Source: Flavobacterium sp. (GTDB taxonomy: Bacteria > Bacteroidota > Bacteroidia > Flavobacteriales > Flavobacteriaceae). Taken from it: a stretch of DNA of 64,000 nt. The notes under the pieces were generated by a model, which searched no databases, was not told the DNA's origin, and saw only the letters and a list, made by a program, of their open reading frames with translations. The translations under genes and the position numbers were made by a program. Below, one piece after another: positions 1 through 64,000 of this stretch. Positions within the stretch are counted from its first letter, which is position 1. Every line of letters starts with the position of its first letter. Location of the stretch: positions 31,123 through 95,122 of the forward strand of contig NZ_JAIXYH010000016.1 of assembly GCF_027490375.1 (NCBI RefSeq). Direction: 5' to 3'.

Positions 1-9
1 CATTAATTT

Positions 10-453
10 ATGGAAAAATATCTATGGATTTTACTCGTAATCGTTGCAGGTGCCTGCTTACCTGTACAAACCGGACTTAACAATAAAATCGGAAAAGTAC
101 TCGAATCGCCTGTACATGCCTCCTTTGTATCTTTTACTGTTGGAGCGATAAGTATCCTATTATTTATTCTACTCTTCCGAATTCAATATAATGCTGGAAG
201 CATCCAAAACGTACCAACTTTTGCTTGGACCTCAGGTTTATTCGGTGCCTTTTACGTGGTTATTGCTATCATGGGATATCAAAAACTCGGCGTTCCAGTT
301 ACGTTCGGTCTTATTGTTACCGGACAAATGATTGCATCGCTGATTCTTGAACACAACAACATTTTAGTTGCAGCTCCGCATCCAATTAATTGGGCACGTA
401 TCGCCGGCGTTGGACTAATAATTGGCGGCGTGGTATTAATTCGAAATTTTTAA
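10..453 (+). CDS. Small DMT-superfamily (YdcZ/DUF606-like) inner-membrane protein
   Basis: 147-aa ORF with an ATG start. It is almost entirely hydrophobic helices, and the N-terminal pattern resembles YdcZ-type transporters (from memory, not searched). Confidence 0.55.
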   Translation: MEKYLWILLVIVAGACLPVQTGLNNKIGKVLESPVHASFVSFTVGAISILLFILLFRIQYNAGSIQNVPTFAWTSGLFGAFYVVIAIMGYQKLGVPVTFGLIVTGQMIASLILEHNNILVAAPHPINWARIAGVGLIIGGVVLIRNF

Positions 454-462
454 AACCCAGTC

Positions 463-1830
463 ATGAAATCGCTTTGGATTCTTGTGCTTACATCGGCTTT
501 AACAGCAACTGTTTCGGCACAAACCTTTAATTTTCAGTCGTTGCGCTATAACGAAAACTACAGCTTTCTTCGCGACAGCGCATCAAATCCGTATCGGAAA
601 CTCAAGTTTGCAGCGCTGAACGATTCAAAAAGTTCGTGGATGAGCTTTGGCGGTGAGCTACGGTATCAATACCAAAAGTTTGAAAACGAAGATTGGGGCG
701 ACGCACCACACGATGAAAACGGATTTATCTTAACACGTCTGCTCTTCTACGCCGATACACACCTCGGAAACCGTTTTCGGATTTTTACCCAAATAAAAAG
801 CAACGCATTGCAAAGTAGAGAAATGCCCGCGAAACGCATTGAAGTAAACGCATTGGATTTCCATCAATTCTTCTTCGACTATAACTTCAATCTAAATAAC
901 ACAAACATCACATTTAGAGCAGGTCGGCAAGAAATTCGTTATGGAAGTCAACGCCTGATTTCTGTTCGCGAAGGTCCGAATAACCGCTTAAGTTTCGACG
1001 GTGCACGGATATTAAGTACGTTTAAAAACGGACAAATCGACGCCTTTTATCTGTATTCAGTTATCGATTTCCCAGACATATTCGACGATCGAATCAATCA
1101 AGATAATGCACTTTTCGGCATTTACACTACTTGGAAAAATGTGCCGCTTTTTAAAAATGCCGATTTGTACTTTCTAGGTGTTCGCAACAAAAATGCGAAT
1201 TTCAATGAAGTGAGCGGCAACGAAAATCGCTATTCCGTGGGCGGTCGTCTTTGGCAAAACAAATCGCCTTTTCGGTACGACTTTGAAGCACTTTTTCAGT
1301 TTGGAAGCTTTAGCGGTACCAATATCGCAGCATACACTGCTTCGCTCGACGCCAGCTATCAATTTGAAAAGCTTTGGAAAAAGCCGCTCATTGGTTTAAA
1401 AACTGAAGTCATCAGTGGAGATCGTTCACCAGACGACAATACGTTAAACACATTCAATCCCATGTATCCGCGCGGCGCGTACTTTGGTTTGGCAGCGCTT
1501 GTTGGACCTTCAAACCTAATCGATTTTCATCCGTATATGCAAACAAATCTGACCGATAATTTGATTTGGGGCATCGATTACGACGTGTTCTGGCGGTATT
1601 CTACGCGTGACGGCATTTATGGACCAAACGGACGCTTAATCTATCCCGATGCAAATTCCGACGAGAAATTCATCGGTTCACAACTCGGAACTGATCTCGA
1701 ATACCAATTTTCCGACTTTACTACGCTCGTTCTCGAAGGCACTTGGTTTCAAACCGGAAACTACCTGCAAGATGTTTCCACCGGAAAAGACATTTGGTTT
1801 ACCGCATTTACGCTTCAATTCAAATTCTAA
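463..1830 (+). CDS. Outer-membrane beta-barrel protein, alginate-export-like porin family
   Basis: 455-aa ORF with a signal peptide (MKSLWILVLTSALTATVSAQ). It has alternating aromatic/polar beta-strand patterns and a C-terminal F. It lies 10 nt downstream of the previous gene. Confidence 0.55.
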   Translation: MKSLWILVLTSALTATVSAQTFNFQSLRYNENYSFLRDSASNPYRKLKFAALNDSKSSWMSFGGELRYQYQKFENEDWGDAPHDENGFILTRLLFYADTHLGNRFRIFTQIKSNALQSREMPAKRIEVNALDFHQFFFDYNFNLNNTNITFRAGRQEIRYGSQRLISVREGPNNRLSFDGARILSTFKNGQIDAFYLYSVIDFPDIFDDRINQDNALFGIYTTWKNVPLFKNADLYFLGVRNKNANFNEVSGNENRYSVGGRLWQNKSPFRYDFEALFQFGSFSGTNIAAYTASLDASYQFEKLWKKPLIGLKTEVISGDRSPDDNTLNTFNPMYPRGAYFGLAALVGPSNLIDFHPYMQTNLTDNLIWGIDYDVFWRYSTRDGIYGPNGRLIYPDANSDEKFIGSQLGTDLEYQFSDFTTLVLEGTWFQTGNYLQDVSTGKDIWFTAFTLQFKF

Positions 1831-1840
1831 ATCAGAAATT

Positions 1841-2581
1841 ATGTTAGCTATTTTACCCGCAGCAAAAGCGCACAAAGTACGTCGCGGAAATTTTAATATC
1901 GATATCGTTTTTCCGGGCTTAGCTCGTCACAATCCAGAGGATGCTCGTGGATTAGCGCAGCTCGGACGCTTTGATTTTGCACAACTCCTACCTGGCGTTT
2001 TCGTTGGAATGCATATGCACCAAAACGATGAGATCTTGTCGTATCTCCGCTCCGGAACATTACAGCACGAAGACAGCAGCGGCGAAAAGGCTACACTTTC
2101 GAATCGGAAATTAATGATGATGAATGCGGGAAGCGGCTTTTACCACCAAGAGCAGATTCCAGAAAACGGCGAGCCCGTGCGAATGCTGCAAATATTCGTG
2201 CGTCCCGAACGCGAAAACGAGACGCCCAAAGTGCAATTTCACGAATTCGAAGAGGCCTTCTCCATAAATCAATGGCGCTTAATTGCCGGACACAAGCAAA
2301 CAAATGCTCCCTTAGAAATTCGTTCGAAAGTGCGAATATTCGATGCTCGATTTACAAAAGATCAAACCTTTGAAAGCCCAACTGCCGAAACACTCCAACT
2401 ACTTTTTGTTTTTTCTGGCTGCATAGAATTAACAGACGGAACGCTACTTGCTGAAGGCGACAGCCTCGTATTCACAACTGCTCGTACGCAATTTAAAAGT
2501 ACACAGCTAACCGACCTCGTGCTTTTTGAATTGAACGAAAATGCCTACTATATCCGAAACGGCATGTTTAGCGGAACCTAA
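1841..2581 (+). CDS. Pirin-family (cupin) protein
   Basis: The tracked ORF 1649..2581 overlaps the porin gene, so I trimmed it to the ATG at 1841 (MLAILPAAKAHKV...). It has a cupin metal motif region (HMHQNDEILSYLRSG) and pirin-like length. Confidence 0.7.
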   Translation: MLAILPAAKAHKVRRGNFNIDIVFPGLARHNPEDARGLAQLGRFDFAQLLPGVFVGMHMHQNDEILSYLRSGTLQHEDSSGEKATLSNRKLMMMNAGSGFYHQEQIPENGEPVRMLQIFVRPERENETPKVQFHEFEEAFSINQWRLIAGHKQTNAPLEIRSKVRIFDARFTKDQTFESPTAETLQLLFVFSGCIELTDGTLLAEGDSLVFTTARTQFKSTQLTDLVLFELNENAYYIRNGMFSGT

Positions 2582-2591
2582 AAGCTCTTTT

Positions 2592-2801
2592 ATGCCAATT
2601 CTAATCTTTAAATCAAACATCGACTGTCACGCGAAACTCGAACAATTAGAAGCCGTTTTATGTCGGGAACAAGACGTACACAGCTGGACTGTAGATCTTG
2701 AAGATTGCGATAAAGTCTTGCGAATAATCACAAAAAAGGCAATCAAAAATAAACTGCTAACACTACTAAAAAATTCCGGATTTGAAATATCCGATCTATA
2801 A
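2592..2801 (+). CDS. Small hypothetical protein
   Basis: The ORF was trimmed to an internal ATG (MPILIFKSNIDCH...) just after the pirin stop. It is tightly packed with its neighbours. Confidence 0.4.
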   Translation: MPILIFKSNIDCHAKLEQLEAVLCREQDVHSWTVDLEDCDKVLRIITKKAIKNKLLTLLKNSGFEISDL

Positions 2802-2803
2802 TT

Positions 2804-3100
2804 ATGGAAAACTTTGATTCATTAATCGACGCAATTAACACGTATAAATCAGAAGGTTATACGGAAGATTTTAATCTAAAACAAAATTGCATCAGCTGCC
2901 GCAACGGTGCGTACTCCATTTTCCACAACGAATTCAACATCGATAAATTTTACCGATTTGAAGCCGATACCGATCCCGATGAACAATCGATAATCTACGC
3001 CATCTCCTCACCAAAATATCAGTTAAAAGGAATACTTATCAATGCATACGGCATTTATTCTGAACCACTTACCGACGAAATGCTCTCTAAATTGAAATAG
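2804..3100 (+). CDS. Hypothetical protein (98 aa)
   Basis: Clean ORF lying 2 nt after the previous stop, on the same strand as its operon-like neighbours. Confidence 0.5.
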   Translation: MENFDSLIDAINTYKSEGYTEDFNLKQNCISCRNGAYSIFHNEFNIDKFYRFEADTDPDEQSIIYAISSPKYQLKGILINAYGIYSEPLTDEMLSKLK

Positions 3101-3105
3101 TTTTT

Positions 3106-3498
3106 ATGAAAACGCCCAATTCAGATATCGCACAACGCTATTTGAAAGCGATATACCAACAAGATTACGAAACAGCAAATAACTTACTTGCAAACAACGT
3201 TACTTTAACCATGAACGGAAACAACAAGCTAAGTGGCATCCGCATCGGAAAACCTGCATTTTTCGAAGCTTTTGAACGCATGATGCAACTCACGCAATTT
3301 TCCTACAAAATGATTGAAGAAATCGAATGGCTCGAAGGACACTCGCGGGCGGTGCTCCTAGCTGTAGAGACTGCAACAAAAAATAACGTCTCGTACCATT
3401 TTAATCGCGCAATCGATTACCAAATACAAGACGGAAAAATTCAAGCCATAAAAATCTATGAAGGCGAACCCGTAACTGTTGACCTTATCTTCAGTTAA
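3106..3498 (+). CDS. NTF2/SnoaL-like fold protein
   Basis: 130 aa. The N-terminal 'AQRYLKAIYQQDYETANNLLANNV' and C-terminal 'DGKIQAIKIYEG' are typical of SnoaL-like proteins. Confidence 0.55.
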   Translation: MKTPNSDIAQRYLKAIYQQDYETANNLLANNVTLTMNGNNKLSGIRIGKPAFFEAFERMMQLTQFSYKMIEEIEWLEGHSRAVLLAVETATKNNVSYHFNRAIDYQIQDGKIQAIKIYEGEPVTVDLIFS

Positions 3499-3640
3499 CA
3501 GAACCCTCGTTGTTAACTCAATAAAAAATTATTAATCATTAGATACTATTCTTATTTACAAAGCTTTTAACTCCAAAACACATTTCAAATTCAAAACAAG
3601 ATTTTCGTCGAGCCCATGATAATAGCTTTTAATTTGGGCA

Positions 3641-3830
3641 ACCCGGCGGCAACCGTTCTTCAACTAAAAGTCGCGCCGCCGTCGGGCATTTCGCTGCAAG
3701 TTTGCGCACTGCGGGCAATAAAACTAAAAAAGCACAGACGCTTCTGTTAGTCGCACTGTGCTTTTCGTTTTATAAGCCCTCAGTTTTGCAAAGCTTTTCG
3801 CTGCATTCCCTGTTGCGGAAATACGTTACC
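3641..3830 (+). repeat. Diverged copy (G) of the ~155-190 nt structured repeat element
   Basis: It shares the 3' module (TTTTCGCTGCATTCCCTGTTGCGGAAATACGTTAC) and a central hairpin: AAAAGCACAG (3728-3737) / CTGTGCTTTT (3756-3765), with a loop containing TTCTGTTAGTC. It has an extra 5' hairpin, CGGCGGC...GCCGCCG. The central hairpin plus the following T-rich run could also terminate the upstream + strand genes. Confidence 0.55.
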
Positions 3831-4668
3831 CTTTAAAATCGCGTTTTAAAACCGTTTTCAAATCTGTGGCTTTTCTTCCCAAAACGAGCTCCACACCATC
3901 GGCAATAATCTCCACTTCTTTCTTAGCTATAATGCCGTACACCGAAATCAGGTAATTCGCAACAAATTCAGGCGCACCACTATCCACTAAAACCTGTCTG
4001 AAAACCTCCGGCGTCGGATTCGGATATGTAATTTTCTTACCCAAAATTTCAGTTAAATAGGCAGCAATATCTTCATACGTTAGCAACTCAGGACCGGTGA
4101 GTTCGTATGTTTTATGTTCGTGCCCATCTTCAGTTAGTGCTTTTGCTGCAACTTCGGCAATGTCGTAAACATCCACAAAAGCTGCTTTTCCAAAACCTGC
4201 CGGCATAAAAACGATGTTGCGTTGGGTAATGTTCTCGAATTCGTAATTTTTAAAATTCTGCGCAAAAAACGAAGGACGTAAAATGGTATATGCAAATCCG
4301 TCGGCAGCTAACTTCTTTTCTAAATTCAAATGAAACTCGAAATTGTCGCCCATCTTTTCCGAGGCAAAAGCCGAAAAGTAAACTACACGATTAATTCCCT
4401 TTTCCTTTAAAAAATCAATGAAAGGCGTAAGCAAGGCTTCAATACCAAATTGCAAAGGCGGCCCCAATAAAAACACCCGATCAACATCGGCCACAGCAGC
4501 TTCAAAAGTCGACACGTCGGCAAAATCAAAAGGCACATACTCTGAATACTCGTTTGTAGGTAACGGATTTCTACTTGCTAACTTTACTGCAACACGGCGA
4601 TTGGTGAGCACTTCTGCTAAGGCTTTTCCGTTGGTTCCACTTGCTCCTGTAATAAGAATTTTCGACAT
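3826..4668 (-). CDS. NmrA-family NAD(P)-binding (atypical SDR) protein
   Basis: It has the N-terminal Rossmann motif MSKILITGASGTNGKAL and is 280 aa long. It is divergently paired with an HxlR regulator, which is the classic arrangement. Confidence 0.8.
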   Translation of the reverse strand: MSKILITGASGTNGKALAEVLTNRRVAVKLASRNPLPTNEYSEYVPFDFADVSTFEAAVADVDRVFLLGPPLQFGIEALLTPFIDFLKEKGINRVVYFSAFASEKMGDNFEFHLNLEKKLAADGFAYTILRPSFFAQNFKNYEFENITQRNIVFMPAGFGKAAFVDVYDIAEVAAKALTEDGHEHKTYELTGPELLTYEDIAAYLTEILGKKITYPNPTPEVFRQVLVDSGAPEFVANYLISVYGIIAKKEVEIIADGVELVLGRKATDLKTVLKRDFKG

Positions 4669-4784
4669 AATACTTGTTTGAATAATGATACAATAGTTAC
4701 TTTTAATAACTCAAAAGTAAATAGTAACTTTGCGTCAAACAAGAAGGTACAGCGCTATAACTCACGCACACAGCAGTAACTAAT

Positions 4785-5189
4785 ATGGAAAATCAAGACC
4801 TTAAGTCCGAAAAAAAATTCCAAGAATATTTCAATTTAGCAAACAGCAGTCGGAACTTCTCTTGTCCGGTACGCGATGTTGTTGCGCACGTGAGCGATAA
4901 ATGGTCGCTTTTGGTGGTATATGCATTAGCAGGCGACGGCACCCTTCGCTTTAACGAACTAAAATCAAAAATCGGCGATGTTTCTCAGCGCATGCTTACC
5001 GTTACGGTTCGTAAGCTAGAACAAGACGGACTTGTAAAACGTACGATTTATCCCGAAGTACCGCCACGAGTTGAATACCAATTAACAAGCTTGGGTATGG
5101 AATTGCTTAACAAACTCGTTCCGCTAATTGATTGGGCGCAAGAAAACAGCAATCTTATTATTTCCAGTCGAAAAAAAGCCGGGAAGTAG
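4785..5189 (+). CDS. HxlR-family winged-helix transcriptional regulator
   Basis: It contains 'CPVRDVVAHVSDKWSLLVVYAL...RFNELK...ISQRMLTVTVRKLEQDGLVKRTIYPEVPPRVEYQLT', the HxlR signature. Confidence 0.85.
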   Translation: MENQDLKSEKKFQEYFNLANSSRNFSCPVRDVVAHVSDKWSLLVVYALAGDGTLRFNELKSKIGDVSQRMLTVTVRKLEQDGLVKRTIYPEVPPRVEYQLTSLGMELLNKLVPLIDWAQENSNLIISSRKKAGK

Positions 5190-5205
5190 TAACCTTAACT
5201 TCAAT

Positions 5206-5240
5206 AAAAAAGCCGTTCGAAAAATCAAACGGCTTTAAAA
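5206..5240 (-). terminator. Rho-independent terminator for sucD (possibly bidirectional)
   Basis: The hairpin is AGCCGTT (5211-5217) / AACGGCT (5228-5234). On the minus strand it is followed by TTTTTATT, and it lies between convergent genes. Confidence 0.6.
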
Positions 5241-5255
5241 ATGGAGTTCTTACGG

Positions 5256-6128
5256 TTAACCAAGAACTTCTTTAACTTTTTTACCTATTTCAGCAGGAGA
5301 ATCTACTACGTGGATTCCGCAGGCGCGCATGATTGCTTTTTTAGCAGCAGCTGTATCGTCGGCACCGCCAACAATTGCTCCAGCATGCCCCATCGTTCTA
5401 CCTTTTGGTGCTGTTTCACCAGCAATAAAACCAACAACTGGCTTGCGGTTACCATCGGCTTGAATCCATTTTGCAGCATCAGCTTCAAGCTGACCTCCAA
5501 TTTCGCCAATCATAACAATACACTTTGTTTCCGGATCGTTCATCAACAACTCAACAGCTTCTTTAGTTGTAGTTCCAATGATTGGGTCGCCACCAATTCC
5601 GATAGCCGTTGTAATTCCTAAACCTTGCTTCACTACTTGATCGGCAGCTTCGTACGTTAATGTTCCCGACTTTGAAACAATTCCCACAGTTCCTTTTTTG
5701 AAAACGAAACCAGGCATGATTCCTACTTTTGCTTCTTCTGGCGTGATTACACCTGGACAGTTTGGACCGATTAAACGGCAATTCTTTCCTTTGATATAAT
5801 CGTAAGCTTTAATCATATCAGCAACCGGAATACCTTCCGTAATGGCAATAATAACTTTGATTCCGGCATCGGCAGCTTCCATAATAGCATCTGCGGCAAA
5901 TGCAGGTGGTACAAAAATGATACTGGTATCTGCACCAGCTTGTTCAACAGCGTCTTTTACGGTATTGAAAACCGGACGATCTAAATGCGTTGTTCCGCCT
6001 TTTCCTGGAGTTACACCGCCTACGACGTTTGTTCCGTATTCAATCATTTGCGAAGCGTGGAAAGTTCCCTCGCTTCCTGTAAAACCTTGTACAATAATTT
6101 TTGAATCTTTATTTACTAAGACGCTCAT
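5256..6128 (-). CDS. sucD: Succinate--CoA ligase subunit alpha
   Basis: It reads [45 protein letters not shown]... and contains the phosphohistidine region GHAGAIV. Confidence 0.95.
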
Positions 6129-6221
6129 TATGGTTGAATTATTTAGTTTATAAAATTATAGCGCAAAAATAAGGTAAATGCTGTAACTATTGGTTAAATT
6201 ATTACAGCTTGTTTTTAAAAA

Positions 6222-7358
6222 TTAGTCAAAATAAATGATGTTCGCTGCTTTGTACGGATACTGATAAATGCAAAAACTCAGTTCGGCTTTTGGATAACGC
6301 ATTTTGAGCGAATCGGCTATTTGTCTATAAACACGAATCTCTGGATACACCACCGTATTGGTTTCGCGGATGTGCCACACGTTAGTTTGAAGAACCGTTT
6401 TCGTATCGCAGTACGTGCGCTTTTTCGTTTCAAAAACCTTCAGGTCGGGTGCTTCATCAGGTTTCCCCACACAAATATCAAATTGCTTTAACCTTCCAGA
6501 GTAGAGATTAAACGCTAAAAAGTTATCGTAATAATCAACGAAACTTAAAAAAGGGAGTATTAGTAAAAATAGGCCTAACAACAGTGTTTTCGGGTGTTTT
6601 ATATTGAAATGCAGTGCTGCTCGTTCTGTTTTATGATAAAATATGACAGGCAAAATAGCCATCATTAATATATTCCAAGGCCAAACAATACTGTTGTAAT
6701 CTATTCCGGAAGGTGAAATAAACACCAAAATGAAAATATGCATACCTACTAAAATCCACGCATAAAAGAATTTGTTTCGAGCAAATAAAACTCCGATAGC
6801 GCCAATTACTTCAAACACACCTAGAGCCAAACCGCTGTAATGCACTATGGCTTGTTCGGCTATCGATAAATCGAAACCTAAAAACCGCTGCAAAATCATT
6901 CGTTCCCAGACGTGAAATAAAAAGCCTCCGTTCAATTTATGCAAACCCGAGTGCAGATACAAACAAGCCGAGTAAAAAGCCATGTTCGCGGTAAAAAGCG
7001 CTGGTTTCTTTCTGTACAAATCAAATAATATTCCTGTAAATATAAATTGTAAAATATACGGCTGCCAGCGGTTTTGATCAGGAATTAATTGAATTATTTC
7101 TATGATTATCAAAGAAATAAGCACAATTCGATTTGTAGGCTTTAGCATTAAAAAAAGCAAACCCAACAACGAACCACCAAATAACACGTAGTGCAAAAAC
7201 GCTGGAAAGGCAGGTATAAAACTAAAGTACGGCGCCATTGGAAACACATGCGTTCCCAACCACAGCGGATAACTCATTACCTTGGTTACCAGCCAAAAAA
7301 ATAGCGTTAACCGAAAGATTAACTCTACTACTTTATCTTGATTCCGAAAAAATGACAT
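6222..7358 (-). CDS. Polytopic membrane protein of unknown function
   Basis: 378 aa with about 9 or more hydrophobic segments. I did not recognise a catalytic motif. Confidence 0.6.
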   Translation of the reverse strand: MSFFRNQDKVVELIFRLTLFFWLVTKVMSYPLWLGTHVFPMAPYFSFIPAFPAFLHYVLFGGSLLGLLFLMLKPTNRIVLISLIIIEIIQLIPDQNRWQPYILQFIFTGILFDLYRKKPALFTANMAFYSACLYLHSGLHKLNGGFLFHVWERMILQRFLGFDLSIAEQAIVHYSGLALGVFEVIGAIGVLFARNKFFYAWILVGMHIFILVFISPSGIDYNSIVWPWNILMMAILPVIFYHKTERAALHFNIKHPKTLLLGLFLLILPFLSFVDYYDNFLAFNLYSGRLKQFDICVGKPDEAPDLKVFETKKRTYCDTKTVLQTNVWHIRETNTVVYPEIRVYRQIADSLKMRYPKAELSFCIYQYPYKAANIIYFD

Positions 7359-7359
7359 A

Positions 7360-7722
7360 CTAAACGAGCTGGCTTATTTGAGTACCACTTACCAATTTCT
7401 CATCTTTCACTTCCCAAACCACAGCAAAATCAGCCAAAAGAATATCCTCACGCGGATTCTCAATAGTTTTCACATAATGAGCATAAAAAACAGCAACGTG
7501 GTTCTTTTCTTTCACCAAACTTTTAATGCGAACTTTTGATCGCACATACGCTCTACTCATCTCAGTCGCTAGAGCAACTAAGTCGCTTTTGGTATATGTC
7601 TTTTTACCTGTAGAACTTGTCCAAACAAACTCAATATCGTCGTGTAAATAGGTTGCTAATAACTGACCGTTAATCAACGCATCCGATTTATAGAAATCCT
7701 TTATGAATTTTTTGACCGACAT
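7360..7722 (-). CDS. Small NTF2-like hypothetical protein
   Basis: 120 aa, lying 1 nt from the downstream gene and 2 nt from the upstream gene. It looks translationally packed. Confidence 0.45.
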   Translation of the reverse strand: MSVKKFIKDFYKSDALINGQLLATYLHDDIEFVWTSSTGKKTYTKSDLVALATEMSRAYVRSKVRIKSLVKEKNHVAVFYAHYVKTIENPREDILLADFAVVWEVKDEKLVSGTQISQLV

Positions 7723-7724
7723 AA

Positions 7725-8654
7725 CTATTTTAATTTTTCGACAATTTCAGGAAGTCTCTTTAAATAAGCAAGTTGTTTGAGCTTTTCTCTACTCTCTTCG
7801 ATCGGAGTTCCGAAGTAACTCTTTCCACCTTCGATGGATTTCGTAACACCAGTCTGACCCATAATTACTGCTTTCTTACCGATGGTGATGCCGCTTGTAG
7901 TTCCAACTTGGCCCCAAATCGTTACTTCATCTTCGATAACCACGCAACCTGCAATTCCAACTTGCGAAGCAAATAAGCACTTTTTACCCACAACGGTATC
8001 GTGACCAATCTGTATGTGATTATCTAACTTTGAGCCCGCACCAATAGTTGTATCGCCGGTAACGCCACGATCTATTGTGCAAAGCGCGCCAATATGCACA
8101 TCGTCTTCAATAACTACGCGTCCGCCGCTTTTAAGCTGATCGAAACCTTCAGGTCGCTTTTTGTAATAAAAGGCATCAGCTCCGATAATCGTTCCAGCGT
8201 GAATGACTACGTTATCGCCAATCACACAATGATCGTAAATCACCACATTCGAGTAAATAATACAATTTTTACCGATTGTCACATGATTTCCAATTACTAC
8301 CTGCGGTTGTATAACCGTACCCGAACCTATTTGAGCCGTTTCCGAAATCGATGCGTGCAATGCCTGAAACGGTCGGAAATAATTGGTTAGTTTATTGAAG
8401 TCGCGAAACGGATCATCACTGATTAAAAGTGCTTTACCTTCCGGACATTCAACTTCTTTATTAATGAGAACAATGGTTGCAGCCGATTGTAGCGCTTTGT
8501 CGTAATACTTCGGATGATCCACAAAAACGATGTCGCCCGGTTCAACAACATGAATTTCGTTCATACCCAAAACCGGAAAATCCGGCCGACCTACAAACGT
8601 AGTTCCGATGATCTGAGCAATCTCTTTCAGGGTATGTACTTTCGGAAATTTCAT
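7725..8654 (-). CDS. lpxD: UDP-3-O-acylglucosamine N-acyltransferase paralog (short LpxD)
   Basis: It has left-handed beta-helix hexapeptide repeats (IG.N..I) and an LpxD-type N-terminal domain. It sits next to efp and lpxA. Confidence 0.75.
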   Translation of the reverse strand: MKFPKVHTLKEIAQIIGTTFVGRPDFPVLGMNEIHVVEPGDIVFVDHPKYYDKALQSAATIVLINKEVECPEGKALLISDDPFRDFNKLTNYFRPFQALHASISETAQIGSGTVIQPQVVIGNHVTIGKNCIIYSNVVIYDHCVIGDNVVIHAGTIIGADAFYYKKRPEGFDQLKSGGRVVIEDDVHIGALCTIDRGVTGDTTIGAGSKLDNHIQIGHDTVVGKKCLFASQVGIAGCVVIEDEVTIWGQVGTTSGITIGKKAVIMGQTGVTKSIEGGKSYFGTPIEESREKLKQLAYLKRLPEIVEKLK

Positions 8655-8655
8655 G

Positions 8656-9222
8656 TTATTCTTTTACGCGTTCGATGTAAGAACCTGATGCGGTATCTAC
8701 TTTAATTTTATCTCCTTCATTGATAAACAACGGCACGTTTACCACGGCTCCAGTTTCTAAAGTTGCTGGTTTTGTGGCATTTGTAGACGTATTTCCTTTA
8801 ACTCCAGGTTCAGAATAGGTAACTTCTAAAACAACCGAAGCAGGCATATCAACAGATAAAGGCAAATCGGTTTCTGTATTGATGGCTACCATAACATTCT
8901 CACCTTCTTTCAATAAATCAGGTGCATCGAGAATTTTCTTGTCGAGCGTTATTTGTTCGAAGCTTTCAGCATTCATGAAGTGAAACGAATCGCCTTCGGC
9001 ATACAAAAACTGAAATTTATGCGTTTCCACGCGAATATCTTCAATTTTATGTCCTGCAGAAAAAGTGTTATCAATAACTTTTCCGGTGGTTAAGCTCTTT
9101 AATTTTGTTCTCACGAAAGCCGGACCTTTCCCAGGTTTTACGTGTAAGAACTCGATAATTTTGTAAATGTCGTGGTTGTATTTAATACACAATCCGTTTT
9201 TGATATCTGATGTAGATGCCAT
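8656..9222 (-). CDS. efp: Elongation factor P
   Basis: It reads MASTSDIKNGLCIKYNHDIYKIIEFLHVKPGKGPAFVRTKLK..., the canonical EF-P sequence, at 188 aa. Confidence 0.95.
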   Translation of the reverse strand: MASTSDIKNGLCIKYNHDIYKIIEFLHVKPGKGPAFVRTKLKSLTTGKVIDNTFSAGHKIEDIRVETHKFQFLYAEGDSFHFMNAESFEQITLDKKILDAPDLLKEGENVMVAINTETDLPLSVDMPASVVLEVTYSEPGVKGNTSTNATKPATLETGAVVNVPLFINEGDKIKVDTASGSYIERVKE

Positions 9223-9242
9223 TAGTTGATTTATAAGAGTTT

Positions 9243-10028
9243 TTAATAATTTCCGCTGTAACCTTTCATGATTCCGCGAGATGAATTTTTAATGAAATCC
9301 AGAATCTCGTCGCGTTCCGGAGTTGCCTCCATTTCCGCTTCTATAATACTGACTGCCTGAGAGGTATTGTAATTTTTTTGATAAAGAATTCTGTAAATAT
9401 TTTGAATTTCGCGAATTTTATCTGTTGAAAAACCGCGACGGCGCAAACCTACCGAATTTATTCCCACATACGACAAAGGTTCTTTTGCGGCTTTGGTGAA
9501 CGGTGGAACATCTTTTCTAACCAACGAACCACCAGAAATCATCGCGTGATCGCCAATGTGTATGAACTGATGTACGGCTGCTAAACCACCAATAATCGCG
9601 AAATTACCAACCACTACGTGTCCGGCTAATGCAACGCCATTAACGATAATTGCATTGTCGCCAATATGACAATCGTGTGCAATATGCGCTGTGGCCATTA
9701 CTAAACAATTATTTCCCAAGACAGTTTGTCCGGATGCTACCGTTCCGCGATTTATAGTTACACATTCGCGTATGGTACAGTTATCACCAATTATTGCCAA
9801 CGAATCTTCGCCGCCAAATTTCAAATCTTGTGGAACTGCGGCAATAACGGCTCCGGGGAAAATATTACAATTCTTACCGATTCGAGCGCCTTCCATAATG
9901 GTTACGTTCGAACCAATCCAAGTACCGTCGCCAATAACTACATTATTATGAATGGTCGTAAAAGGCTCAATCACTACGTTTTTAGCGATTTTGGCTCCGG
10001 GATGTACGTATGCTAAAGGTTGATTCAT
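9243..10028 (-). CDS. lpxA: Acyl-ACP--UDP-N-acetylglucosamine O-acyltransferase
   Basis: It has hexapeptide repeats and an LpxA C-terminal helical domain (GLRRRGFS..I..I...YR.L). It is 261 aa and sits in the lipid A cluster. Confidence 0.93.
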   Translation of the reverse strand: MNQPLAYVHPGAKIAKNVVIEPFTTIHNNVVIGDGTWIGSNVTIMEGARIGKNCNIFPGAVIAAVPQDLKFGGEDSLAIIGDNCTIRECVTINRGTVASGQTVLGNNCLVMATAHIAHDCHIGDNAIIVNGVALAGHVVVGNFAIIGGLAAVHQFIHIGDHAMISGGSLVRKDVPPFTKAAKEPLSYVGINSVGLRRRGFSTDKIREIQNIYRILYQKNYNTSQAVSIIEAEMEATPERDEILDFIKNSSRGIMKGYSGNY

Positions 10029-10045
10029 GCTGTTTGTTTTGGATG

Positions 10046-19942: not shown

Positions 19943-20371
19943 ATGAAGCAGAGCAATCATCATTTTAGTTTTACAATATCTGTAAACACTACAAAAGCCA
20001 ATGTTTGGCAGACACTTATTGATGTTCAAAATTGGCATCAATGGGACACAGAACTCCTTGAAGCAAACCTTGAAGGCATTTTTGAAAAAGGTGCAAAAGG
20101 GACAATGAAACCCAAAACGGGACCAAAATTGAAATTTTACATTTCAGAACTTATCCCTAATCACTCATACACCATCAATACAATTATGCCAGTTGGCGAA
20201 CTTGTAATTAAGCGTAGTTTGACAGAAACAAACAACGAAGTTCATTTTACGGACGATATTGCATTTACAGGGTTTCTGAAATATATTTTTGGGTTAATGC
20301 TTGGCGGACAATTCAGAAAGGTTTTGCCTGAAGTAATGAATAACTTCAAACGAATAGCAGAAAATAAATGA
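19943..20371 (+). CDS. SRPBCC-superfamily (polyketide-cyclase/AHSA1-like) protein
   Basis: 142 aa. 'VWQTLIDVQNWHQWDTEL' is typical of SRPBCC ligand-binding proteins. Confidence 0.65.
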   Translation: MKQSNHHFSFTISVNTTKANVWQTLIDVQNWHQWDTELLEANLEGIFEKGAKGTMKPKTGPKLKFYISELIPNHSYTINTIMPVGELVIKRSLTETNNEVHFTDDIAFTGFLKYIFGLMLGGQFRKVLPEVMNNFKRIAENK

Positions 20372-20826
20372 AAACAGTAATTTTCGTATGCTTGTTTTCC
20401 TTTTTTTCAAAGTTGCAAGCACAAACAACTGAACCTAAATTGCCAATTGGAAATATCAGATTAAGTTTTTTGATTTTTCCACCGTTTACCCCACTGCTAA
20501 CTTTGGAAATGCGGACTTTGGACAAATTAACCATTCAGTTGGAAACAAATTTTATAAATACTCACGGTATAAATTTGAAGTATTTTATAAACGAGAGAAT
20601 GAACGGACATTTTGTATTTGTAGGCACAGCATTTTTAGAAAGTGATTTTTTGCGAAAAGATAAAAGCATAACCTTTCTGCCATATGCGGGTTATGGTTAT
20701 GCCTACCGATTTGGGAAATCAAATGCTTGGACTTTTGACAGCCGTTTAGGCATTGGCAGAACAACAAATGCGGACAATAACTTAATTCTTCCTGTTTTAA
20801 AAACAGGCATTGGACGAACCTTTTAA
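20368..20826 (+). CDS. Secreted hypothetical protein (possible small beta-barrel)
   Basis: It has a signal peptide (MKTVIFVCLFSFFSKLQAQ). Its ATG overlaps the upstream stop codon in an ATGA overlap. Confidence 0.5.
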   Translation: MKTVIFVCLFSFFSKLQAQTTEPKLPIGNIRLSFLIFPPFTPLLTLEMRTLDKLTIQLETNFINTHGINLKYFINERMNGHFVFVGTAFLESDFLRKDKSITFLPYAGYGYAYRFGKSNAWTFDSRLGIGRTTNADNNLILPVLKTGIGRTF

Positions 20827-20836
20827 AATAAAAAAA

Positions 20837-21208
20837 ATGATAGCACTAAAAATAGTTTACATAGCAAACATAATAGTAGCAGGTTGGATAAGCATAACTT
20901 CTGTTTTCAACCCAAACAAATCTGCCTTGACAGTTTTCCAAAACGCCTACCAACCGACAGAAGTTATACGGCTTGTTGGTTGTTTGTGGTTAGCAATAGC
21001 AATTTTATCAATTTTAGGACTATGGCGACCAATTTCATTTTCACCAATACTTTTAGTGCAACTTATATACAAAGGAACTTGGCTTTTAGTAGTCGCTTTA
21101 CCAGCAATCAGAAATAATCAACCTTATCCGACAGGTATGGCATTATTTTTTTTAATTTGGGTTTTGGTTTTACCATTTATTATTCCTTGGACAGAATGGA
21201 CGAAGTAG
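20837..21208 (+). CDS. Small membrane protein
   Basis: It has four hydrophobic segments. The start was trimmed to MIALKIVYIANI..., after the upstream stop codon. Confidence 0.5.
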   Translation: MIALKIVYIANIIVAGWISITSVFNPNKSALTVFQNAYQPTEVIRLVGCLWLAIAILSILGLWRPISFSPILLVQLIYKGTWLLVVALPAIRNNQPYPTGMALFFLIWVLVLPFIIPWTEWTK

Positions 21209-21636
21209 CAAGACCGAAAAAGCCCAGCAGGTAACAGTGGTAACCGTTGCACAACTATCATCTTTCGCCAAAATATAAAAATTCCAAATCAAAACGAGCT
21301 CAAATAAGACGTTTTAAAGTACGCTCGTTCGCAAAATAGCGTGTGGTTTTAAAAAATAACTAAGCCTTAAAACGCCTTTTTTGGAGTCAAAAAACAGCCA
21401 TTTTGTAAAACCGCAAAGCTTTTCTCGCTTTTGTGATATAACTTTGGCTCAAGTTAGTCGCTTTCGAAGCATTGGATTTCAATGAAAAGCTGCGGCTATT
21501 TGTATTGTTTCGAAAGCTAAATGACGAAAATGTGTTAGTGAAATACACGCAACCGTTGGTAAATGCAACTATTAACTGATGCATTAGCCTTTCGTGTAAT
21601 TTAGCTTTTTTTTAATTCAAACCATTAAAAGGTATT

Positions 21637-22482
21637 ATGACTACTAAAAAATCGATTCAAATATTTGAAGACAAACAGGTACGAACCGTGTGGGATGTCG
21701 ATCATGAAAAATGGTTTTTTTCTGTAATTGATGTGATCGAAATATTGGCTGGCACCGACCGACCGAGAAAATATTGGAGCGACTTAAAGGCTAAACTTAA
21801 GAAGGAAGGAAGTGAACTGTCCGAAAAAATCGGACAGTTGAAAATGCAGGCAGATGACGGAAAAATGCGTCTGACTGATGTAGCAGATACGGAACAGCTT
21901 TTCAGATTAATTCAGTCTATTCCGTCTCACAAAGCCGAGCCTTTTAAGCTGTGGCTTGCGCAAGTAGGCAGCGAACGCTTAGATGAAATGCAAGATCCTG
22001 AATTGAGTATTGATCGTGCTTTGGAACAATATTTAAAGTTAGGCTATTCGGAAAACTGGATAAACCAGCGCCTAAAAAGCATTGAAATTCGCAAAGAACT
22101 AACTGATGAATGGAAAAACAAAGGACTAAAAGAAGGGCAACAATTTGCCACGCTTACCGATATAATCACTAAAGCTTGGGCGGGTAAAACCACCAAACAA
22201 TACAAGGTTTTCAAAGGATTGAAAAAAGAAAACTTACGTGATAACATGACTAATACTGAATTGATTTTAAACATGCTTGCTGAGGCTTCTACCAAGGATA
22301 TTTCGCAAGCCACAAATCCGAAAGATTTCGATGAAAGCAAAAAAGTTGCCCAACAAGGCGGCAATGTAGCTAAAGTGGCTCTCAAAGAATTGGAATCAAA
22401 AACAGGAAAAAAAGTAGTTAGTTCGCTAAATGCTAAGTCGGTTTTAGGTATTGAAAAATCTCCAAAGAAAATGGATGAATAA
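21637..22482 (+). CDS. BRO-N domain / DinD-like (DNA-damage-inducible protein D family) protein
   Basis: The N-terminal 'IQIFEDKQVRTVWDVDHEKWFFSVIDVIEILAG' is a Bro-N pattern. The C-terminal 'KGLKKENLRDNMTNTELILNMLAEAST' resembles E. coli DinD 'KGLKKNQKILDHMGSTELAANLF'. Confidence 0.75.
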   Translation: MTTKKSIQIFEDKQVRTVWDVDHEKWFFSVIDVIEILAGTDRPRKYWSDLKAKLKKEGSELSEKIGQLKMQADDGKMRLTDVADTEQLFRLIQSIPSHKAEPFKLWLAQVGSERLDEMQDPELSIDRALEQYLKLGYSENWINQRLKSIEIRKELTDEWKNKGLKEGQQFATLTDIITKAWAGKTTKQYKVFKGLKKENLRDNMTNTELILNMLAEASTKDISQATNPKDFDESKKVAQQGGNVAKVALKELESKTGKKVVSSLNAKSVLGIEKSPKKMDE

Positions 22483-22576
22483 AGAACACGTCATAATCGC
22501 CTTTAACGCCGGTTTATGAACTGCCCTCCACAAAGTCTCCCGACTTTAAGTATTCATAAAACGTTAATTGAAACTC

Positions 22577-22993
22577 ATGAATCAAACTATCCCCAAAATA
22601 CTAAAATTCAAGTTACTAATTATGTTAATCATTATGACAACCTTTGCAGTTTTAATCGACGCACCATTCAGCTTTAGACATTATGAAAATCACCCATTTA
22701 TAGTGTATTTCGCCTTTACTTTTATCACTAGTGTATAATATATAAGTACATGTCGTAAATTCATTTTTGCTGAAAAGATATTTTATTCGGTTTTCATCGG
22801 TATCCTAGCAATGTTTTGTAGCGCTGTGCTAGGTGAGATTATCTTGGGGAAACTTTATGGTTTCGATGATAATTTTGGTACATTAAAATCTCCAGTAATT
22901 CTACAAAATCTTGTTTTTTATTTGCTCACCAATATGTTTATAATCTCAATTTTTACAATTTGGGATAAGTATCGAAAGGATATTTATAATTGA
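22577..22993 (+). pseudogene. Small membrane protein reading frame interrupted by one in-frame TAA
   Basis: The ATG at 22577 opens a 53-codon hydrophobic ORF that ends at a TAA (22736-22738). The same frame stays open from 22739 to the stop at 22991-22993 and includes tracked ORF 22811..22993. The offset 22811-22577 is 234, which is 78 codons. Confidence 0.5.
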
Positions 22994-23310
22994 ATTTTTA
23001 TATACTACAACAGGCACTACACAACCCTTGCTTTCACATTACTTTCACTCAAAAACTCCCAAATGCAACCTAAGCCAATGCCTTTTATTCCCAGCTTTAC
23101 TTCTGAAAGAAATTCACGGTAAATTATTGTAAAGGCGTAAGAATTTATTCGTATTTTTATTTTTGTCTTTGTAGAAGTTTCAGTTCAAGTGTTTAAAAAC
23201 GAAGTTGATCGAAATTCTGGAAAGCATTAGAAGTAAAAGAAACAATAAAAAGACGGTTACGAGGTATATAAACGTACTTCCAACTACAAAAACGAGCTGA
23301 CGTATCAAAC

Positions 23311-26300
23311 TTGATTAGAGAAGAACTACATACCAACCACTCCATTGCATTTATCGACACCGAAATTGACCCCCAAAGCAAGCGCATTCGTGATATTGGC
23401 GGTGTTAAAAATAATGGCAGCTTGTTTCACGACCCTTCGGTTACTGCATTTATAGCATTTGTGAGCGGTACGCATTTTGTTTGTGGTCATAATATTATTA
23501 ATCACGACTTACAATATATCGGAAAAGCGCTGGCAGCGGCAGGAGTAAATTCAGCTAACATCATCGACACGTTGCATCTTTCACCTTTGCTATTTCCAAG
23601 CAAGCCATATCATGCATTGGTCAAAGACGATAAATTATACTATGAAGATGAAAACAATCCGTTAAACGATTCCATAAAAGCAAAAGATTTACTGAATGAC
23701 GAGATTACGGCATTCAAACAGCTTAACGAGAGCTTAAAACAAATATTCTACTTATTACTAAACGACAACCGAGAATTTCACGCCTTTTTTCGATTCATCG
23801 ATTACAAAAGTTCTGAGAACGACTTAACTCATATAGTTCGCACACATTTTAATAATGAAATTTGCGAAAAAGCCGATGTGTCGAAACTAAGCTTTGAAAA
23901 TCCAATTGAACTCGCTTATGCCCTATCGCTTATTCATTCGTTCGTGGTCAGAAAAAAGGCGTACTCCATTACGCCGCGTTGGGTTTTAAAAAATTATCCC
24001 GAAGTAGAACGAATCATGTTTCTTTTACGAAACAAACCTTGCCTTAGTGGCTGCGCTTATTGCAACGACTTTTTAGATGCACACAAAGGATTGAAGCGCT
24101 TTTTTGGTTACAGCTCTTTTCGAAACTACGACGGAGAACCTTTACAAGAAAGGGCAGTTAACGCAGCTATCAACAACAAATCGATACTTGCCGTTTTTCC
24201 AACCGGCGGCGGAAAATCAATCACATTTCAGGTTCCTGCTTTGATTAGCGGCGAAACCTCGAAAGCATTGACTGTAGTTATCTCGCCGTTGCAGTCGCTT
24301 ATGAAAGACCAAGTCGATAATTTGGAAAGAAACGGAATTACGGATGCCGTAACCATAAATGGCTTGCTCGACCCCATTGAAAGAGTAAAATCTTTTGAAA
24401 GAGTTGAAGACGGCTCAGCTTCTATTCTCTACATATCACCCGAATCGCTGCGATCCAAAACGATTGAAAGATTAATTCTAGGAAGAAAAATTGCTCGTTT
24501 CGTAATCGACGAAGCTCACTGTTTTTCGGCTTGGGGGCAAGATTTTCGAGTCGACTATTTGTACATTGGCGACTTCATAAAAGCAGTTCAAGAAAAGAAA
24601 AATCTAGATGAAGGAATTCCGGTTTCATGCTTTACGGCAACTGCAAAACAAAAAGTAATTGAAGATATTCGGTCGTATTTTAAAGAAAAGCTATCGCTCG
24701 AACTAGAATTATTCACTTCAAAAGCAGCTCGTACAAATCTGAAATACAAAGTTTTCAATAGAGTTGACGAAGAAGAAAAATATCAAACCGTTCGCGATTT
24801 ACTTGACGAAAAGAATTGTCCGACAATTATTTACGTTTCTCGGACGCGAAAAGCCTACGCGCTAGCCGAGCAGTTAACTCAAGACGGATTTCGTGCAAAA
24901 CCGTACCACGGAAAAATGGATAAGATTGAAAAATCTAAAAATCAGGATTCGTTTATCAATGGTACTACTCAGATAATCGTTGCTACTTCGGCTTTTGGAA
25001 TGGGCGTTGATAAAAAAGACGTTGGCATGGTTATCCACTTTGAGATTTCTGATTCGCTTGAAAACTACATTCAGGAAGCCGGACGAGCCGGACGAGATGA
25101 AAATCTGGCCGCAGATTGTTTTGTTTTATTTAATGAAGAAGATCTCAGCAAACACTTCATATTACTGAATCAAACTAAGCTTTCAATAAAAGAAATTCAG
25201 CAAATTTGGAAAGCTATAAAAGATATAACCCGTTTTCGTTCAACAGTTTCAAATTCGGCTTTGGAAATAGCACGAAAAGCAGGTTGGGATGAAAATGTAG
25301 TTGAAATTGAAACACGCGTAACTACTGCCATTGCAGCGCTAGAAGACGCTGGATACCTAACGCGAGGCCAAAATATGCCTCGTATTTTTGCGAACAGTAT
25401 TATTTCAAAGAATGCCGAAGAAGCCATTGCGAAAATTAATGCATCTGATAAATTTCAAGAACATCAAAAAGAAAAAGGAATTCGAATTATCAAAAAACTT
25501 TTTTCCAGTAAACGCAGAAAGGAAACAAACGATGAAGCTGCCGAATCGAGAGTTGACTACATCAGCGACCATCTGGGCATCGTAAAAGACGAGGTTATTA
25601 CCATCATCAATCTTTTGCGTGAAGAAAATATTTTAGCGGATGCCAAAGATCTGACTGCATTTATCAAAAAAGGGGAAAATAGAAATCGTTCGTTGAAAAT
25701 TGTCGATACATTTCGAAAAATAGAGAACTTTTTATTGCCCTATTTTGAAGAAGAAGAAAAAGTAATTCATATAAAAGAACTCAATGAACATGCCGCTGCA
25801 GCAGGAATTGATGAGGTAAACACGAACAGAATAAAGACAATCTTCAATTTCTGGGCTATTAAGAATTGGATTAAACGAAAATCGTTAGATTCTAAAAACC
25901 ACATCGCTATTCGTTCTTTGCATACCCAGGAAGTCTTAAAAGAAAAGCTGGAGAAGCGCCATGATTTAGCAAATGCTATTATTCAGTTTTTATATGAAAA
26001 AAGCAATCAAAGTGAATTAAATACTGATTCAGAAAAAGAGGAAGTTTTGGTTGAGTTCTCTGTACACGAGCTAAAAGCCGACTATGAAAACAGGAGCAAT
26101 CTTTTTAATTTGAATATTAGCATTGACGATATTGAAGATGCGCTCTTTTATTTGTCGCGTATTGAAGCTATTAAAATTGAAGGCGGTTTTCTTGTATTGT
26201 ATAACCGATTAACCATTGAAAGAACAGAAACCGACAATAGGAAAAAATACACCAAAGACGATTATCAGAAATTGCAACAGTTTTATGAAAGTAAAGTACA

Positions 26301-28152
26301 GCAAATTCATATCGTGGGCGAATATGCTAAAATGATGATTTCCGACTATAAAAACGCTTTGCAATTCGTAGAAGACTATTTCCAATTGAATTACAATTCG
26401 TTTTTGAGTAAATACTTTAAGGGTAGCCGACAAAACGAAATCAAACGAAATATCACACCGCAAAAGTTTCAGCAATTGTTTGGTGAACTTTCGCCAACAC
26501 AACTAAAAATCATCAACGACAAAGAAAGTCAACATCTTGTTGTTGCCGCCGGACCTGGAAGCGGAAAAACACGCGTTTTAGTGCACAAACTTGCGTCGTT
26601 ACTACTTATGGAAGATGTAAAGACAGAGCAATTATTGATGCTTACATTTTCTAGAGCAGCAGCAACTGAATTTAAAAAGAGATTGCTGCAATTAATTGGA
26701 AATGTTGCCCATTATATTGAGATCAAGACCTTTCACTCTTATTGTTTTGATTTGCTGGGGAAGGTTGGAAGTTTGGAAAAATCAGATGAAATTCTGCAAA
26801 AGACCATCGAAAAAATTAGAAGTAAGGATGTCGAACAAAGCAGAATCACGAAAACTGTTTTGGTAATTGACGAGGCGCAAGATATGAACTACGACGAATT
26901 TGCGCTTGTTAAGTCATTGATAGAACAAAATGAAGATATGCGCGTCATTGCAGTTGGAGACGACGACCAAAATATTTATGAATTTCGAGGAGCGAGTTCA
27001 AAATATTTGGAGAATTTTATTCGTGAACATCATGCTATAAAATACGAATTACTTGAAAACTACAGAAGCAAAAATAATCTTGTAGCTTTTTCAAATCAAT
27101 ATGTAAATCGGATTCCAAATCGCCTGAAGCAACTGCCCATAGTTGCTATGCAAAAAGACAACGGAACATTAAAAATAGTTCGTTATCAAAATAAAAACCT
27201 CATCGACCCCCTCGTTCAAGACATCCTAACAACAGGACTTTCAGGCACTACGTGTGTTTTGACAAAAACAAACGACGAAGCACTACAAATTACAGGCTTG
27301 TTGTTAAAAAACAAAGTGCATGCGAAGTTAATTCAATCCAATGACGGATTTAATTTACAAAATCTGTTTGAAATGCGTTTCTTTATGAATCATATAAATG
27401 CGTCTGATGAAGTTCCAACCATTAGCGATGAAGTATGGAAAAATGCCCAACATGCACTAATTAACAGATTTCGAAACAGTTCTAACTTAGAAATTTGCTT
27501 AAACATCTTCAAAGATTTTGCAACCGTCAATCCCAAAAGGAAATATAAATCGGATTTAGATGCGTTTATCCGGGAATCAAAACTAGAAGACTTTTTCAGT
27601 GAAAAAAGTGAAACTATTTTTGTTTCAACCATTCACAAGGCAAAAGGTAAAGAATTTGATAACGTTTTTATACTGCTTGATGACTTTAACCTCACAATAA
27701 ACGAAGAAAAACGACAATTATATGTTGCACTAACAAGAGCAAAAAACAATCTGACAATTCATGTGAACTCCAACATTTTAGATCAGTTGAAAGCAGATCA
27801 CGTAAATTGGATTGACGACAGAGATTTTCATCCTCAGCCGAAAGGCCTAGTAATGCAATTAACTTTAAAAGACGTATGGCTAAACTATTTCATAGACAAA
27901 CAAAGCGTTATATCCCAACTTACTAGCGGTGACACTTTAATTGTGAATGAAAACGGATGTTTTGATAGCAACGGCAAGCCCATTTTAAAGTTCTCTAAAC
28001 ATTTTGTCGAACAAATTGAAACCAGAAAAACGAATCATTACGAACTAAAATATGCAACAGTAAACTATATTCTCTTCTGGAAGAATGAAAACATGCATCA
28101 CGAAGTAAAAATTGTGTTGCCAGGTCTGTACTTCGAAAGATCAAATAAGTAA
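23311..28152 (+). CDS. 1,613-aa fusion protein: DEDD 3'-5' exonuclease + RecQ-family SF2 helicase + UvrD/PcrA-like SF1 helicase + unassigned C-terminal domain
   Basis: - Exonuclease motifs: IAFIDTEID, FVCGHNIINHDLQYI.
- RecQ motifs: FGYSSFRNYDGEPLQERAV, FPTGGGKSITFQ, FVIDEAHCFSAWGQDFRVDY, FTATA, ATSAFGMGVDKKDVGMVIHF, YIQEAGRAGRDE.
- UvrD motifs: VVAAGPGSGKTRVLVHK, LTFSRAAATEF, VLVIDEAQDMN, GDDDQNIYEFRGAS, ENYRS, STIHKAKGKEFDNVFIL, LYVALTRAKNNLTI.
- Start: TTG, because no in-frame ATG exists upstream of ExoI. Confidence 0.9.
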   Translation: MIREELHTNHSIAFIDTEIDPQSKRIRDIGGVKNNGSLFHDPSVTAFIAFVSGTHFVCGHNIINHDLQYIGKALAAAGVNSANIIDTLHLSPLLFPSKPYHALVKDDKLYYEDENNPLNDSIKAKDLLNDEITAFKQLNESLKQIFYLLLNDNREFHAFFRFIDYKSSENDLTHIVRTHFNNEICEKADVSKLSFENPIELAYALSLIHSFVVRKKAYSITPRWVLKNYPEVERIMFLLRNKPCLSGCAYCNDFLDAHKGLKRFFGYSSFRNYDGEPLQERAVNAAINNKSILAVFPTGGGKSITFQVPALISGETSKALTVVISPLQSLMKDQVDNLERNGITDAVTINGLLDPIERVKSFERVEDGSASILYISPESLRSKTIERLILGRKIARFVIDEAHCFSAWGQDFRVDYLYIGDFIKAVQEKKNLDEGIPVSCFTATAKQKVIEDIRSYFKEKLSLELELFTSKAARTNLKYKVFNRVDEEEKYQTVRDLLDEKNCPTIIYVSRTRKAYALAEQLTQDGFRAKPYHGKMDKIEKSKNQDSFINGTTQIIVATSAFGMGVDKKDVGMVIHFEISDSLENYIQEAGRAGRDENLAADCFVLFNEEDLSKHFILLNQTKLSIKEIQQIWKAIKDITRFRSTVSNSALEIARKAGWDENVVEIETRVTTAIAALEDAGYLTRGQNMPRIFANSIISKNAEEAIAKINASDKFQEHQKEKGIRIIKKLFSSKRRKETNDEAAESRVDYISDHLGIVKDEVITIINLLREENILADAKDLTAFIKKGENRNRSLKIVDTFRKIENFLLPYFEEEEKVIHIKELNEHAAAAGIDEVNTNRIKTIFNFWAIKNWIKRKSLDSKNHIAIRSLHTQEVLKEKLEKRHDLANAIIQFLYEKSNQSELNTDSEKEEVLVEFSVHELKADYENRSNLFNLNISIDDIEDALFYLSRIEAIKIEGGFLVLYNRLTIERTETDNRKKYTKDDYQKLQQFYESKVQQIHIVGEYAKMMISDYKNALQFVEDYFQLNYNSFLSKYFKGSRQNEIKRNITPQKFQQLFGELSPTQLKIINDKESQHLVVAAGPGSGKTRVLVHKLASLLLMEDVKTEQLLMLTFSRAAATEFKKRLLQLIGNVAHYIEIKTFHSYCFDLLGKVGSLEKSDEILQKTIEKIRSKDVEQSRITKTVLVIDEAQDMNYDEFALVKSLIEQNEDMRVIAVGDDDQNIYEFRGASSKYLENFIREHHAIKYELLENYRSKNNLVAFSNQYVNRIPNRLKQLPIVAMQKDNGTLKIVRYQNKNLIDPLVQDILTTGLSGTTCVLTKTNDEALQITGLLLKNKVHAKLIQSNDGFNLQNLFEMRFFMNHINASDEVPTISDEVWKNAQHALINRFRNSSNLEICLNIFKDFATVNPKRKYKSDLDAFIRESKLEDFFSEKSETIFVSTIHKAKGKEFDNVFILLDDFNLTINEEKRQLYVALTRAKNNLTIHVNSNILDQLKADHVNWIDDRDFHPQPKGLVMQLTLKDVWLNYFIDKQSVISQLTSGDTLIVNENGCFDSNGKPILKFSKHFVEQIETRKTNHYELKYATVNYILFWKNENMHHEVKIVLPGLYFERSNK

Positions 28153-28500
28153 TTGATTTAAGATACTGCTTAACTAAAACTCAACGTAGCACAACAACAG
28201 CATTATTCTTACCACGACCAAAATTCTTCAAACACACCAACTAAAAACGCATCAATTCGTAAATAACGTGAGTTCGATATAAAAATCAAAGTTAGAAAGC
28301 TTTTAAATAGTTGATTACTAGGCGTATTTTCTTTGGGATACCGCGGTATCTCAAAAAAATACAATTACGTAAGCGACTGTTTAAATGATTAGCTATAAAT
28401 AATGGTGAATCGAAATTAATAGTAGCCATCTAAAGTTTTCATTTCAAGCGATCTAACAAAGGTTTTTATGTCGAACTGAAGTTAAATAGTAAAAGAATTA

Positions 28501-29181
28501 CTATAACCTCATTTTCAAAGGCACAAGGCGGTTCATACTACGGGGTGTGTACTCGCCGGCTTTTTTGTACTGAATCGAATCGCGTGAACGAACTTCAATG
28601 ATCTGGTACCTTTCAATATCATCTTTCCATTGATCATCAGTAATGAAATGTTTGATATCTATGGTTCCGAGGTTGATGGCGTTGTCGTACGAAAGAGCAT
28701 TAAGAGCATCAATTTGACTTTGCTTTTCCACGTCGTCGGGCAACAAAGCTGTTTTAGTTTGATCCAAATTTGAATACGGATGGTCTAGTCCGTTTAAAAA
28801 CTCATGGAAAACAAAAGACTCCGACTTTTCAAAATAAATAGGCACGACGGCATAAAACGGATATTGTAAACGAGAACCCTCAAACTCTAGTCGCAAATAA
28901 ATTTCTGGCGGAAAATCATTACTTGGATAACCGCAACTGATGCAATTGTATCGTATCAAAAGTTCGTATTCCTTTGTTTTTGCATTGTACTTTAAATCGT
29001 AATTCCTCAGATAGTTAAAAGTTTTGGAATCGTTGAGAAACACTTCAACATTTTTGTAGGTATATCTGAGCGTTTCCTTCGTATTTAATTTGAACTTAAA
29101 CTTAAAATGCCACAACTCACCATCTTGCGCAACCATAAGATTTGAAATAAACAGAATTAATAGGAGCAGTACTTTTTTCAT
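28501..29181 (-). CDS. Secreted hypothetical protein
   Basis: It has a signal peptide (MKKVLLLLILFISNLMVAQ). It is 226 aa and I recognised no motif. Confidence 0.6.
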   Translation of the reverse strand: MKKVLLLLILFISNLMVAQDGELWHFKFKFKLNTKETLRYTYKNVEVFLNDSKTFNYLRNYDLKYNAKTKEYELLIRYNCISCGYPSNDFPPEIYLRLEFEGSRLQYPFYAVVPIYFEKSESFVFHEFLNGLDHPYSNLDQTKTALLPDDVEKQSQIDALNALSYDNAINLGTIDIKHFITDDQWKDDIERYQIIEVRSRDSIQYKKAGEYTPRSMNRLVPLKMRL

Positions 29182-29287
29182 ATCACCTAACTTTAATTGT
29201 GTTTTAAATCCGATTTTCTTGATAATCTGTTTTTATTGTTTAAGTCTTAAAATAACGAAATCGCAAAAAACGGCTGTCGGTCGCAAC

Positions 29288-30172
29288 TTATATTTTTGCA
29301 ACGATGGTTTTTAAATCGTTGTCCGTTAAGTTCTCTTTCATGCGGTTTCGCTTTGACAATTTCCGATAAATGGCGTTGTATTTTTTAAGCTCTGGACTCT
29401 CATATTTTTTAAGATATCTAATCAACAAAACTACATGGGAGTATCCCAATTGTTTCACTCCTTTGAGGTTCGTGTTTTTGTCTTGATGCTTCTCAAAGTA
29501 ATACTCAAAATTTTCTTTGGAAAGCTGTTTAAGGTAAGTAATTAGCTCTTCTCGCTTGTCAAATTTATCAAACAGCTTAACTTTTGCATAGGAAGAATTT
29601 GCGTACGAATAATACCGTGATCCGAGTCTTTTTTGCTCTTCAACGAGCTTTATGTTTATGGTTTGTAGCGCCTGAGTGAAATCGTTCCCAATCACATAAA
29701 TGTTGAAAAGCATATCTAGTGCTAAAAACGTAAAGTGCTGGCTTTCCCACGCGGCTTGGGAGATGTTACTAGCCAATAGTTGTTTATAATCGGCTATAGC
29801 TGCCGTAAACTGTCTGGTTTTCATAAAATAGAGTCCGCGCTGATGGTAGAAATTTCGTTCATTTACAATATTGAAATCGCCCGTTTGAATATAATTTCGG
29901 TAGATTCTCTCAAATTCTTTTTCATAGGTTTTAATACCCAGCTTTTCCGGATTGGTTTCGGCGTTGAGGTATTGGGAAAATGGCTGGTAAACCCAATCGC
30001 CGTCGAGCAGTGTAACTTGCATGGTGAGCCGTTCCCATCGCAGCGGATCGTTCAAAGAGTCTTTTTCCAAGATTCGTGTAATATCTGCAATTCTTTGCGG
30101 ATAACCTGTCGTTGGATTAGGTTGTGCTGCAAGAATGCTGGATAACAATAACAATACGTATAAATACTTCAC
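29288..30172 (-). CDS. Secreted helical (TPR-like) hypothetical protein
   Basis: It has a signal peptide (MKYLYVLLLLSSILAAQ). It is 294 aa with helical-repeat-like composition. Confidence 0.6.
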   Translation of the reverse strand: MKYLYVLLLLSSILAAQPNPTTGYPQRIADITRILEKDSLNDPLRWERLTMQVTLLDGDWVYQPFSQYLNAETNPEKLGIKTYEKEFERIYRNYIQTGDFNIVNERNFYHQRGLYFMKTRQFTAAIADYKQLLASNISQAAWESQHFTFLALDMLFNIYVIGNDFTQALQTINIKLVEEQKRLGSRYYSYANSSYAKVKLFDKFDKREELITYLKQLSKENFEYYFEKHQDKNTNLKGVKQLGYSHVVLLIRYLKKYESPELKKYNAIYRKLSKRNRMKENLTDNDLKTIVAKI

Positions 30173-30367
30173 AAGTTCGGATTTTAAAGGACAGAAAGTG
30201 CATAGGTACTGAAAAGTGTAACGATTTCCGAAACTGTTTATTTTACGAAGACTTCATTTCGCGACTTTAGAAAAGTTTGAAATTGTGAAAAAACACAACT
30301 AGTACCTATTAACTGAACGTGAGCTTAGAATAGTTTTATGCAAAGAAGGCAAAGCGGTTGTTTATAA

Positions 30368-30900
30368 TTTAAAGTATTAAGATTGGAGTATTAAGACTTT
30401 GCGGCGTTCACCACCTAAAGTTTCGTTTTTTGAGAAGCCAGTCCCGATGACTATCGGAATCGTAACGTTCACCACTTAACGTGTCATTTCCCCAACTTAA
30501 CCCACGTTTCGTCGGAGCCTGAGCTTGTCGAAGGCTGGTGCCTGAGCTTGTCGAAGGCTAATCTTTTAATCTTGTAACTTTTTACTACATCAGTCAGGCT
30601 GACCACATAGGCACAGAGTTCACAAAGTTTTTACACGATGTCAAAAAAGCACTGTTTTTCTCTAATTACATGCATTTCAATTTTTTCGCTTTTTTAAATC
30701 TTTTCAATTTTTACTAAATTACTGCGGTTGACCACATAGGCACAGAGTTCACAAAGTTTTACACGATGTCAAAAAAACACTGTTTTTGTCTATTTACTTT
30801 AATTTCAATTTTTTCGCTTTTTTAGCTTTTTTAGCTTTTTTAGCTTTTTCAAATCTTTCAATCTCGAAATCTCGAAATCTTTAATTCTGGAAATCTTTAA
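30368..30900 (+). repeat. Mosaic repeat locus L2 (same module order as L1, preceding core copy B)
   Basis: The modules appear in this order:
- AAGTATTAAGATTGGAGTATTAAGAC
- CGTTCACCAC modules
- the hairpin CAGTCCCGATGACTATCGGAAT
- CCTGAGCTTGTCGAAGGC, twice (30528-30557)
- AATCTTTTAATCTTGTAA
- a 2 x ~129-bp tandem duplication
- TTTTTAGC and AATCTCGAAATCT microsatellites. Confidence 0.8.
30581..30838 (+). repeat. Tandem duplication, 2 x ~129 bp
   Basis: GACCACATAGGCACAGAGTTCACAAAGTTTT(T)ACACGATGTCAAAAAA.CACTGTTTTT...ATTTCAATTTTTTCGCTTTTTT occurs at 30601 and again at 30730 (period 129). The CACAAAGTTT module also occurs inverted at 18305-18355. Confidence 0.85.
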
Positions 30901-31058
30901 TTAGCTCTTCCCGTTTTCCGCTGTAGTCCTCGTAAAAAACGGCGCGTTCACACGTCTTGCAGCAGGCTTCTGAGGTCGCCCGCGCAACCCGGTTCACGTA
31001 GCCGTCTTTTACTGTGGGCTGCCGCTGCAACCGGGGCTAAGGCAAATCGTTAGTAACG
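30901..31058 (+). ncRNA. Core copy B of the structured repeat element
   Basis: The outer stem is AAAAAACGGC (30934-30943) / GCCGTCTTTT (31001-31010). The central hairpin is TTGC(A)GCAGGC (30957-30967) / GCCCGCGCAA (30978-30987) with loop TTCTGAGGTC. The 3' end reads ATCGTTAGTAACG. Confidence 0.55.
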
Positions 31059-31180
31059 ATCGGTCACCACAAAATATCCCAATCTTTAGATTAATTTGAA
31101 ACACGCACCAACTTTCCACTCCAATTAAAAAAAATTGAAAAAATACTTTGCCCGGATAAGTTGCGTAAATGTACGGCTTC

Positions 31181-31335
31181 ACGTTAATACGTATTTCGGG
31201 TAAGCGATAGCAGCGTTATCCTTTTTGGCCTTACGAAATTTCCACTTTTGTGTTGCCAAAAAGATACAGCGGATAGCGCGACGGCGGCTACACGAAACGT
31301 TTGCGAAGCTGTACAATTGCGCCGCCGGTACCCCC
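31181..31335 (-). repeat. Diverged core copy F (inverted orientation)
   Basis: The reverse complement ends ...GCTGCTATCGCTTACCCGAAATACGTATTAACGT, which matches the 3' module. It contains CGGCGGC...GCCGCCG (as in copy G) and the hairpin CTTTTTGGC/GCCAAAAAG. Confidence 0.45.
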
Positions 31336-31665
31336 AAAAAATAAAGAAAAAATATTTGTTGTCTGGCGATAAACTCATACTTCAAAAAATCGGTTTGCTT
31401 TGAATTGCCGGCATTAAAAAGATCTTTCCATGCCGTGCGCTATCGAGAATTATCCAAATTGATTACGGCAGAGTTTTTGCTTAGTTTTGGAACTAAAATA
31501 CTGGTCGGAATAAACAATAAAGGAATTACAGCAGCACTAAATTCTAGCTTTAAGATTAGGGCACAGCAAATTTTATAGCTTAAAATCAGCTGATGTTGCT
31601 TTGAAATTTGGCTGATGCGAAAACCAAACCTACACGATAATTTGCAAAACTAGAGAAGGGGAACC

Positions 31666-32301
31666 ATGAAAAATTACAGGTACGTTTTAATCTTATTTTT
31701 AAGCCTCTCCAATTTGGCTGTGTCGCAAATAAGTCTGGGACAAGACAGGAGATACGTTTACAATAACACGAAAGACACCATTTTCTTTACTAATTTCTTA
31801 CCTAAATTTTCAACAATCGGATTTAATCCAAAGATTTCTTTATGCGGCGACATAAAAATTGTTGATTCTATTCAAGTCGATGGAATAGGAAGAAAGGAAC
31901 TTGTTTTTTATTTTAACTGCACATTTTTTAACTCGCAACACGGAGGAACGTTCGACATTGATGAAAGTGTCGAAATCGGAAAATACGAGATTTGGAATCT
32001 GGACACAAAGTCGGTAATCTTTGAAGTGATCGATCATAAAAAAACTAATTTTAATAGATTTATCGCGGGACAGCCTAAAGCAAACGGAAATACCTGCTAT
32101 AAATCGGATGTGACTTTCGATGATTCTGGAACGATTACGGTCAAGAATGTAAAAACCGATTGTTCTGTGGAAAATGAAAAAAAAGTAAAATCAAGAGGTA
32201 AGCGAAAAAAAGACACGTGTACAACAACCGATGCACGAGGTAAAAAGCAAGAAGTCGTCTATAAATTTATAGACGGAAAGTACGCAGAGCTTCGCAATTA
32301 A
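31666..32301 (+). CDS. Secreted hypothetical protein with Lys-rich C-terminus
   Basis: It has a signal peptide (MKNYRYVLILFLSLSNLAVSQ) and is 211 aa. Confidence 0.6.
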   Translation: MKNYRYVLILFLSLSNLAVSQISLGQDRRYVYNNTKDTIFFTNFLPKFSTIGFNPKISLCGDIKIVDSIQVDGIGRKELVFYFNCTFFNSQHGGTFDIDESVEIGKYEIWNLDTKSVIFEVIDHKKTNFNRFIAGQPKANGNTCYKSDVTFDDSGTITVKNVKTDCSVENEKKVKSRGKRKKDTCTTTDARGKKQEVVYKFIDGKYAELRN

Positions 32302-32354
32302 CTGCAAAACAAATCATAACAAGTACCCAGATCCGAAATTCAAACTCCAACGAT

Positions 32355-32843
32355 ATGGCACAACACATTTGCTACCTGATCACTACAGAAGATTTCGACG
32401 CAGCAATACCCATCGATATTGTTCATTTTCACGAAAAAAATGCTACCATTATTCCGCTTTTAATGGAAGTTTACGAATTTGAGACTATGGTTTCTTGCGC
32501 TTCGGAAGCGAATAATGTAGCCGACTTTCACCAAAGCACCTCTGCATTTACTTTTGAGTATCCAACAAGAAAAGCACTTGAATTTGTTGCAAAAGCCGAT
32601 TTGAAAACCTTCGGTATTGTTTATTTTTCGGACGATTTCATGGTTCCAGAAGATTCAAGCCCCATTTTTTTTATCGAAAACATTAGAAGAAACTTAGCTT
32701 GGAATGATTATATAAGTGCCATTCACGACCAATTAAACAGCGCTTTTAAATCTTATGAATTACTGAAAAACGAGGACAAATACTGGGATTTTTACAATGC
32801 CGAGGAGCAATATTTTAGACTTCTAGAAAAGAACCTCCGTTAG
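32355..32843 (+). CDS. Cytoplasmic hypothetical protein (162 aa)
   Basis: Clean ORF lying 54 nt downstream of the previous gene. I recognised no motif. Confidence 0.5.
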   Translation: MAQHICYLITTEDFDAAIPIDIVHFHEKNATIIPLLMEVYEFETMVSCASEANNVADFHQSTSAFTFEYPTRKALEFVAKADLKTFGIVYFSDDFMVPEDSSPIFFIENIRRNLAWNDYISAIHDQLNSAFKSYELLKNEDKYWDFYNAEEQYFRLLEKNLR

Positions 32844-33074
32844 CGGCAATTGTAGGAAAGCATTACTTAAGGTTTCAATTTGCAGATTGTATCCATTCAT
32901 GCGCTTTGTGATTGATCAACACTAAATCTCTTTTAAATCTGCAGCTCTTATCTGGCAGTTAATTAATAGCGCAATTGTATGGGAAACTGTGTGGTTGTGT
33001 GTGGCAAAGTTGGAAGATTTTTTTGTGGAGAAGCTAGAAGAGTTAACCAGTTTACGTATCTCTTTAGTATTAAG

Positions 33075-33435
33075 ATTTAAGTATTGCGATACTGATGATT
33101 TCGCCACTAATCGTATCTTTTATCCTACCGATCCCACATTTTGTTAGAGCCTAAACTTATCGAAGGCAGCCTATCGAATGTTGGAACAACTTTTGGGCGG
33201 CTGCTCTGTGGTTTCCGCCACAGCGCTAAATTGCGAAAAAATCTGCGAAGTTCGATGGTCTCCGTGCACTTAAAAAATCGAATACCTGAGTTTATCTGGG
33301 CGTTCCCTGCCAACGTCTGTGCTGCATCTAAAAGTCGACTCGGCAGGTCAGGCTGTTCGCTAATATCTGCCACTCGGCAACGGCCGCTCGTGGCAGGATT
33401 TTCGCTGCCATCCTTAACGCAGAAAAACGTCTATG
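33075..33435 (+). repeat. Mosaic/core copy E (diverged, longer)
   Basis: TAGTATTAAGATTTAAGTATTG matches the heptamer-module relative. GAGCCTAAACTTATCGAAGGC matches CCTGAGCTTGTCGAAGGC. CGCTAAATTGCGAAAAAATCTGCG matches the core 5' part. GGATTTTCGCTGCCATCCTTAACGCAGAAAAACGTCTATG matches the 3' module. Confidence 0.45.
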
Positions 33436-33499
33436 AAAAATCGTATCAAAAAGAAACCGCTGCCTTTCGAGCAACGGTTTCTTCCAATTCTTTCATTAC

Positions 33500-35191
33500 T
33501 TAGCGAATGAGTTTTCGATATTTGATACGCTTCGGCGTCACGTCGGCACCTAAACGTTTGCGCTTGTTTTCTTCGTATTCCGTAAAGCCACCTTCGAAAA
33601 AGTACACTTCCGAGTTGCCTTCAAAAGCCAAAATATGCGTACAAATTCGGTCTAAAAACCAACGATCGTGACTGATAACCACAGCACAACCCGCAAAGTT
33701 TTCCAAACCTTCCTCTAACGCACGTAAGGTATTTACATCCAAATCGTTCGTAGGCTCATCTAAAAGCAAAACATTGCCTTCTTCCTTTAATGTCATGGCC
33801 AAGTGCAAACGGTTGCGTTCACCGCCCGAAAGCATCGATACCTTTTTGTTTTGTTCGCTGCCACCAAAGTTAAAACGACTCAAATACGCACGTGCATTTA
33901 CTTGTCGGCCGCCCATCATAATCAATTCTTGACCACCGCTAAAGTTTTCGTAAATCGATTTATCGACATCAATATTTGAATGCGACTGATCCACGTAAGC
34001 AATCTTTACCGTTTCGCCAATCGAAAAGCTACCACCATCGGGTGTTTCTTCTCCCATAATCATGCGGAAAATTGTCGACTTACCGGCACCATTCGGACCA
34101 ATAACACCAACAATTCCCGCTTGAGGCAAGGTAAAGTTCAAATTATCGTACAACAATTTGTCGCCAAAAGCTTTCGCAACGTTCTTAGCTTCAATTACGT
34201 TAGTTCCCAATCGCGGACCGTTCGGAATGTAAATTTCCAGCTTCTCGTCCAGTTGCTTCTGATCTTCATTCAACAACTTATCGTAATTCTGTAAACGTGC
34301 TTTCTGCTTGGTCTGACGTCCTTTCGCGCCCTGTCTCACCCACTCCAACTCGCGCTCTAGTGTTTTTCTGCGTTTACTCGCTGTTTTTTCTTCCTGTGCC
34401 AAACGAATCGTTTTTTGATCGAGCCAAGACGAGTAGTTTCCTTTCCACGGAATTCCTTCTCCACGGTCGAGTTCCAAAATCCAACCAGCAACGTTATCCA
34501 AAAAGTAACGGTCGTGCGTAACGGCAATAACTGTTCCGGCGTACTGTGCCAAATGCTGCTCTAACCACAACACCGATTCGGCATCGAGGTGGTTGGTAGG
34601 CTCATCCAGTAACAAAACGTCGGGTTGTTGCAACAGCAAACGGCAAAGTGCCACACGACGGCGTTCGCCACCCGAAAGATGCTTTATCGGCGTATCGGCA
34701 TCAGGCGTGCGCAACGCATCCATGGCAATCTCTAGTTTGGTGTCAATTTCCCAAGCGTTTAAGGCATCAATTTTATCTTGTAGTGCCGCCTGTCTGTCCA
34801 TTAATTGCTGCATTTTGGTTTCATTTTCATAAACCTCAGGCAGCATAAAACTGTCGTTAATTTCGTTGTATTCCGCAAGTACAGCCATGGTTTCGGCTAC
34901 TCCTTCGCGAACAATATCAATAACGGTTTTATCCTCATCAAGTTGCGGCTCTTGTTCCAAATAACCCACAGTATATCCGGGTGCAAAAACTACATCGCCC
35001 TGATAATTTTTATCTACTCCTGCGATGATACGCAGCAAAGACGATTTACCAGAACCGTTTAAACCGAGAATACCAATTTTAGCTCCGTAGAAAAAGCTGA
35101 GATAGATGTTTTTTAAAACTTGTTTGTCGCTGCTGCTGTAGGTCTTCGAGACCTTTTGCATGGAAAAAATAACCTTCTTATCGTCTGACAT
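33500..35191 (-). CDS. ettA: Energy-dependent translational throttle ABC-F ATPase EttA
   Basis: It has two ABC cassettes (GLNGSGKSSLLR, GPNGAGKSTIFR; LSGGERRRVAL, LSGGERNRLHL). Its 563-aa length and the sequence 'KVIFSMQKVSKTY' are typical of EttA. Confidence 0.93.
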   Translation of the reverse strand: MSDDKKVIFSMQKVSKTYSSSDKQVLKNIYLSFFYGAKIGILGLNGSGKSSLLRIIAGVDKNYQGDVVFAPGYTVGYLEQEPQLDEDKTVIDIVREGVAETMAVLAEYNEINDSFMLPEVYENETKMQQLMDRQAALQDKIDALNAWEIDTKLEIAMDALRTPDADTPIKHLSGGERRRVALCRLLLQQPDVLLLDEPTNHLDAESVLWLEQHLAQYAGTVIAVTHDRYFLDNVAGWILELDRGEGIPWKGNYSSWLDQKTIRLAQEEKTASKRRKTLERELEWVRQGAKGRQTKQKARLQNYDKLLNEDQKQLDEKLEIYIPNGPRLGTNVIEAKNVAKAFGDKLLYDNLNFTLPQAGIVGVIGPNGAGKSTIFRMIMGEETPDGGSFSIGETVKIAYVDQSHSNIDVDKSIYENFSGGQELIMMGGRQVNARAYLSRFNFGGSEQNKKVSMLSGGERNRLHLAMTLKEEGNVLLLDEPTNDLDVNTLRALEEGLENFAGCAVVISHDRWFLDRICTHILAFEGNSEVYFFEGGFTEYEENKRKRLGADVTPKRIKYRKLIR

Positions 35192-35206
35192 GTATAGTGT
35201 AATTAA

Positions 35207-35389
35207 TTAAACGCGTCCTTTTAAGGAACTAAAAACCCAAGCATTGGCCCAAAAGCCAAAACCAACGGCCGCAAAACCCCATCCGGCAACTTCGTCGTAA
35301 CGAAAAGCTCCTAAACCAATAAGTAAAATTCCCATCAGAATCATAATAAAGGTAGCCCAACCCAAAACGGTGTTCTTATTCATTCCCAT
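35207..35389 (-). CDS. Small two-helix membrane protein
   Basis: 60 aa with two hydrophobic helices. It is tightly spaced between holA and ettA. Confidence 0.45.
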   Translation of the reverse strand: MGMNKNTVLGWATFIMILMGILLIGLGAFRYDEVAGWGFAAVGFGFWANAWVFSSLKGRV

Positions 35390-35400
35390 ATTTTTAAATT

Positions 35401-36405
35401 TTAGGCAAATATCTTAATCAAAAGCAGTTTAAACAAATCGCTTTCTTTAGCATTAGCTGCACCCACGCCTTTGCTCTGTAAATCAATATCGCGTAAAGCG
35501 GCAATCATACTGCTCACTTTTTTCATCGGATATACGCGGATACCGTCAAAAAACTCGTCGACAAAATACGGCGAAACACCTAAAGCTTGCGCTGCCGCCG
35601 GTTTGCTCTTGTCTTTTAATCCGTGTAAAATCAGTAGCTGACTAAAAAATTTGTGCAATTGCGCTACGATGACCACCAAAGGCATATCGTTTTTACTTTT
35701 GGTAAAATAATCAACAATTTGGAAGGCTTTGGTCGTGTTTTTTTGTGCGATTGCTTTTCGCAATTCAAAAATATTGAAGTCCTTACTTATTCCAACGTAC
35801 AATTCCACATCTGCAGCAGTAACGGTACTTCCACTCGGAATATTAACCACCAGTTTGTCAATTTCGGTAGCAATACGCGACAAATTATTCCCTAAATTGT
35901 CGTTAATCATCGCAACAGCTTTAGGTTCAATTTGCAAACCTTTCGACTTCAGTAATTTCGCAATCCAGGTTTGCACTTGCGCATCCTTGAGTTTCTTGCT
36001 TTCGAGCACCACGCCGTGTTTCTGAAAATTCTTGTAGAGCGCTTTTCGCTTATCTACATCTTTACCTTTGTAACACAAAACCAGCACTGTTGTTGGCGTG
36101 CAATTGGCAACGTACTCTTCCAATTTATCTAGTTTGCCAGTAATGGCTTGGGCTTCTTTAACAATTATTACTTGTCGTTCGGCCATCATCGGATAGCGCT
36201 TGGCGGCTCCTACTAAATCGGGAACATTTACATCACGTCCGTACAAAATAGTCTGATTAAAGCCGCGTTCGTCTTCAGATAATACGTGCTCTTCAATGTA
36301 TTCGGACACCTTATCAACGTAATACGGTTCCTCACCCATGAGCAAATAAAGGGGCTTGATGTCGCCCGATTTGATCGCATCAACAATTTTTAGTGCTTCA
36401 TCCAT
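35401..36405 (-). CDS. holA: DNA polymerase III subunit delta
   Basis: It shows the 'IKPLYLLMGEEPYYVDKV...ILYG' N-terminal pattern and is 334 aa. Confidence 0.85.
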   Translation of the reverse strand: MDEALKIVDAIKSGDIKPLYLLMGEEPYYVDKVSEYIEEHVLSEDERGFNQTILYGRDVNVPDLVGAAKRYPMMAERQVIIVKEAQAITGKLDKLEEYVANCTPTTVLVLCYKGKDVDKRKALYKNFQKHGVVLESKKLKDAQVQTWIAKLLKSKGLQIEPKAVAMINDNLGNNLSRIATEIDKLVVNIPSGSTVTAADVELYVGISKDFNIFELRKAIAQKNTTKAFQIVDYFTKSKNDMPLVVIVAQLHKFFSQLLILHGLKDKSKPAAAQALGVSPYFVDEFFDGIRVYPMKKVSSMIAALRDIDLQSKGVGAANAKESDLFKLLLIKIFA

Positions 36406-36453
36406 TAAAGTCGGAAATTGAATTCGGGCTAATCTTCTCTTTATATTTGCGCC

Positions 36454-36900
36454 ATGCAGCGACTCAATCTTCCACCCGCTCAGTTCAGGTTCAAAAATAG
36501 CGAAAATAAGACGCTTATCTTCGACCCTATTCGCAAAAAATTTATCGTATTAACGCCCGAAGAATGGGTCAGACAGCATGTAATTGCTTTGTTGCAAACG
36601 CATTATCAAATCCCAACAACTTTAATCAGCGTTGAACGTCAACTGAAAATCAATCAGTTAATAAAACGATTCGATTTAGTTGTCTTCAATAAAAACGGCA
36701 GCATTTTTTTGTTAGTCGAATGTAAAGCACCTGAAATACCTATAAAGCAAGACACGTTCGACCAAATTGCACGCTATAATTTGCACGTACAAGCACAACA
36801 TTTATTCGTGACAAATGGCTTGGAACACTATTTTTGCAAACTCGATTACGAACGCGAACGTTTTGAATTAATTCCCGATTTACCTGCCTTTGGAAACTAA
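36454..36900 (+). CDS. HsdR-N-terminal-like (PD-(D/E)XK fold) small protein
   Basis: 148 aa. It contains 'PEEWVRQHVI...DLVVFNKNGSIFLLVECKAP', a D..(E/D)xK-type core. It sits divergent from holA, the conserved position in Bacteroidota. Confidence 0.65.
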   Translation: MQRLNLPPAQFRFKNSENKTLIFDPIRKKFIVLTPEEWVRQHVIALLQTHYQIPTTLISVERQLKINQLIKRFDLVVFNKNGSIFLLVECKAPEIPIKQDTFDQIARYNLHVQAQHLFVTNGLEHYFCKLDYERERFELIPDLPAFGN

Positions 36901-37903
36901 CGAACTTTTATCTAAAACGGCCGTTGTTGTACTCAATTACAACGGAGCAGAACTGTTGCGCCAATTTCTACCTACGCTAATTCATTGCAGTGATTCGGCG
37001 CGTATTTACGTAATCGATAATGCTTCGACCGACGACTCGGTGACCGTACTTGCCAATGAGTTCGCCGACGTAGTTTGTATCAGAAACGAAAGTAACTTAG
37101 GCTTTGCCGGTGGTTATAACGAAGGCTTAAAAAGTATTGATGCCTCGCTTTTGGTTTTAATTAATTCCGATGTCGAAGTAACTCCAAATTGGTTGCAGCC
37201 GTTGGTTCGCGCTTTCGCGGAAGAAGAAAAATTGGCCATAGCGCAACCCAAAATTCGCGATTTCAAAAATAAAGCCGCATTTGAATATGCCGGAGCTGCG
37301 GGCGGATTTATCGACAAGTTTGGATTTCCGTACTGCCGCGGTCGGTTGTTTGAAACCGTAGAAATCGACGAAAACCAATATTCGAACGAAACACCGATTT
37401 TCTGGGCAACCGGAGCTTGTTTTGCGATACGAAAGAAGGTATTCGACGAACTTGGCGGTTTTGATGCCGACTTCTTTGCACATCAGGAAGAAATAGACCT
37501 GTGTTGGCGGGCATTTAATCGCGGATTTGAAGCCCGATACCTACCCGATTCCGTTGTGTTTCACGTTGGTGGCGCAACTTTAGCGAGCGGTTCTGCTCGA
37601 AAAGTCTTTCTAAATTTTAGAAATTCGCTATTAATGCTGCTAAAAAACGTTCCGCAAGGCATGTTATTCGAAGTATTGCTCTTGCGTTTGGTTTTAGACG
37701 GAGTAGCCGCAATTCGGTTCCTAATTTCCGGCGAATTTTCGAAGTTCCGCGCAGTAATTGCTGCACATTTTGCCTTCTACGCTAAGTGTTACCACACGTA
37801 TAAAAAGCGAGCCAAAAACCTGCGTTCGGACTACTTTTCTAAAAAATCGATTGTCTATGCATACTTCGTTCAAGGAAAGCGCCGTTATAGCGATGTATCT
37901 TAA
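36890..37903 (+). CDS. Family 2 glycosyltransferase
   Basis: It contains 'VVVLNYNGAELL...IDNASTDDS...NLGFAGGYN...LINSDVEV' (a DxD-type GT-A fold). The start codon is TTG and overlaps the upstream gene by 11 nt. Confidence 0.85.
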   Translation: METNELLSKTAVVVLNYNGAELLRQFLPTLIHCSDSARIYVIDNASTDDSVTVLANEFADVVCIRNESNLGFAGGYNEGLKSIDASLLVLINSDVEVTPNWLQPLVRAFAEEEKLAIAQPKIRDFKNKAAFEYAGAAGGFIDKFGFPYCRGRLFETVEIDENQYSNETPIFWATGACFAIRKKVFDELGGFDADFFAHQEEIDLCWRAFNRGFEARYLPDSVVFHVGGATLASGSARKVFLNFRNSLLMLLKNVPQGMLFEVLLLRLVLDGVAAIRFLISGEFSKFRAVIAAHFAFYAKCYHTYKKRAKNLRSDYFSKKSIVYAYFVQGKRRYSDVS

Positions 37904-37970
37904 CAATAGTTTAGGTATCCTTTTCACGTTATTTTTTAACATTTGAGTATATCTTTGCGCAAAATCTAAA

Positions 37971-38810
37971 TTGATGAAGAAGTATATTTTTGTTTTAGCA
38001 TCGCTTGCCGTATTGAGCACATCATGCGGAACGAAAAAGAAAATCGCTGCATTAGAAGCGAAAAATAAGGAAATTCAGGACCTTTTGAACTCGACTACCG
38101 TTAAACTGAACATGTGTATGTCGGAAAAAGATGCCTTGGCTACGCAAGTTGATTTCTTGAAAAAGAACAATTCCGAATTAATTAGCAATATCGGAAACAT
38201 GACTACGCTTACCGCGAAAGGTGCCGAAAACATTGAGAAAGCGTTAGAAACCATCAAAGAGAAAGATCTTAAAATTACGCGCATGCAAGACGCACTGACT
38301 AAAAAAGACAGTGTTACACTTGCCTTAGTTACGAGTTTGAAACGCGAGGTAGGCATTTCTGATCCAGATATCGAAGTGAATGTGGAGAAAGGCGTAGTTT
38401 TCATTTCAATTGCCGATAAGTTATTGTTCAAAAGTGGTAGCTACACCGTTACCGATCGAGCCAAAGAAGTACTTACCAAAGTGGCAAAAGTTATAAATAG
38501 TAAGCCCGATTTTGAATGCATGGTGGAAGGACATACCGACAGCGTGCCTTTCATTGGCAACGGCGTTTTGCTCGACAACTGGGATTTGAGCGTAAAACGT
38601 TCTACGTCTATCATTCGTGTGTTAACTAAAGAATTGGGTGTAAAACCTTCGCAACTCATTGCAGCTGGTCGCGGCGAATACATTCCGTTGGTTGACAACA
38701 GCAATGCAGAAAACAGATCTAAAAACAGAAGAACTCGAGTAGTGATTCTTCCAAAAATCGATCAGTTTTACGACATGATTGAAAAGGAGATGAAGAACCC
38801 GAAAAATTAA
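37971..38810 (+). CDS. OmpA/MotB-family peptidoglycan-binding lipoprotein with coiled-coil N-terminal half
   Basis: It has a lipobox (LSTSCG). The C-terminal OmpA domain reads 'VEGHTDSVP...NWDLSVKRSTSII..GRGEY.P...N...N..NRRTRVVILPK'. Confidence 0.85.
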   Translation: MMKKYIFVLASLAVLSTSCGTKKKIAALEAKNKEIQDLLNSTTVKLNMCMSEKDALATQVDFLKKNNSELISNIGNMTTLTAKGAENIEKALETIKEKDLKITRMQDALTKKDSVTLALVTSLKREVGISDPDIEVNVEKGVVFISIADKLLFKSGSYTVTDRAKEVLTKVAKVINSKPDFECMVEGHTDSVPFIGNGVLLDNWDLSVKRSTSIIRVLTKELGVKPSQLIAAGRGEYIPLVDNSNAENRSKNRRTRVVILPKIDQFYDMIEKEMKNPKN

Positions 38811-38833
38811 AAATTTGATTTTCAATACTTTAA

Positions 38834-38866
38834 AGCTGTCTTATACATAGGCAGCTTTTTTGTTTT
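38834..38866 (+). terminator. Rho-independent terminator after the OmpA-family gene
   Basis: The stem is AGCTGTC (38834-38840) / GGCAGCT (38850-38856), with one G-U pair, followed by TTTTTTGTTTT. Confidence 0.7.
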
Positions 38867-39025
38867 GTCGAGGTAGTAGATCGCTTAAGTACTCTCTTTT
38901 TTGAGACTTTTCTTAAAATGCTTCATTTCTTATAAAAGCACTACACTACTGCGGATTTTATTAAAAAGGTAGTATTCATTTAAATGTTTTCTAACTTTGA
39001 TTCCGATAAAGAACAACCGCTAACA

Positions 39026-39700
39026 ATGATGAAAAATATACTTCTTGCGCTGCTAAGCATATGCTTTTTTGGATGCTCAAATTTTGGAAGTAAGGAAAGT
39101 TTCGAAGGCGTTTTAACATACAAAGTTATCGTAACGCCGAAAATTGATGATCCTAGAATTTCGAAAATACTGAGCGAGCGAAATGGGAATTTAGTACGGA
39201 TACACCTTTTAGCCGATGGCAGTTTTAGAAAAGAACACGTAAACAGCGGAGCTTCGGGATTTGAGTATTTATATTTCGACTCGAAAGAAAGCAAATTGTA
39301 TGCAAAATTCCGAAGCAAAGACACGCTACTCGTTTCCAAAACGGTCGAAAATACTATAATGTTCGAATCCCAAAAAGATCTTCCAAAGCAAAAAGTATTT
39401 GGTACTGATTGCCCTGGATACCGAATTGATGCGTTTGATCCGATCAACGCACAAAAAATAGCCTTAACATACTATTTCCCGGAAAACAAAGAGTACGTCG
39501 ATCCGAAAAATTACGCCTATTACAAAGATTTCTTCTACGACCTCATTGTTGCCAAAGCTAAGGCACCTTACTACAAATCGATTTTAGATTCGAATCTGTT
39601 TACAATCACTTATGAGATTGTAAAAATTGAAGCTAAGAAACTAGACAAAAAAAGTATCGGCGTTCCGGCAAATGCTCCCACAAAGATTCAAATCAATTAA
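39026..39700 (+). CDS. Lipoprotein of unknown function
   Basis: The start was trimmed to MMKNILLALLSICFFGCSN, a signal peptide with a lipobox. Confidence 0.6.
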   Translation: MMKNILLALLSICFFGCSNFGSKESFEGVLTYKVIVTPKIDDPRISKILSERNGNLVRIHLLADGSFRKEHVNSGASGFEYLYFDSKESKLYAKFRSKDTLLVSKTVENTIMFESQKDLPKQKVFGTDCPGYRIDAFDPINAQKIALTYYFPENKEYVDPKNYAYYKDFFYDLIVAKAKAPYYKSILDSNLFTITYEIVKIEAKKLDKKSIGVPANAPTKIQIN

Positions 39701-39728
39701 AAGCAGAAACGGCGAGCTATAACTCAAA

Positions 39729-40307
39729 ATGAGTGCTATTTTAAGAAAACACATTGAAAAGATCACGGCTTTAACCGATAAAGAATTCGACTACGTATTG
39801 TCGCATTTTTCGGTTAAATCAGCGAAAAAGCAACAATATCTAATTCAAGAAGGCGAATTGGTGCAGAACGATTTTTTCGTACTAAGTGGATTAGTAAAAT
39901 CGTATTACACCAATGCCGACGGCAAAGAACATTTAATGCAATTCGCTATGGAAGATTGGTGGATTACCGATTACCAAGCGTACTTTAATCAGCAGCATGC
40001 GCAATTAAATATCGATTGCATTGAAAACACACAAGTTCTTTGTTTATCGCTGCACAATCGTGAAAAACTTTGCACCGAAATGCACAAAATGGAGCACTTT
40101 TTCAGAAAAAAGTCGAACGCAGGATACGTAGCCTTGCAACGGCGTATTTTATCGCTGCTTAACAACAACGCGCAAGAGCGCTATGAGTCGTTGCTAAAGT
40201 TGTATCCCGAGCTTTTCCAGCGCGTCCCGAAAACTTTAATCGCCTCGTATCTGGGCGTATCACGCGAAACCTTAAGTCGTTTTTCCTCAAAAGCAGACTC
40301 AAAATAA
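39729..40307 (+). CDS. Crp/Fnr-family transcriptional regulator
   Basis: It has a cNMP-binding domain followed by an HTH ('LIASYLGVSRETLSRF'). Confidence 0.85.
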   Translation: MSAILRKHIEKITALTDKEFDYVLSHFSVKSAKKQQYLIQEGELVQNDFFVLSGLVKSYYTNADGKEHLMQFAMEDWWITDYQAYFNQQHAQLNIDCIENTQVLCLSLHNREKLCTEMHKMEHFFRKKSNAGYVALQRRILSLLNNNAQERYESLLKLYPELFQRVPKTLIASYLGVSRETLSRFSSKADSK

Positions 40308-40433
40308 ACAGACGATAAGCCTACATGTGATTTAGATCACACAAAAGTTGTGATGTAGGTCATATCTGGCTTTGACGGATGTTCCGAAATTTGTCTTGTT
40401 GAATATTCAAACGAACATTAATTAATAATTACA

Positions 40434-41204
40434 ATGAAACAGCGGAAATTTATTACGCAGGTTTTATGCTTGGTATTATTGGCGATGAGCGCCGCGGTGC
40501 CGGCACAAAAATTAAAATCAAAGAAAATGAATAAGAAAATCTTATTTGTGGTAACAAGCCACGACAAATTAGGGGAAACAGGTGAATCAACAGGATATTA
40601 CCTTGGCGAAGTTTCGCATCCATGGGCGGTATTAACAGCTGCGGGTTACGAAATTGATTTTGTGAGTCCGCTCGGTGGAAATCCGAAGTATTACGGCAAT
40701 AATCCGGAAGATGCCGTAAATCAGCAATTCTTGGCCAACGAAAAGTATCAAAAGAAAATTCAAAACACTTTGACGCCCGAGCAGGTTCGAGCTGAAGATT
40801 ACGCAGCGATTTTGTACGCTGGTGGTCATGGTACGATGTGGGATTTTCCCGACAACGCGGCTTTGGCAAAAATTGCACAAGAGATCTATGAAAACAACGG
40901 CATTGTTAGCGCGGTTTGCCACGGACCCGCAGGATTGGTAAACATAAAACTGAGCAACGGCAAGTATTTGGTTGACGGCAAGAAAATCAATGCTTTTACC
41001 AATGAAGAAGAGGCTGCTGTGAAGCTAGAAAACGTAGTTCCGTTTAGTTTGGAGACAAAATTAATTGAACGCGGGGCGAAATTTGAAAAATCTGGACTTT
41101 GGCAAACGCATGTAACTGTTGATGCACGTGTAGTTACGGGACAAAATCCGCAATCGGCACATGCCGTTGGCGAGGCTGTTTTAACCGAGCTTAAAAAGCT
41201 GTAA
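40434..41204 (+). CDS. DJ-1/PfpI-family (class I glutamine amidotransferase-like) protein, secreted
   Basis: It has a signal peptide and a nucleophile-elbow region 'AVCHGPAGL'. It also contains 'ILYAGGHG'. Confidence 0.8.
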   Translation: MKQRKFITQVLCLVLLAMSAAVPAQKLKSKKMNKKILFVVTSHDKLGETGESTGYYLGEVSHPWAVLTAAGYEIDFVSPLGGNPKYYGNNPEDAVNQQFLANEKYQKKIQNTLTPEQVRAEDYAAILYAGGHGTMWDFPDNAALAKIAQEIYENNGIVSAVCHGPAGLVNIKLSNGKYLVDGKKINAFTNEEEAAVKLENVVPFSLETKLIERGAKFEKSGLWQTHVTVDARVVTGQNPQSAHAVGEAVLTELKKL

Positions 41205-41227
41205 CGAATAAAAAGAGGTATAAAAAT

Positions 41228-41251
41228 GGCAGCTATTTGGCTGCCTTTATT
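41228..41251. terminator. Hairpin terminator between convergent genes
   Basis: GGCAGC (41228-41233) / GCTGCC (41240-41245) is flanked by A-rich sequence upstream and TTTATT downstream. Confidence 0.5.
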
Positions 41252-41708
41252 AATTAGATACACGTTTAAACGACATGATTCGCTGTGTTTTTATAAACAA
41301 TTCGAGTTCGTTTTGCTCGTCGATGCGGTAGCTGGTAATTTGCCCTAAAAGTTGCATGAATACTCTCTCGCCGTCGGAGCCACAAGCCATTTTGGTACTT
41401 TTTACTTTTTTAATGAAAACCGTAAGCGAGAGACGGTTTGAAAAAATGGGTCCGTTAAAGGTATTGTAACCGTTAAAACCACTAACTGTTTCGTTTTCAA
41501 TATCAAAGCTTACCGTTGGTCGTTTTGAAGGAAACAAGCCATCGATTGTATTTTTTTCGTACACTAAGCCCACCAATTCCCAGTTTCCGGCGAGCGACTG
41601 TTGCACTTTTTTCACTTGTTCTTGTGTTCCGTAGCAACCCGAAAATAAAAACGAGAATAGGAAAATGATGCTAAATCGATACAGGTATTTCATTTCTTTT
41701 TTTGTCAA
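41250..41708 (-). CDS. META-domain (HslJ-like) lipoprotein
   Basis: It has a lipobox (LFSGCYG). The 'LAGNWELVGL' and 'FNGYNTFNG' motifs are typical of META/DUF306 proteins. Confidence 0.7.
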   Translation of the reverse strand: MTKKEMKYLYRFSIIFLFSFLFSGCYGTQEQVKKVQQSLAGNWELVGLVYEKNTIDGLFPSKRPTVSFDIENETVSGFNGYNTFNGPIFSNRLSLTVFIKKVKSTKMACGSDGERVFMQLLGQITSYRIDEQNELELFIKTQRIMSFKRVSN

Positions 41709-41824
41709 AGATAAACCATAAAAAAAGTTGTTGCAGCACAGGTAAAATTTTAGCTAAAATACTACGACAGCCTCTTGTAAAATAACCCACGATGCGTGTA
41801 TTTTCGCGAGGCAAAAAGAAAAAC

Positions 41825-42349
41825 ATGAAAATACTTGAAATAGGATCGCGCATTGAGCATCCGGAATACGGAAAAGGTGTAGTAACCAATGTAAGCAGCA
41901 CCGAATATTGGGTAACTTTTATTGAGAACGGTTTAGAAACCATCCCCTTAACAGACACCTTTACCGTAATTGAAGCGGTAGAAAACGAGGTAGATACGAT
42001 TAGTTTTTATGAAGTAGAGCGCACGGTTCGCGAGATATTGCGCAAATGGGCCGACGTGGGCGAGGTAGTTGCCATTGGCGATAAATGGAAAGGTGGCAAA
42101 ATGATCATGCAACCCGGAACGGCTGGCTTGGCTTCTAAAGAAGTGCCGATTGACACATTCTTCCACAAAATTGTTATGTTGCGCGACCGTTTGCGTGTTA
42201 TGGAACAGAAAATCAATTCGAGCAATTTGGAAGAAATTGAAAAAATTGAATTGCAGCAGTACATCACCCGAATTTACGGAACGTTAACTACTTTTAATGT
42301 ATTGTTTAAATCGCCGAACCACAATTTTGTTGGCGAAAAGACGAAGTAG
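41825..42349 (+). CDS. Hypothetical cytoplasmic protein
   Basis: The start was trimmed to MKILEIGSRIEHPEYGKGVV. I recognised no family. Confidence 0.5.
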   Translation: MKILEIGSRIEHPEYGKGVVTNVSSTEYWVTFIENGLETIPLTDTFTVIEAVENEVDTISFYEVERTVREILRKWADVGEVVAIGDKWKGGKMIMQPGTAGLASKEVPIDTFFHKIVMLRDRLRVMEQKINSSNLEEIEKIELQQYITRIYGTLTTFNVLFKSPNHNFVGEKTK

Positions 42350-42360
42350 AAATATTTTTG

Positions 42361-42515
42361 GTAACGATTTTCGCGTTAGCAATTGCAGCGAAAACCCTTT
42401 GGATGTAAAGCGGTTACAAAAGTAGTGCGGTGCGGGCGACCCACAGAAGCCGGCGCCGCACGTACTTTTGACCGTTTTACGAACGAAGGTTGTAGCGAAA
42501 AGTGCGACCGGCAAT
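42361..42515 (-). ncRNA. Core copy D of the structured repeat element (inverted orientation)
   Basis: On the minus strand the outer stem is GTAAAACGGT / ACCGCTTTAC (plus-strand coordinates 42471-42480 and 42405-42414). The next stem is CAAAAGTA(C)GTGCGG / CCGCACTACTTTTG. The apical part reads CCGGC TTCTGTGGGTC GCCCG. Confidence 0.55.
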
Positions 42516-42744
42516 AGCTTGGGCGAGGCATGGGAATTGCCGGGAACGCCCGAATTAGGATGTTGATTTAGAAAAAGAAAAATTTCGTAAAATCGCTTGA
42601 AGATGAATTTTTAGCTTGATATCAGAGCATTTAAAATTGGAATTATGCTAGAATGCAACTGGTTAAGCTAATAGCGATAGTAGTGTTTCGGTTTTCAACA
42701 AAAATGCTAAAAAGTCTTGTTTGTCTCAAGTTTATTCTTAATTT

Positions 42745-42824
42745 CGCCTCATCTCTAGACCAAGAGAGCTGTACGGCTCTGGACGGCCTGGAACAAGTCC
42801 TCGGTTTGTAACCGGGGTTTTTTT
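42745..42824 (+). ncRNA. Candidate small RNA (~75-80 nt) ending in a strong intrinsic terminator
   Basis: A near-consensus Bacteroidota -7 box, TAATTTCG, lies at 42739-42746. The transcript could form internal hairpins AGAGC/GCUCU and GGAC/GUCC. The terminator stem is CCTCGGTT (42799-42806) / AACCGGGG (42810-42817) followed by T7. No + strand ORF is present. Confidence 0.35.
42799..42824 (+). terminator. Rho-independent terminator (plus strand)
   Basis: It has an 8-bp GC-rich stem, a UGU loop and seven T residues. It abuts the 3' end of the convergent DUF3800 reading frame. Confidence 0.75.
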
Positions 42825-43575
42825 ATATCCTAATGATACCAAGTTCATCAGACTTTTTTGATTTAAAAGATTTATCTTTCAGATAATTGAGAAAAATCTT
42901 GTTAGCATGGAATTTTTTTCTTGATCCTTTGGGAAACTCCATCTCCTTTAACGTGTATGCAACAATATCGGACGATTGTATAAACATCGAATCTGTTGAT
43001 ACTCTAAAAATCGGATCTTAAATTACCAGTCCAATCCTAATGTCTGGAACTTTTTCACCACTTGCGCCTGTTCCTAAAAGCTTTCTAATGTGTGTGTTTA
43101 TGTGTTTTTCATTTGCTCGATCAAAAAAGACAATCCCATTCTGTTCTTTAATTTTAAGAAATTCATCAAAAGCTTGATAAAGTTCCGTAACTGCAGATGT
43201 AAGATATTCTGCAGGTTCTAATGCCGTTTTTGTTTTATCGATTACAACATTAATCAAAGTTAATGCTCCATTTTGACCAATAGTATTGGCATACTCAGAA
43301 ATTAACTTCCATCTGTCGGCTACATTTATCTGCGTATATTCTTTAACTTTATGTGGATCTATTAACTCAGCGCAATGAAATTCAATGTGATATGGAAGAT
43401 ATGCTTCACGTGCTATTTTCTTTCTAAAGGCCTTAAAAGTTTCTAAAGATGCTTTCCATCTATTTGCGCCAACAATTATTCTTGAAATAATAAAATATTT
43501 TGAACCAGATTTAAGAGTGTTTTCTGGGTCGTGTTTTCCACAATCTCCACTTTCATCTATATAACAAAAATACAT
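42823..43575 (-). pseudogene. DUF3800-family gene with a single in-frame TAA (185 codons + stop + 64 codons)
   Basis: The N-terminus MYFCYIDESGD is the DUF3800 hallmark. The frame stops at TAA (43020-43018) and continues in the same frame as DPIFRVSTDSMFIQSSDIVAYTLKEM...GIIRI*. That continuation carries the family's C-terminal 'DP.F..S..S..IQ..D..AY' motif. Confidence 0.7.
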
Positions 43576-43846
43576 AAGTTAACATTTTTGCTAAACTATG
43601 AAATTAGGTTAAAATAAGAAATCAATCCGTTATAAAATTCACGTTTTGAAGGTTTACTACAAAATTGAAAGTAAGCTAAATTTTTTAGAACTCTAGGCAG
43701 TATATTTTCCCAATAAACTCCAGCAAATACGCGCTTTCTAAACGCATCTCAAGTGGTGTCAATTTAGAAAATACTTGATTTGATGCTTTACGCTTAAATG
43801 TGGCAGATGAACCTTGTGCATTTGCAGATTGGCTTTTATTCGTTCT

Positions 43847-44674
43847 TTAGGCTTTATTGGTTAGCTGAGTAAGTTCGTCGATACATTTCTTGAGGTCTTT
43901 TTTCCACTCGAGATGAATCGTTTTGTCGTTCTTGATAATCCTTAAATTCTGTTTAAGTAACGATAGAAACTCTTTGTTTTTGGTATAGATAACGGCTTCT
44001 AAAAGTAACTTACCATATTCCCCGCCAATAATTTCTCTTTTAATAATGTCAAGTATTCTTTTGTCGTTTCGTTTTGCCAAACCTACAATAGCTTCCAGTT
44101 TCGTTTCTTGATGTTTGTCATTAACTCTTTTCCACAGGGCTTCTCTGATCGCTTCATTGTTTCGTTCGATTTGCGTTCCAAGTCCAAAAGTTGCCCAATT
44201 TCTAATATGGCTTAATTTATCTGAAGAGAGTTTTATTAGCATTTCAATGGCAGCCGGGTTGTCAATTCCCAACAACGCAGCAACTACACCATCTTTAACC
44301 CTACTATCTTCGCTATTTTCGAATGAACATATCTGTTTAATTTGTTCGTTATCAATATTTTCATTGTTATGACCGATAGAATAGAGCAAAGACATTAGAA
44401 CTTCAGGGTCGTTTTCGGTTTTAAGCAAATCAAAGTAAATTTTTAGCGTTTCATGCAAAAATGGTCTTGGTGGCAAACCTAATTGCGCTAAAATGTCGAT
44501 ACCAATTCTTCTTTCTTTCGGTTTATCGGATTTGGTTAATTCGATGCACTTAGCAAACAGGTCAAGACTCGGTCGTTTTCTTAATGCACTGATGTTTTCC
44601 CAACGAGATTTTACCGACTTGTTGTTTATGAGTCGGGATATTATTTTATCGTCAGTCCAATTTTTTCTGCTCAT
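43847..44674 (-). CDS. HEAT-repeat protein
   Basis: 275 aa with repeated helical pairs such as 'ERRIGIDILAQLG', 'SRVKDGVVAALLGIDNPAAIEMLIKL' and 'IRNWATFGLG', which resemble PBS-lyase/HEAT-like repeats. Confidence 0.65.
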   Translation of the reverse strand: MSRKNWTDDKIISRLINNKSVKSRWENISALRKRPSLDLFAKCIELTKSDKPKERRIGIDILAQLGLPPRPFLHETLKIYFDLLKTENDPEVLMSLLYSIGHNNENIDNEQIKQICSFENSEDSRVKDGVVAALLGIDNPAAIEMLIKLSSDKLSHIRNWATFGLGTQIERNNEAIREALWKRVNDKHQETKLEAIVGLAKRNDKRILDIIKREIIGGEYGKLLLEAVIYTKNKEFLSLLKQNLRIIKNDKTIHLEWKKDLKKCIDELTQLTNKA

Positions 44675-44808
44675 TTTTCTTTTGCCGTGTTTTGTTAGAA
44701 TGCTGTAAAACCATTTGTAGAACGCGATGTCTATAGAATTCTACGTACCCTACTTTCAAGTCAGTACAAACTTTGTTAGTGCATTAATCATTGAACCGCC
44801 ACTTTTGG
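44656..44808 (-). repeat. Direct repeat copy 1 (~155 bp): 5' end and upstream region of the HEAT gene
   Basis: It is nearly identical to 46621-46775, by eye about nine in ten positions. It includes the first six codons (MSRKNW) and the upstream sequence. Confidence 0.85.
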
Positions 44809-44832
44809 ACAGGTGCTCTTAAGCGCGATGGA

Positions 44833-45237
44833 TTAATTTCTTTTAAAGATTATACTTCCAAAAATAGCCCAAAGAAAAGGAATGGCAGAAAGAGTTATTT
44901 GAAATAAATTGTCTAATATCTTCGATTCCTTTGCTTCGTCATTAGATGCGTATCGGTTTGTAAAATACAAATGGCGCTTATAAGTTCTCAAAATTAGGGT
45001 GTCGAAAAATTTATAAAGTATCATAAAGGTAACAGGAGCTAAAAGTGTAAATGACAAAACTTTATCTGTCGTGGAAAGTGGATAATTTATTGTGATCAGA
45101 AGGATGAGCGCTAAAAATACAGATAAACCTAATAACGTCATATAGAGTTTTGGTTGTCTTAAAATTTGATGCGTGTAAGGTAGACCGGAACTAAGGATCC
45201 ACACGTAAGTAATACAAATTACATAAACTATGATCAT
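44833..45237 (-). CDS. Small membrane protein (4 TM)
   Basis: 134 aa and hydrophobic. Its ATG overlaps the stop codon of a possible upstream mini-ORF in an ATGA overlap. Confidence 0.55.
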   Translation of the reverse strand: MIIVYVICITYVWILSSGLPYTHQILRQPKLYMTLLGLSVFLALILLITINYPLSTTDKVLSFTLLAPVTFMILYKFFDTLILRTYKRHLYFTNRYASNDEAKESKILDNLFQITLSAIPFLWAIFGSIIFKRN

Positions 45238-45424
45238 TCTGCTTGGGTTCTTTTTTTGATAGTGGCGTAATCAATAACTTCCGAATATACTTTAGTTACG
45301 TAGCTTTTTGGGGGTATGTTCACAATGTAAAACGAGTAAAACATTAAAAGAGAATACAGAGCGATTATCCTGTTATGAAAAATCCGTTTGGGCGATTCGT
45401 TGCTATTTGCTAATCTATTTCCAG

Positions 45425-46486
45425 CTACCTTTTGTATTCTGTGTAATTCATAAATTTTTTTCCATCGAAAAAATATATTCCATTTTCTCTGGTCCCGACC
45501 CAAATCTTGCCGTTTTTATCTTCCATAATTTCCCAAATCCAAGGATTGATTAGGCCTTCATTAAAATAGGTGAACGTTTTGCCGTCGTAACTTCTAAGAC
45601 CATCGCTCGATCCAAACCAGAGATTTCCCTTTTTATCTTCTATAATTCGGGTAACTTCGCTTGGTAACCCATCTTTTTTTGTGAAACTTGTAAATGTTTT
45701 TCCATCGTACCGATAGGCTCCACCCCAATTGCTGAACCAAATATTTCCATTTTTGTCTTGCAATTGCGGCCACCCCCAATTATGCGCTTTTGGTTTTGGT
45801 CCATTTTGAAACAAATCCATTGGTTTGAGGTTGGTTACAGATTTTCCATCGTAGTAAAAAACACCTTCATTAGTTCGTCCACCTAACCACACGTTACCCG
45901 TATTGTCTTCTAAAATGCGTTCCACTCGGTCATTACTACTTAAAAAACCATTTGGCGCTTCATTGATTGGGAAATGTGTAAACGATTTTCCATCGTAAAT
46001 ATAAACACCATCAATTGTTACAAACCATAGTTTTCCATCTTTTGCTTGTAACATATTGTATACCCAATGACCCTGATAGTAGCTGTTCTTATTAGGAGGC
46101 AAATTATTTGGTATTGGAATTTGAATTTTGGAAAATGTCGTTCCGTTGTAAATGCAAAGACCTACTTCAGTACCTACCCAAATTTTACCCTCTTTATCTT
46201 CCAAAATGCAATAAATTTTATTAGAATCCAGCCCATCTTTAGTTGTAAATTGGTTGAACGATTTTCCGTCATACTTATAAAGTCCGTTATCAGTGGTCCC
46301 GAACCAAAGATTACCTGATTTGTCCTGCATAAAACGTGAAACGCAGTAATTGCTAAAGTTTTTAAAAACTGGTGTAAGTTCGTTTTCTTGTGGTCGTTCT
46401 TTTTGGATTGGAGTGTTGCAGGCAGTTGCTAAAAGTACTATTAACAGTACAGTGAATAATGGTATTTGTAGGAAATGTATTTTCAT
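45425..46486 (-). CDS. Lipoprotein made of two-component-regulator-propeller (Reg_prop) repeats
   Basis: It has a lipobox (LLATACN). It carries repeated 'G.LWFGT..G.Y.YDGK.F..FT..DGL' units, at least six of them. It has no kinase or HTH domains. Confidence 0.75.
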   Translation of the reverse strand: MKIHFLQIPLFTVLLIVLLATACNTPIQKERPQENELTPVFKNFSNYCVSRFMQDKSGNLWFGTTDNGLYKYDGKSFNQFTTKDGLDSNKIYCILEDKEGKIWVGTEVGLCIYNGTTFSKIQIPIPNNLPPNKNSYYQGHWVYNMLQAKDGKLWFVTIDGVYIYDGKSFTHFPINEAPNGFLSSNDRVERILEDNTGNVWLGGRTNEGVFYYDGKSVTNLKPMDLFQNGPKPKAHNWGWPQLQDKNGNIWFSNWGGAYRYDGKTFTSFTKKDGLPSEVTRIIEDKKGNLWFGSSDGLRSYDGKTFTYFNEGLINPWIWEIMEDKNGKIWVGTRENGIYFFDGKKFMNYTEYKR

Positions 46487-46620
46487 TGTTCAAATAGTTT
46501 TTGGTATTCTGTTCTCCATTATAGGATTGGTAACCGCTCTTCGTTGAGCAATAACTTTCCAAATATTAAAGTTCACTATTTATAGAGCAACTCTCAACAA
46601 AATTGTAAGTTCTTACGCAT

Positions 46621-46775
46621 TTCCAATTTTTTCTACTCATTTTTCTTTTGCCGTGTTATGTTCGCATGCAGTAAAACTATTTGTAGACCGCGATGTCTAT
46701 AGAATTCTACGTACCCTACTTTCAAGTCAGTACAAACTTTGTTAGTGCATTAATTAATGAAACGCCACTTTTTGC
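46621..46775 (-). repeat. Direct repeat copy 2 (~155 bp), with an orphan MSRKNW start
   Basis: It matches 44656-44808. The downstream frame diverges after six codons and stops after 24 codons. Confidence 0.85.
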
Positions 46776-46784
46776 AAGCTGACC

Positions 46785-48119
46785 TTATCCTTCGTTTTTC
46801 TCGATTTTATTTAATTTTTCGATTGCTTCGTGTTCGCCTTTTTGTGCTGCTAATTTCAGAAATTCTAATCCTTTTTCTTTGTCTCCGTTCATTATTAAAA
46901 ATTCCGCGTAATGATACTCTAAAAGGTCAACCGATTGTGTTATTGATTCAAACGACTTTCGGAAATATTCTTCTGCTTTTTTCATTTCACCTTTTGCCTG
47001 ATGATACAGAGCAAAATTTCTATATGTATAAGCAGGATCGTTGTTTTCTGTCTGCAATGCTTTTTCTAGAAACGATCTTCCTTCATCTAACTGGCCGAGC
47101 TGAATTAATGCATATCCTAAATTATCGTTTGCGTATCCGTAGTTTGGGATAATTCGCAAGGAACTTTTGAAATAACTCGACGCTTGTTCGTAATTTTTTA
47201 GTCTGATGGCAATGTATCCTAAATTGTTATAAACTTCTGCTTTCATAACATCATTTTTGGTCAAGAAAAGTACATTTTGCAACAGCGTAATAGCTTCTTC
47301 AAAGTCGTTTTCTAAATACCGCTCACTTGCCGCTTTAAAAAGCTCATTAGACTGAAGTTCCCTCTTGTCGTACAGATCGTTTGGATTATCTTTCAAGTAT
47401 TTAATGGCTTTTCTAAATTGGCTTTTCAAGTCACTCGGCAATTGATCAATCCATTTTGGAGCGTCTTGTTCAATTAAATTGGAATAGGTGGCAAGGGCAA
47501 ACGCCATTACCTCAGTTGGCATTTCAGAAATATAGTTCCATTTGGTTACCCAATATCCGTCATTAACGCTACCAATGTCTTTTAAACTATGAGAAAGTAA
47601 AACTCCAAAACCAAAATAAATGCCTGCCAAGTAAATAAACAAGTCGGTGTCATCAGCTGTGTCGTATTCAAGTTTATTGTCGGTAAGTTTGATTTTGATA
47701 AAATCGTACACCAAACTGTAAATTAATCTTTTGGGGTTGTTTTGTAGGCTGTTCGCTATATAGATTTTATAGTTACCTTCTTCTATTCGCACTGTTGTTT
47801 CAAACGGTTTTCCTTCGATTTCGTAGGGCGTGTGATAAGAATCTCTAATGTCTTTAACGACTTCAAACGACAGTTTATCTTCTTGAATTTGAAACAGAAA
47901 ACATAAGTCTTTAATGATGTTTTCAATTAAAACTTTGCTAACACTAAAAGAATTTGGAAAGTAGTTTTCTGAAAGAAGAATTTGTTCATTTTCATAGTAT
48001 GGGTAACCAAAAACTTTGATTAGCCATCTGAAGTTATCTTCAATCCAAAGTTTGTCGAGTTCAGATATCCGAAACGTGTCATTTTCTTTATTTTTTTTTA
48101 GGAACCCGAATAGCTTCAT
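46785..48119 (-). CDS. TPR-repeat protein with an unassigned ~270-aa N-terminal domain
   Basis: The C-terminal part has TPR units ('AEVYNNLGYIAIRLKNYEQASSYFKSSLRIIPNY', 'ANDNLGYALIQLGQLDEG...'). Confidence 0.7.
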   Translation of the reverse strand: MKLFGFLKKNKENDTFRISELDKLWIEDNFRWLIKVFGYPYYENEQILLSENYFPNSFSVSKVLIENIIKDLCFLFQIQEDKLSFEVVKDIRDSYHTPYEIEGKPFETTVRIEEGNYKIYIANSLQNNPKRLIYSLVYDFIKIKLTDNKLEYDTADDTDLFIYLAGIYFGFGVLLSHSLKDIGSVNDGYWVTKWNYISEMPTEVMAFALATYSNLIEQDAPKWIDQLPSDLKSQFRKAIKYLKDNPNDLYDKRELQSNELFKAASERYLENDFEEAITLLQNVLFLTKNDVMKAEVYNNLGYIAIRLKNYEQASSYFKSSLRIIPNYGYANDNLGYALIQLGQLDEGRSFLEKALQTENNDPAYTYRNFALYHQAKGEMKKAEEYFRKSFESITQSVDLLEYHYAEFLIMNGDKEKGLEFLKLAAQKGEHEAIEKLNKIEKNEG

Positions 48120-48262
48120 AATCTCGTTTTAAAATGGAACCTACTTTTTAATACAACTACGCTAGTAGGATTTTGGAACACTCTTTTTTCTTCCTGTTAT
48201 ACTTTAAGTTATGCCATAACTGTTTAAAACCAACCTTGGTAAAATTCCTGATTTTAATAGCG

Positions 48263-48853
48263 TTAGCTTTTTTCTCTGCGCAATTTTTGCATGTTGAATT
48301 TATTTGTGACTGTATAAAATAATCCGACGAAAACCAAAAACACAATGATTTTCAGAAATAAAGAGAGAAACAAATTCGATGGATAAATTCCAATTTCAGA
48401 ATAAACTGCCCATGAACTTGGAAGGTAATCTCTTTGGAAGGAAGTAAATACTATGATCATCCTTTCGATTGATATCGCAAACAGCATGCTAAATAAGATT
48501 CTCAGAAAAACGTTCTTTCTAATGGTTTTGAATCGCAGCAATTGGGTCATTAGGACCCAAATTAAAGGTTGAATCCATATACCAAAACTGTATTTTCCGA
48601 ACATTCTGCTCAGAAGTAACGTTCTGTCTGCTTCATTTAAATTGAACCCTTGTACGAATATTCCCATTAACCAAAGAATCATATAACTAATGCCAATAGA
48701 GGAAATAAATCTGTTTGATTCTTCGTCGACTTTCTCAATTATTTGGTTTTTGATAAAAATGCGAGATATAAAATAGAGGATGGTAACTAATCCAAAAGCG
48801 ATAAAAAAATCCAAATGAATTAATTGTAGGACAAAAAGTACTTCTTCTAACAT
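48263..48853 (-). CDS. Membrane protein (about 6 TM)
   Basis: 196 aa and hydrophobic. I recognised no motif. Confidence 0.55.
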   Translation of the reverse strand: MLEEVLFVLQLIHLDFFIAFGLVTILYFISRIFIKNQIIEKVDEESNRFISSIGISYMILWLMGIFVQGFNLNEADRTLLLSRMFGKYSFGIWIQPLIWVLMTQLLRFKTIRKNVFLRILFSMLFAISIERMIIVFTSFQRDYLPSSWAVYSEIGIYPSNLFLSLFLKIIVFLVFVGLFYTVTNKFNMQKLRREKS

Positions 48854-49026
48854 TTTGTTGTGTTATAGATTCTTACGTTGCGATTAATCATTAACGATAT
48901 CAATTGTTTCTTACCGGTAGCTGCTGATTACTGGACTGTTTACGTATATCAGCGTCAGCCTAAAAGTAGTAAAAAAACTTAAATATAAATCAGATTACTT
49001 CAAGCGGTTCGTTATTACAATTACTT

Positions 49027-49623
49027 CTATTTTATCAAGCTTTCGACTTCGTTGATTAAATTGACTAACTTCTGTATTTCCTCATAACCAGCATTTTTTT
49101 GTTCCATTTGATATAGCGCATCGTACGTTGAAAAATATGTGCTTTTATTTCCTTGAATAATTTCAAAACTTTCCTCTACACCGTCGCTTCTGCTGCTGTA
49201 TTTCAAAACTGTTCCATCTTCAAACTTTATTCTATCAATATTTAGTTTGTTTTTATCGATGTCAAGTTTGTTTTCCGCTGCAATTGATTGAAGAAATTCC
49301 CAGTACTCTGCAATCTGTTCTTTCCTAATGCTCTTTTTGCTAATTTTTATTCTTTTCAGGCTATCGTTCGGGAAAAACACATTGAATTTCTTTACGGTTC
49401 CATCATTTTGGAAAACTATTAAATGTGTATGAATTCCACCGGACCAATAACTTTTAAAACCAATTTTAATTATTAACGAATTTTCATCTTTTAAATTTAA
49501 CAGATTGACATATGAGTTTTGTTTCTCAGCTAGCTCCTTAAAATCAATTTTGGGAATTGGAGATTTTTGTGAAAAGCAAACGAAGTTTACTAATAGTAAT
49601 GCGATAAAGATTATATTCTTCAT
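49027..49623 (-). CDS. Secreted hypothetical protein
   Basis: It has a signal peptide (MKNIIFIALLLVNFVCFSQ) and is 198 aa. Confidence 0.6.
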   Translation of the reverse strand: MKNIIFIALLLVNFVCFSQKSPIPKIDFKELAEKQNSYVNLLNLKDENSLIIKIGFKSYWSGGIHTHLIVFQNDGTVKKFNVFFPNDSLKRIKISKKSIRKEQIAEYWEFLQSIAAENKLDIDKNKLNIDRIKFEDGTVLKYSSRSDGVEESFEIIQGNKSTYFSTYDALYQMEQKNAGYEEIQKLVNLINEVESLIK

Positions 49624-49899
49624 TTAATTTTCTTGTTTTCTGTTCAGTTTTTTGTAGCTCACTACAAGTGGAAAACCCAACAATCGGCATTGTGCTCCAG
49701 ATTTTAATATTACTAAAAATAGGAGTAAATTCTTTAGTATCGTCTTTTAAAAATTACTTTTTATTTGGCATTGTTGCAAAAGTGGGATTAACAATTATTG
49801 CGTTTATTCTACTGATGACAGTTAATTTTCGGTCTAGCATTTTAGCTGATTGATTTCACTTCTCGCCTATTAAAACGCGCTGATTACTGCTATTTTTCC

Positions 49900-50060
49900 A
49901 CTAAACGTTAGTAACGTATGCCCTAGCCCCGGTTGCAGCGGCAGCCCGGAGGAACAGACGCTTGTTTGAATTGGGCTAGAAACGGCGACCCAAGAAGCCG
50001 GGTATAGCGCAATGAAAACCGCGTATTTTACGAGGACTACAGCGGAAAACGGGAAGAGCT
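49900..50060 (-). ncRNA. Core copy C of the structured repeat element (inverted orientation)
   Basis: The reverse complement begins GAAGCTCTTCCCGTTTTCCGCTGTAGTCCTCGTAAAA, nearly identical to copy B. Its apical part reads CGGC TTCTTGGGTC GCCG. It ends GGGCTGCCGCTGCAACCGGGGCTAGGGCATACGTTACTAACG. Confidence 0.6.
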
Positions 50061-50168
50061 TCAAAAAAATGAGTGCCTAATTATGTTACCTGCGTTTACT
50101 GTTAATACGAATTTTGTTTTGCAAAAACAGCTTACAACTTTTTACATTTGATGAAACGATGAGAGTTT

Positions 50169-50636
50169 ATGCGGTATCTTCTTCAAAAATTTGATAGTGG
50201 CATGCACTACTTTAGGGTAGAAGCAGCTGCGGTTGCTCCGCTTTTAGAACACGGAAATAATCGCGTTATCTGTACAATTAATGGAACGGAATCGTTTCAC
50301 TGCGCTATTTTGCCTAAGAAAGACGGTAGTTTTTTTGTGAATGTAGGCTCGAGAATTTGCAAAAAGCTCCAGGTTGGTGTGGGAAGTAGTATTGAAGTTG
50401 TTTTTGAAATAGACCGCACTGAAAATCAGTTTGCTGTTCCAGAAGAATGGACGGCGGTATTAGCATCCGACCACGAGGCTGCTGTCATTTTTAACGGATT
50501 AAGCGCTGGAAATAAGCGTAGCTTGCTGTACTTGGTTGCTCAGGTGAAATCGTCCGAAAAACGCATCGAACGCGCGTTAAAAATCGCCGAAAAAATAAAA
50601 GCAGGAATTAGCTCGGCGCGAATCATCTTGAAATAG
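50169..50636 (+). CDS. DUF1905 + YdeI/OmpD-associated family protein
   Basis: 155 aa. It has a beta-rich N-terminal half and a C-terminal 'LSAGNKRSLLYLVAQVKSSEKRIERALKI' pattern. Confidence 0.6.
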   Translation: MRYLLQKFDSGMHYFRVEAAAVAPLLEHGNNRVICTINGTESFHCAILPKKDGSFFVNVGSRICKKLQVGVGSSIEVVFEIDRTENQFAVPEEWTAVLASDHEAAVIFNGLSAGNKRSLLYLVAQVKSSEKRIERALKIAEKIKAGISSARIILK

Positions 50637-50674
50637 CAAGCGTTAACAATAAAGCGCCACATGTAGATAAGAAA

Positions 50675-50714
50675 AAAGGTGAAATCGAAAATTCGTTTCA
50701 CCTTTCATTTTTTC
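50675..50714. terminator. Bidirectional hairpin terminator
   Basis: The stem is AAAGGTGAAA (50675-50684) / TTTCACCTTT (50696-50705). It is followed by a T-run on the + strand and preceded by an A-run. It lies between convergent genes. Confidence 0.7.
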
Positions 50715-50733
50715 AGATTTTCTGCTTAAAGAA

Positions 50734-51423
50734 TTAATATTCAATCAAATATGTCGCTTGAATATTAACAATGATTTCCATTTCTCCCGCGGCCAACGAC
50801 TGGGTAGCATCTGCCATTGAATTTTCTGCCATCGCATAAATTTGTTTGGTAAACTGAGTGGGTACGTAATCGCTCGACATGTCGGTGATGTTAAACACTT
50901 TGCCTAATTTCACTTCGGATGCAGCGGCAAGTTCGGCAGCTTTTTTCTTAGCACTTTCAACGGCCAATTTACGTGCTTCTGATTTTTTCTGTTCGGCTAC
51001 AGACGATTTCAATTGCACATTATCGATAGCATTTACTCCCTTTTCTGTCAAACCCTCTACAATTTTGTCGTAGCTGTCAATTTTCTTTAACAGAACTGTA
51101 ATTTGCTGACGTGCCACGTAATTCGATTTCTTGCGTTCAAATAGAAATTGGTCGTTCAAATAAACACGTTCGGTTTGAATATCGTTTGAAGAAATGCCTT
51201 GTGAGGTCAAGTATTTCAAAACTGCATCTACTTTTTGCATATTTGATTTTTGGACTTCGTTTGCTTTCGAACCGGAAGTTTCCACAGCGAAAGTAAGTTC
51301 GACCTGATCGGGAACCACGCGTACTTTCCCAAGACCTGTAACATAGATTATTGGTTTACTTTCGATCTGCGACCAGCCGAAACTACTAATTAACAACAAT
51401 ACCCATACGATTTTTGATTTCAT
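50734..51423 (-). CDS. SIMPL-domain (DUF541) periplasmic protein
   Basis: It has a signal peptide. It contains 'GLGKVRVVPDQVELTFAVE' and the C-terminal motif 'AGEMEIIVNIQATYLI'. Confidence 0.75.
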   Translation of the reverse strand: MKSKIVWVLLLISSFGWSQIESKPIIYVTGLGKVRVVPDQVELTFAVETSGSKANEVQKSNMQKVDAVLKYLTSQGISSNDIQTERVYLNDQFLFERKKSNYVARQQITVLLKKIDSYDKIVEGLTEKGVNAIDNVQLKSSVAEQKKSEARKLAVESAKKKAAELAAASEVKLGKVFNITDMSSDYVPTQFTKQIYAMAENSMADATQSLAAGEMEIIVNIQATYLIEY

Positions 51424-51472
51424 GATTATTTAGTTTATTGATTATTCGTGAGCGTAGGCAAAGAGCGTGCCA

Positions 51473-52114
51473 TCATTTTTTGAAACCGAAATGATAGATT
51501 CCTAAAACCAAAAATGCAGCGGCAGGTACCAAGGTGTAAGGTAGCGCAGCCAGGAAAGTGGTTTTGTATGAGATTGCGGTGAATAAATAGCCTGCTGCGG
51601 CTCCGCCTAAATGTGCGGTATGCCCAATATTATCGTTTGCTGCTTTTATGCCATACAAACTATACAAAAGAAAAATCAGTCCAAAAATATACGCGGGAAT
51701 ATCAAAAGGAATTGGGAAAATCTTAATTTCCTGTTGCGGATCGAAAATCACCGATCCAAAAACTATAGCTGAAACTGCTCCTGAAGCGCCTAAGGCACGA
51801 TAGGATAAATTGTTTTGATACAGAACAAGCGTGAGCAAATTACCCGCAAAAAGTCCGACAAAATAAATGACGACAAAAAACAGCGCTGAACTGGCACTAA
51901 TAAATTGACTCCCAAAAAGGAACAAGGCATACATGTTAAAAACCAAGTGAAATATATCGCCGTGAATAAAACCAGAGGTGAGCATCCGGAATTGTTCGCC
52001 GCTTCGTATTCTTTGAATATCAAACAAAAACTTGGATTTCAAATTATCATTAGAAAAAGCGGCAAAGCTTACTAAAACAGTAACTAAAATTAGGGCAAGA
52101 AGTACAATTGGCAT
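51473..52114 (-). CDS. Rhomboid-family intramembrane serine protease
   Basis: It has GASGAV (the catalytic Ser region), the 'HLGGAAAG' His region, and six TM segments. Confidence 0.8.
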   Translation of the reverse strand: MPIVLLALILVTVLVSFAAFSNDNLKSKFLFDIQRIRSGEQFRMLTSGFIHGDIFHLVFNMYALFLFGSQFISASSALFFVVIYFVGLFAGNLLTLVLYQNNLSYRALGASGAVSAIVFGSVIFDPQQEIKIFPIPFDIPAYIFGLIFLLYSLYGIKAANDNIGHTAHLGGAAAGYLFTAISYKTTFLAALPYTLVPAAAFLVLGIYHFGFKK

Positions 52115-52516
52115 TGCTGAAATTTATTGCCGAAAGTAATTAAAAACAACTGAAAACGATTGCTAAAACCTTGAACTTGCTAAACAGATCGAATTATTTC
52201 GAAGTCCGAAAAAGGAACGAACCTGTTTAGCGCAGCTAGTAATTAAGCTCCTACTACTATCCATGTAGTATAAATTGTATCGAGGAAAATTCATCCCTTA
52301 GTTAGAAATTTCAATGGATTGACGGAGGTGTAGCCGTTTCTGGTCGACATAGCTGAGTGGATCGTTGTTCGCTTAATTGGCAACTGTTAAACAACATTAC
52401 GTAAATAACTGAATTTCATCTATATAACCATCTTACATGCACAGCTAATATGAACTCTATACTGAAAAACAAACTCATGTTTTGATAAAGCCGTATATTT
52501 GCTAAAAATTTTGTTC

Positions 52517-53428
52517 ATGCAATTACTTGCGTATTGCTTGGCATATCCACTACTCTGGGTAGTATCCAAATTACCGTTTCGGGTGTTTTATGCCTTGTCT
52601 GATTTTATATACTTTTTGGTATACCGCATTTTAGGTTATCGAAAGGCAACCGTTCGCAAAAACCTAGCGCTAACGCTACCGCATAAATCGGAAGCAGAAC
52701 GACGTATCATTGAAAAGGAATTTTTCAAGCATATGTGCGATATGTTTATGGAAATGGTAAAATCCATGAGTATCAGCGATGAAGAAATGAAACGTCGTTT
52801 TACTTTCACCAATCTAGAACTTGCAACAGAGTACGAAAAGCGCGGTAAGAGTATTATTTTGATGTGCGCACATTACGCAAGTTGGGAATGGTTGATGGTT
52901 ATGTCGAACTACGTCACGTTTGAGAGCTACGCCATTTACAAAAAAATTGGCAACCGTTATTTTGATTCTTTGGTTCAGAAAATTCGAGGTCGACACAACG
53001 CTAAGTTAATCGAATCGAAAAGTTCGATTGAGACTATGGAGCAACACAAGAAAAGTGGCATGAAAGCTTTTTACGGTTTTGCTTCTGACCAGTCGCCGCA
53101 ATTGACAAAAGCAAAATATTGGGATACTTTTATGGGAATTGAAGTACCTGTGTACACGGGTGCCGAAATGCTCGCTAAGCGACTCGATATGAATATGTTA
53201 TTTGTAAAAGTCGAAAAGGTAAAAAGAGGCTATTATCAGGCCACGCTCGTTCCTTTGGTTGAAGAGCCTAAGGATGTGCCGGATTATGAAATCACAGGTT
53301 TGTATTTGCGCGAAGTTGAAAGGCAAATTTTACAGAAGCCTGAACATTATTTTTGGACGCACAAGCGTTGGAAACACATCGGGAAGAAAAAACTTCCTTC
53401 AAGGAAAAGCACAACAACACACGCATAA
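52517..53428 (+). CDS. LpxL/HtrB-type lipid A (lysophospholipid) acyltransferase
   Basis: It has the 'LPFRVFYALSDFIYFLVY' N-terminal anchor and the HX4E motif 'AHYASWEW'. The start was trimmed to the ATG at 52517. Confidence 0.8.
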   Translation: MQLLAYCLAYPLLWVVSKLPFRVFYALSDFIYFLVYRILGYRKATVRKNLALTLPHKSEAERRIIEKEFFKHMCDMFMEMVKSMSISDEEMKRRFTFTNLELATEYEKRGKSIILMCAHYASWEWLMVMSNYVTFESYAIYKKIGNRYFDSLVQKIRGRHNAKLIESKSSIETMEQHKKSGMKAFYGFASDQSPQLTKAKYWDTFMGIEVPVYTGAEMLAKRLDMNMLFVKVEKVKRGYYQATLVPLVEEPKDVPDYEITGLYLREVERQILQKPEHYFWTHKRWKHIGKKKLPSRKSTTTHA

Positions 53429-53530
53429 ATAAGCAGTGTTTTCTTGTTAATTTCATCTAAAAATGAGGCTTTGAGCGCAGATATCTAGTAAATACAAGTA
53501 TTTTTACGCTTGTTTCGCAAATGAAAATAT

Positions 53531-54112
53531 ATGGCTATGAAAGTGTACGTGAAATTTGATATTAACGCCTTGTGTCGGAAGATACTTCAGGAACAACTCG
53601 ATGCTTCCGGAATTAAATATCGGATTATAGCGTTTGGCGAAGTTGAAATTTTAGATAAACTTCCTGCTGAAAAGCAGCGAAAACTCGAAGAGCAACTCGG
53701 CGAATACGGCATTCAAATTGTTGAAAATCAAAAAAACATTTTGGTGCAACGCATCAAAGATGCCATAGTTGAAATGGTTAATCAGGAAGAAAATCAACCA
53801 AATTTAAAAAGTTCGGTTTATTTAGCTGAAAAACTTAATCACAGTTATAACTATATCTCAAACCTGTTTTCGGAAGTCACCTACTCTTCTATCGAAAGCT
53901 TCATAATTCTGCAAAAAATTGAACGTGCCAAGCAACTGATTCTAACGAATGAGCTTACCTTTACAGAAATTTCATACAAATTAAATTACTGTAATGTTGC
54001 ACATTTCAGTACGCAGTTTAAAAACACTACCGGAATAACACCTTCGGCATTTCAACGGATTATCAAGAAAAGGCGCGAGTTGCAAGTACAAGAACAAATT
54101 CAGAACAATTAA
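53531..54112 (+). CDS. AraC-family transcriptional regulator
   Basis: It has C-terminal HTH pairs ('LAEKLNHSYNYISNLF', 'ISYKLNYCNVAHFSTQFKNTTGITPSAFQ'). Confidence 0.85.
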   Translation: MAMKVYVKFDINALCRKILQEQLDASGIKYRIIAFGEVEILDKLPAEKQRKLEEQLGEYGIQIVENQKNILVQRIKDAIVEMVNQEENQPNLKSSVYLAEKLNHSYNYISNLFSEVTYSSIESFIILQKIERAKQLILTNELTFTEISYKLNYCNVAHFSTQFKNTTGITPSAFQRIIKKRRELQVQEQIQNN

Positions 54113-54136
54113 GAACTCTAAGATTTCCCCAAAATC

Positions 54137-54583
54137 ATGAACAACGATCTCATTCACGTTTGCCTTGCCGATGATGACGCCGACGACCGGCTTTTTTTCA
54201 CGGAAGCCTTCGAATCGATAAAAATCAAAACTGCAATCACCGTAGTTAATGACGGCGTGGAGTTAATGGACTTTTTAAACAACGACGAAAATTCAAAACC
54301 ACACATATTGTTTCTGGATTTGAATATGCCGCGAAAATCGGGTATGGAATGTTTGTCGGAAATTAAACAAGACAGCCGATTCAACAACATAGCCGTAGCT
54401 ATTTACTCTACTTCTGCCTCTGAGCGCGATATTGAAGATGCCTTTGTTAAAGGAGCTAACGTGTACATCCGTAAACCAAACGATTTCGAAGAATTAAAAC
54501 GCATTCTAAATGAAGTCATCGCACTAAATTGGCAATATCACACCAGCGGATTAAACAGGGAAAACTTTGTACTAAGTATTTAA
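54137..54583 (+). CDS. Stand-alone response-regulator receiver protein
   Basis: It has the acidic pocket 'LADDDADD', the phospho-acceptor region 'ILFLDLNMP', and 'YIRKP'. Confidence 0.85.
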   Translation: MNNDLIHVCLADDDADDRLFFTEAFESIKIKTAITVVNDGVELMDFLNNDENSKPHILFLDLNMPRKSGMECLSEIKQDSRFNNIAVAIYSTSASERDIEDAFVKGANVYIRKPNDFEELKRILNEVIALNWQYHTSGLNRENFVLSI

Positions 54584-54638
54584 AATTCGTCGATTTTACC
54601 TCTTTTTGAAACCGGTATCCATATTCTAAACGAATTGG

Positions 54639-55457
54639 TTACGACTTTGCTTTCGGCGAACTAAATCTGCGCAACTCATTTAAAGCCTCAGCTGCTTCAA
54701 GCTCTTCGGCGGGAATGACTTTCAAAAACGACGGATGTTGCTCAATAGCGTATTCAATTTTCTCTACAATCGATTCAATCGACTCGTTTTCGTAATCAAT
54801 TTCCAAAGGTTCTTTTATAATCATCGATTGCAAAATCCCTTTCTTTTTCATACGTAAACCTTTCTTATCGAACGAACGGCGAAATCCGTCGATGACAATC
54901 GGAACTACAATTGGTTTGTGCTCTTTGATGATGTGCGCTGTACCTTTTCGAACGGGTTTGAACGATTTTGTGGTGCCTTGCGGAAAGGTAATTACCCATC
55001 CGTCTTGCAAAGCAACTTTGATGTTTTCGGTATCATTCGGATTCACTTCACGCTGAATATCTTTTCCTTTTGCACGCCAGGTTCGTTCTACAGTAATTGC
55101 ACCCACGTAGGCCATCATGCGCGGAAGAATCCCCGAATGCATCGTTTCTTTAGCTGCAACGTAGTAGATGTTGAGCTTAGGGTTCCACAAATAACCAATA
55201 TTTCGGATGTGATCTACCCGACCGTGTAAAGCAGCGTTAAAAACGTGAAACATGGCCACGACATCGGCAAAGTAAGTTTGGTGATTGGAGATAAATAAAA
55301 CGTTTTGTGCAGGTAAGGCACGAATAATCTCCGAACCGTCGATTTGCAATTCGTTAAATCCGCGATAACGGCGGTGTGTTGCGGCGCCAAAAATGCGAAT
55401 CAGCCATTTTTTGATAAATAAAATATGTCCGAACGGATTTCTTTTAAATAGTCCCAT
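54639..55457 (-). CDS. PlsC-like glycerolipid acyltransferase
   Basis: It has the 'FISNHQTYFAD' and 'FPQGTT' acyltransferase blocks. Confidence 0.75.
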   Translation of the reverse strand: MGLFKRNPFGHILFIKKWLIRIFGAATHRRYRGFNELQIDGSEIIRALPAQNVLFISNHQTYFADVVAMFHVFNAALHGRVDHIRNIGYLWNPKLNIYYVAAKETMHSGILPRMMAYVGAITVERTWRAKGKDIQREVNPNDTENIKVALQDGWVITFPQGTTKSFKPVRKGTAHIIKEHKPIVVPIVIDGFRRSFDKKGLRMKKKGILQSMIIKEPLEIDYENESIESIVEKIEYAIEQHPSFLKVIPAEELEAAEALNELRRFSSPKAKS

Positions 55458-55471
55458 GCGCCAAACATAAA

Positions 55472-56131
55472 TTAAATTTGACTAATTGCCGAATTTCGTG
55501 CCAACAATAACATTTGTTTCACTTCTGCTAACATCATCGCAGTAGCGCCCCAAACCGTGTGTTGCCCGAAGGTAAAGACTTTAGTTTTGATCTTGAAATT
55601 GTAGGCGGTATCGATATCCATTGTGGAAACGGCTTTATCGTCTAGCAGTACGGATAGTGGTAATGGAACAATGGCGGCCACTTCACGCGGATTTGGGGTG
55701 AATTCGAGATAATCGCTGGTAACAAATAAATACGGATGTACTTCAAAATTACTTGGCGGAACGTAAAGCGGCGTTAGTCCTCGTACAAAATGCTGTTCCG
55801 TAAGTGTTATTCCTATTTCTTCTTGCGTTTCACGCACAGCGGTTTCATAGAAATTTGCATCGGATAATTCCTTTTTTCCTCCTGGAAAAGCAAGTTGTCC
55901 GGAATGCACACCTTCGTATTCTGATCGTTGAATCAAAGTTATTGTTTCCTGATTTTGGTGTGTAGAAACAATTACTGAAACGGCGGCGTAACGTTTTTGA
56001 ATGGCTTTTTGCGCAGCTAATTCCAACGCTTGCTTTCGATCAGCTGGAGCCATATTAAGTTGCGCATCCAAGCCCGGAAGATCAAGAGATTTTATATGCG
56101 GAACTAGCTCACTAAATGCTATTTTTGCCAT
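55472..56131 (-). CDS. NUDIX hydrolase (CoA pyrophosphatase-like)
   Basis: It has the Nudix box 'GGKKELSDANFYETAVRETQEEIGI'. Confidence 0.8.
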   Translation of the reverse strand: MAKIAFSELVPHIKSLDLPGLDAQLNMAPADRKQALELAAQKAIQKRYAAVSVIVSTHQNQETITLIQRSEYEGVHSGQLAFPGGKKELSDANFYETAVRETQEEIGITLTEQHFVRGLTPLYVPPSNFEVHPYLFVTSDYLEFTPNPREVAAIVPLPLSVLLDDKAVSTMDIDTAYNFKIKTKVFTFGQHTVWGATAMMLAEVKQMLLLARNSAISQI

Positions 56132-56145
56132 GAAAATTACCGTTT

Positions 56146-56583
56146 GTGTATAGTAAAAAAGAAAAAGCCCAGCTTATTACCGATTTTTGGACCGCTTTCG
56201 CAGAAGCATATCCACACAAGTGGCTGCTTTACGATACCAAAATTAAAGATTTACAACTCAAGTTCGATGTTCAAAATTCGGGGGTTCGCATTATTTTAGA
56301 AGTGGGTATGCGCCACGAGGAAACACGAATTAAGTATTTCGAACAGCTGCAGGCGATGCGCGTACTTTTCCTTGAGTTTTTTCCAGAGATTTTTTTCGAA
56401 CGAAATTTTACTTTAGAATCTGGGAAAATAGTGAGCATCGTACATACTAAAACATTAGAACGCAATTTCTTCAACAAGAATTATTGGCCCGAAATCTTCG
56501 ACTTTATGGCTTCGAAAATGCTGCTTATGGAACAATTTTTCCTGGAATACGCCGATATTATTCGCCAGGCTACAGCCGAATAA
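56146..56583 (+). CDS. DUF4268-family protein
   Basis: It has a GTG start. 'MYSKKEKAQLITDFWTAFAE' matches the usual N-terminus of this family (from memory). Confidence 0.6.
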   Translation: MYSKKEKAQLITDFWTAFAEAYPHKWLLYDTKIKDLQLKFDVQNSGVRIILEVGMRHEETRIKYFEQLQAMRVLFLEFFPEIFFERNFTLESGKIVSIVHTKTLERNFFNKNYWPEIFDFMASKMLLMEQFFLEYADIIRQATAE

Positions 56584-56588
56584 ATTAC

Positions 56589-57545
56589 TTAACCAATTGT
56601 TTTTAAATAATTTAAAACATTGGTTTCAATGCGCTCTGCCAAGTTAGTAACTGGTGCTTTAACGAATTTTTCACCTAAAATTTGTTCGTAAAGTAAGGCG
56701 TATCGTTCTGTAACCGTGTCGATGTATGCGTCGGTTAATTCTGGAATCGATTGCCCTTCTTTACCTTGAAATCCGTTTGCAATAAGCCATTGACGAACAA
56801 ATTCTTTGCTTAACTGTTGTTGCGGTTCGCTTTTATCTTGACGTTCTTGGTAGCCATCGGCATAAAAATAGCGGGAAGAATCGGGCGTATGAATTTCATC
56901 AATCAGAACAATGGTTCCGTCGGCTTTTTTTCCAAACTCATATTTAGTATCAACCAGTAGCAAGCCGCGTTCGGCCGCCATTTCAGTTCCACGTGCGTAA
57001 AGTTTAAACGTGTAGTCTTTAAGAATTTCCCAATCTGCTTTCGATACTATGCCTTGAGCTAAGATTTCTTCTTCAGAGATATCTTCGTCGTGCGAACCGG
57101 AAGCAGCTTTTGTTGTTGGCGTAATGATGGGTTGCGGAAGTTTATCGTTTTCTTTCAAACCTTCGGGCAAAGCTACACCACAAAGTAAACGCTTTCCGGC
57201 AGCGTATTCGCGAGCGGCATGTCCAGCCAAATAGCCACGAATAACCATTTCCACTTTAAAAGGCTCGCATTTTACGCCAATACTTACGTTCGGATCTGGT
57301 GAAGCTAGCAACCAATTCGGCACTAAATCGGCTGTGCTTTCCATGAATTTCTTCGCAAATTGATTGAGCATTTGTCCTTTGTAAGGAATTCCTTTCGGAA
57401 GCACCACATCGAAAGCGGATAGTCGGTCGGTGGCGATCATGACCAGTAAATCGTTGCCAATGCTGTAAACATCTCGAACCTTTCCTTTGTAAAATGCGGT
57501 TTGGTTTGGAAACTGAAAAAAAGTTGCCGTAATTGTAGTTGACAT
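56589..57545 (-). CDS. purC: Phosphoribosylaminoimidazole-succinocarboxamide synthase
   Basis: It reads '[10 protein letters not shown]...[16 protein letters not shown]...[11 protein letters not shown]', the long-form PurC sequence. Confidence 0.93.
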
Positions 57546-58045
57546 GTGTGTGTAGTTAGATGCGCAAAAGTATTACGTTCGGTTTGAACCGTCAAATGAA
57601 AATAGAATTCATTCGTAATTTTTAAAGAAATAGCTTCTAAAAACAATTATTCATCAGGCATTCTAATCTCTGTTCCTTTAATTTCAAGCAAAGTCCAAAA
57701 AAAAGCTTGACTGCAAACTTTTTTTGACGACTTCTCTTGCATCAGTTAGTGGATTTTTTCGGCCTTACAAGACAACACTACAGCGATCGGCAGAAATGAC
57801 AACCAAGGAAAACGAAAAGCGATCGGATTTACGCTAATGTTCTAAAGAGAGAAACTTCATTCTTTAAAAAAATAACTAAATGCCGATCGCTATAAAACGT
57901 GAACTGGATTTTACACGCAACAAAACGAATTCGTCTCAATTCCAAAGCTGTGAAACCGATTTTAGAAAACTTCCCCGAAAGGATCATTAAACTTCAGTTT
58001 TTTTCGTTCTCGAGAAAAAATTTACTTCAAAACCAGAGCGCGATA

Positions 58046-58171
58046 TTACTCAGATTTACCCGCTTTATCTTTCTCTTGCTTTTTAACAGACTTTGCAGCC
58101 TTTTTTTCTTTTGCGGTACTTGCCGGAGCAGTTTTATCCGATTTTTTCTTTCCTTCCTTCTGCCTCGCCAT
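58046..58171 (-). CDS. Possible 41-aa Lys-rich disordered protein
   Basis: It reads MARQKEGKKKSDKTAPASTAKEKKAAKSVKKQEKDKAGKSE. The start was trimmed from tracked ORF 58046..58255. It is low complexity, so the call is uncertain. Confidence 0.3.
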   Translation of the reverse strand: MARQKEGKKKSDKTAPASTAKEKKAAKSVKKQEKDKAGKSE

Positions 58172-58369
58172 GGTATTTATATTTACAAATCGGAAGTAAG
58201 TTTCCAATTCTTTGTAAGGTACGATCTTTTCAACGAAATAAGTAACAAAAAACACTAAATATCATTATTTCAATATTTTACGCCAGATGTAAAGGACTTT
58301 TTGACGACGCAATATACTGGTTTACCGGCCATATATAAAACTATGCTTACCAAAGTTTTTTATCGAGCT

Positions 58370-60643
58370 TCAATGCAAAATCCGACCTATGGCTAATCGG
58401 GCGAGTAAATAGCTAAGTGTCGATTCTGCACCTTGATTTAGATTCACATTGGTTTCCTCAATGCCGTCGCAGCAACCTCCCGTTTCTTCTTGGTAAACTG
58501 CTTGCTTTAGGTGATTAGCTCCTAAAAACCAATAAAATGCATTAATGGAAAGAACTTTAAAACGCTTGTCGCGAAAAGCGCTGTGGAATTTTTCCAATGC
58601 TAAAATGGTATATGCAACGTCGATGGGTTGTTCACCACCCGTTACGGCTTTTTCTGCATGACCTTTAAATTGCCAACCTTTATTGGAAACAACTTTTAAT
58701 TTTCCATCAAAAAATATTCGCGAGAGTAAAAATTCGAAACTTTCGCAAGCTATTTCTTTAAAATTGGCATTATCTGTGAATAAAGCCGCTTGTAATAAAG
58801 CTTCGGGCAGCAAACTATTCGCATACGTTAAATAGCTTTCAAACCAATTCCAGTTGGTGGTTTTTTCATGTAAATACATTTGAACTAATCTGTGACTAAA
58901 TAATTTTACCAATTCACTATTTTCTTGTCGCCCATCGGCTACTAAAGCTTTAATTATAAAAGCCATAGCTCGCGTCGAATGGATATGTTTAACGTTGTTA
59001 ATTCCATTGTCGAACAGAGTGAGAGCTAAATTTATCAATCTCTCAGGTATAAATTGCTTTTTAGAAATAACCGCTCCAAGCGCCCACAGCGCACGACCGT
59101 TGCTATCTTCTAAATTTTCACGATAGTTTTGATCTGTGAATTTCCCTGTTACATCGACATAATTTAAGAAGCTGCCGTCGGGTTGCTGACAATAGGCAAT
59201 GAAGTTCAAATAAATTTCGAGAAGATCAATCAGTTTTTTTTGTAGGCCATGAATATGAACTTCACTTAGGGCAATAAGTGCTCGTGCATTATCATCAAGT
59301 GTATATCCTGTTGAAAGATCAGGTGTCGATAGATTTGAAAATTGAATCATACCGAACTTATCTGTTAATTTAAAGATGTGTTTTAATTCGATAGGCGGAA
59401 TTTTATATCGAAACTGAAGTGCATTCTTAGTTAACTTCTGAAATAAATCGACGTGCGAAATGGCTGAATTTCTCCAATTAGTTTTAGTAATCTTATGAAT
59501 CACATTTAGCGAAATTCTCTGACGAAGATCATGGTCGTCTAAAAGTTTGATTATCTCGGAAGCTAGCGTTTTCGAATCATTAAAGGGAACAATTACTCCG
59601 TTTTCTTCGTCGAGCAGTTCTACAGCGTGCGGTATAGGGGTTGATATCACCGGGCAACCAGCAGCTAGAGCATACGAAAACGTACCACTTACTGCTTGAC
59701 TAGCGTCTTTAGAGGTAAACAGGTAGATATATGTTAATTGCAGATAGGTCTGTAATAAATCCAGCGGTAAATACGAATCAACCATCCTTACATTTCGCGC
59801 TACTTGTAATTCGCTAATTCGTTGTTTAAGCGAATCTCTGTACTTCTCGCCTCCTTGTCGGTATACTTCAGGGTGTGTTTTTCCCAAAAGCAAGAATAGG
59901 ACATTCGGAAACTTTTCAACAACTCTTGGCAAAGCTTCGATGGTTGTTTCAATACACTTACTCTCACTTATTAATCCAAAAGTGGTTAAAATTTCCCGAT
60001 TAGTTAGATGTAGTTTCTTCTTAAGCAATTCATTATCAATCTCCAAAGGTAGGTGCGTCCCGTGCGGAATAACTTGAATTTTTTCTTTTTTTATTCCATA
60101 TTCATCACTTAATATTTTTACTGCCGAACAAGTCATTACAATAATGTATTGTGCTGTGTCTGCTAAATCTCTTACTTTCTTGAAAAGCATAGCATCTGGA
60201 TTTGGCAAAACTGTGTGAAAAACCAAGATTACAGGAGCTGCTAGATTTGCAATAAATTCGATAAGTTTGGATTCTGTGTTTTTGAACAAGCCAAATTCAT
60301 GTTGAATTACAATCAACTTTACTGATTTATTCGCGTTAATCTCTTTTAGATTTAATGAGTAGCTCTCTGGCTTGTCGGTATTTAAAACGTATAGCGGTTC
60401 ATCTTCGTAATCGAATTCCGCTTTATCGTTTTCGAGTGCGCAAATCTCAGCAGAAAAATTCTGTTCGAAATGTTTTCGTATAGCAGCAATTAGATCTGCG
60501 GTATACGTTGCAATTCCGCATTCACGCGGAGGAAAGGTACTGATAAAAAGAATTTGTGCCGTTTTAACTTCGGCGCTAGTGCTAAATCTTTTCTTTCTGC
60601 TAAATGCAATAATGCTCTTTAAGTGTAGGTTATTTGTTTTCAT
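58370..60643 (-). CDS. Family 4 glycosyltransferase fused to a ~330-aa unassigned helical C-terminal domain
   Basis: The N-terminal 'ISTFPPRECGIATYTADL' and the GT-B pattern fall within about the first 400 aa. The C-terminal half is helix-rich and possibly (alpha/alpha)6-like. Confidence 0.75.
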   Translation of the reverse strand: MKTNNLHLKSIIAFSRKKRFSTSAEVKTAQILFISTFPPRECGIATYTADLIAAIRKHFEQNFSAEICALENDKAEFDYEDEPLYVLNTDKPESYSLNLKEINANKSVKLIVIQHEFGLFKNTESKLIEFIANLAAPVILVFHTVLPNPDAMLFKKVRDLADTAQYIIVMTCSAVKILSDEYGIKKEKIQVIPHGTHLPLEIDNELLKKKLHLTNREILTTFGLISESKCIETTIEALPRVVEKFPNVLFLLLGKTHPEVYRQGGEKYRDSLKQRISELQVARNVRMVDSYLPLDLLQTYLQLTYIYLFTSKDASQAVSGTFSYALAAGCPVISTPIPHAVELLDEENGVIVPFNDSKTLASEIIKLLDDHDLRQRISLNVIHKITKTNWRNSAISHVDLFQKLTKNALQFRYKIPPIELKHIFKLTDKFGMIQFSNLSTPDLSTGYTLDDNARALIALSEVHIHGLQKKLIDLLEIYLNFIAYCQQPDGSFLNYVDVTGKFTDQNYRENLEDSNGRALWALGAVISKKQFIPERLINLALTLFDNGINNVKHIHSTRAMAFIIKALVADGRQENSELVKLFSHRLVQMYLHEKTTNWNWFESYLTYANSLLPEALLQAALFTDNANFKEIACESFEFLLSRIFFDGKLKVVSNKGWQFKGHAEKAVTGGEQPIDVAYTILALEKFHSAFRDKRFKVLSINAFYWFLGANHLKQAVYQEETGGCCDGIEETNVNLNQGAESTLSYLLARLAIGRILH

Positions 60644-60652
60644 TAGAAAATG

Positions 60653-61654
60653 CTAATTTTTAAATTTCAATAGTTCAGATAATAGCGTGTCGTATTCAAC
60701 GGCAGCAACAGCAATTCTTGTGTCGGCTGCTCCGTAGTAAATGAATAAGAATTCTTTTTCTAGCAAGAGTCCGGTTGGAAAACAAACGTTATCGACTTCG
60801 CCTTGCATTTCCCAAAGTTCTTCTGGAACAAACAACGGATATGGAAGGCGCGACAACTCAATTTGTGGTTTTTCAAGATCCAATAAAGCGGCGCAAACGG
60901 CATACACATTTCTACCGCTTAAGCTTTGTACACCGTGGTAAATAAGCAACCAACCAAACTGCGTTTCTAATGGCGGACAACCGCTGCCAATGTAATCCGA
61001 TTCGTGATCGTACTTGGGTGCTAGAACAACACAATCAGCATACTTATCGAAATATAAGTTCCAAAATGCTGTTGTGAGTTCTTTAAAAGAGGAAATTCCC
61101 ACTACGATTTGAATGTTAGGTTTAATGCGGTGGAGAAAGTAAAATTTACTATTGATTTTTCTAGGAAACAAAACCAAATTTTTGTCCCAAATAAATGAAG
61201 AAGTCGATCGGCCATCTTCATCAACAAACTGATTTTCAATACTTAATTTCGAATTCAGCTCATCACGTGAAATCTTAGGGACAATTATTCCTTGTTTTTC
61301 CCAATGCATTAAATCAATCGATGTAGCTAAAGCTCCAAGCGCATTAATACCGTCGTATGCCGTGTAAGTAATGTAATAAACATTTTCAATTTTAACGATC
61401 CTTGGGTCTTCCAAACCATGACTTTCGTATGGAAATTCATTAACAATCAAAGGTCGCTCACTTCTAAAAGAAAGCTTCGTCGGACTAGAAAATTTGCAAT
61501 AGCCTATGGTTGAAAAGTTTCCCTTGGCAACAGCTCGATAAAACATAAAAATCTCAGAACCGACCTTAATAACGGCCGGATTCAATACTCCAACAGATTC
61601 AAAATAATGCTTCGTGGATTCTAATAGAACACCAAATCGTATCACGTTTATCAT
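60653..61654 (-). CDS. GH130-family (DUF377) glycosidase/phosphorylase-like beta-propeller protein
   Basis: It contains 'GVLNPAVIKVGSEIFMFYRAV', 'GLEDPRIVKIENVYYITYTAYDG' and 'IYYGAADTRIAVA'. Confidence 0.7.
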   Translation of the reverse strand: MINVIRFGVLLESTKHYFESVGVLNPAVIKVGSEIFMFYRAVAKGNFSTIGYCKFSSPTKLSFRSERPLIVNEFPYESHGLEDPRIVKIENVYYITYTAYDGINALGALATSIDLMHWEKQGIIVPKISRDELNSKLSIENQFVDEDGRSTSSFIWDKNLVLFPRKINSKFYFLHRIKPNIQIVVGISSFKELTTAFWNLYFDKYADCVVLAPKYDHESDYIGSGCPPLETQFGWLLIYHGVQSLSGRNVYAVCAALLDLEKPQIELSRLPYPLFVPEELWEMQGEVDNVCFPTGLLLEKEFLFIYYGAADTRIAVAAVEYDTLLSELLKFKN

Positions 61655-62017
61655 AATAAAAAGGAACGTTTAAGAAGTAGTAATAGCTGTTTTCAGCTAC
61701 ATAAATAACTGATCGTGAGCTCAATTTAAAAGCATTGCGATACTTTACTGATGAGCCAAACTGTTGAAATATTTATATGAAATCGAAAAAATAAAGGAAT
61801 GAGGTGCTGGAAACTATTTCTAGTTGATTTTAAGCTGAATACCTGTATTCCTGAAGATGTAGTAGTAAAAGTAGTGGTAAAGCTGCTTTTTTGAGAATGA
61901 GTAGACTAAACCTAATTAGCACTCTTTCAAATCTTTATAAAGATACGTGTTTTAAGTTAACAGCTGTTCTTTGGGATGTTAATTAAATCACATAAAAAAC
62001 TAGATTAATGCTGAAAA

Positions 62018-62063
62018 TAAAAAAATCCCTAGTACCGCACGTAGTTCACGGTAATAGGGATTT
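62018..62063 (-). terminator. Rho-independent terminator of phoH
   Basis: On the minus strand it reads AAATCCCTATTACCG-TGAACTACGTG-CGGTACTAGGGATTT, followed by TTTTTTT. Confidence 0.8.
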
Positions 62064-62082
62064 AGAGAATAAAAATTAGAAC

Positions 62083-63033
62083 TTAATCGTGATTTTCGAT
62101 TTTCTTGTATGCATCAATTACTTTCTTCACCAAACGGTGACGTACAATATCTTTATCGTCAAGGTAAATGATACCAATACCGTCGATGTCTTTCAAAACC
62201 AGTAAGGCTTCTTTAAGACCGCTGATTGTACGTCGTGGTAAATCAACCTGCCCCGGATCTCCGGTAATCATAAATTTTGCATTGCGTCCCATTCGCGTCA
62301 AGAACATTTTCATCTGCGAATGCGTGGTATTTTGCGCTTCATCCAAGATTACAAAGGCGTTGTCGAGCGTTCGACCGCGCATAAAAGCCAAAGGAGCAAT
62401 TTGTATGATGCCTTTTAAAATGTAGTCTTCCAGTTTTTCGTTCGGAAGCATATCGCGAAGCGCATCGTATAACGGTTGCATGTACGGATCGAGCTTCTCT
62501 TTCATATCGCCTGGAAGAAATCCTAAATTTTCTCCAGCTTCAACGGCAGGTCGAGTCAAAATAATGCGCTTTACCGTTTTTTCTTTTAGTGCTTTCACAG
62601 CCATCGCCACACCTGTATAGGTTTTTCCGGTACCGGCAGGACCAACAGCAAAAACCATGTCGTTTTTCTGAAGCGTATCAACCAATAACTGCTGATTTGG
62701 AGTCATGGCTTTGATGATTTTCCCACCTACACCATGCACTAAAATCTTATCGTGATCGCCCATCCGCTCTACATTCTGTGCACCGCCTTCAATAACGCGC
62801 TCAATTACATTATTGTCGATATTGTTGTATCTGCTAAAGTGCAACATCAGGCGGTTAAAACGATTTTCAAACTCATCTAAAACTTCTTTTTCGCCAAAAG
62901 CTTTGATGGTCGTACCGCGGGCAACAATTTTTAACTTCGGGTAATACTTCTTGATAGTCTCCAAATGGGCGTCTTGGGCACCCCAAAAATCCTTGGGAGC
63001 AATGTCAATTAACTCAATAATGCGCTCGTTCAA
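62083..63033 (-). CDS. phoH: PhoH-family ATPase
   Basis: It has Walker A 'GPAGTGKTY', 'ILDEAQN', and 'ITGDPGQVDLP'. Confidence 0.93.
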   Translation of the reverse strand: MNERIIELIDIAPKDFWGAQDAHLETIKKYYPKLKIVARGTTIKAFGEKEVLDEFENRFNRLMLHFSRYNNIDNNVIERVIEGGAQNVERMGDHDKILVHGVGGKIIKAMTPNQQLLVDTLQKNDMVFAVGPAGTGKTYTGVAMAVKALKEKTVKRIILTRPAVEAGENLGFLPGDMKEKLDPYMQPLYDALRDMLPNEKLEDYILKGIIQIAPLAFMRGRTLDNAFVILDEAQNTTHSQMKMFLTRMGRNAKFMITGDPGQVDLPRRTISGLKEALLVLKDIDGIGIIYLDDKDIVRHRLVKKVIDAYKKIENHD

Positions 63034-63152
63034 ATGAATTGTATTTAGTTTTTAAAACAGTTTCAAGCTTCCTTTTCATGAAGAATAATGTAGCTTTGTC
63101 TCAAATTTAGGGATTTTAATAGCCCGCGACGATTTTAGTTATAAACAAATAA

Positions 63153-63998
63153 ATGTCAATAATTACGCTTACCAGCGATTTTGGTTTAAAGGATTATTTT
63201 GTAGCTGCGGCCAAAGCACGATTGTTCTCGTTGGCTCCAGAAGCAAAAGTTATTGATATTTCGCACGATGTCGACGCCTTTAATATTGCTGAAGCTGCCT
63301 ATCTCATTCACGGAGCTTTTTCTCATTTTCCTGAGAACACCGTTCATTTAATTTTAGTTGATTACGAACGAAATCGTGAGCAACAACATGTGCTGGTTCG
63401 ATTTGCTAACCAGTATTTTATTGCTGCTGATAACGGAATTCTATCACTTCTTTTAGGAAATAACGCTGTCGCGGAAATTTACGAAATCAACATTCAGAAA
63501 GCTTTAGCGGAACATAGCGACTTGCAAATCCTTTTGCACGTGGCGGCTCACCTAGCAAAAAATGGTGCCGTGAGTGTGGTAGCCAAGCCTAAAGAAAAAC
63601 TTGCTGATACCGTAGCTCCCGAAGCCACTTTGGCGGCAAACGGAACTGAAATTCACGGAAGTGCCATTTACTTCGATCGATTTGGCAATATTGTAACCAA
63701 CATTCGGAAACGCTTTTTCGATTCGTTTGCGAAAGCACGTAGCTTCGAAATTTCCTTGCCCAGAGCAACGGTTTCGGGCATCGGAAGCATTAGCCGGATT
63801 GTCGAAAATTACAGCGATATTGCCAGCGACGAGCGCTTTAAAATCATCGAATACAGCAGCCAGCCATTGGCAAAGTTCAACGACGCCGGATTTTTAGAAA
63901 TCGCTGTTTTTCGTGGAAATCCGCAGCGAAGCGGTGCAGCGCAGAGTTTACTCGGTGTAAAATATCTGGATCCGGTTGTAATTACTTTTAAATCATGA
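63153..63998 (+). CDS. SAM hydrolase / SAM-dependent halogenase family protein (DUF62)
   Basis: 'ITLTSDFGLKDYFVAAAKARL' matches the N-terminal signature of this family. It is 281 aa. Confidence 0.8.
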   Translation: MSIITLTSDFGLKDYFVAAAKARLFSLAPEAKVIDISHDVDAFNIAEAAYLIHGAFSHFPENTVHLILVDYERNREQQHVLVRFANQYFIAADNGILSLLLGNNAVAEIYEINIQKALAEHSDLQILLHVAAHLAKNGAVSVVAKPKEKLADTVAPEATLAANGTEIHGSAIYFDRFGNIVTNIRKRFFDSFAKARSFEISLPRATVSGIGSISRIVENYSDIASDERFKIIEYSSQPLAKFNDAGFLEIAVFRGNPQRSGAAQSLLGVKYLDPVVITFKS

Positions 63999-64000
63999 TT

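Follow-up and report, generated by a model that had tools for sequence, protein, structure and literature searches.

What is the role of a single bacterial protein that joins an exonuclease to two different DNA helicases? The question is raised by a gene in a 64,000-nucleotide stretch of Flavobacterium sp. DNA (contig NZ_JAIXYH010000016.1, positions 31,123 to 95,122; hereafter the window). The gene is a single intact open reading frame of 1,613 codons plus stop that begins with TTG, and the stop codon at 23269-23271 precedes the opening of its frame. No ATG or GTG lies between this stop and the first exonuclease motif. An NCBI protein, "RecQ family ATP-dependent DNA helicase [Flavobacterium sp.]", is identical over 1,613 aa, so the TTG start was chosen independently there too. 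Thus, the uninterrupted frame and TTG start proposed in the first-pass annotation are borne out. A scan for sigma-70 promoters and terminators at the gene gave results no better than those from shuffled sequences. The gene, its parts and one neighbour are as follows (amino acid, aa, positions refer to the fusion protein).

23311..28152, forward strand: complete gene of the exonuclease-RecQ-UvrD fusion helicase (open reading frame; identical NCBI protein of equal length)
23311..23730, forward strand: DnaQ-like DEDD 3'-5' exonuclease domain, aa 1-140 (family profile, AF2 model, Foldseek)
23731..24090, forward strand: helical domain with a four-Cys cluster, N-terminal to RecQ motif 0, aa 141-260 (conservation, model)
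24091..25140, forward strand: RecQ-family SF2 helicase core, aa 261-610 (PF00270, PF00271, TIGR00614)
25141..26460, forward strand: family-specific inter-motor region, aa 611-1050 (conservation; weak HTH matches)
26461..27780, forward strand: UvrD/PcrA-like SF1A helicase core, aa 1051-1490 (PF00580, PF13245, PF13361, PF13538)
27781..28149, forward strand: family-specific C-terminal alpha/beta domain, aa 1491-1613 (AF2, Foldseek)
21637..22482, forward strand: BRO-N-domain gene, neighbour of the fusion gene (PF02498; PDLC04920 PDC-S13)

That three enzymatic modules reside in one polypeptide was confirmed, and their motifs are conserved across a deep family: in 46 full-length representatives at 25-60% identity, the Walker A, DExx and arginine-finger motifs of both motors and the four DEDD carboxylates are retained. 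The RecQ core was supported by the Pfam families DEAD (PF00270, residues 277-452) and Helicase_C (PF00271, 489-595) and by the NCBIfam model TIGR00614 (recQ_fam), whose score of 271.6 bits against a cut-off of 219.8 places the module in the RecQ family of SF2. Its family-invariant motifs comprise motif 0, Walker A GGGKS, DEAH, the WGxDFR aromatic loop, SCFTATA and QExGRAGR. The equivalog models for RecQ proper failed (TIGR01389, 311 versus a cut-off of 640; NF008279, 239 versus 1015), and matches to them end at profile position 350-368 or thereabouts. The RQC domain that had been expected with the RecQ core gave no Pfam match, and neither a canonical RQC nor an HRDC domain was detected after the core with Pfam or NCBIfam.

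The second motor was likewise confirmed as UvrD-like SF1. PF00580 (from residue 1061; 115 bits), PF13245 (AAA_19; 81 bits) and PF13361 (1369-1487; 77 bits) all scored above their cut-offs, and the motifs AGPGSGKT, TFSRAA, DEAQD, VGDDDQ, NYRS, VSTIHKAKG and YVAxTRA are family-invariant. Together, these domains and motifs place it among the UvrD/PcrA/Rep-like SF1A helicases, and the equivalog models for UvrD, PcrA, Rep and helicase IV failed (94-127 bits versus cut-offs of 543-1168).

The N-terminal domain was more difficult to assign. A Pfam RNase_T (PF00929) match had been expected here, but residues 1-260 matched no Pfam family even at E<=10, and phmmer found no match in the PDB. Because single-sequence searches were empty, a family profile and a structural model were required. 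A profile built from 37 diverse N-termini and searched against the PDB matched small DEDDh exonucleases (best 9l8b_A, E 2.5e-4), with ExoI, ExoII and ExoIII in register with these enzymes. The AF2 model (pLDDT 91.4) has the DnaQ topology b1-b2-b3-aA-b4-aB-b5. In Foldseek its best match was S. aureus DinG (8zef; probability 1.0, weak E 2e-3), followed by polymerase exonuclease domains, Orn, RNase AS and Cas2-DEDDh; no match reached E<=0.001. The domain thus has the four acidic residues of a DEDD exonuclease on an RNase-H-like fold, the fold matches being weak. The motifs are D16/E18 (ExoI), H60-N61..D66 (ExoII) and N115-N116..D120 (ExoIII).

The initial remark that ExoIII is atypical was right. 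The family consensus is N-N-P-x-x-D, Asn115 occupies the position of the DEDDh His, and ExoIII has neither the fifth catalytic His of DEDDh enzymes (H-x4-D) nor the Tyr of DEDDy enzymes (Y-x3-D). With Asn115 in place of a general-base His or Tyr and with no RNase_T match, exonuclease catalysis is not assured. It could be that the domain is a weakened sensor of 3' ends or nucleotides, that the protein is purely a dual-motor translocase or remodeller, and that killing or cleavage is provided in trans, for example by an HNH protein; at six loci, the helicase start and an HNH_2 endonuclease gene share 4 bp. However, D16, E18, D66 and D120 remain unchanged in relatives with as little as 34% identity, and such conservation of all four metal-binding carboxylates would be difficult to account for if there were no catalysis. 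Two histidines, H60 and H101, are also conserved, and either could serve as the general base. In addition, the HNH partner is missing at >90% of loci and in all divergent clades. We therefore consider a sensor without catalysis unlikely.

The Cys cluster noted upstream of the RecQ core proved real and is conserved across the family: C185, C248 and C251 never vary, and conservation of C244 is 90% or higher. In the model, residues 141-260 are helical (pLDDT >90), and the four cysteines form a putative zinc site.

The region between the motors had been described as a helical linker of about 400 aa, a description that does not hold if a mere joint is meant. It includes residues 601-700, the best-conserved stretch of the fusion protein (conservation 0.90-0.94). 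Two winged-helix/HTH-like segments, at about 650-690 and 748-790, are followed by a helical part, with weak matches to HTH_36 (Pfam) and to the wHTH of PH1932 (PDB profile search). Single-sequence searches and a PDB profile of residues 600-800 revealed no significant Pfam or PDB relative. With this conservation, the region is not a spacer.

The C-terminal domain was seen in the exonuclease-RecQ-UvrD family alone and had no sequence-level match in Pfam (PF08797 included) or in the PDB, with single-sequence or profile searches. Its AF2 model (pLDDT 87, core >90) matched the HIRAN domain of HLTF in Foldseek (4s0n, 4xzg and 5bnh; probability 0.8-0.9, TM 0.42-0.47, weak E 0.2-0.5) and also lp_0118 (3k2y; E 0.14), which may be HIRAN-like too. 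A BFVD fold search with the same model was uninformative. The modelled domain is possibly HIRAN-like, i.e. a fold that binds 3'-OH DNA ends.

How widespread is this architecture? The fusion gene is not a rarity; a very large family is already in the databases. The N-terminal module was found in 1,133 clusters at 50% identity, and a clade-specific scan found relatives in at least 372 of 185,579 species-representative genomes. Complete members are nearly all about 1,600 aa long, occur in Bacteroidota, Campylobacterota, Cyanobacteria, Proteobacteria and Clostridia, and are always annotated "RecQ family helicase". No description of this architecture, and no phenotype for any family member, was present in the literature searched.

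Several observations indicate that the gene moves. Identity within orders (0.76-0.82) is about equal to that between orders (0.767), and the nearest neighbour came from the same order for just 20 of 67 family sequences. One Weeksellaceae and one Chitinophagaceae genome have in common a 7.2-kb AbiEi-AbiEii-helicase block at 89% nucleotide identity. Three Flavobacterium genomes, the window's included, carry the fusion gene at three different loci, so that a fixed, syntenic housekeeping position is not what we found. At several loci its GC content is well below that of the flanks, and the accessory-island setting first proposed for the window's copy was supported both by GC content (0.366 versus 0.393) and by the lack of synteny. 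No flanking repeats, tRNA or att sites were found around the window's gene. One non-Bacteroidota copy, assigned to 'Methylophilus', was set aside: its flanks have 39% GC, presumably much lower than is usual for Methylophilus, and the contig is probably mis-binned. For the other cross-phylum copies in non-Bacteroidota bins, the GC contrast is consistent with transfer. These results support the view that the fusion gene is accessory, standalone and horizontally mobile.

Mobility might mean that the gene serves its carrier, whether plasmid, integrative element or prophage, by acting on the element's own replication or transfer intermediates, by excluding competitors or through counter-defence, such as clearing the element's DNA of R-loops or host nucleases. 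Full-length relatives are indeed borne on plasmids in five phyla, and some adjoin plasmid maintenance genes: on Aliarcobacter pACIB the gene lies directly beside parA/parB and rep, and on a B. finegoldii plasmid it is near SSB and ParA/ParG. A motif-based scan found relatives on 13 viral or proviral IMG/VR contigs, and the BRO-N neighbour in the window represents a domain family widespread among phages. However, most copies are chromosomal, without integrase, transposase or conjugation genes within two genes on either side, no conserved element backbone surrounds the gene, and the fusion is absent from the complete phage genomes of INPHARED. A benefit to the element itself therefore seems quite improbable. 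A phage gene was also rejected: no INPHARED phage has the fusion, and scanning IMG/VR with clade-specific patterns returned no relatives; the motif-based scan gave the 13 contigs.

We next consider the genes around the family. The commonest flanking protein family occurs at 7 of 81 loci at most, no sporadic partner family recurs beside divergent relatives, and a conserved operon partner was rejected, as the largest co-occurring family (7/81) is absent beside these relatives. The window's BRO-N gene matches PDC-S13 (PDLC04920), a PADLOC candidate single-gene defence family, at full length (residues 1-274 of 286, E 1e-135). Its protein cluster also adjoins the helicase at loci L010 and L017; the gene is an island co-resident and no obligatory partner of the fusion helicase.

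Defence genes nevertheless recur next to the family. By a rough estimate from family lists, a quarter to a third of 80 loci have a strong PADLOC match within two genes on either side. These include seven HNH genes (among them the six that overlap the helicase start), AbiEi/AbiEii, four PDC-S41, PDC-S13, type I, II and IV restriction enzymes, SoFic, AbiD, PD-T4-1, PbeA and several more PDC candidates, and plasmid copies adjoin a type I R-M system, HipA toxin-antitoxin genes, or an N6-MTase plus helicase. Defence genes do recur adjacent to the helicase, but most neighbours within two genes are housekeeping (about 280 Pfam family entries, 219 proteins), and in a distance control, genes 6-10 kb away also matched defence models. 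The enrichment of defence genes beside the fusion helicase thus appears real, but because of the matches at 6-10 kb it is not cleanly quantified. No full-length PADLOC v2 model exists for the fusion protein, and the window's intergenic regions contain no remnants of HNH or AbiE genes.

Which known system does the protein resemble? Hachiman (HamAB), Nhi, Gabija (GajAB) and Hna all couple a nuclease to a helicase that senses aberrant or free DNA ends or loads onto them, and the fusion gene likewise lies in defence islands at a fraction of its loci. In contrast to these systems, it has no GajA/OLD, HamA or PLD partner, its nuclease is of the DEDD type, and two motors are encoded by a single gene. 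The UvrD part matches GajB models (E 1e-44), but at the domain level only, and with no GajA-like neighbour in the window and none recurring in 80 loci, membership in Gabija was rejected. Similarly, the RecQ core matches DpdF of the Dpd 7-deazaguanine system (E 3e-95) and PsyrT/RqlH (E 1e-79); these matches are confined to about residues 256-653, neither a dpd cluster nor a PsyrA/RqlI antitoxin gene is a recurrent neighbour, and both assignments were discarded. RecBCD, AddAB and AdnAB combine two motors and a nuclease for processive DNA-end processing, and the SF1A motor of the fusion is of the RecB/AddA type by weak NCBIfam matches. They are multi-subunit enzymes with PD-(D/E)xK nucleases and two SF1 motors (of opposite polarity in RecBCD), whereas the fusion protein has a DEDD nuclease and SF2 and SF1A motors of the same nominal polarity in one chain.

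RecQ and UvrD/PcrA/Rep motors translocate 3'->5' on single-stranded DNA, and DnaQ-type exonucleases degrade from a free 3'-OH. Together with the possible HIRAN-like reader, these polarities suggest a model of 3'-end capture and degradation, in which the fusion protein would be a self-sufficient DNA-end-processing machine, powered by ATP and spread horizontally as one gene. The C-terminal domain would read 3'-OH ends, and the protein would capture a free 3' end or a junction of single- and double-stranded DNA, for example at the end of a linear phage genome, in a rolling-circle or recombination-dependent replication intermediate, or on incoming conjugative single-stranded DNA. Both motors would next unwind the DNA or strip it, passing the 3'-ended strand to the N-terminal exonuclease, which would degrade it processively. 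With no free 3' ends, the host chromosome would escape. The coupling in this model is speculative, since one fork cannot be driven in the same direction by both of two motors that share a polarity. An end-processing helicase-nuclease is nonetheless a biochemical picture that we consider probable.

The likeliest role of such a machine is in conflict with mobile DNA, as a single-gene helicase-nuclease defence with a logic like that of Hachiman, Nhi and Gabija. For defence as such, the case comes close to an even chance. The proposal of a novel single-gene defence or repair machine is upheld as to its modules, its mobility and some defence neighbours; its novelty gives way to a large known family, and the defence phenotype is unproven.

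The main competitor is an accessory genome-maintenance enzyme, an optional repair module and no immune gene, a functional analogue of WRN in bacteria that would also capture 3' ends in the manner of HLTF and strip off proteins as UvrD does. In the genome of the host or of a plasmid, it would act on stalled or reversed replication forks, gaps or the ends of double-strand breaks. The order of exonuclease and RecQ follows the domain logic of WRN: WRN and plant WRNexo/RecQ pairs also have an N-terminal DnaQ-fold 3'-5' exonuclease, then a RecQ core with motif 0 and the aromatic loop. The WRN exonuclease, however, is DEDDy, whereas the fusion protein has Asn at the fifth position; WRN has a canonical RQC (Zn plus WH) and HRDC, neither of which was detected here, and it lacks a second (SF1) motor and a HIRAN-like tail. 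The resemblance is one of convergent architecture. Gram-positive DinG (S. aureus and B. subtilis), a replication-stress enzyme and the best structural match, likewise has an N-terminal 3'-5' exonuclease fused to a helicase, but its single motor is XPD-like (5'-3', Fe-S-type) and not RecQ, and it is a core gene without patchy distribution. HLTF and Rad5 join a DNA motor to a 3'-OH-end-binding HIRAN domain, a reader of 3' ends at forks that the C-terminus may resemble; their motor is SNF2 in place of RecQ and UvrD, their HIRAN domain is N-terminal and not C-terminal, and the HIRAN match of the fusion protein is weak (E 0.2-0.5).

Conservation and context also bear on this alternative. Sequence conservation of 70-77% across orders, with all motifs invariant, is unusually high for a defence gene and more typical of enzymes that act on invariant DNA structures, and repair is equally compatible with it. 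At many loci only housekeeping genes are adjacent, and plasmid copies adjoin replication, partition and SSB genes. On the domains, an accessory repair role like that of WRN or HLTF fits equally as well as defence. On the other hand, the family is patchy, as the clade-specific scan showed, transfer between orders is frequent and synteny is absent even within Flavobacterium. No SOS or repair-gene neighbourhood is conserved beside the family, and adjacent defence genes recur, some translationally coupled, which is atypical for repair genes. We therefore regard genome maintenance as somewhat unlikely. A DNA-end-processing machine, with mobile-DNA conflict as its likeliest role, is the best overall explanation, although we hold it with a little less than even confidence. 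More tentative is the fuller claim that the family is a new and widespread single-gene immune family, in which a HIRAN-like 3'-OH reader and RecQ (SF2) and UvrD (SF1A) motors would feed foreign DNA into a non-canonical 'DEDD-Asn' exonuclease, an architecture and mechanism with no known counterpart among defence or repair systems.

If the role is defence, a large cross-phylum single-gene helicase-nuclease family would join the immune repertoire, one found particularly often in Bacteroidota, in which defence systems have been little explored by experiment, and it would be the first case in which an SF1 and an SF2 motor work together in a single chain. If the role is repair, bacteria would have in this protein a counterpart to the combined logic of WRN and HLTF (exonuclease, RecQ and 3'-end reader), one that would serve as a tractable model. 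In both cases, the conserved residues 601-700, the Cys4 module and the DEDD-Asn active site offer concrete features to test, and thousands of database entries carry a name, "RecQ family ATP-dependent DNA helicase", that describes them wrongly.

The exonuclease-RecQ-UvrD fusion protein is encoded in the window by one uninterrupted frame that starts with a TTG codon, as the first-pass annotation had proposed. The frame opens behind a stop codon at 23269-23271, and neither ATG nor GTG was found between it and the first conserved motif. An identical 1,613-aa NCBI entry (P0001) is named "RecQ family ATP-dependent DNA helicase [Flavobacterium sp.]". The gene and the Pfam matches of its product, with the TTG start codon counted as aa 1, are as follows:

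23311-28152, + strand: exonuclease-RecQ-UvrD fusion gene, one continuous frame, 1,613 codons, TTG start
aa 277-452: DEAD
aa 489-595: Helicase_C
from aa 1061: UvrD-helicase
in the fusion protein: AAA_19
aa 1369-1487: UvrD_C

Besides carrying these domains, the fusion protein passed the TIGR00614 RecQ-family model (271.6 bits; cut-off, 219.8) and scored far under every cut-off of the orthologue models for RecQ, UvrD, PcrA and Rep. Thus, one chain has two motors from different superfamilies, neither of them orthologous to a housekeeping enzyme, and the pairing of RecQ and UvrD modules in one polypeptide was borne out. The Walker A lysine of the UvrD module, previously guessed to be residue 1079, is residue 1086, the invariant lysine of GPGSGKT.

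A DEDD exonuclease module had been claimed for the N-terminus, with a Pfam RNase_T match expected. No such match was obtained, even at E≤10, and a PDB search with the single N-terminal sequence was empty. An exhaustive search with residues 1-260 gave 1,133 clusters at 50% identity (166 below 1e-30), the complete members of which were nearly all 1,580-1,690 aa long. Across an alignment of 37 N-terminal sequences, with identity down to 34%, D16, E18, N61, D66, D86, K105, P117 and D120 were invariant, and H60 and H101 nearly so. The profile of these sequences matched the small DEDDh exonucleases (9l8b_A, E 2.5e-4), with the ExoI, ExoII and ExoIII motifs in register and Asn115 of the fusion family aligned with the catalytic His of DEDDh enzymes. 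The AlphaFold2 model of residues 1-275 was confident (pLDDT 91.4, pTM 0.88) and showed the order b1-b2-b3-aA-b4-aB-b5, in which b1 carries ExoI, aB begins with ExoII and a long helix, 117-137, carries ExoIII. Its top Foldseek match was S. aureus DinG (8zef, prob 1.00, E 2e-3), followed by the exonuclease domains of B-family and T7 polymerases, oligoribonuclease/REXO2, RNase AS and Cas2-DEDDh; no match reached E≤0.001, and the list was nevertheless coherent. From the profile, the model and the invariant carboxylates together we conclude that the domain has a DnaQ fold, with all four metal-binding residues and a fifth residue that departs from the canonical one. Exonuclease activity, though likely, is not assured.

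The helical segment formed by residues 141-260 contains C185, C244, C248 and C251, invariant or almost so. This four-Cys cluster looks like a putative zinc site ahead of RecQ motif 0, whereas the zinc site of canonical RecQ follows the core. The region between the motors, earlier regarded as a helical linker, is not a spacer: conservation along the protein peaks at residues 601-700 (0.90-0.94 in 80 close relatives); the middle region is conserved in the deep family too. It gave only weak winged-helix/HTH hints, and no RQC or HRDC domain was detected in the fusion protein. The C-terminal 130 aa showed the lowest conservation of the protein (mean identity 27%) and, in our search, were seen in the fusion family only. 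Their model (pLDDT 87 overall, >90 in the core) gave coherent fold matches to the HIRAN domain of HLTF (4s0n, 4xzg, 5bnh; prob 0.8-0.9, TM ~0.45, E only 0.2-0.5) and matched bacterial lp_0118 (3k2y; E 0.14), which may itself be HIRAN-like. A HIRAN-like C-terminal domain is a lead only, drawn from the predicted structure.

Every part of the fusion protein is of a known kind. No paper found in the literature searched describes a single chain that combines a DEDD exonuclease, a Cys4 module, RecQ, a conserved middle region and UvrD with a HIRAN-like tail, and PADLOC v2 has no full-length model for it. Its exonuclease-then-helicase order resembles that of WRN and Gram-positive DinG, its dual-motor nuclease design that of RecBCD, AddAB and AdnAB, and its plausible logic is akin to that of Hachiman, Nhi and Gabija; when tested for membership in each of these, it fell within none. 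We classified the family as a variant among the helicase-nuclease DNA-end processors.

RecQ- and UvrD-type motors both translocate 3'->5', and DnaQ-type exonucleases need a 3'-OH end. Given these properties, on the most economical mechanism the protein would grasp a free 3' end or a junction, perhaps with its C-terminal domain, before unwinding the DNA at the expense of ATP and degrading it in the 3'-5' direction. Invading or replicating mobile DNA characteristically exposes free 3' ends, in keeping with single-gene defence, a role we favor tentatively and place slightly short of an even chance. Such ends are found also at stalled forks and breaks, where the protein might act in accessory repair in the manner of WRN or HLTF; we consider this less likely than defence.

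Relatives were present in at least 372 of 185,579 genomes in a clade-specific scan with one genome per species. The best 80 were all ~1,600 aa, with 69-77% identity, and came from Flavobacteriales, Chitinophagales, Sphingobacteriales, Cytophagales and Bacteroidales. Mean identity was 0.76-0.82 within an order versus 0.767 between orders, and the nearest relative came from the same order in only 20 of 67 sequences; as judged from these sequences, identity among relatives does not track taxonomy. A 7.2-kb block of exactly AbiEi, AbiEii and the helicase gene is shared at 89% nucleotide identity by a Weeksellaceae locus (L001) and a Chitinophagaceae locus (L005), and the homology stops at both edges. 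Three Flavobacterium genomes hold the helicase gene at three unrelated sites: between clpB and ettA in the window, near RND efflux, ThuA and IS200 genes in F. piscis, and near Lon and GH31 genes in CYK-55. At several loci its GC content is clearly under that of the flanks, and in the window GC is 36.6% over 18.2-33.5 kb versus 39.3% elsewhere. The family is deep and widespread; its multi-domain architecture is fixed, purifying selection acts on every catalytic motif, and the gene is accessory, standalone and horizontally mobile.

In L001, a 57-nt direct repeat (336-392 and 7203-7259, 88% identical) exactly brackets the shared block, and L005 apparently has the downstream copy only, judging from the BLAST junction. 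Such a repeat might have been left by insertion, might act as an att-like site or might be a small repeat element in its own right.

Clustering of 1,182 flanking ORFs from 81 loci revealed no conserved partner, the commonest flanking family occurring in 7 loci. The three unrelated Flavobacterium sites and the low-GC stretch uphold the accessory location proposed for the window gene. Pfam gave ~280 family entries over 219 proteins at the ±2 positions, mostly housekeeping, with a recurring minority of defence type: AbiEi/AbiEii, a Schlafen-group-3 helicase (PADLOC PDC-S41, 4 loci), DUF2357 with PD-(D/E)xK, type I, II and IV restriction enzymes, SoFic, AbiD, PD-T4-1, PbeA and several further PDC candidates. 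At six loci (L010 341-1303; L017 9039-10001; L040, L049, L061, L067), an HNH_2 endonuclease gene (~320 aa, PADLOC HNH PDLC04132) runs 4 bp into the start of the helicase gene, an arrangement that suggests translational coupling; the pair may form a two-gene sub-type at these six loci only. The window gene has these neighbors:

21637-22482, + strand: BRO-N gene directly upstream of the helicase, full-length match to PDC-S13, a single-gene family that PADLOC lists as a defence candidate, E 1e-135
28501-33500 and 20368-21208: six ORFs (226, 294, 211, 162, 152 and 132 aa) without a Pfam or PADLOC match, all within the low-GC DNA that separates clpB from the ABC-F (ettA-like) gene

The N-terminus of the BRO-N protein also matches PDC-S04, and its cluster recurs beside the helicase in L010 and L017. 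Control genes 6-10 kb away include defence genes as well (type I MTase, AbiE, Shosta, SspB, DndH, MADS), so the wider regions are defence-rich and the ±2 neighbors give no clean enrichment factor over them. The fusion gene often, not always, resides in defence-rich regions. Defence against mobile elements is plausible. The family is real, widespread, uncharacterised and worth experiments, but does not so far demonstrate a new immune mechanism.

Remoter full-length relatives (28-50% identity) were found on plasmids of Bacteroides/Phocaeicola, Aliarcobacter, Nostoc/Scytonema, Rhizobium, Sulfitobacter and Allochromatium. The Allochromatium copy adjoins a type I R-M system, the Rhizobium and Aliarcobacter copies HipA toxin-antitoxin genes, the latter also parAB/rep, and the Nostoc copy an N6-methylase and a helicase; none of the sporadic partners recurs next to divergent relatives. 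No deposited phage genome was found to carry the fusion, and 13 IMG/VR contigs predicted as viral or proviral (L086-L098) encode near-full-length relatives at 40-57% identity. A role benefiting the mobile element itself seems to us quite improbable, and single-gene defence remains our preferred reading. Clostridia supplied fragments of the family.

The copy on Nostoc punctiforme pNPUN02 (L083 8824-13842) is annotated as three successive CDS ('RecQ family helicase', 'UvrD-helicase domain protein' and '3'-5' exonuclease') adjoining an ISNCY transposase, and is apparently frameshifted or pseudogenised.

Copies 71-72% identical to the window gene occur in bins labeled as other phyla: Methylophilus rhizosphaerae (L067), Fibrobacter (L054), Bacillales (L053), Bifidobacterium (L040) and Thioalkalispiraceae (L064). 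Because its flanks have only 39% GC, which we take to be out of keeping with Methylophilus, L067 is probably a mis-binned Bacteroidota contig. In L054, L053 and L040, flank GC lies 9-15 points above that of the helicase gene, and recent transfer into these hosts is compatible with the data.
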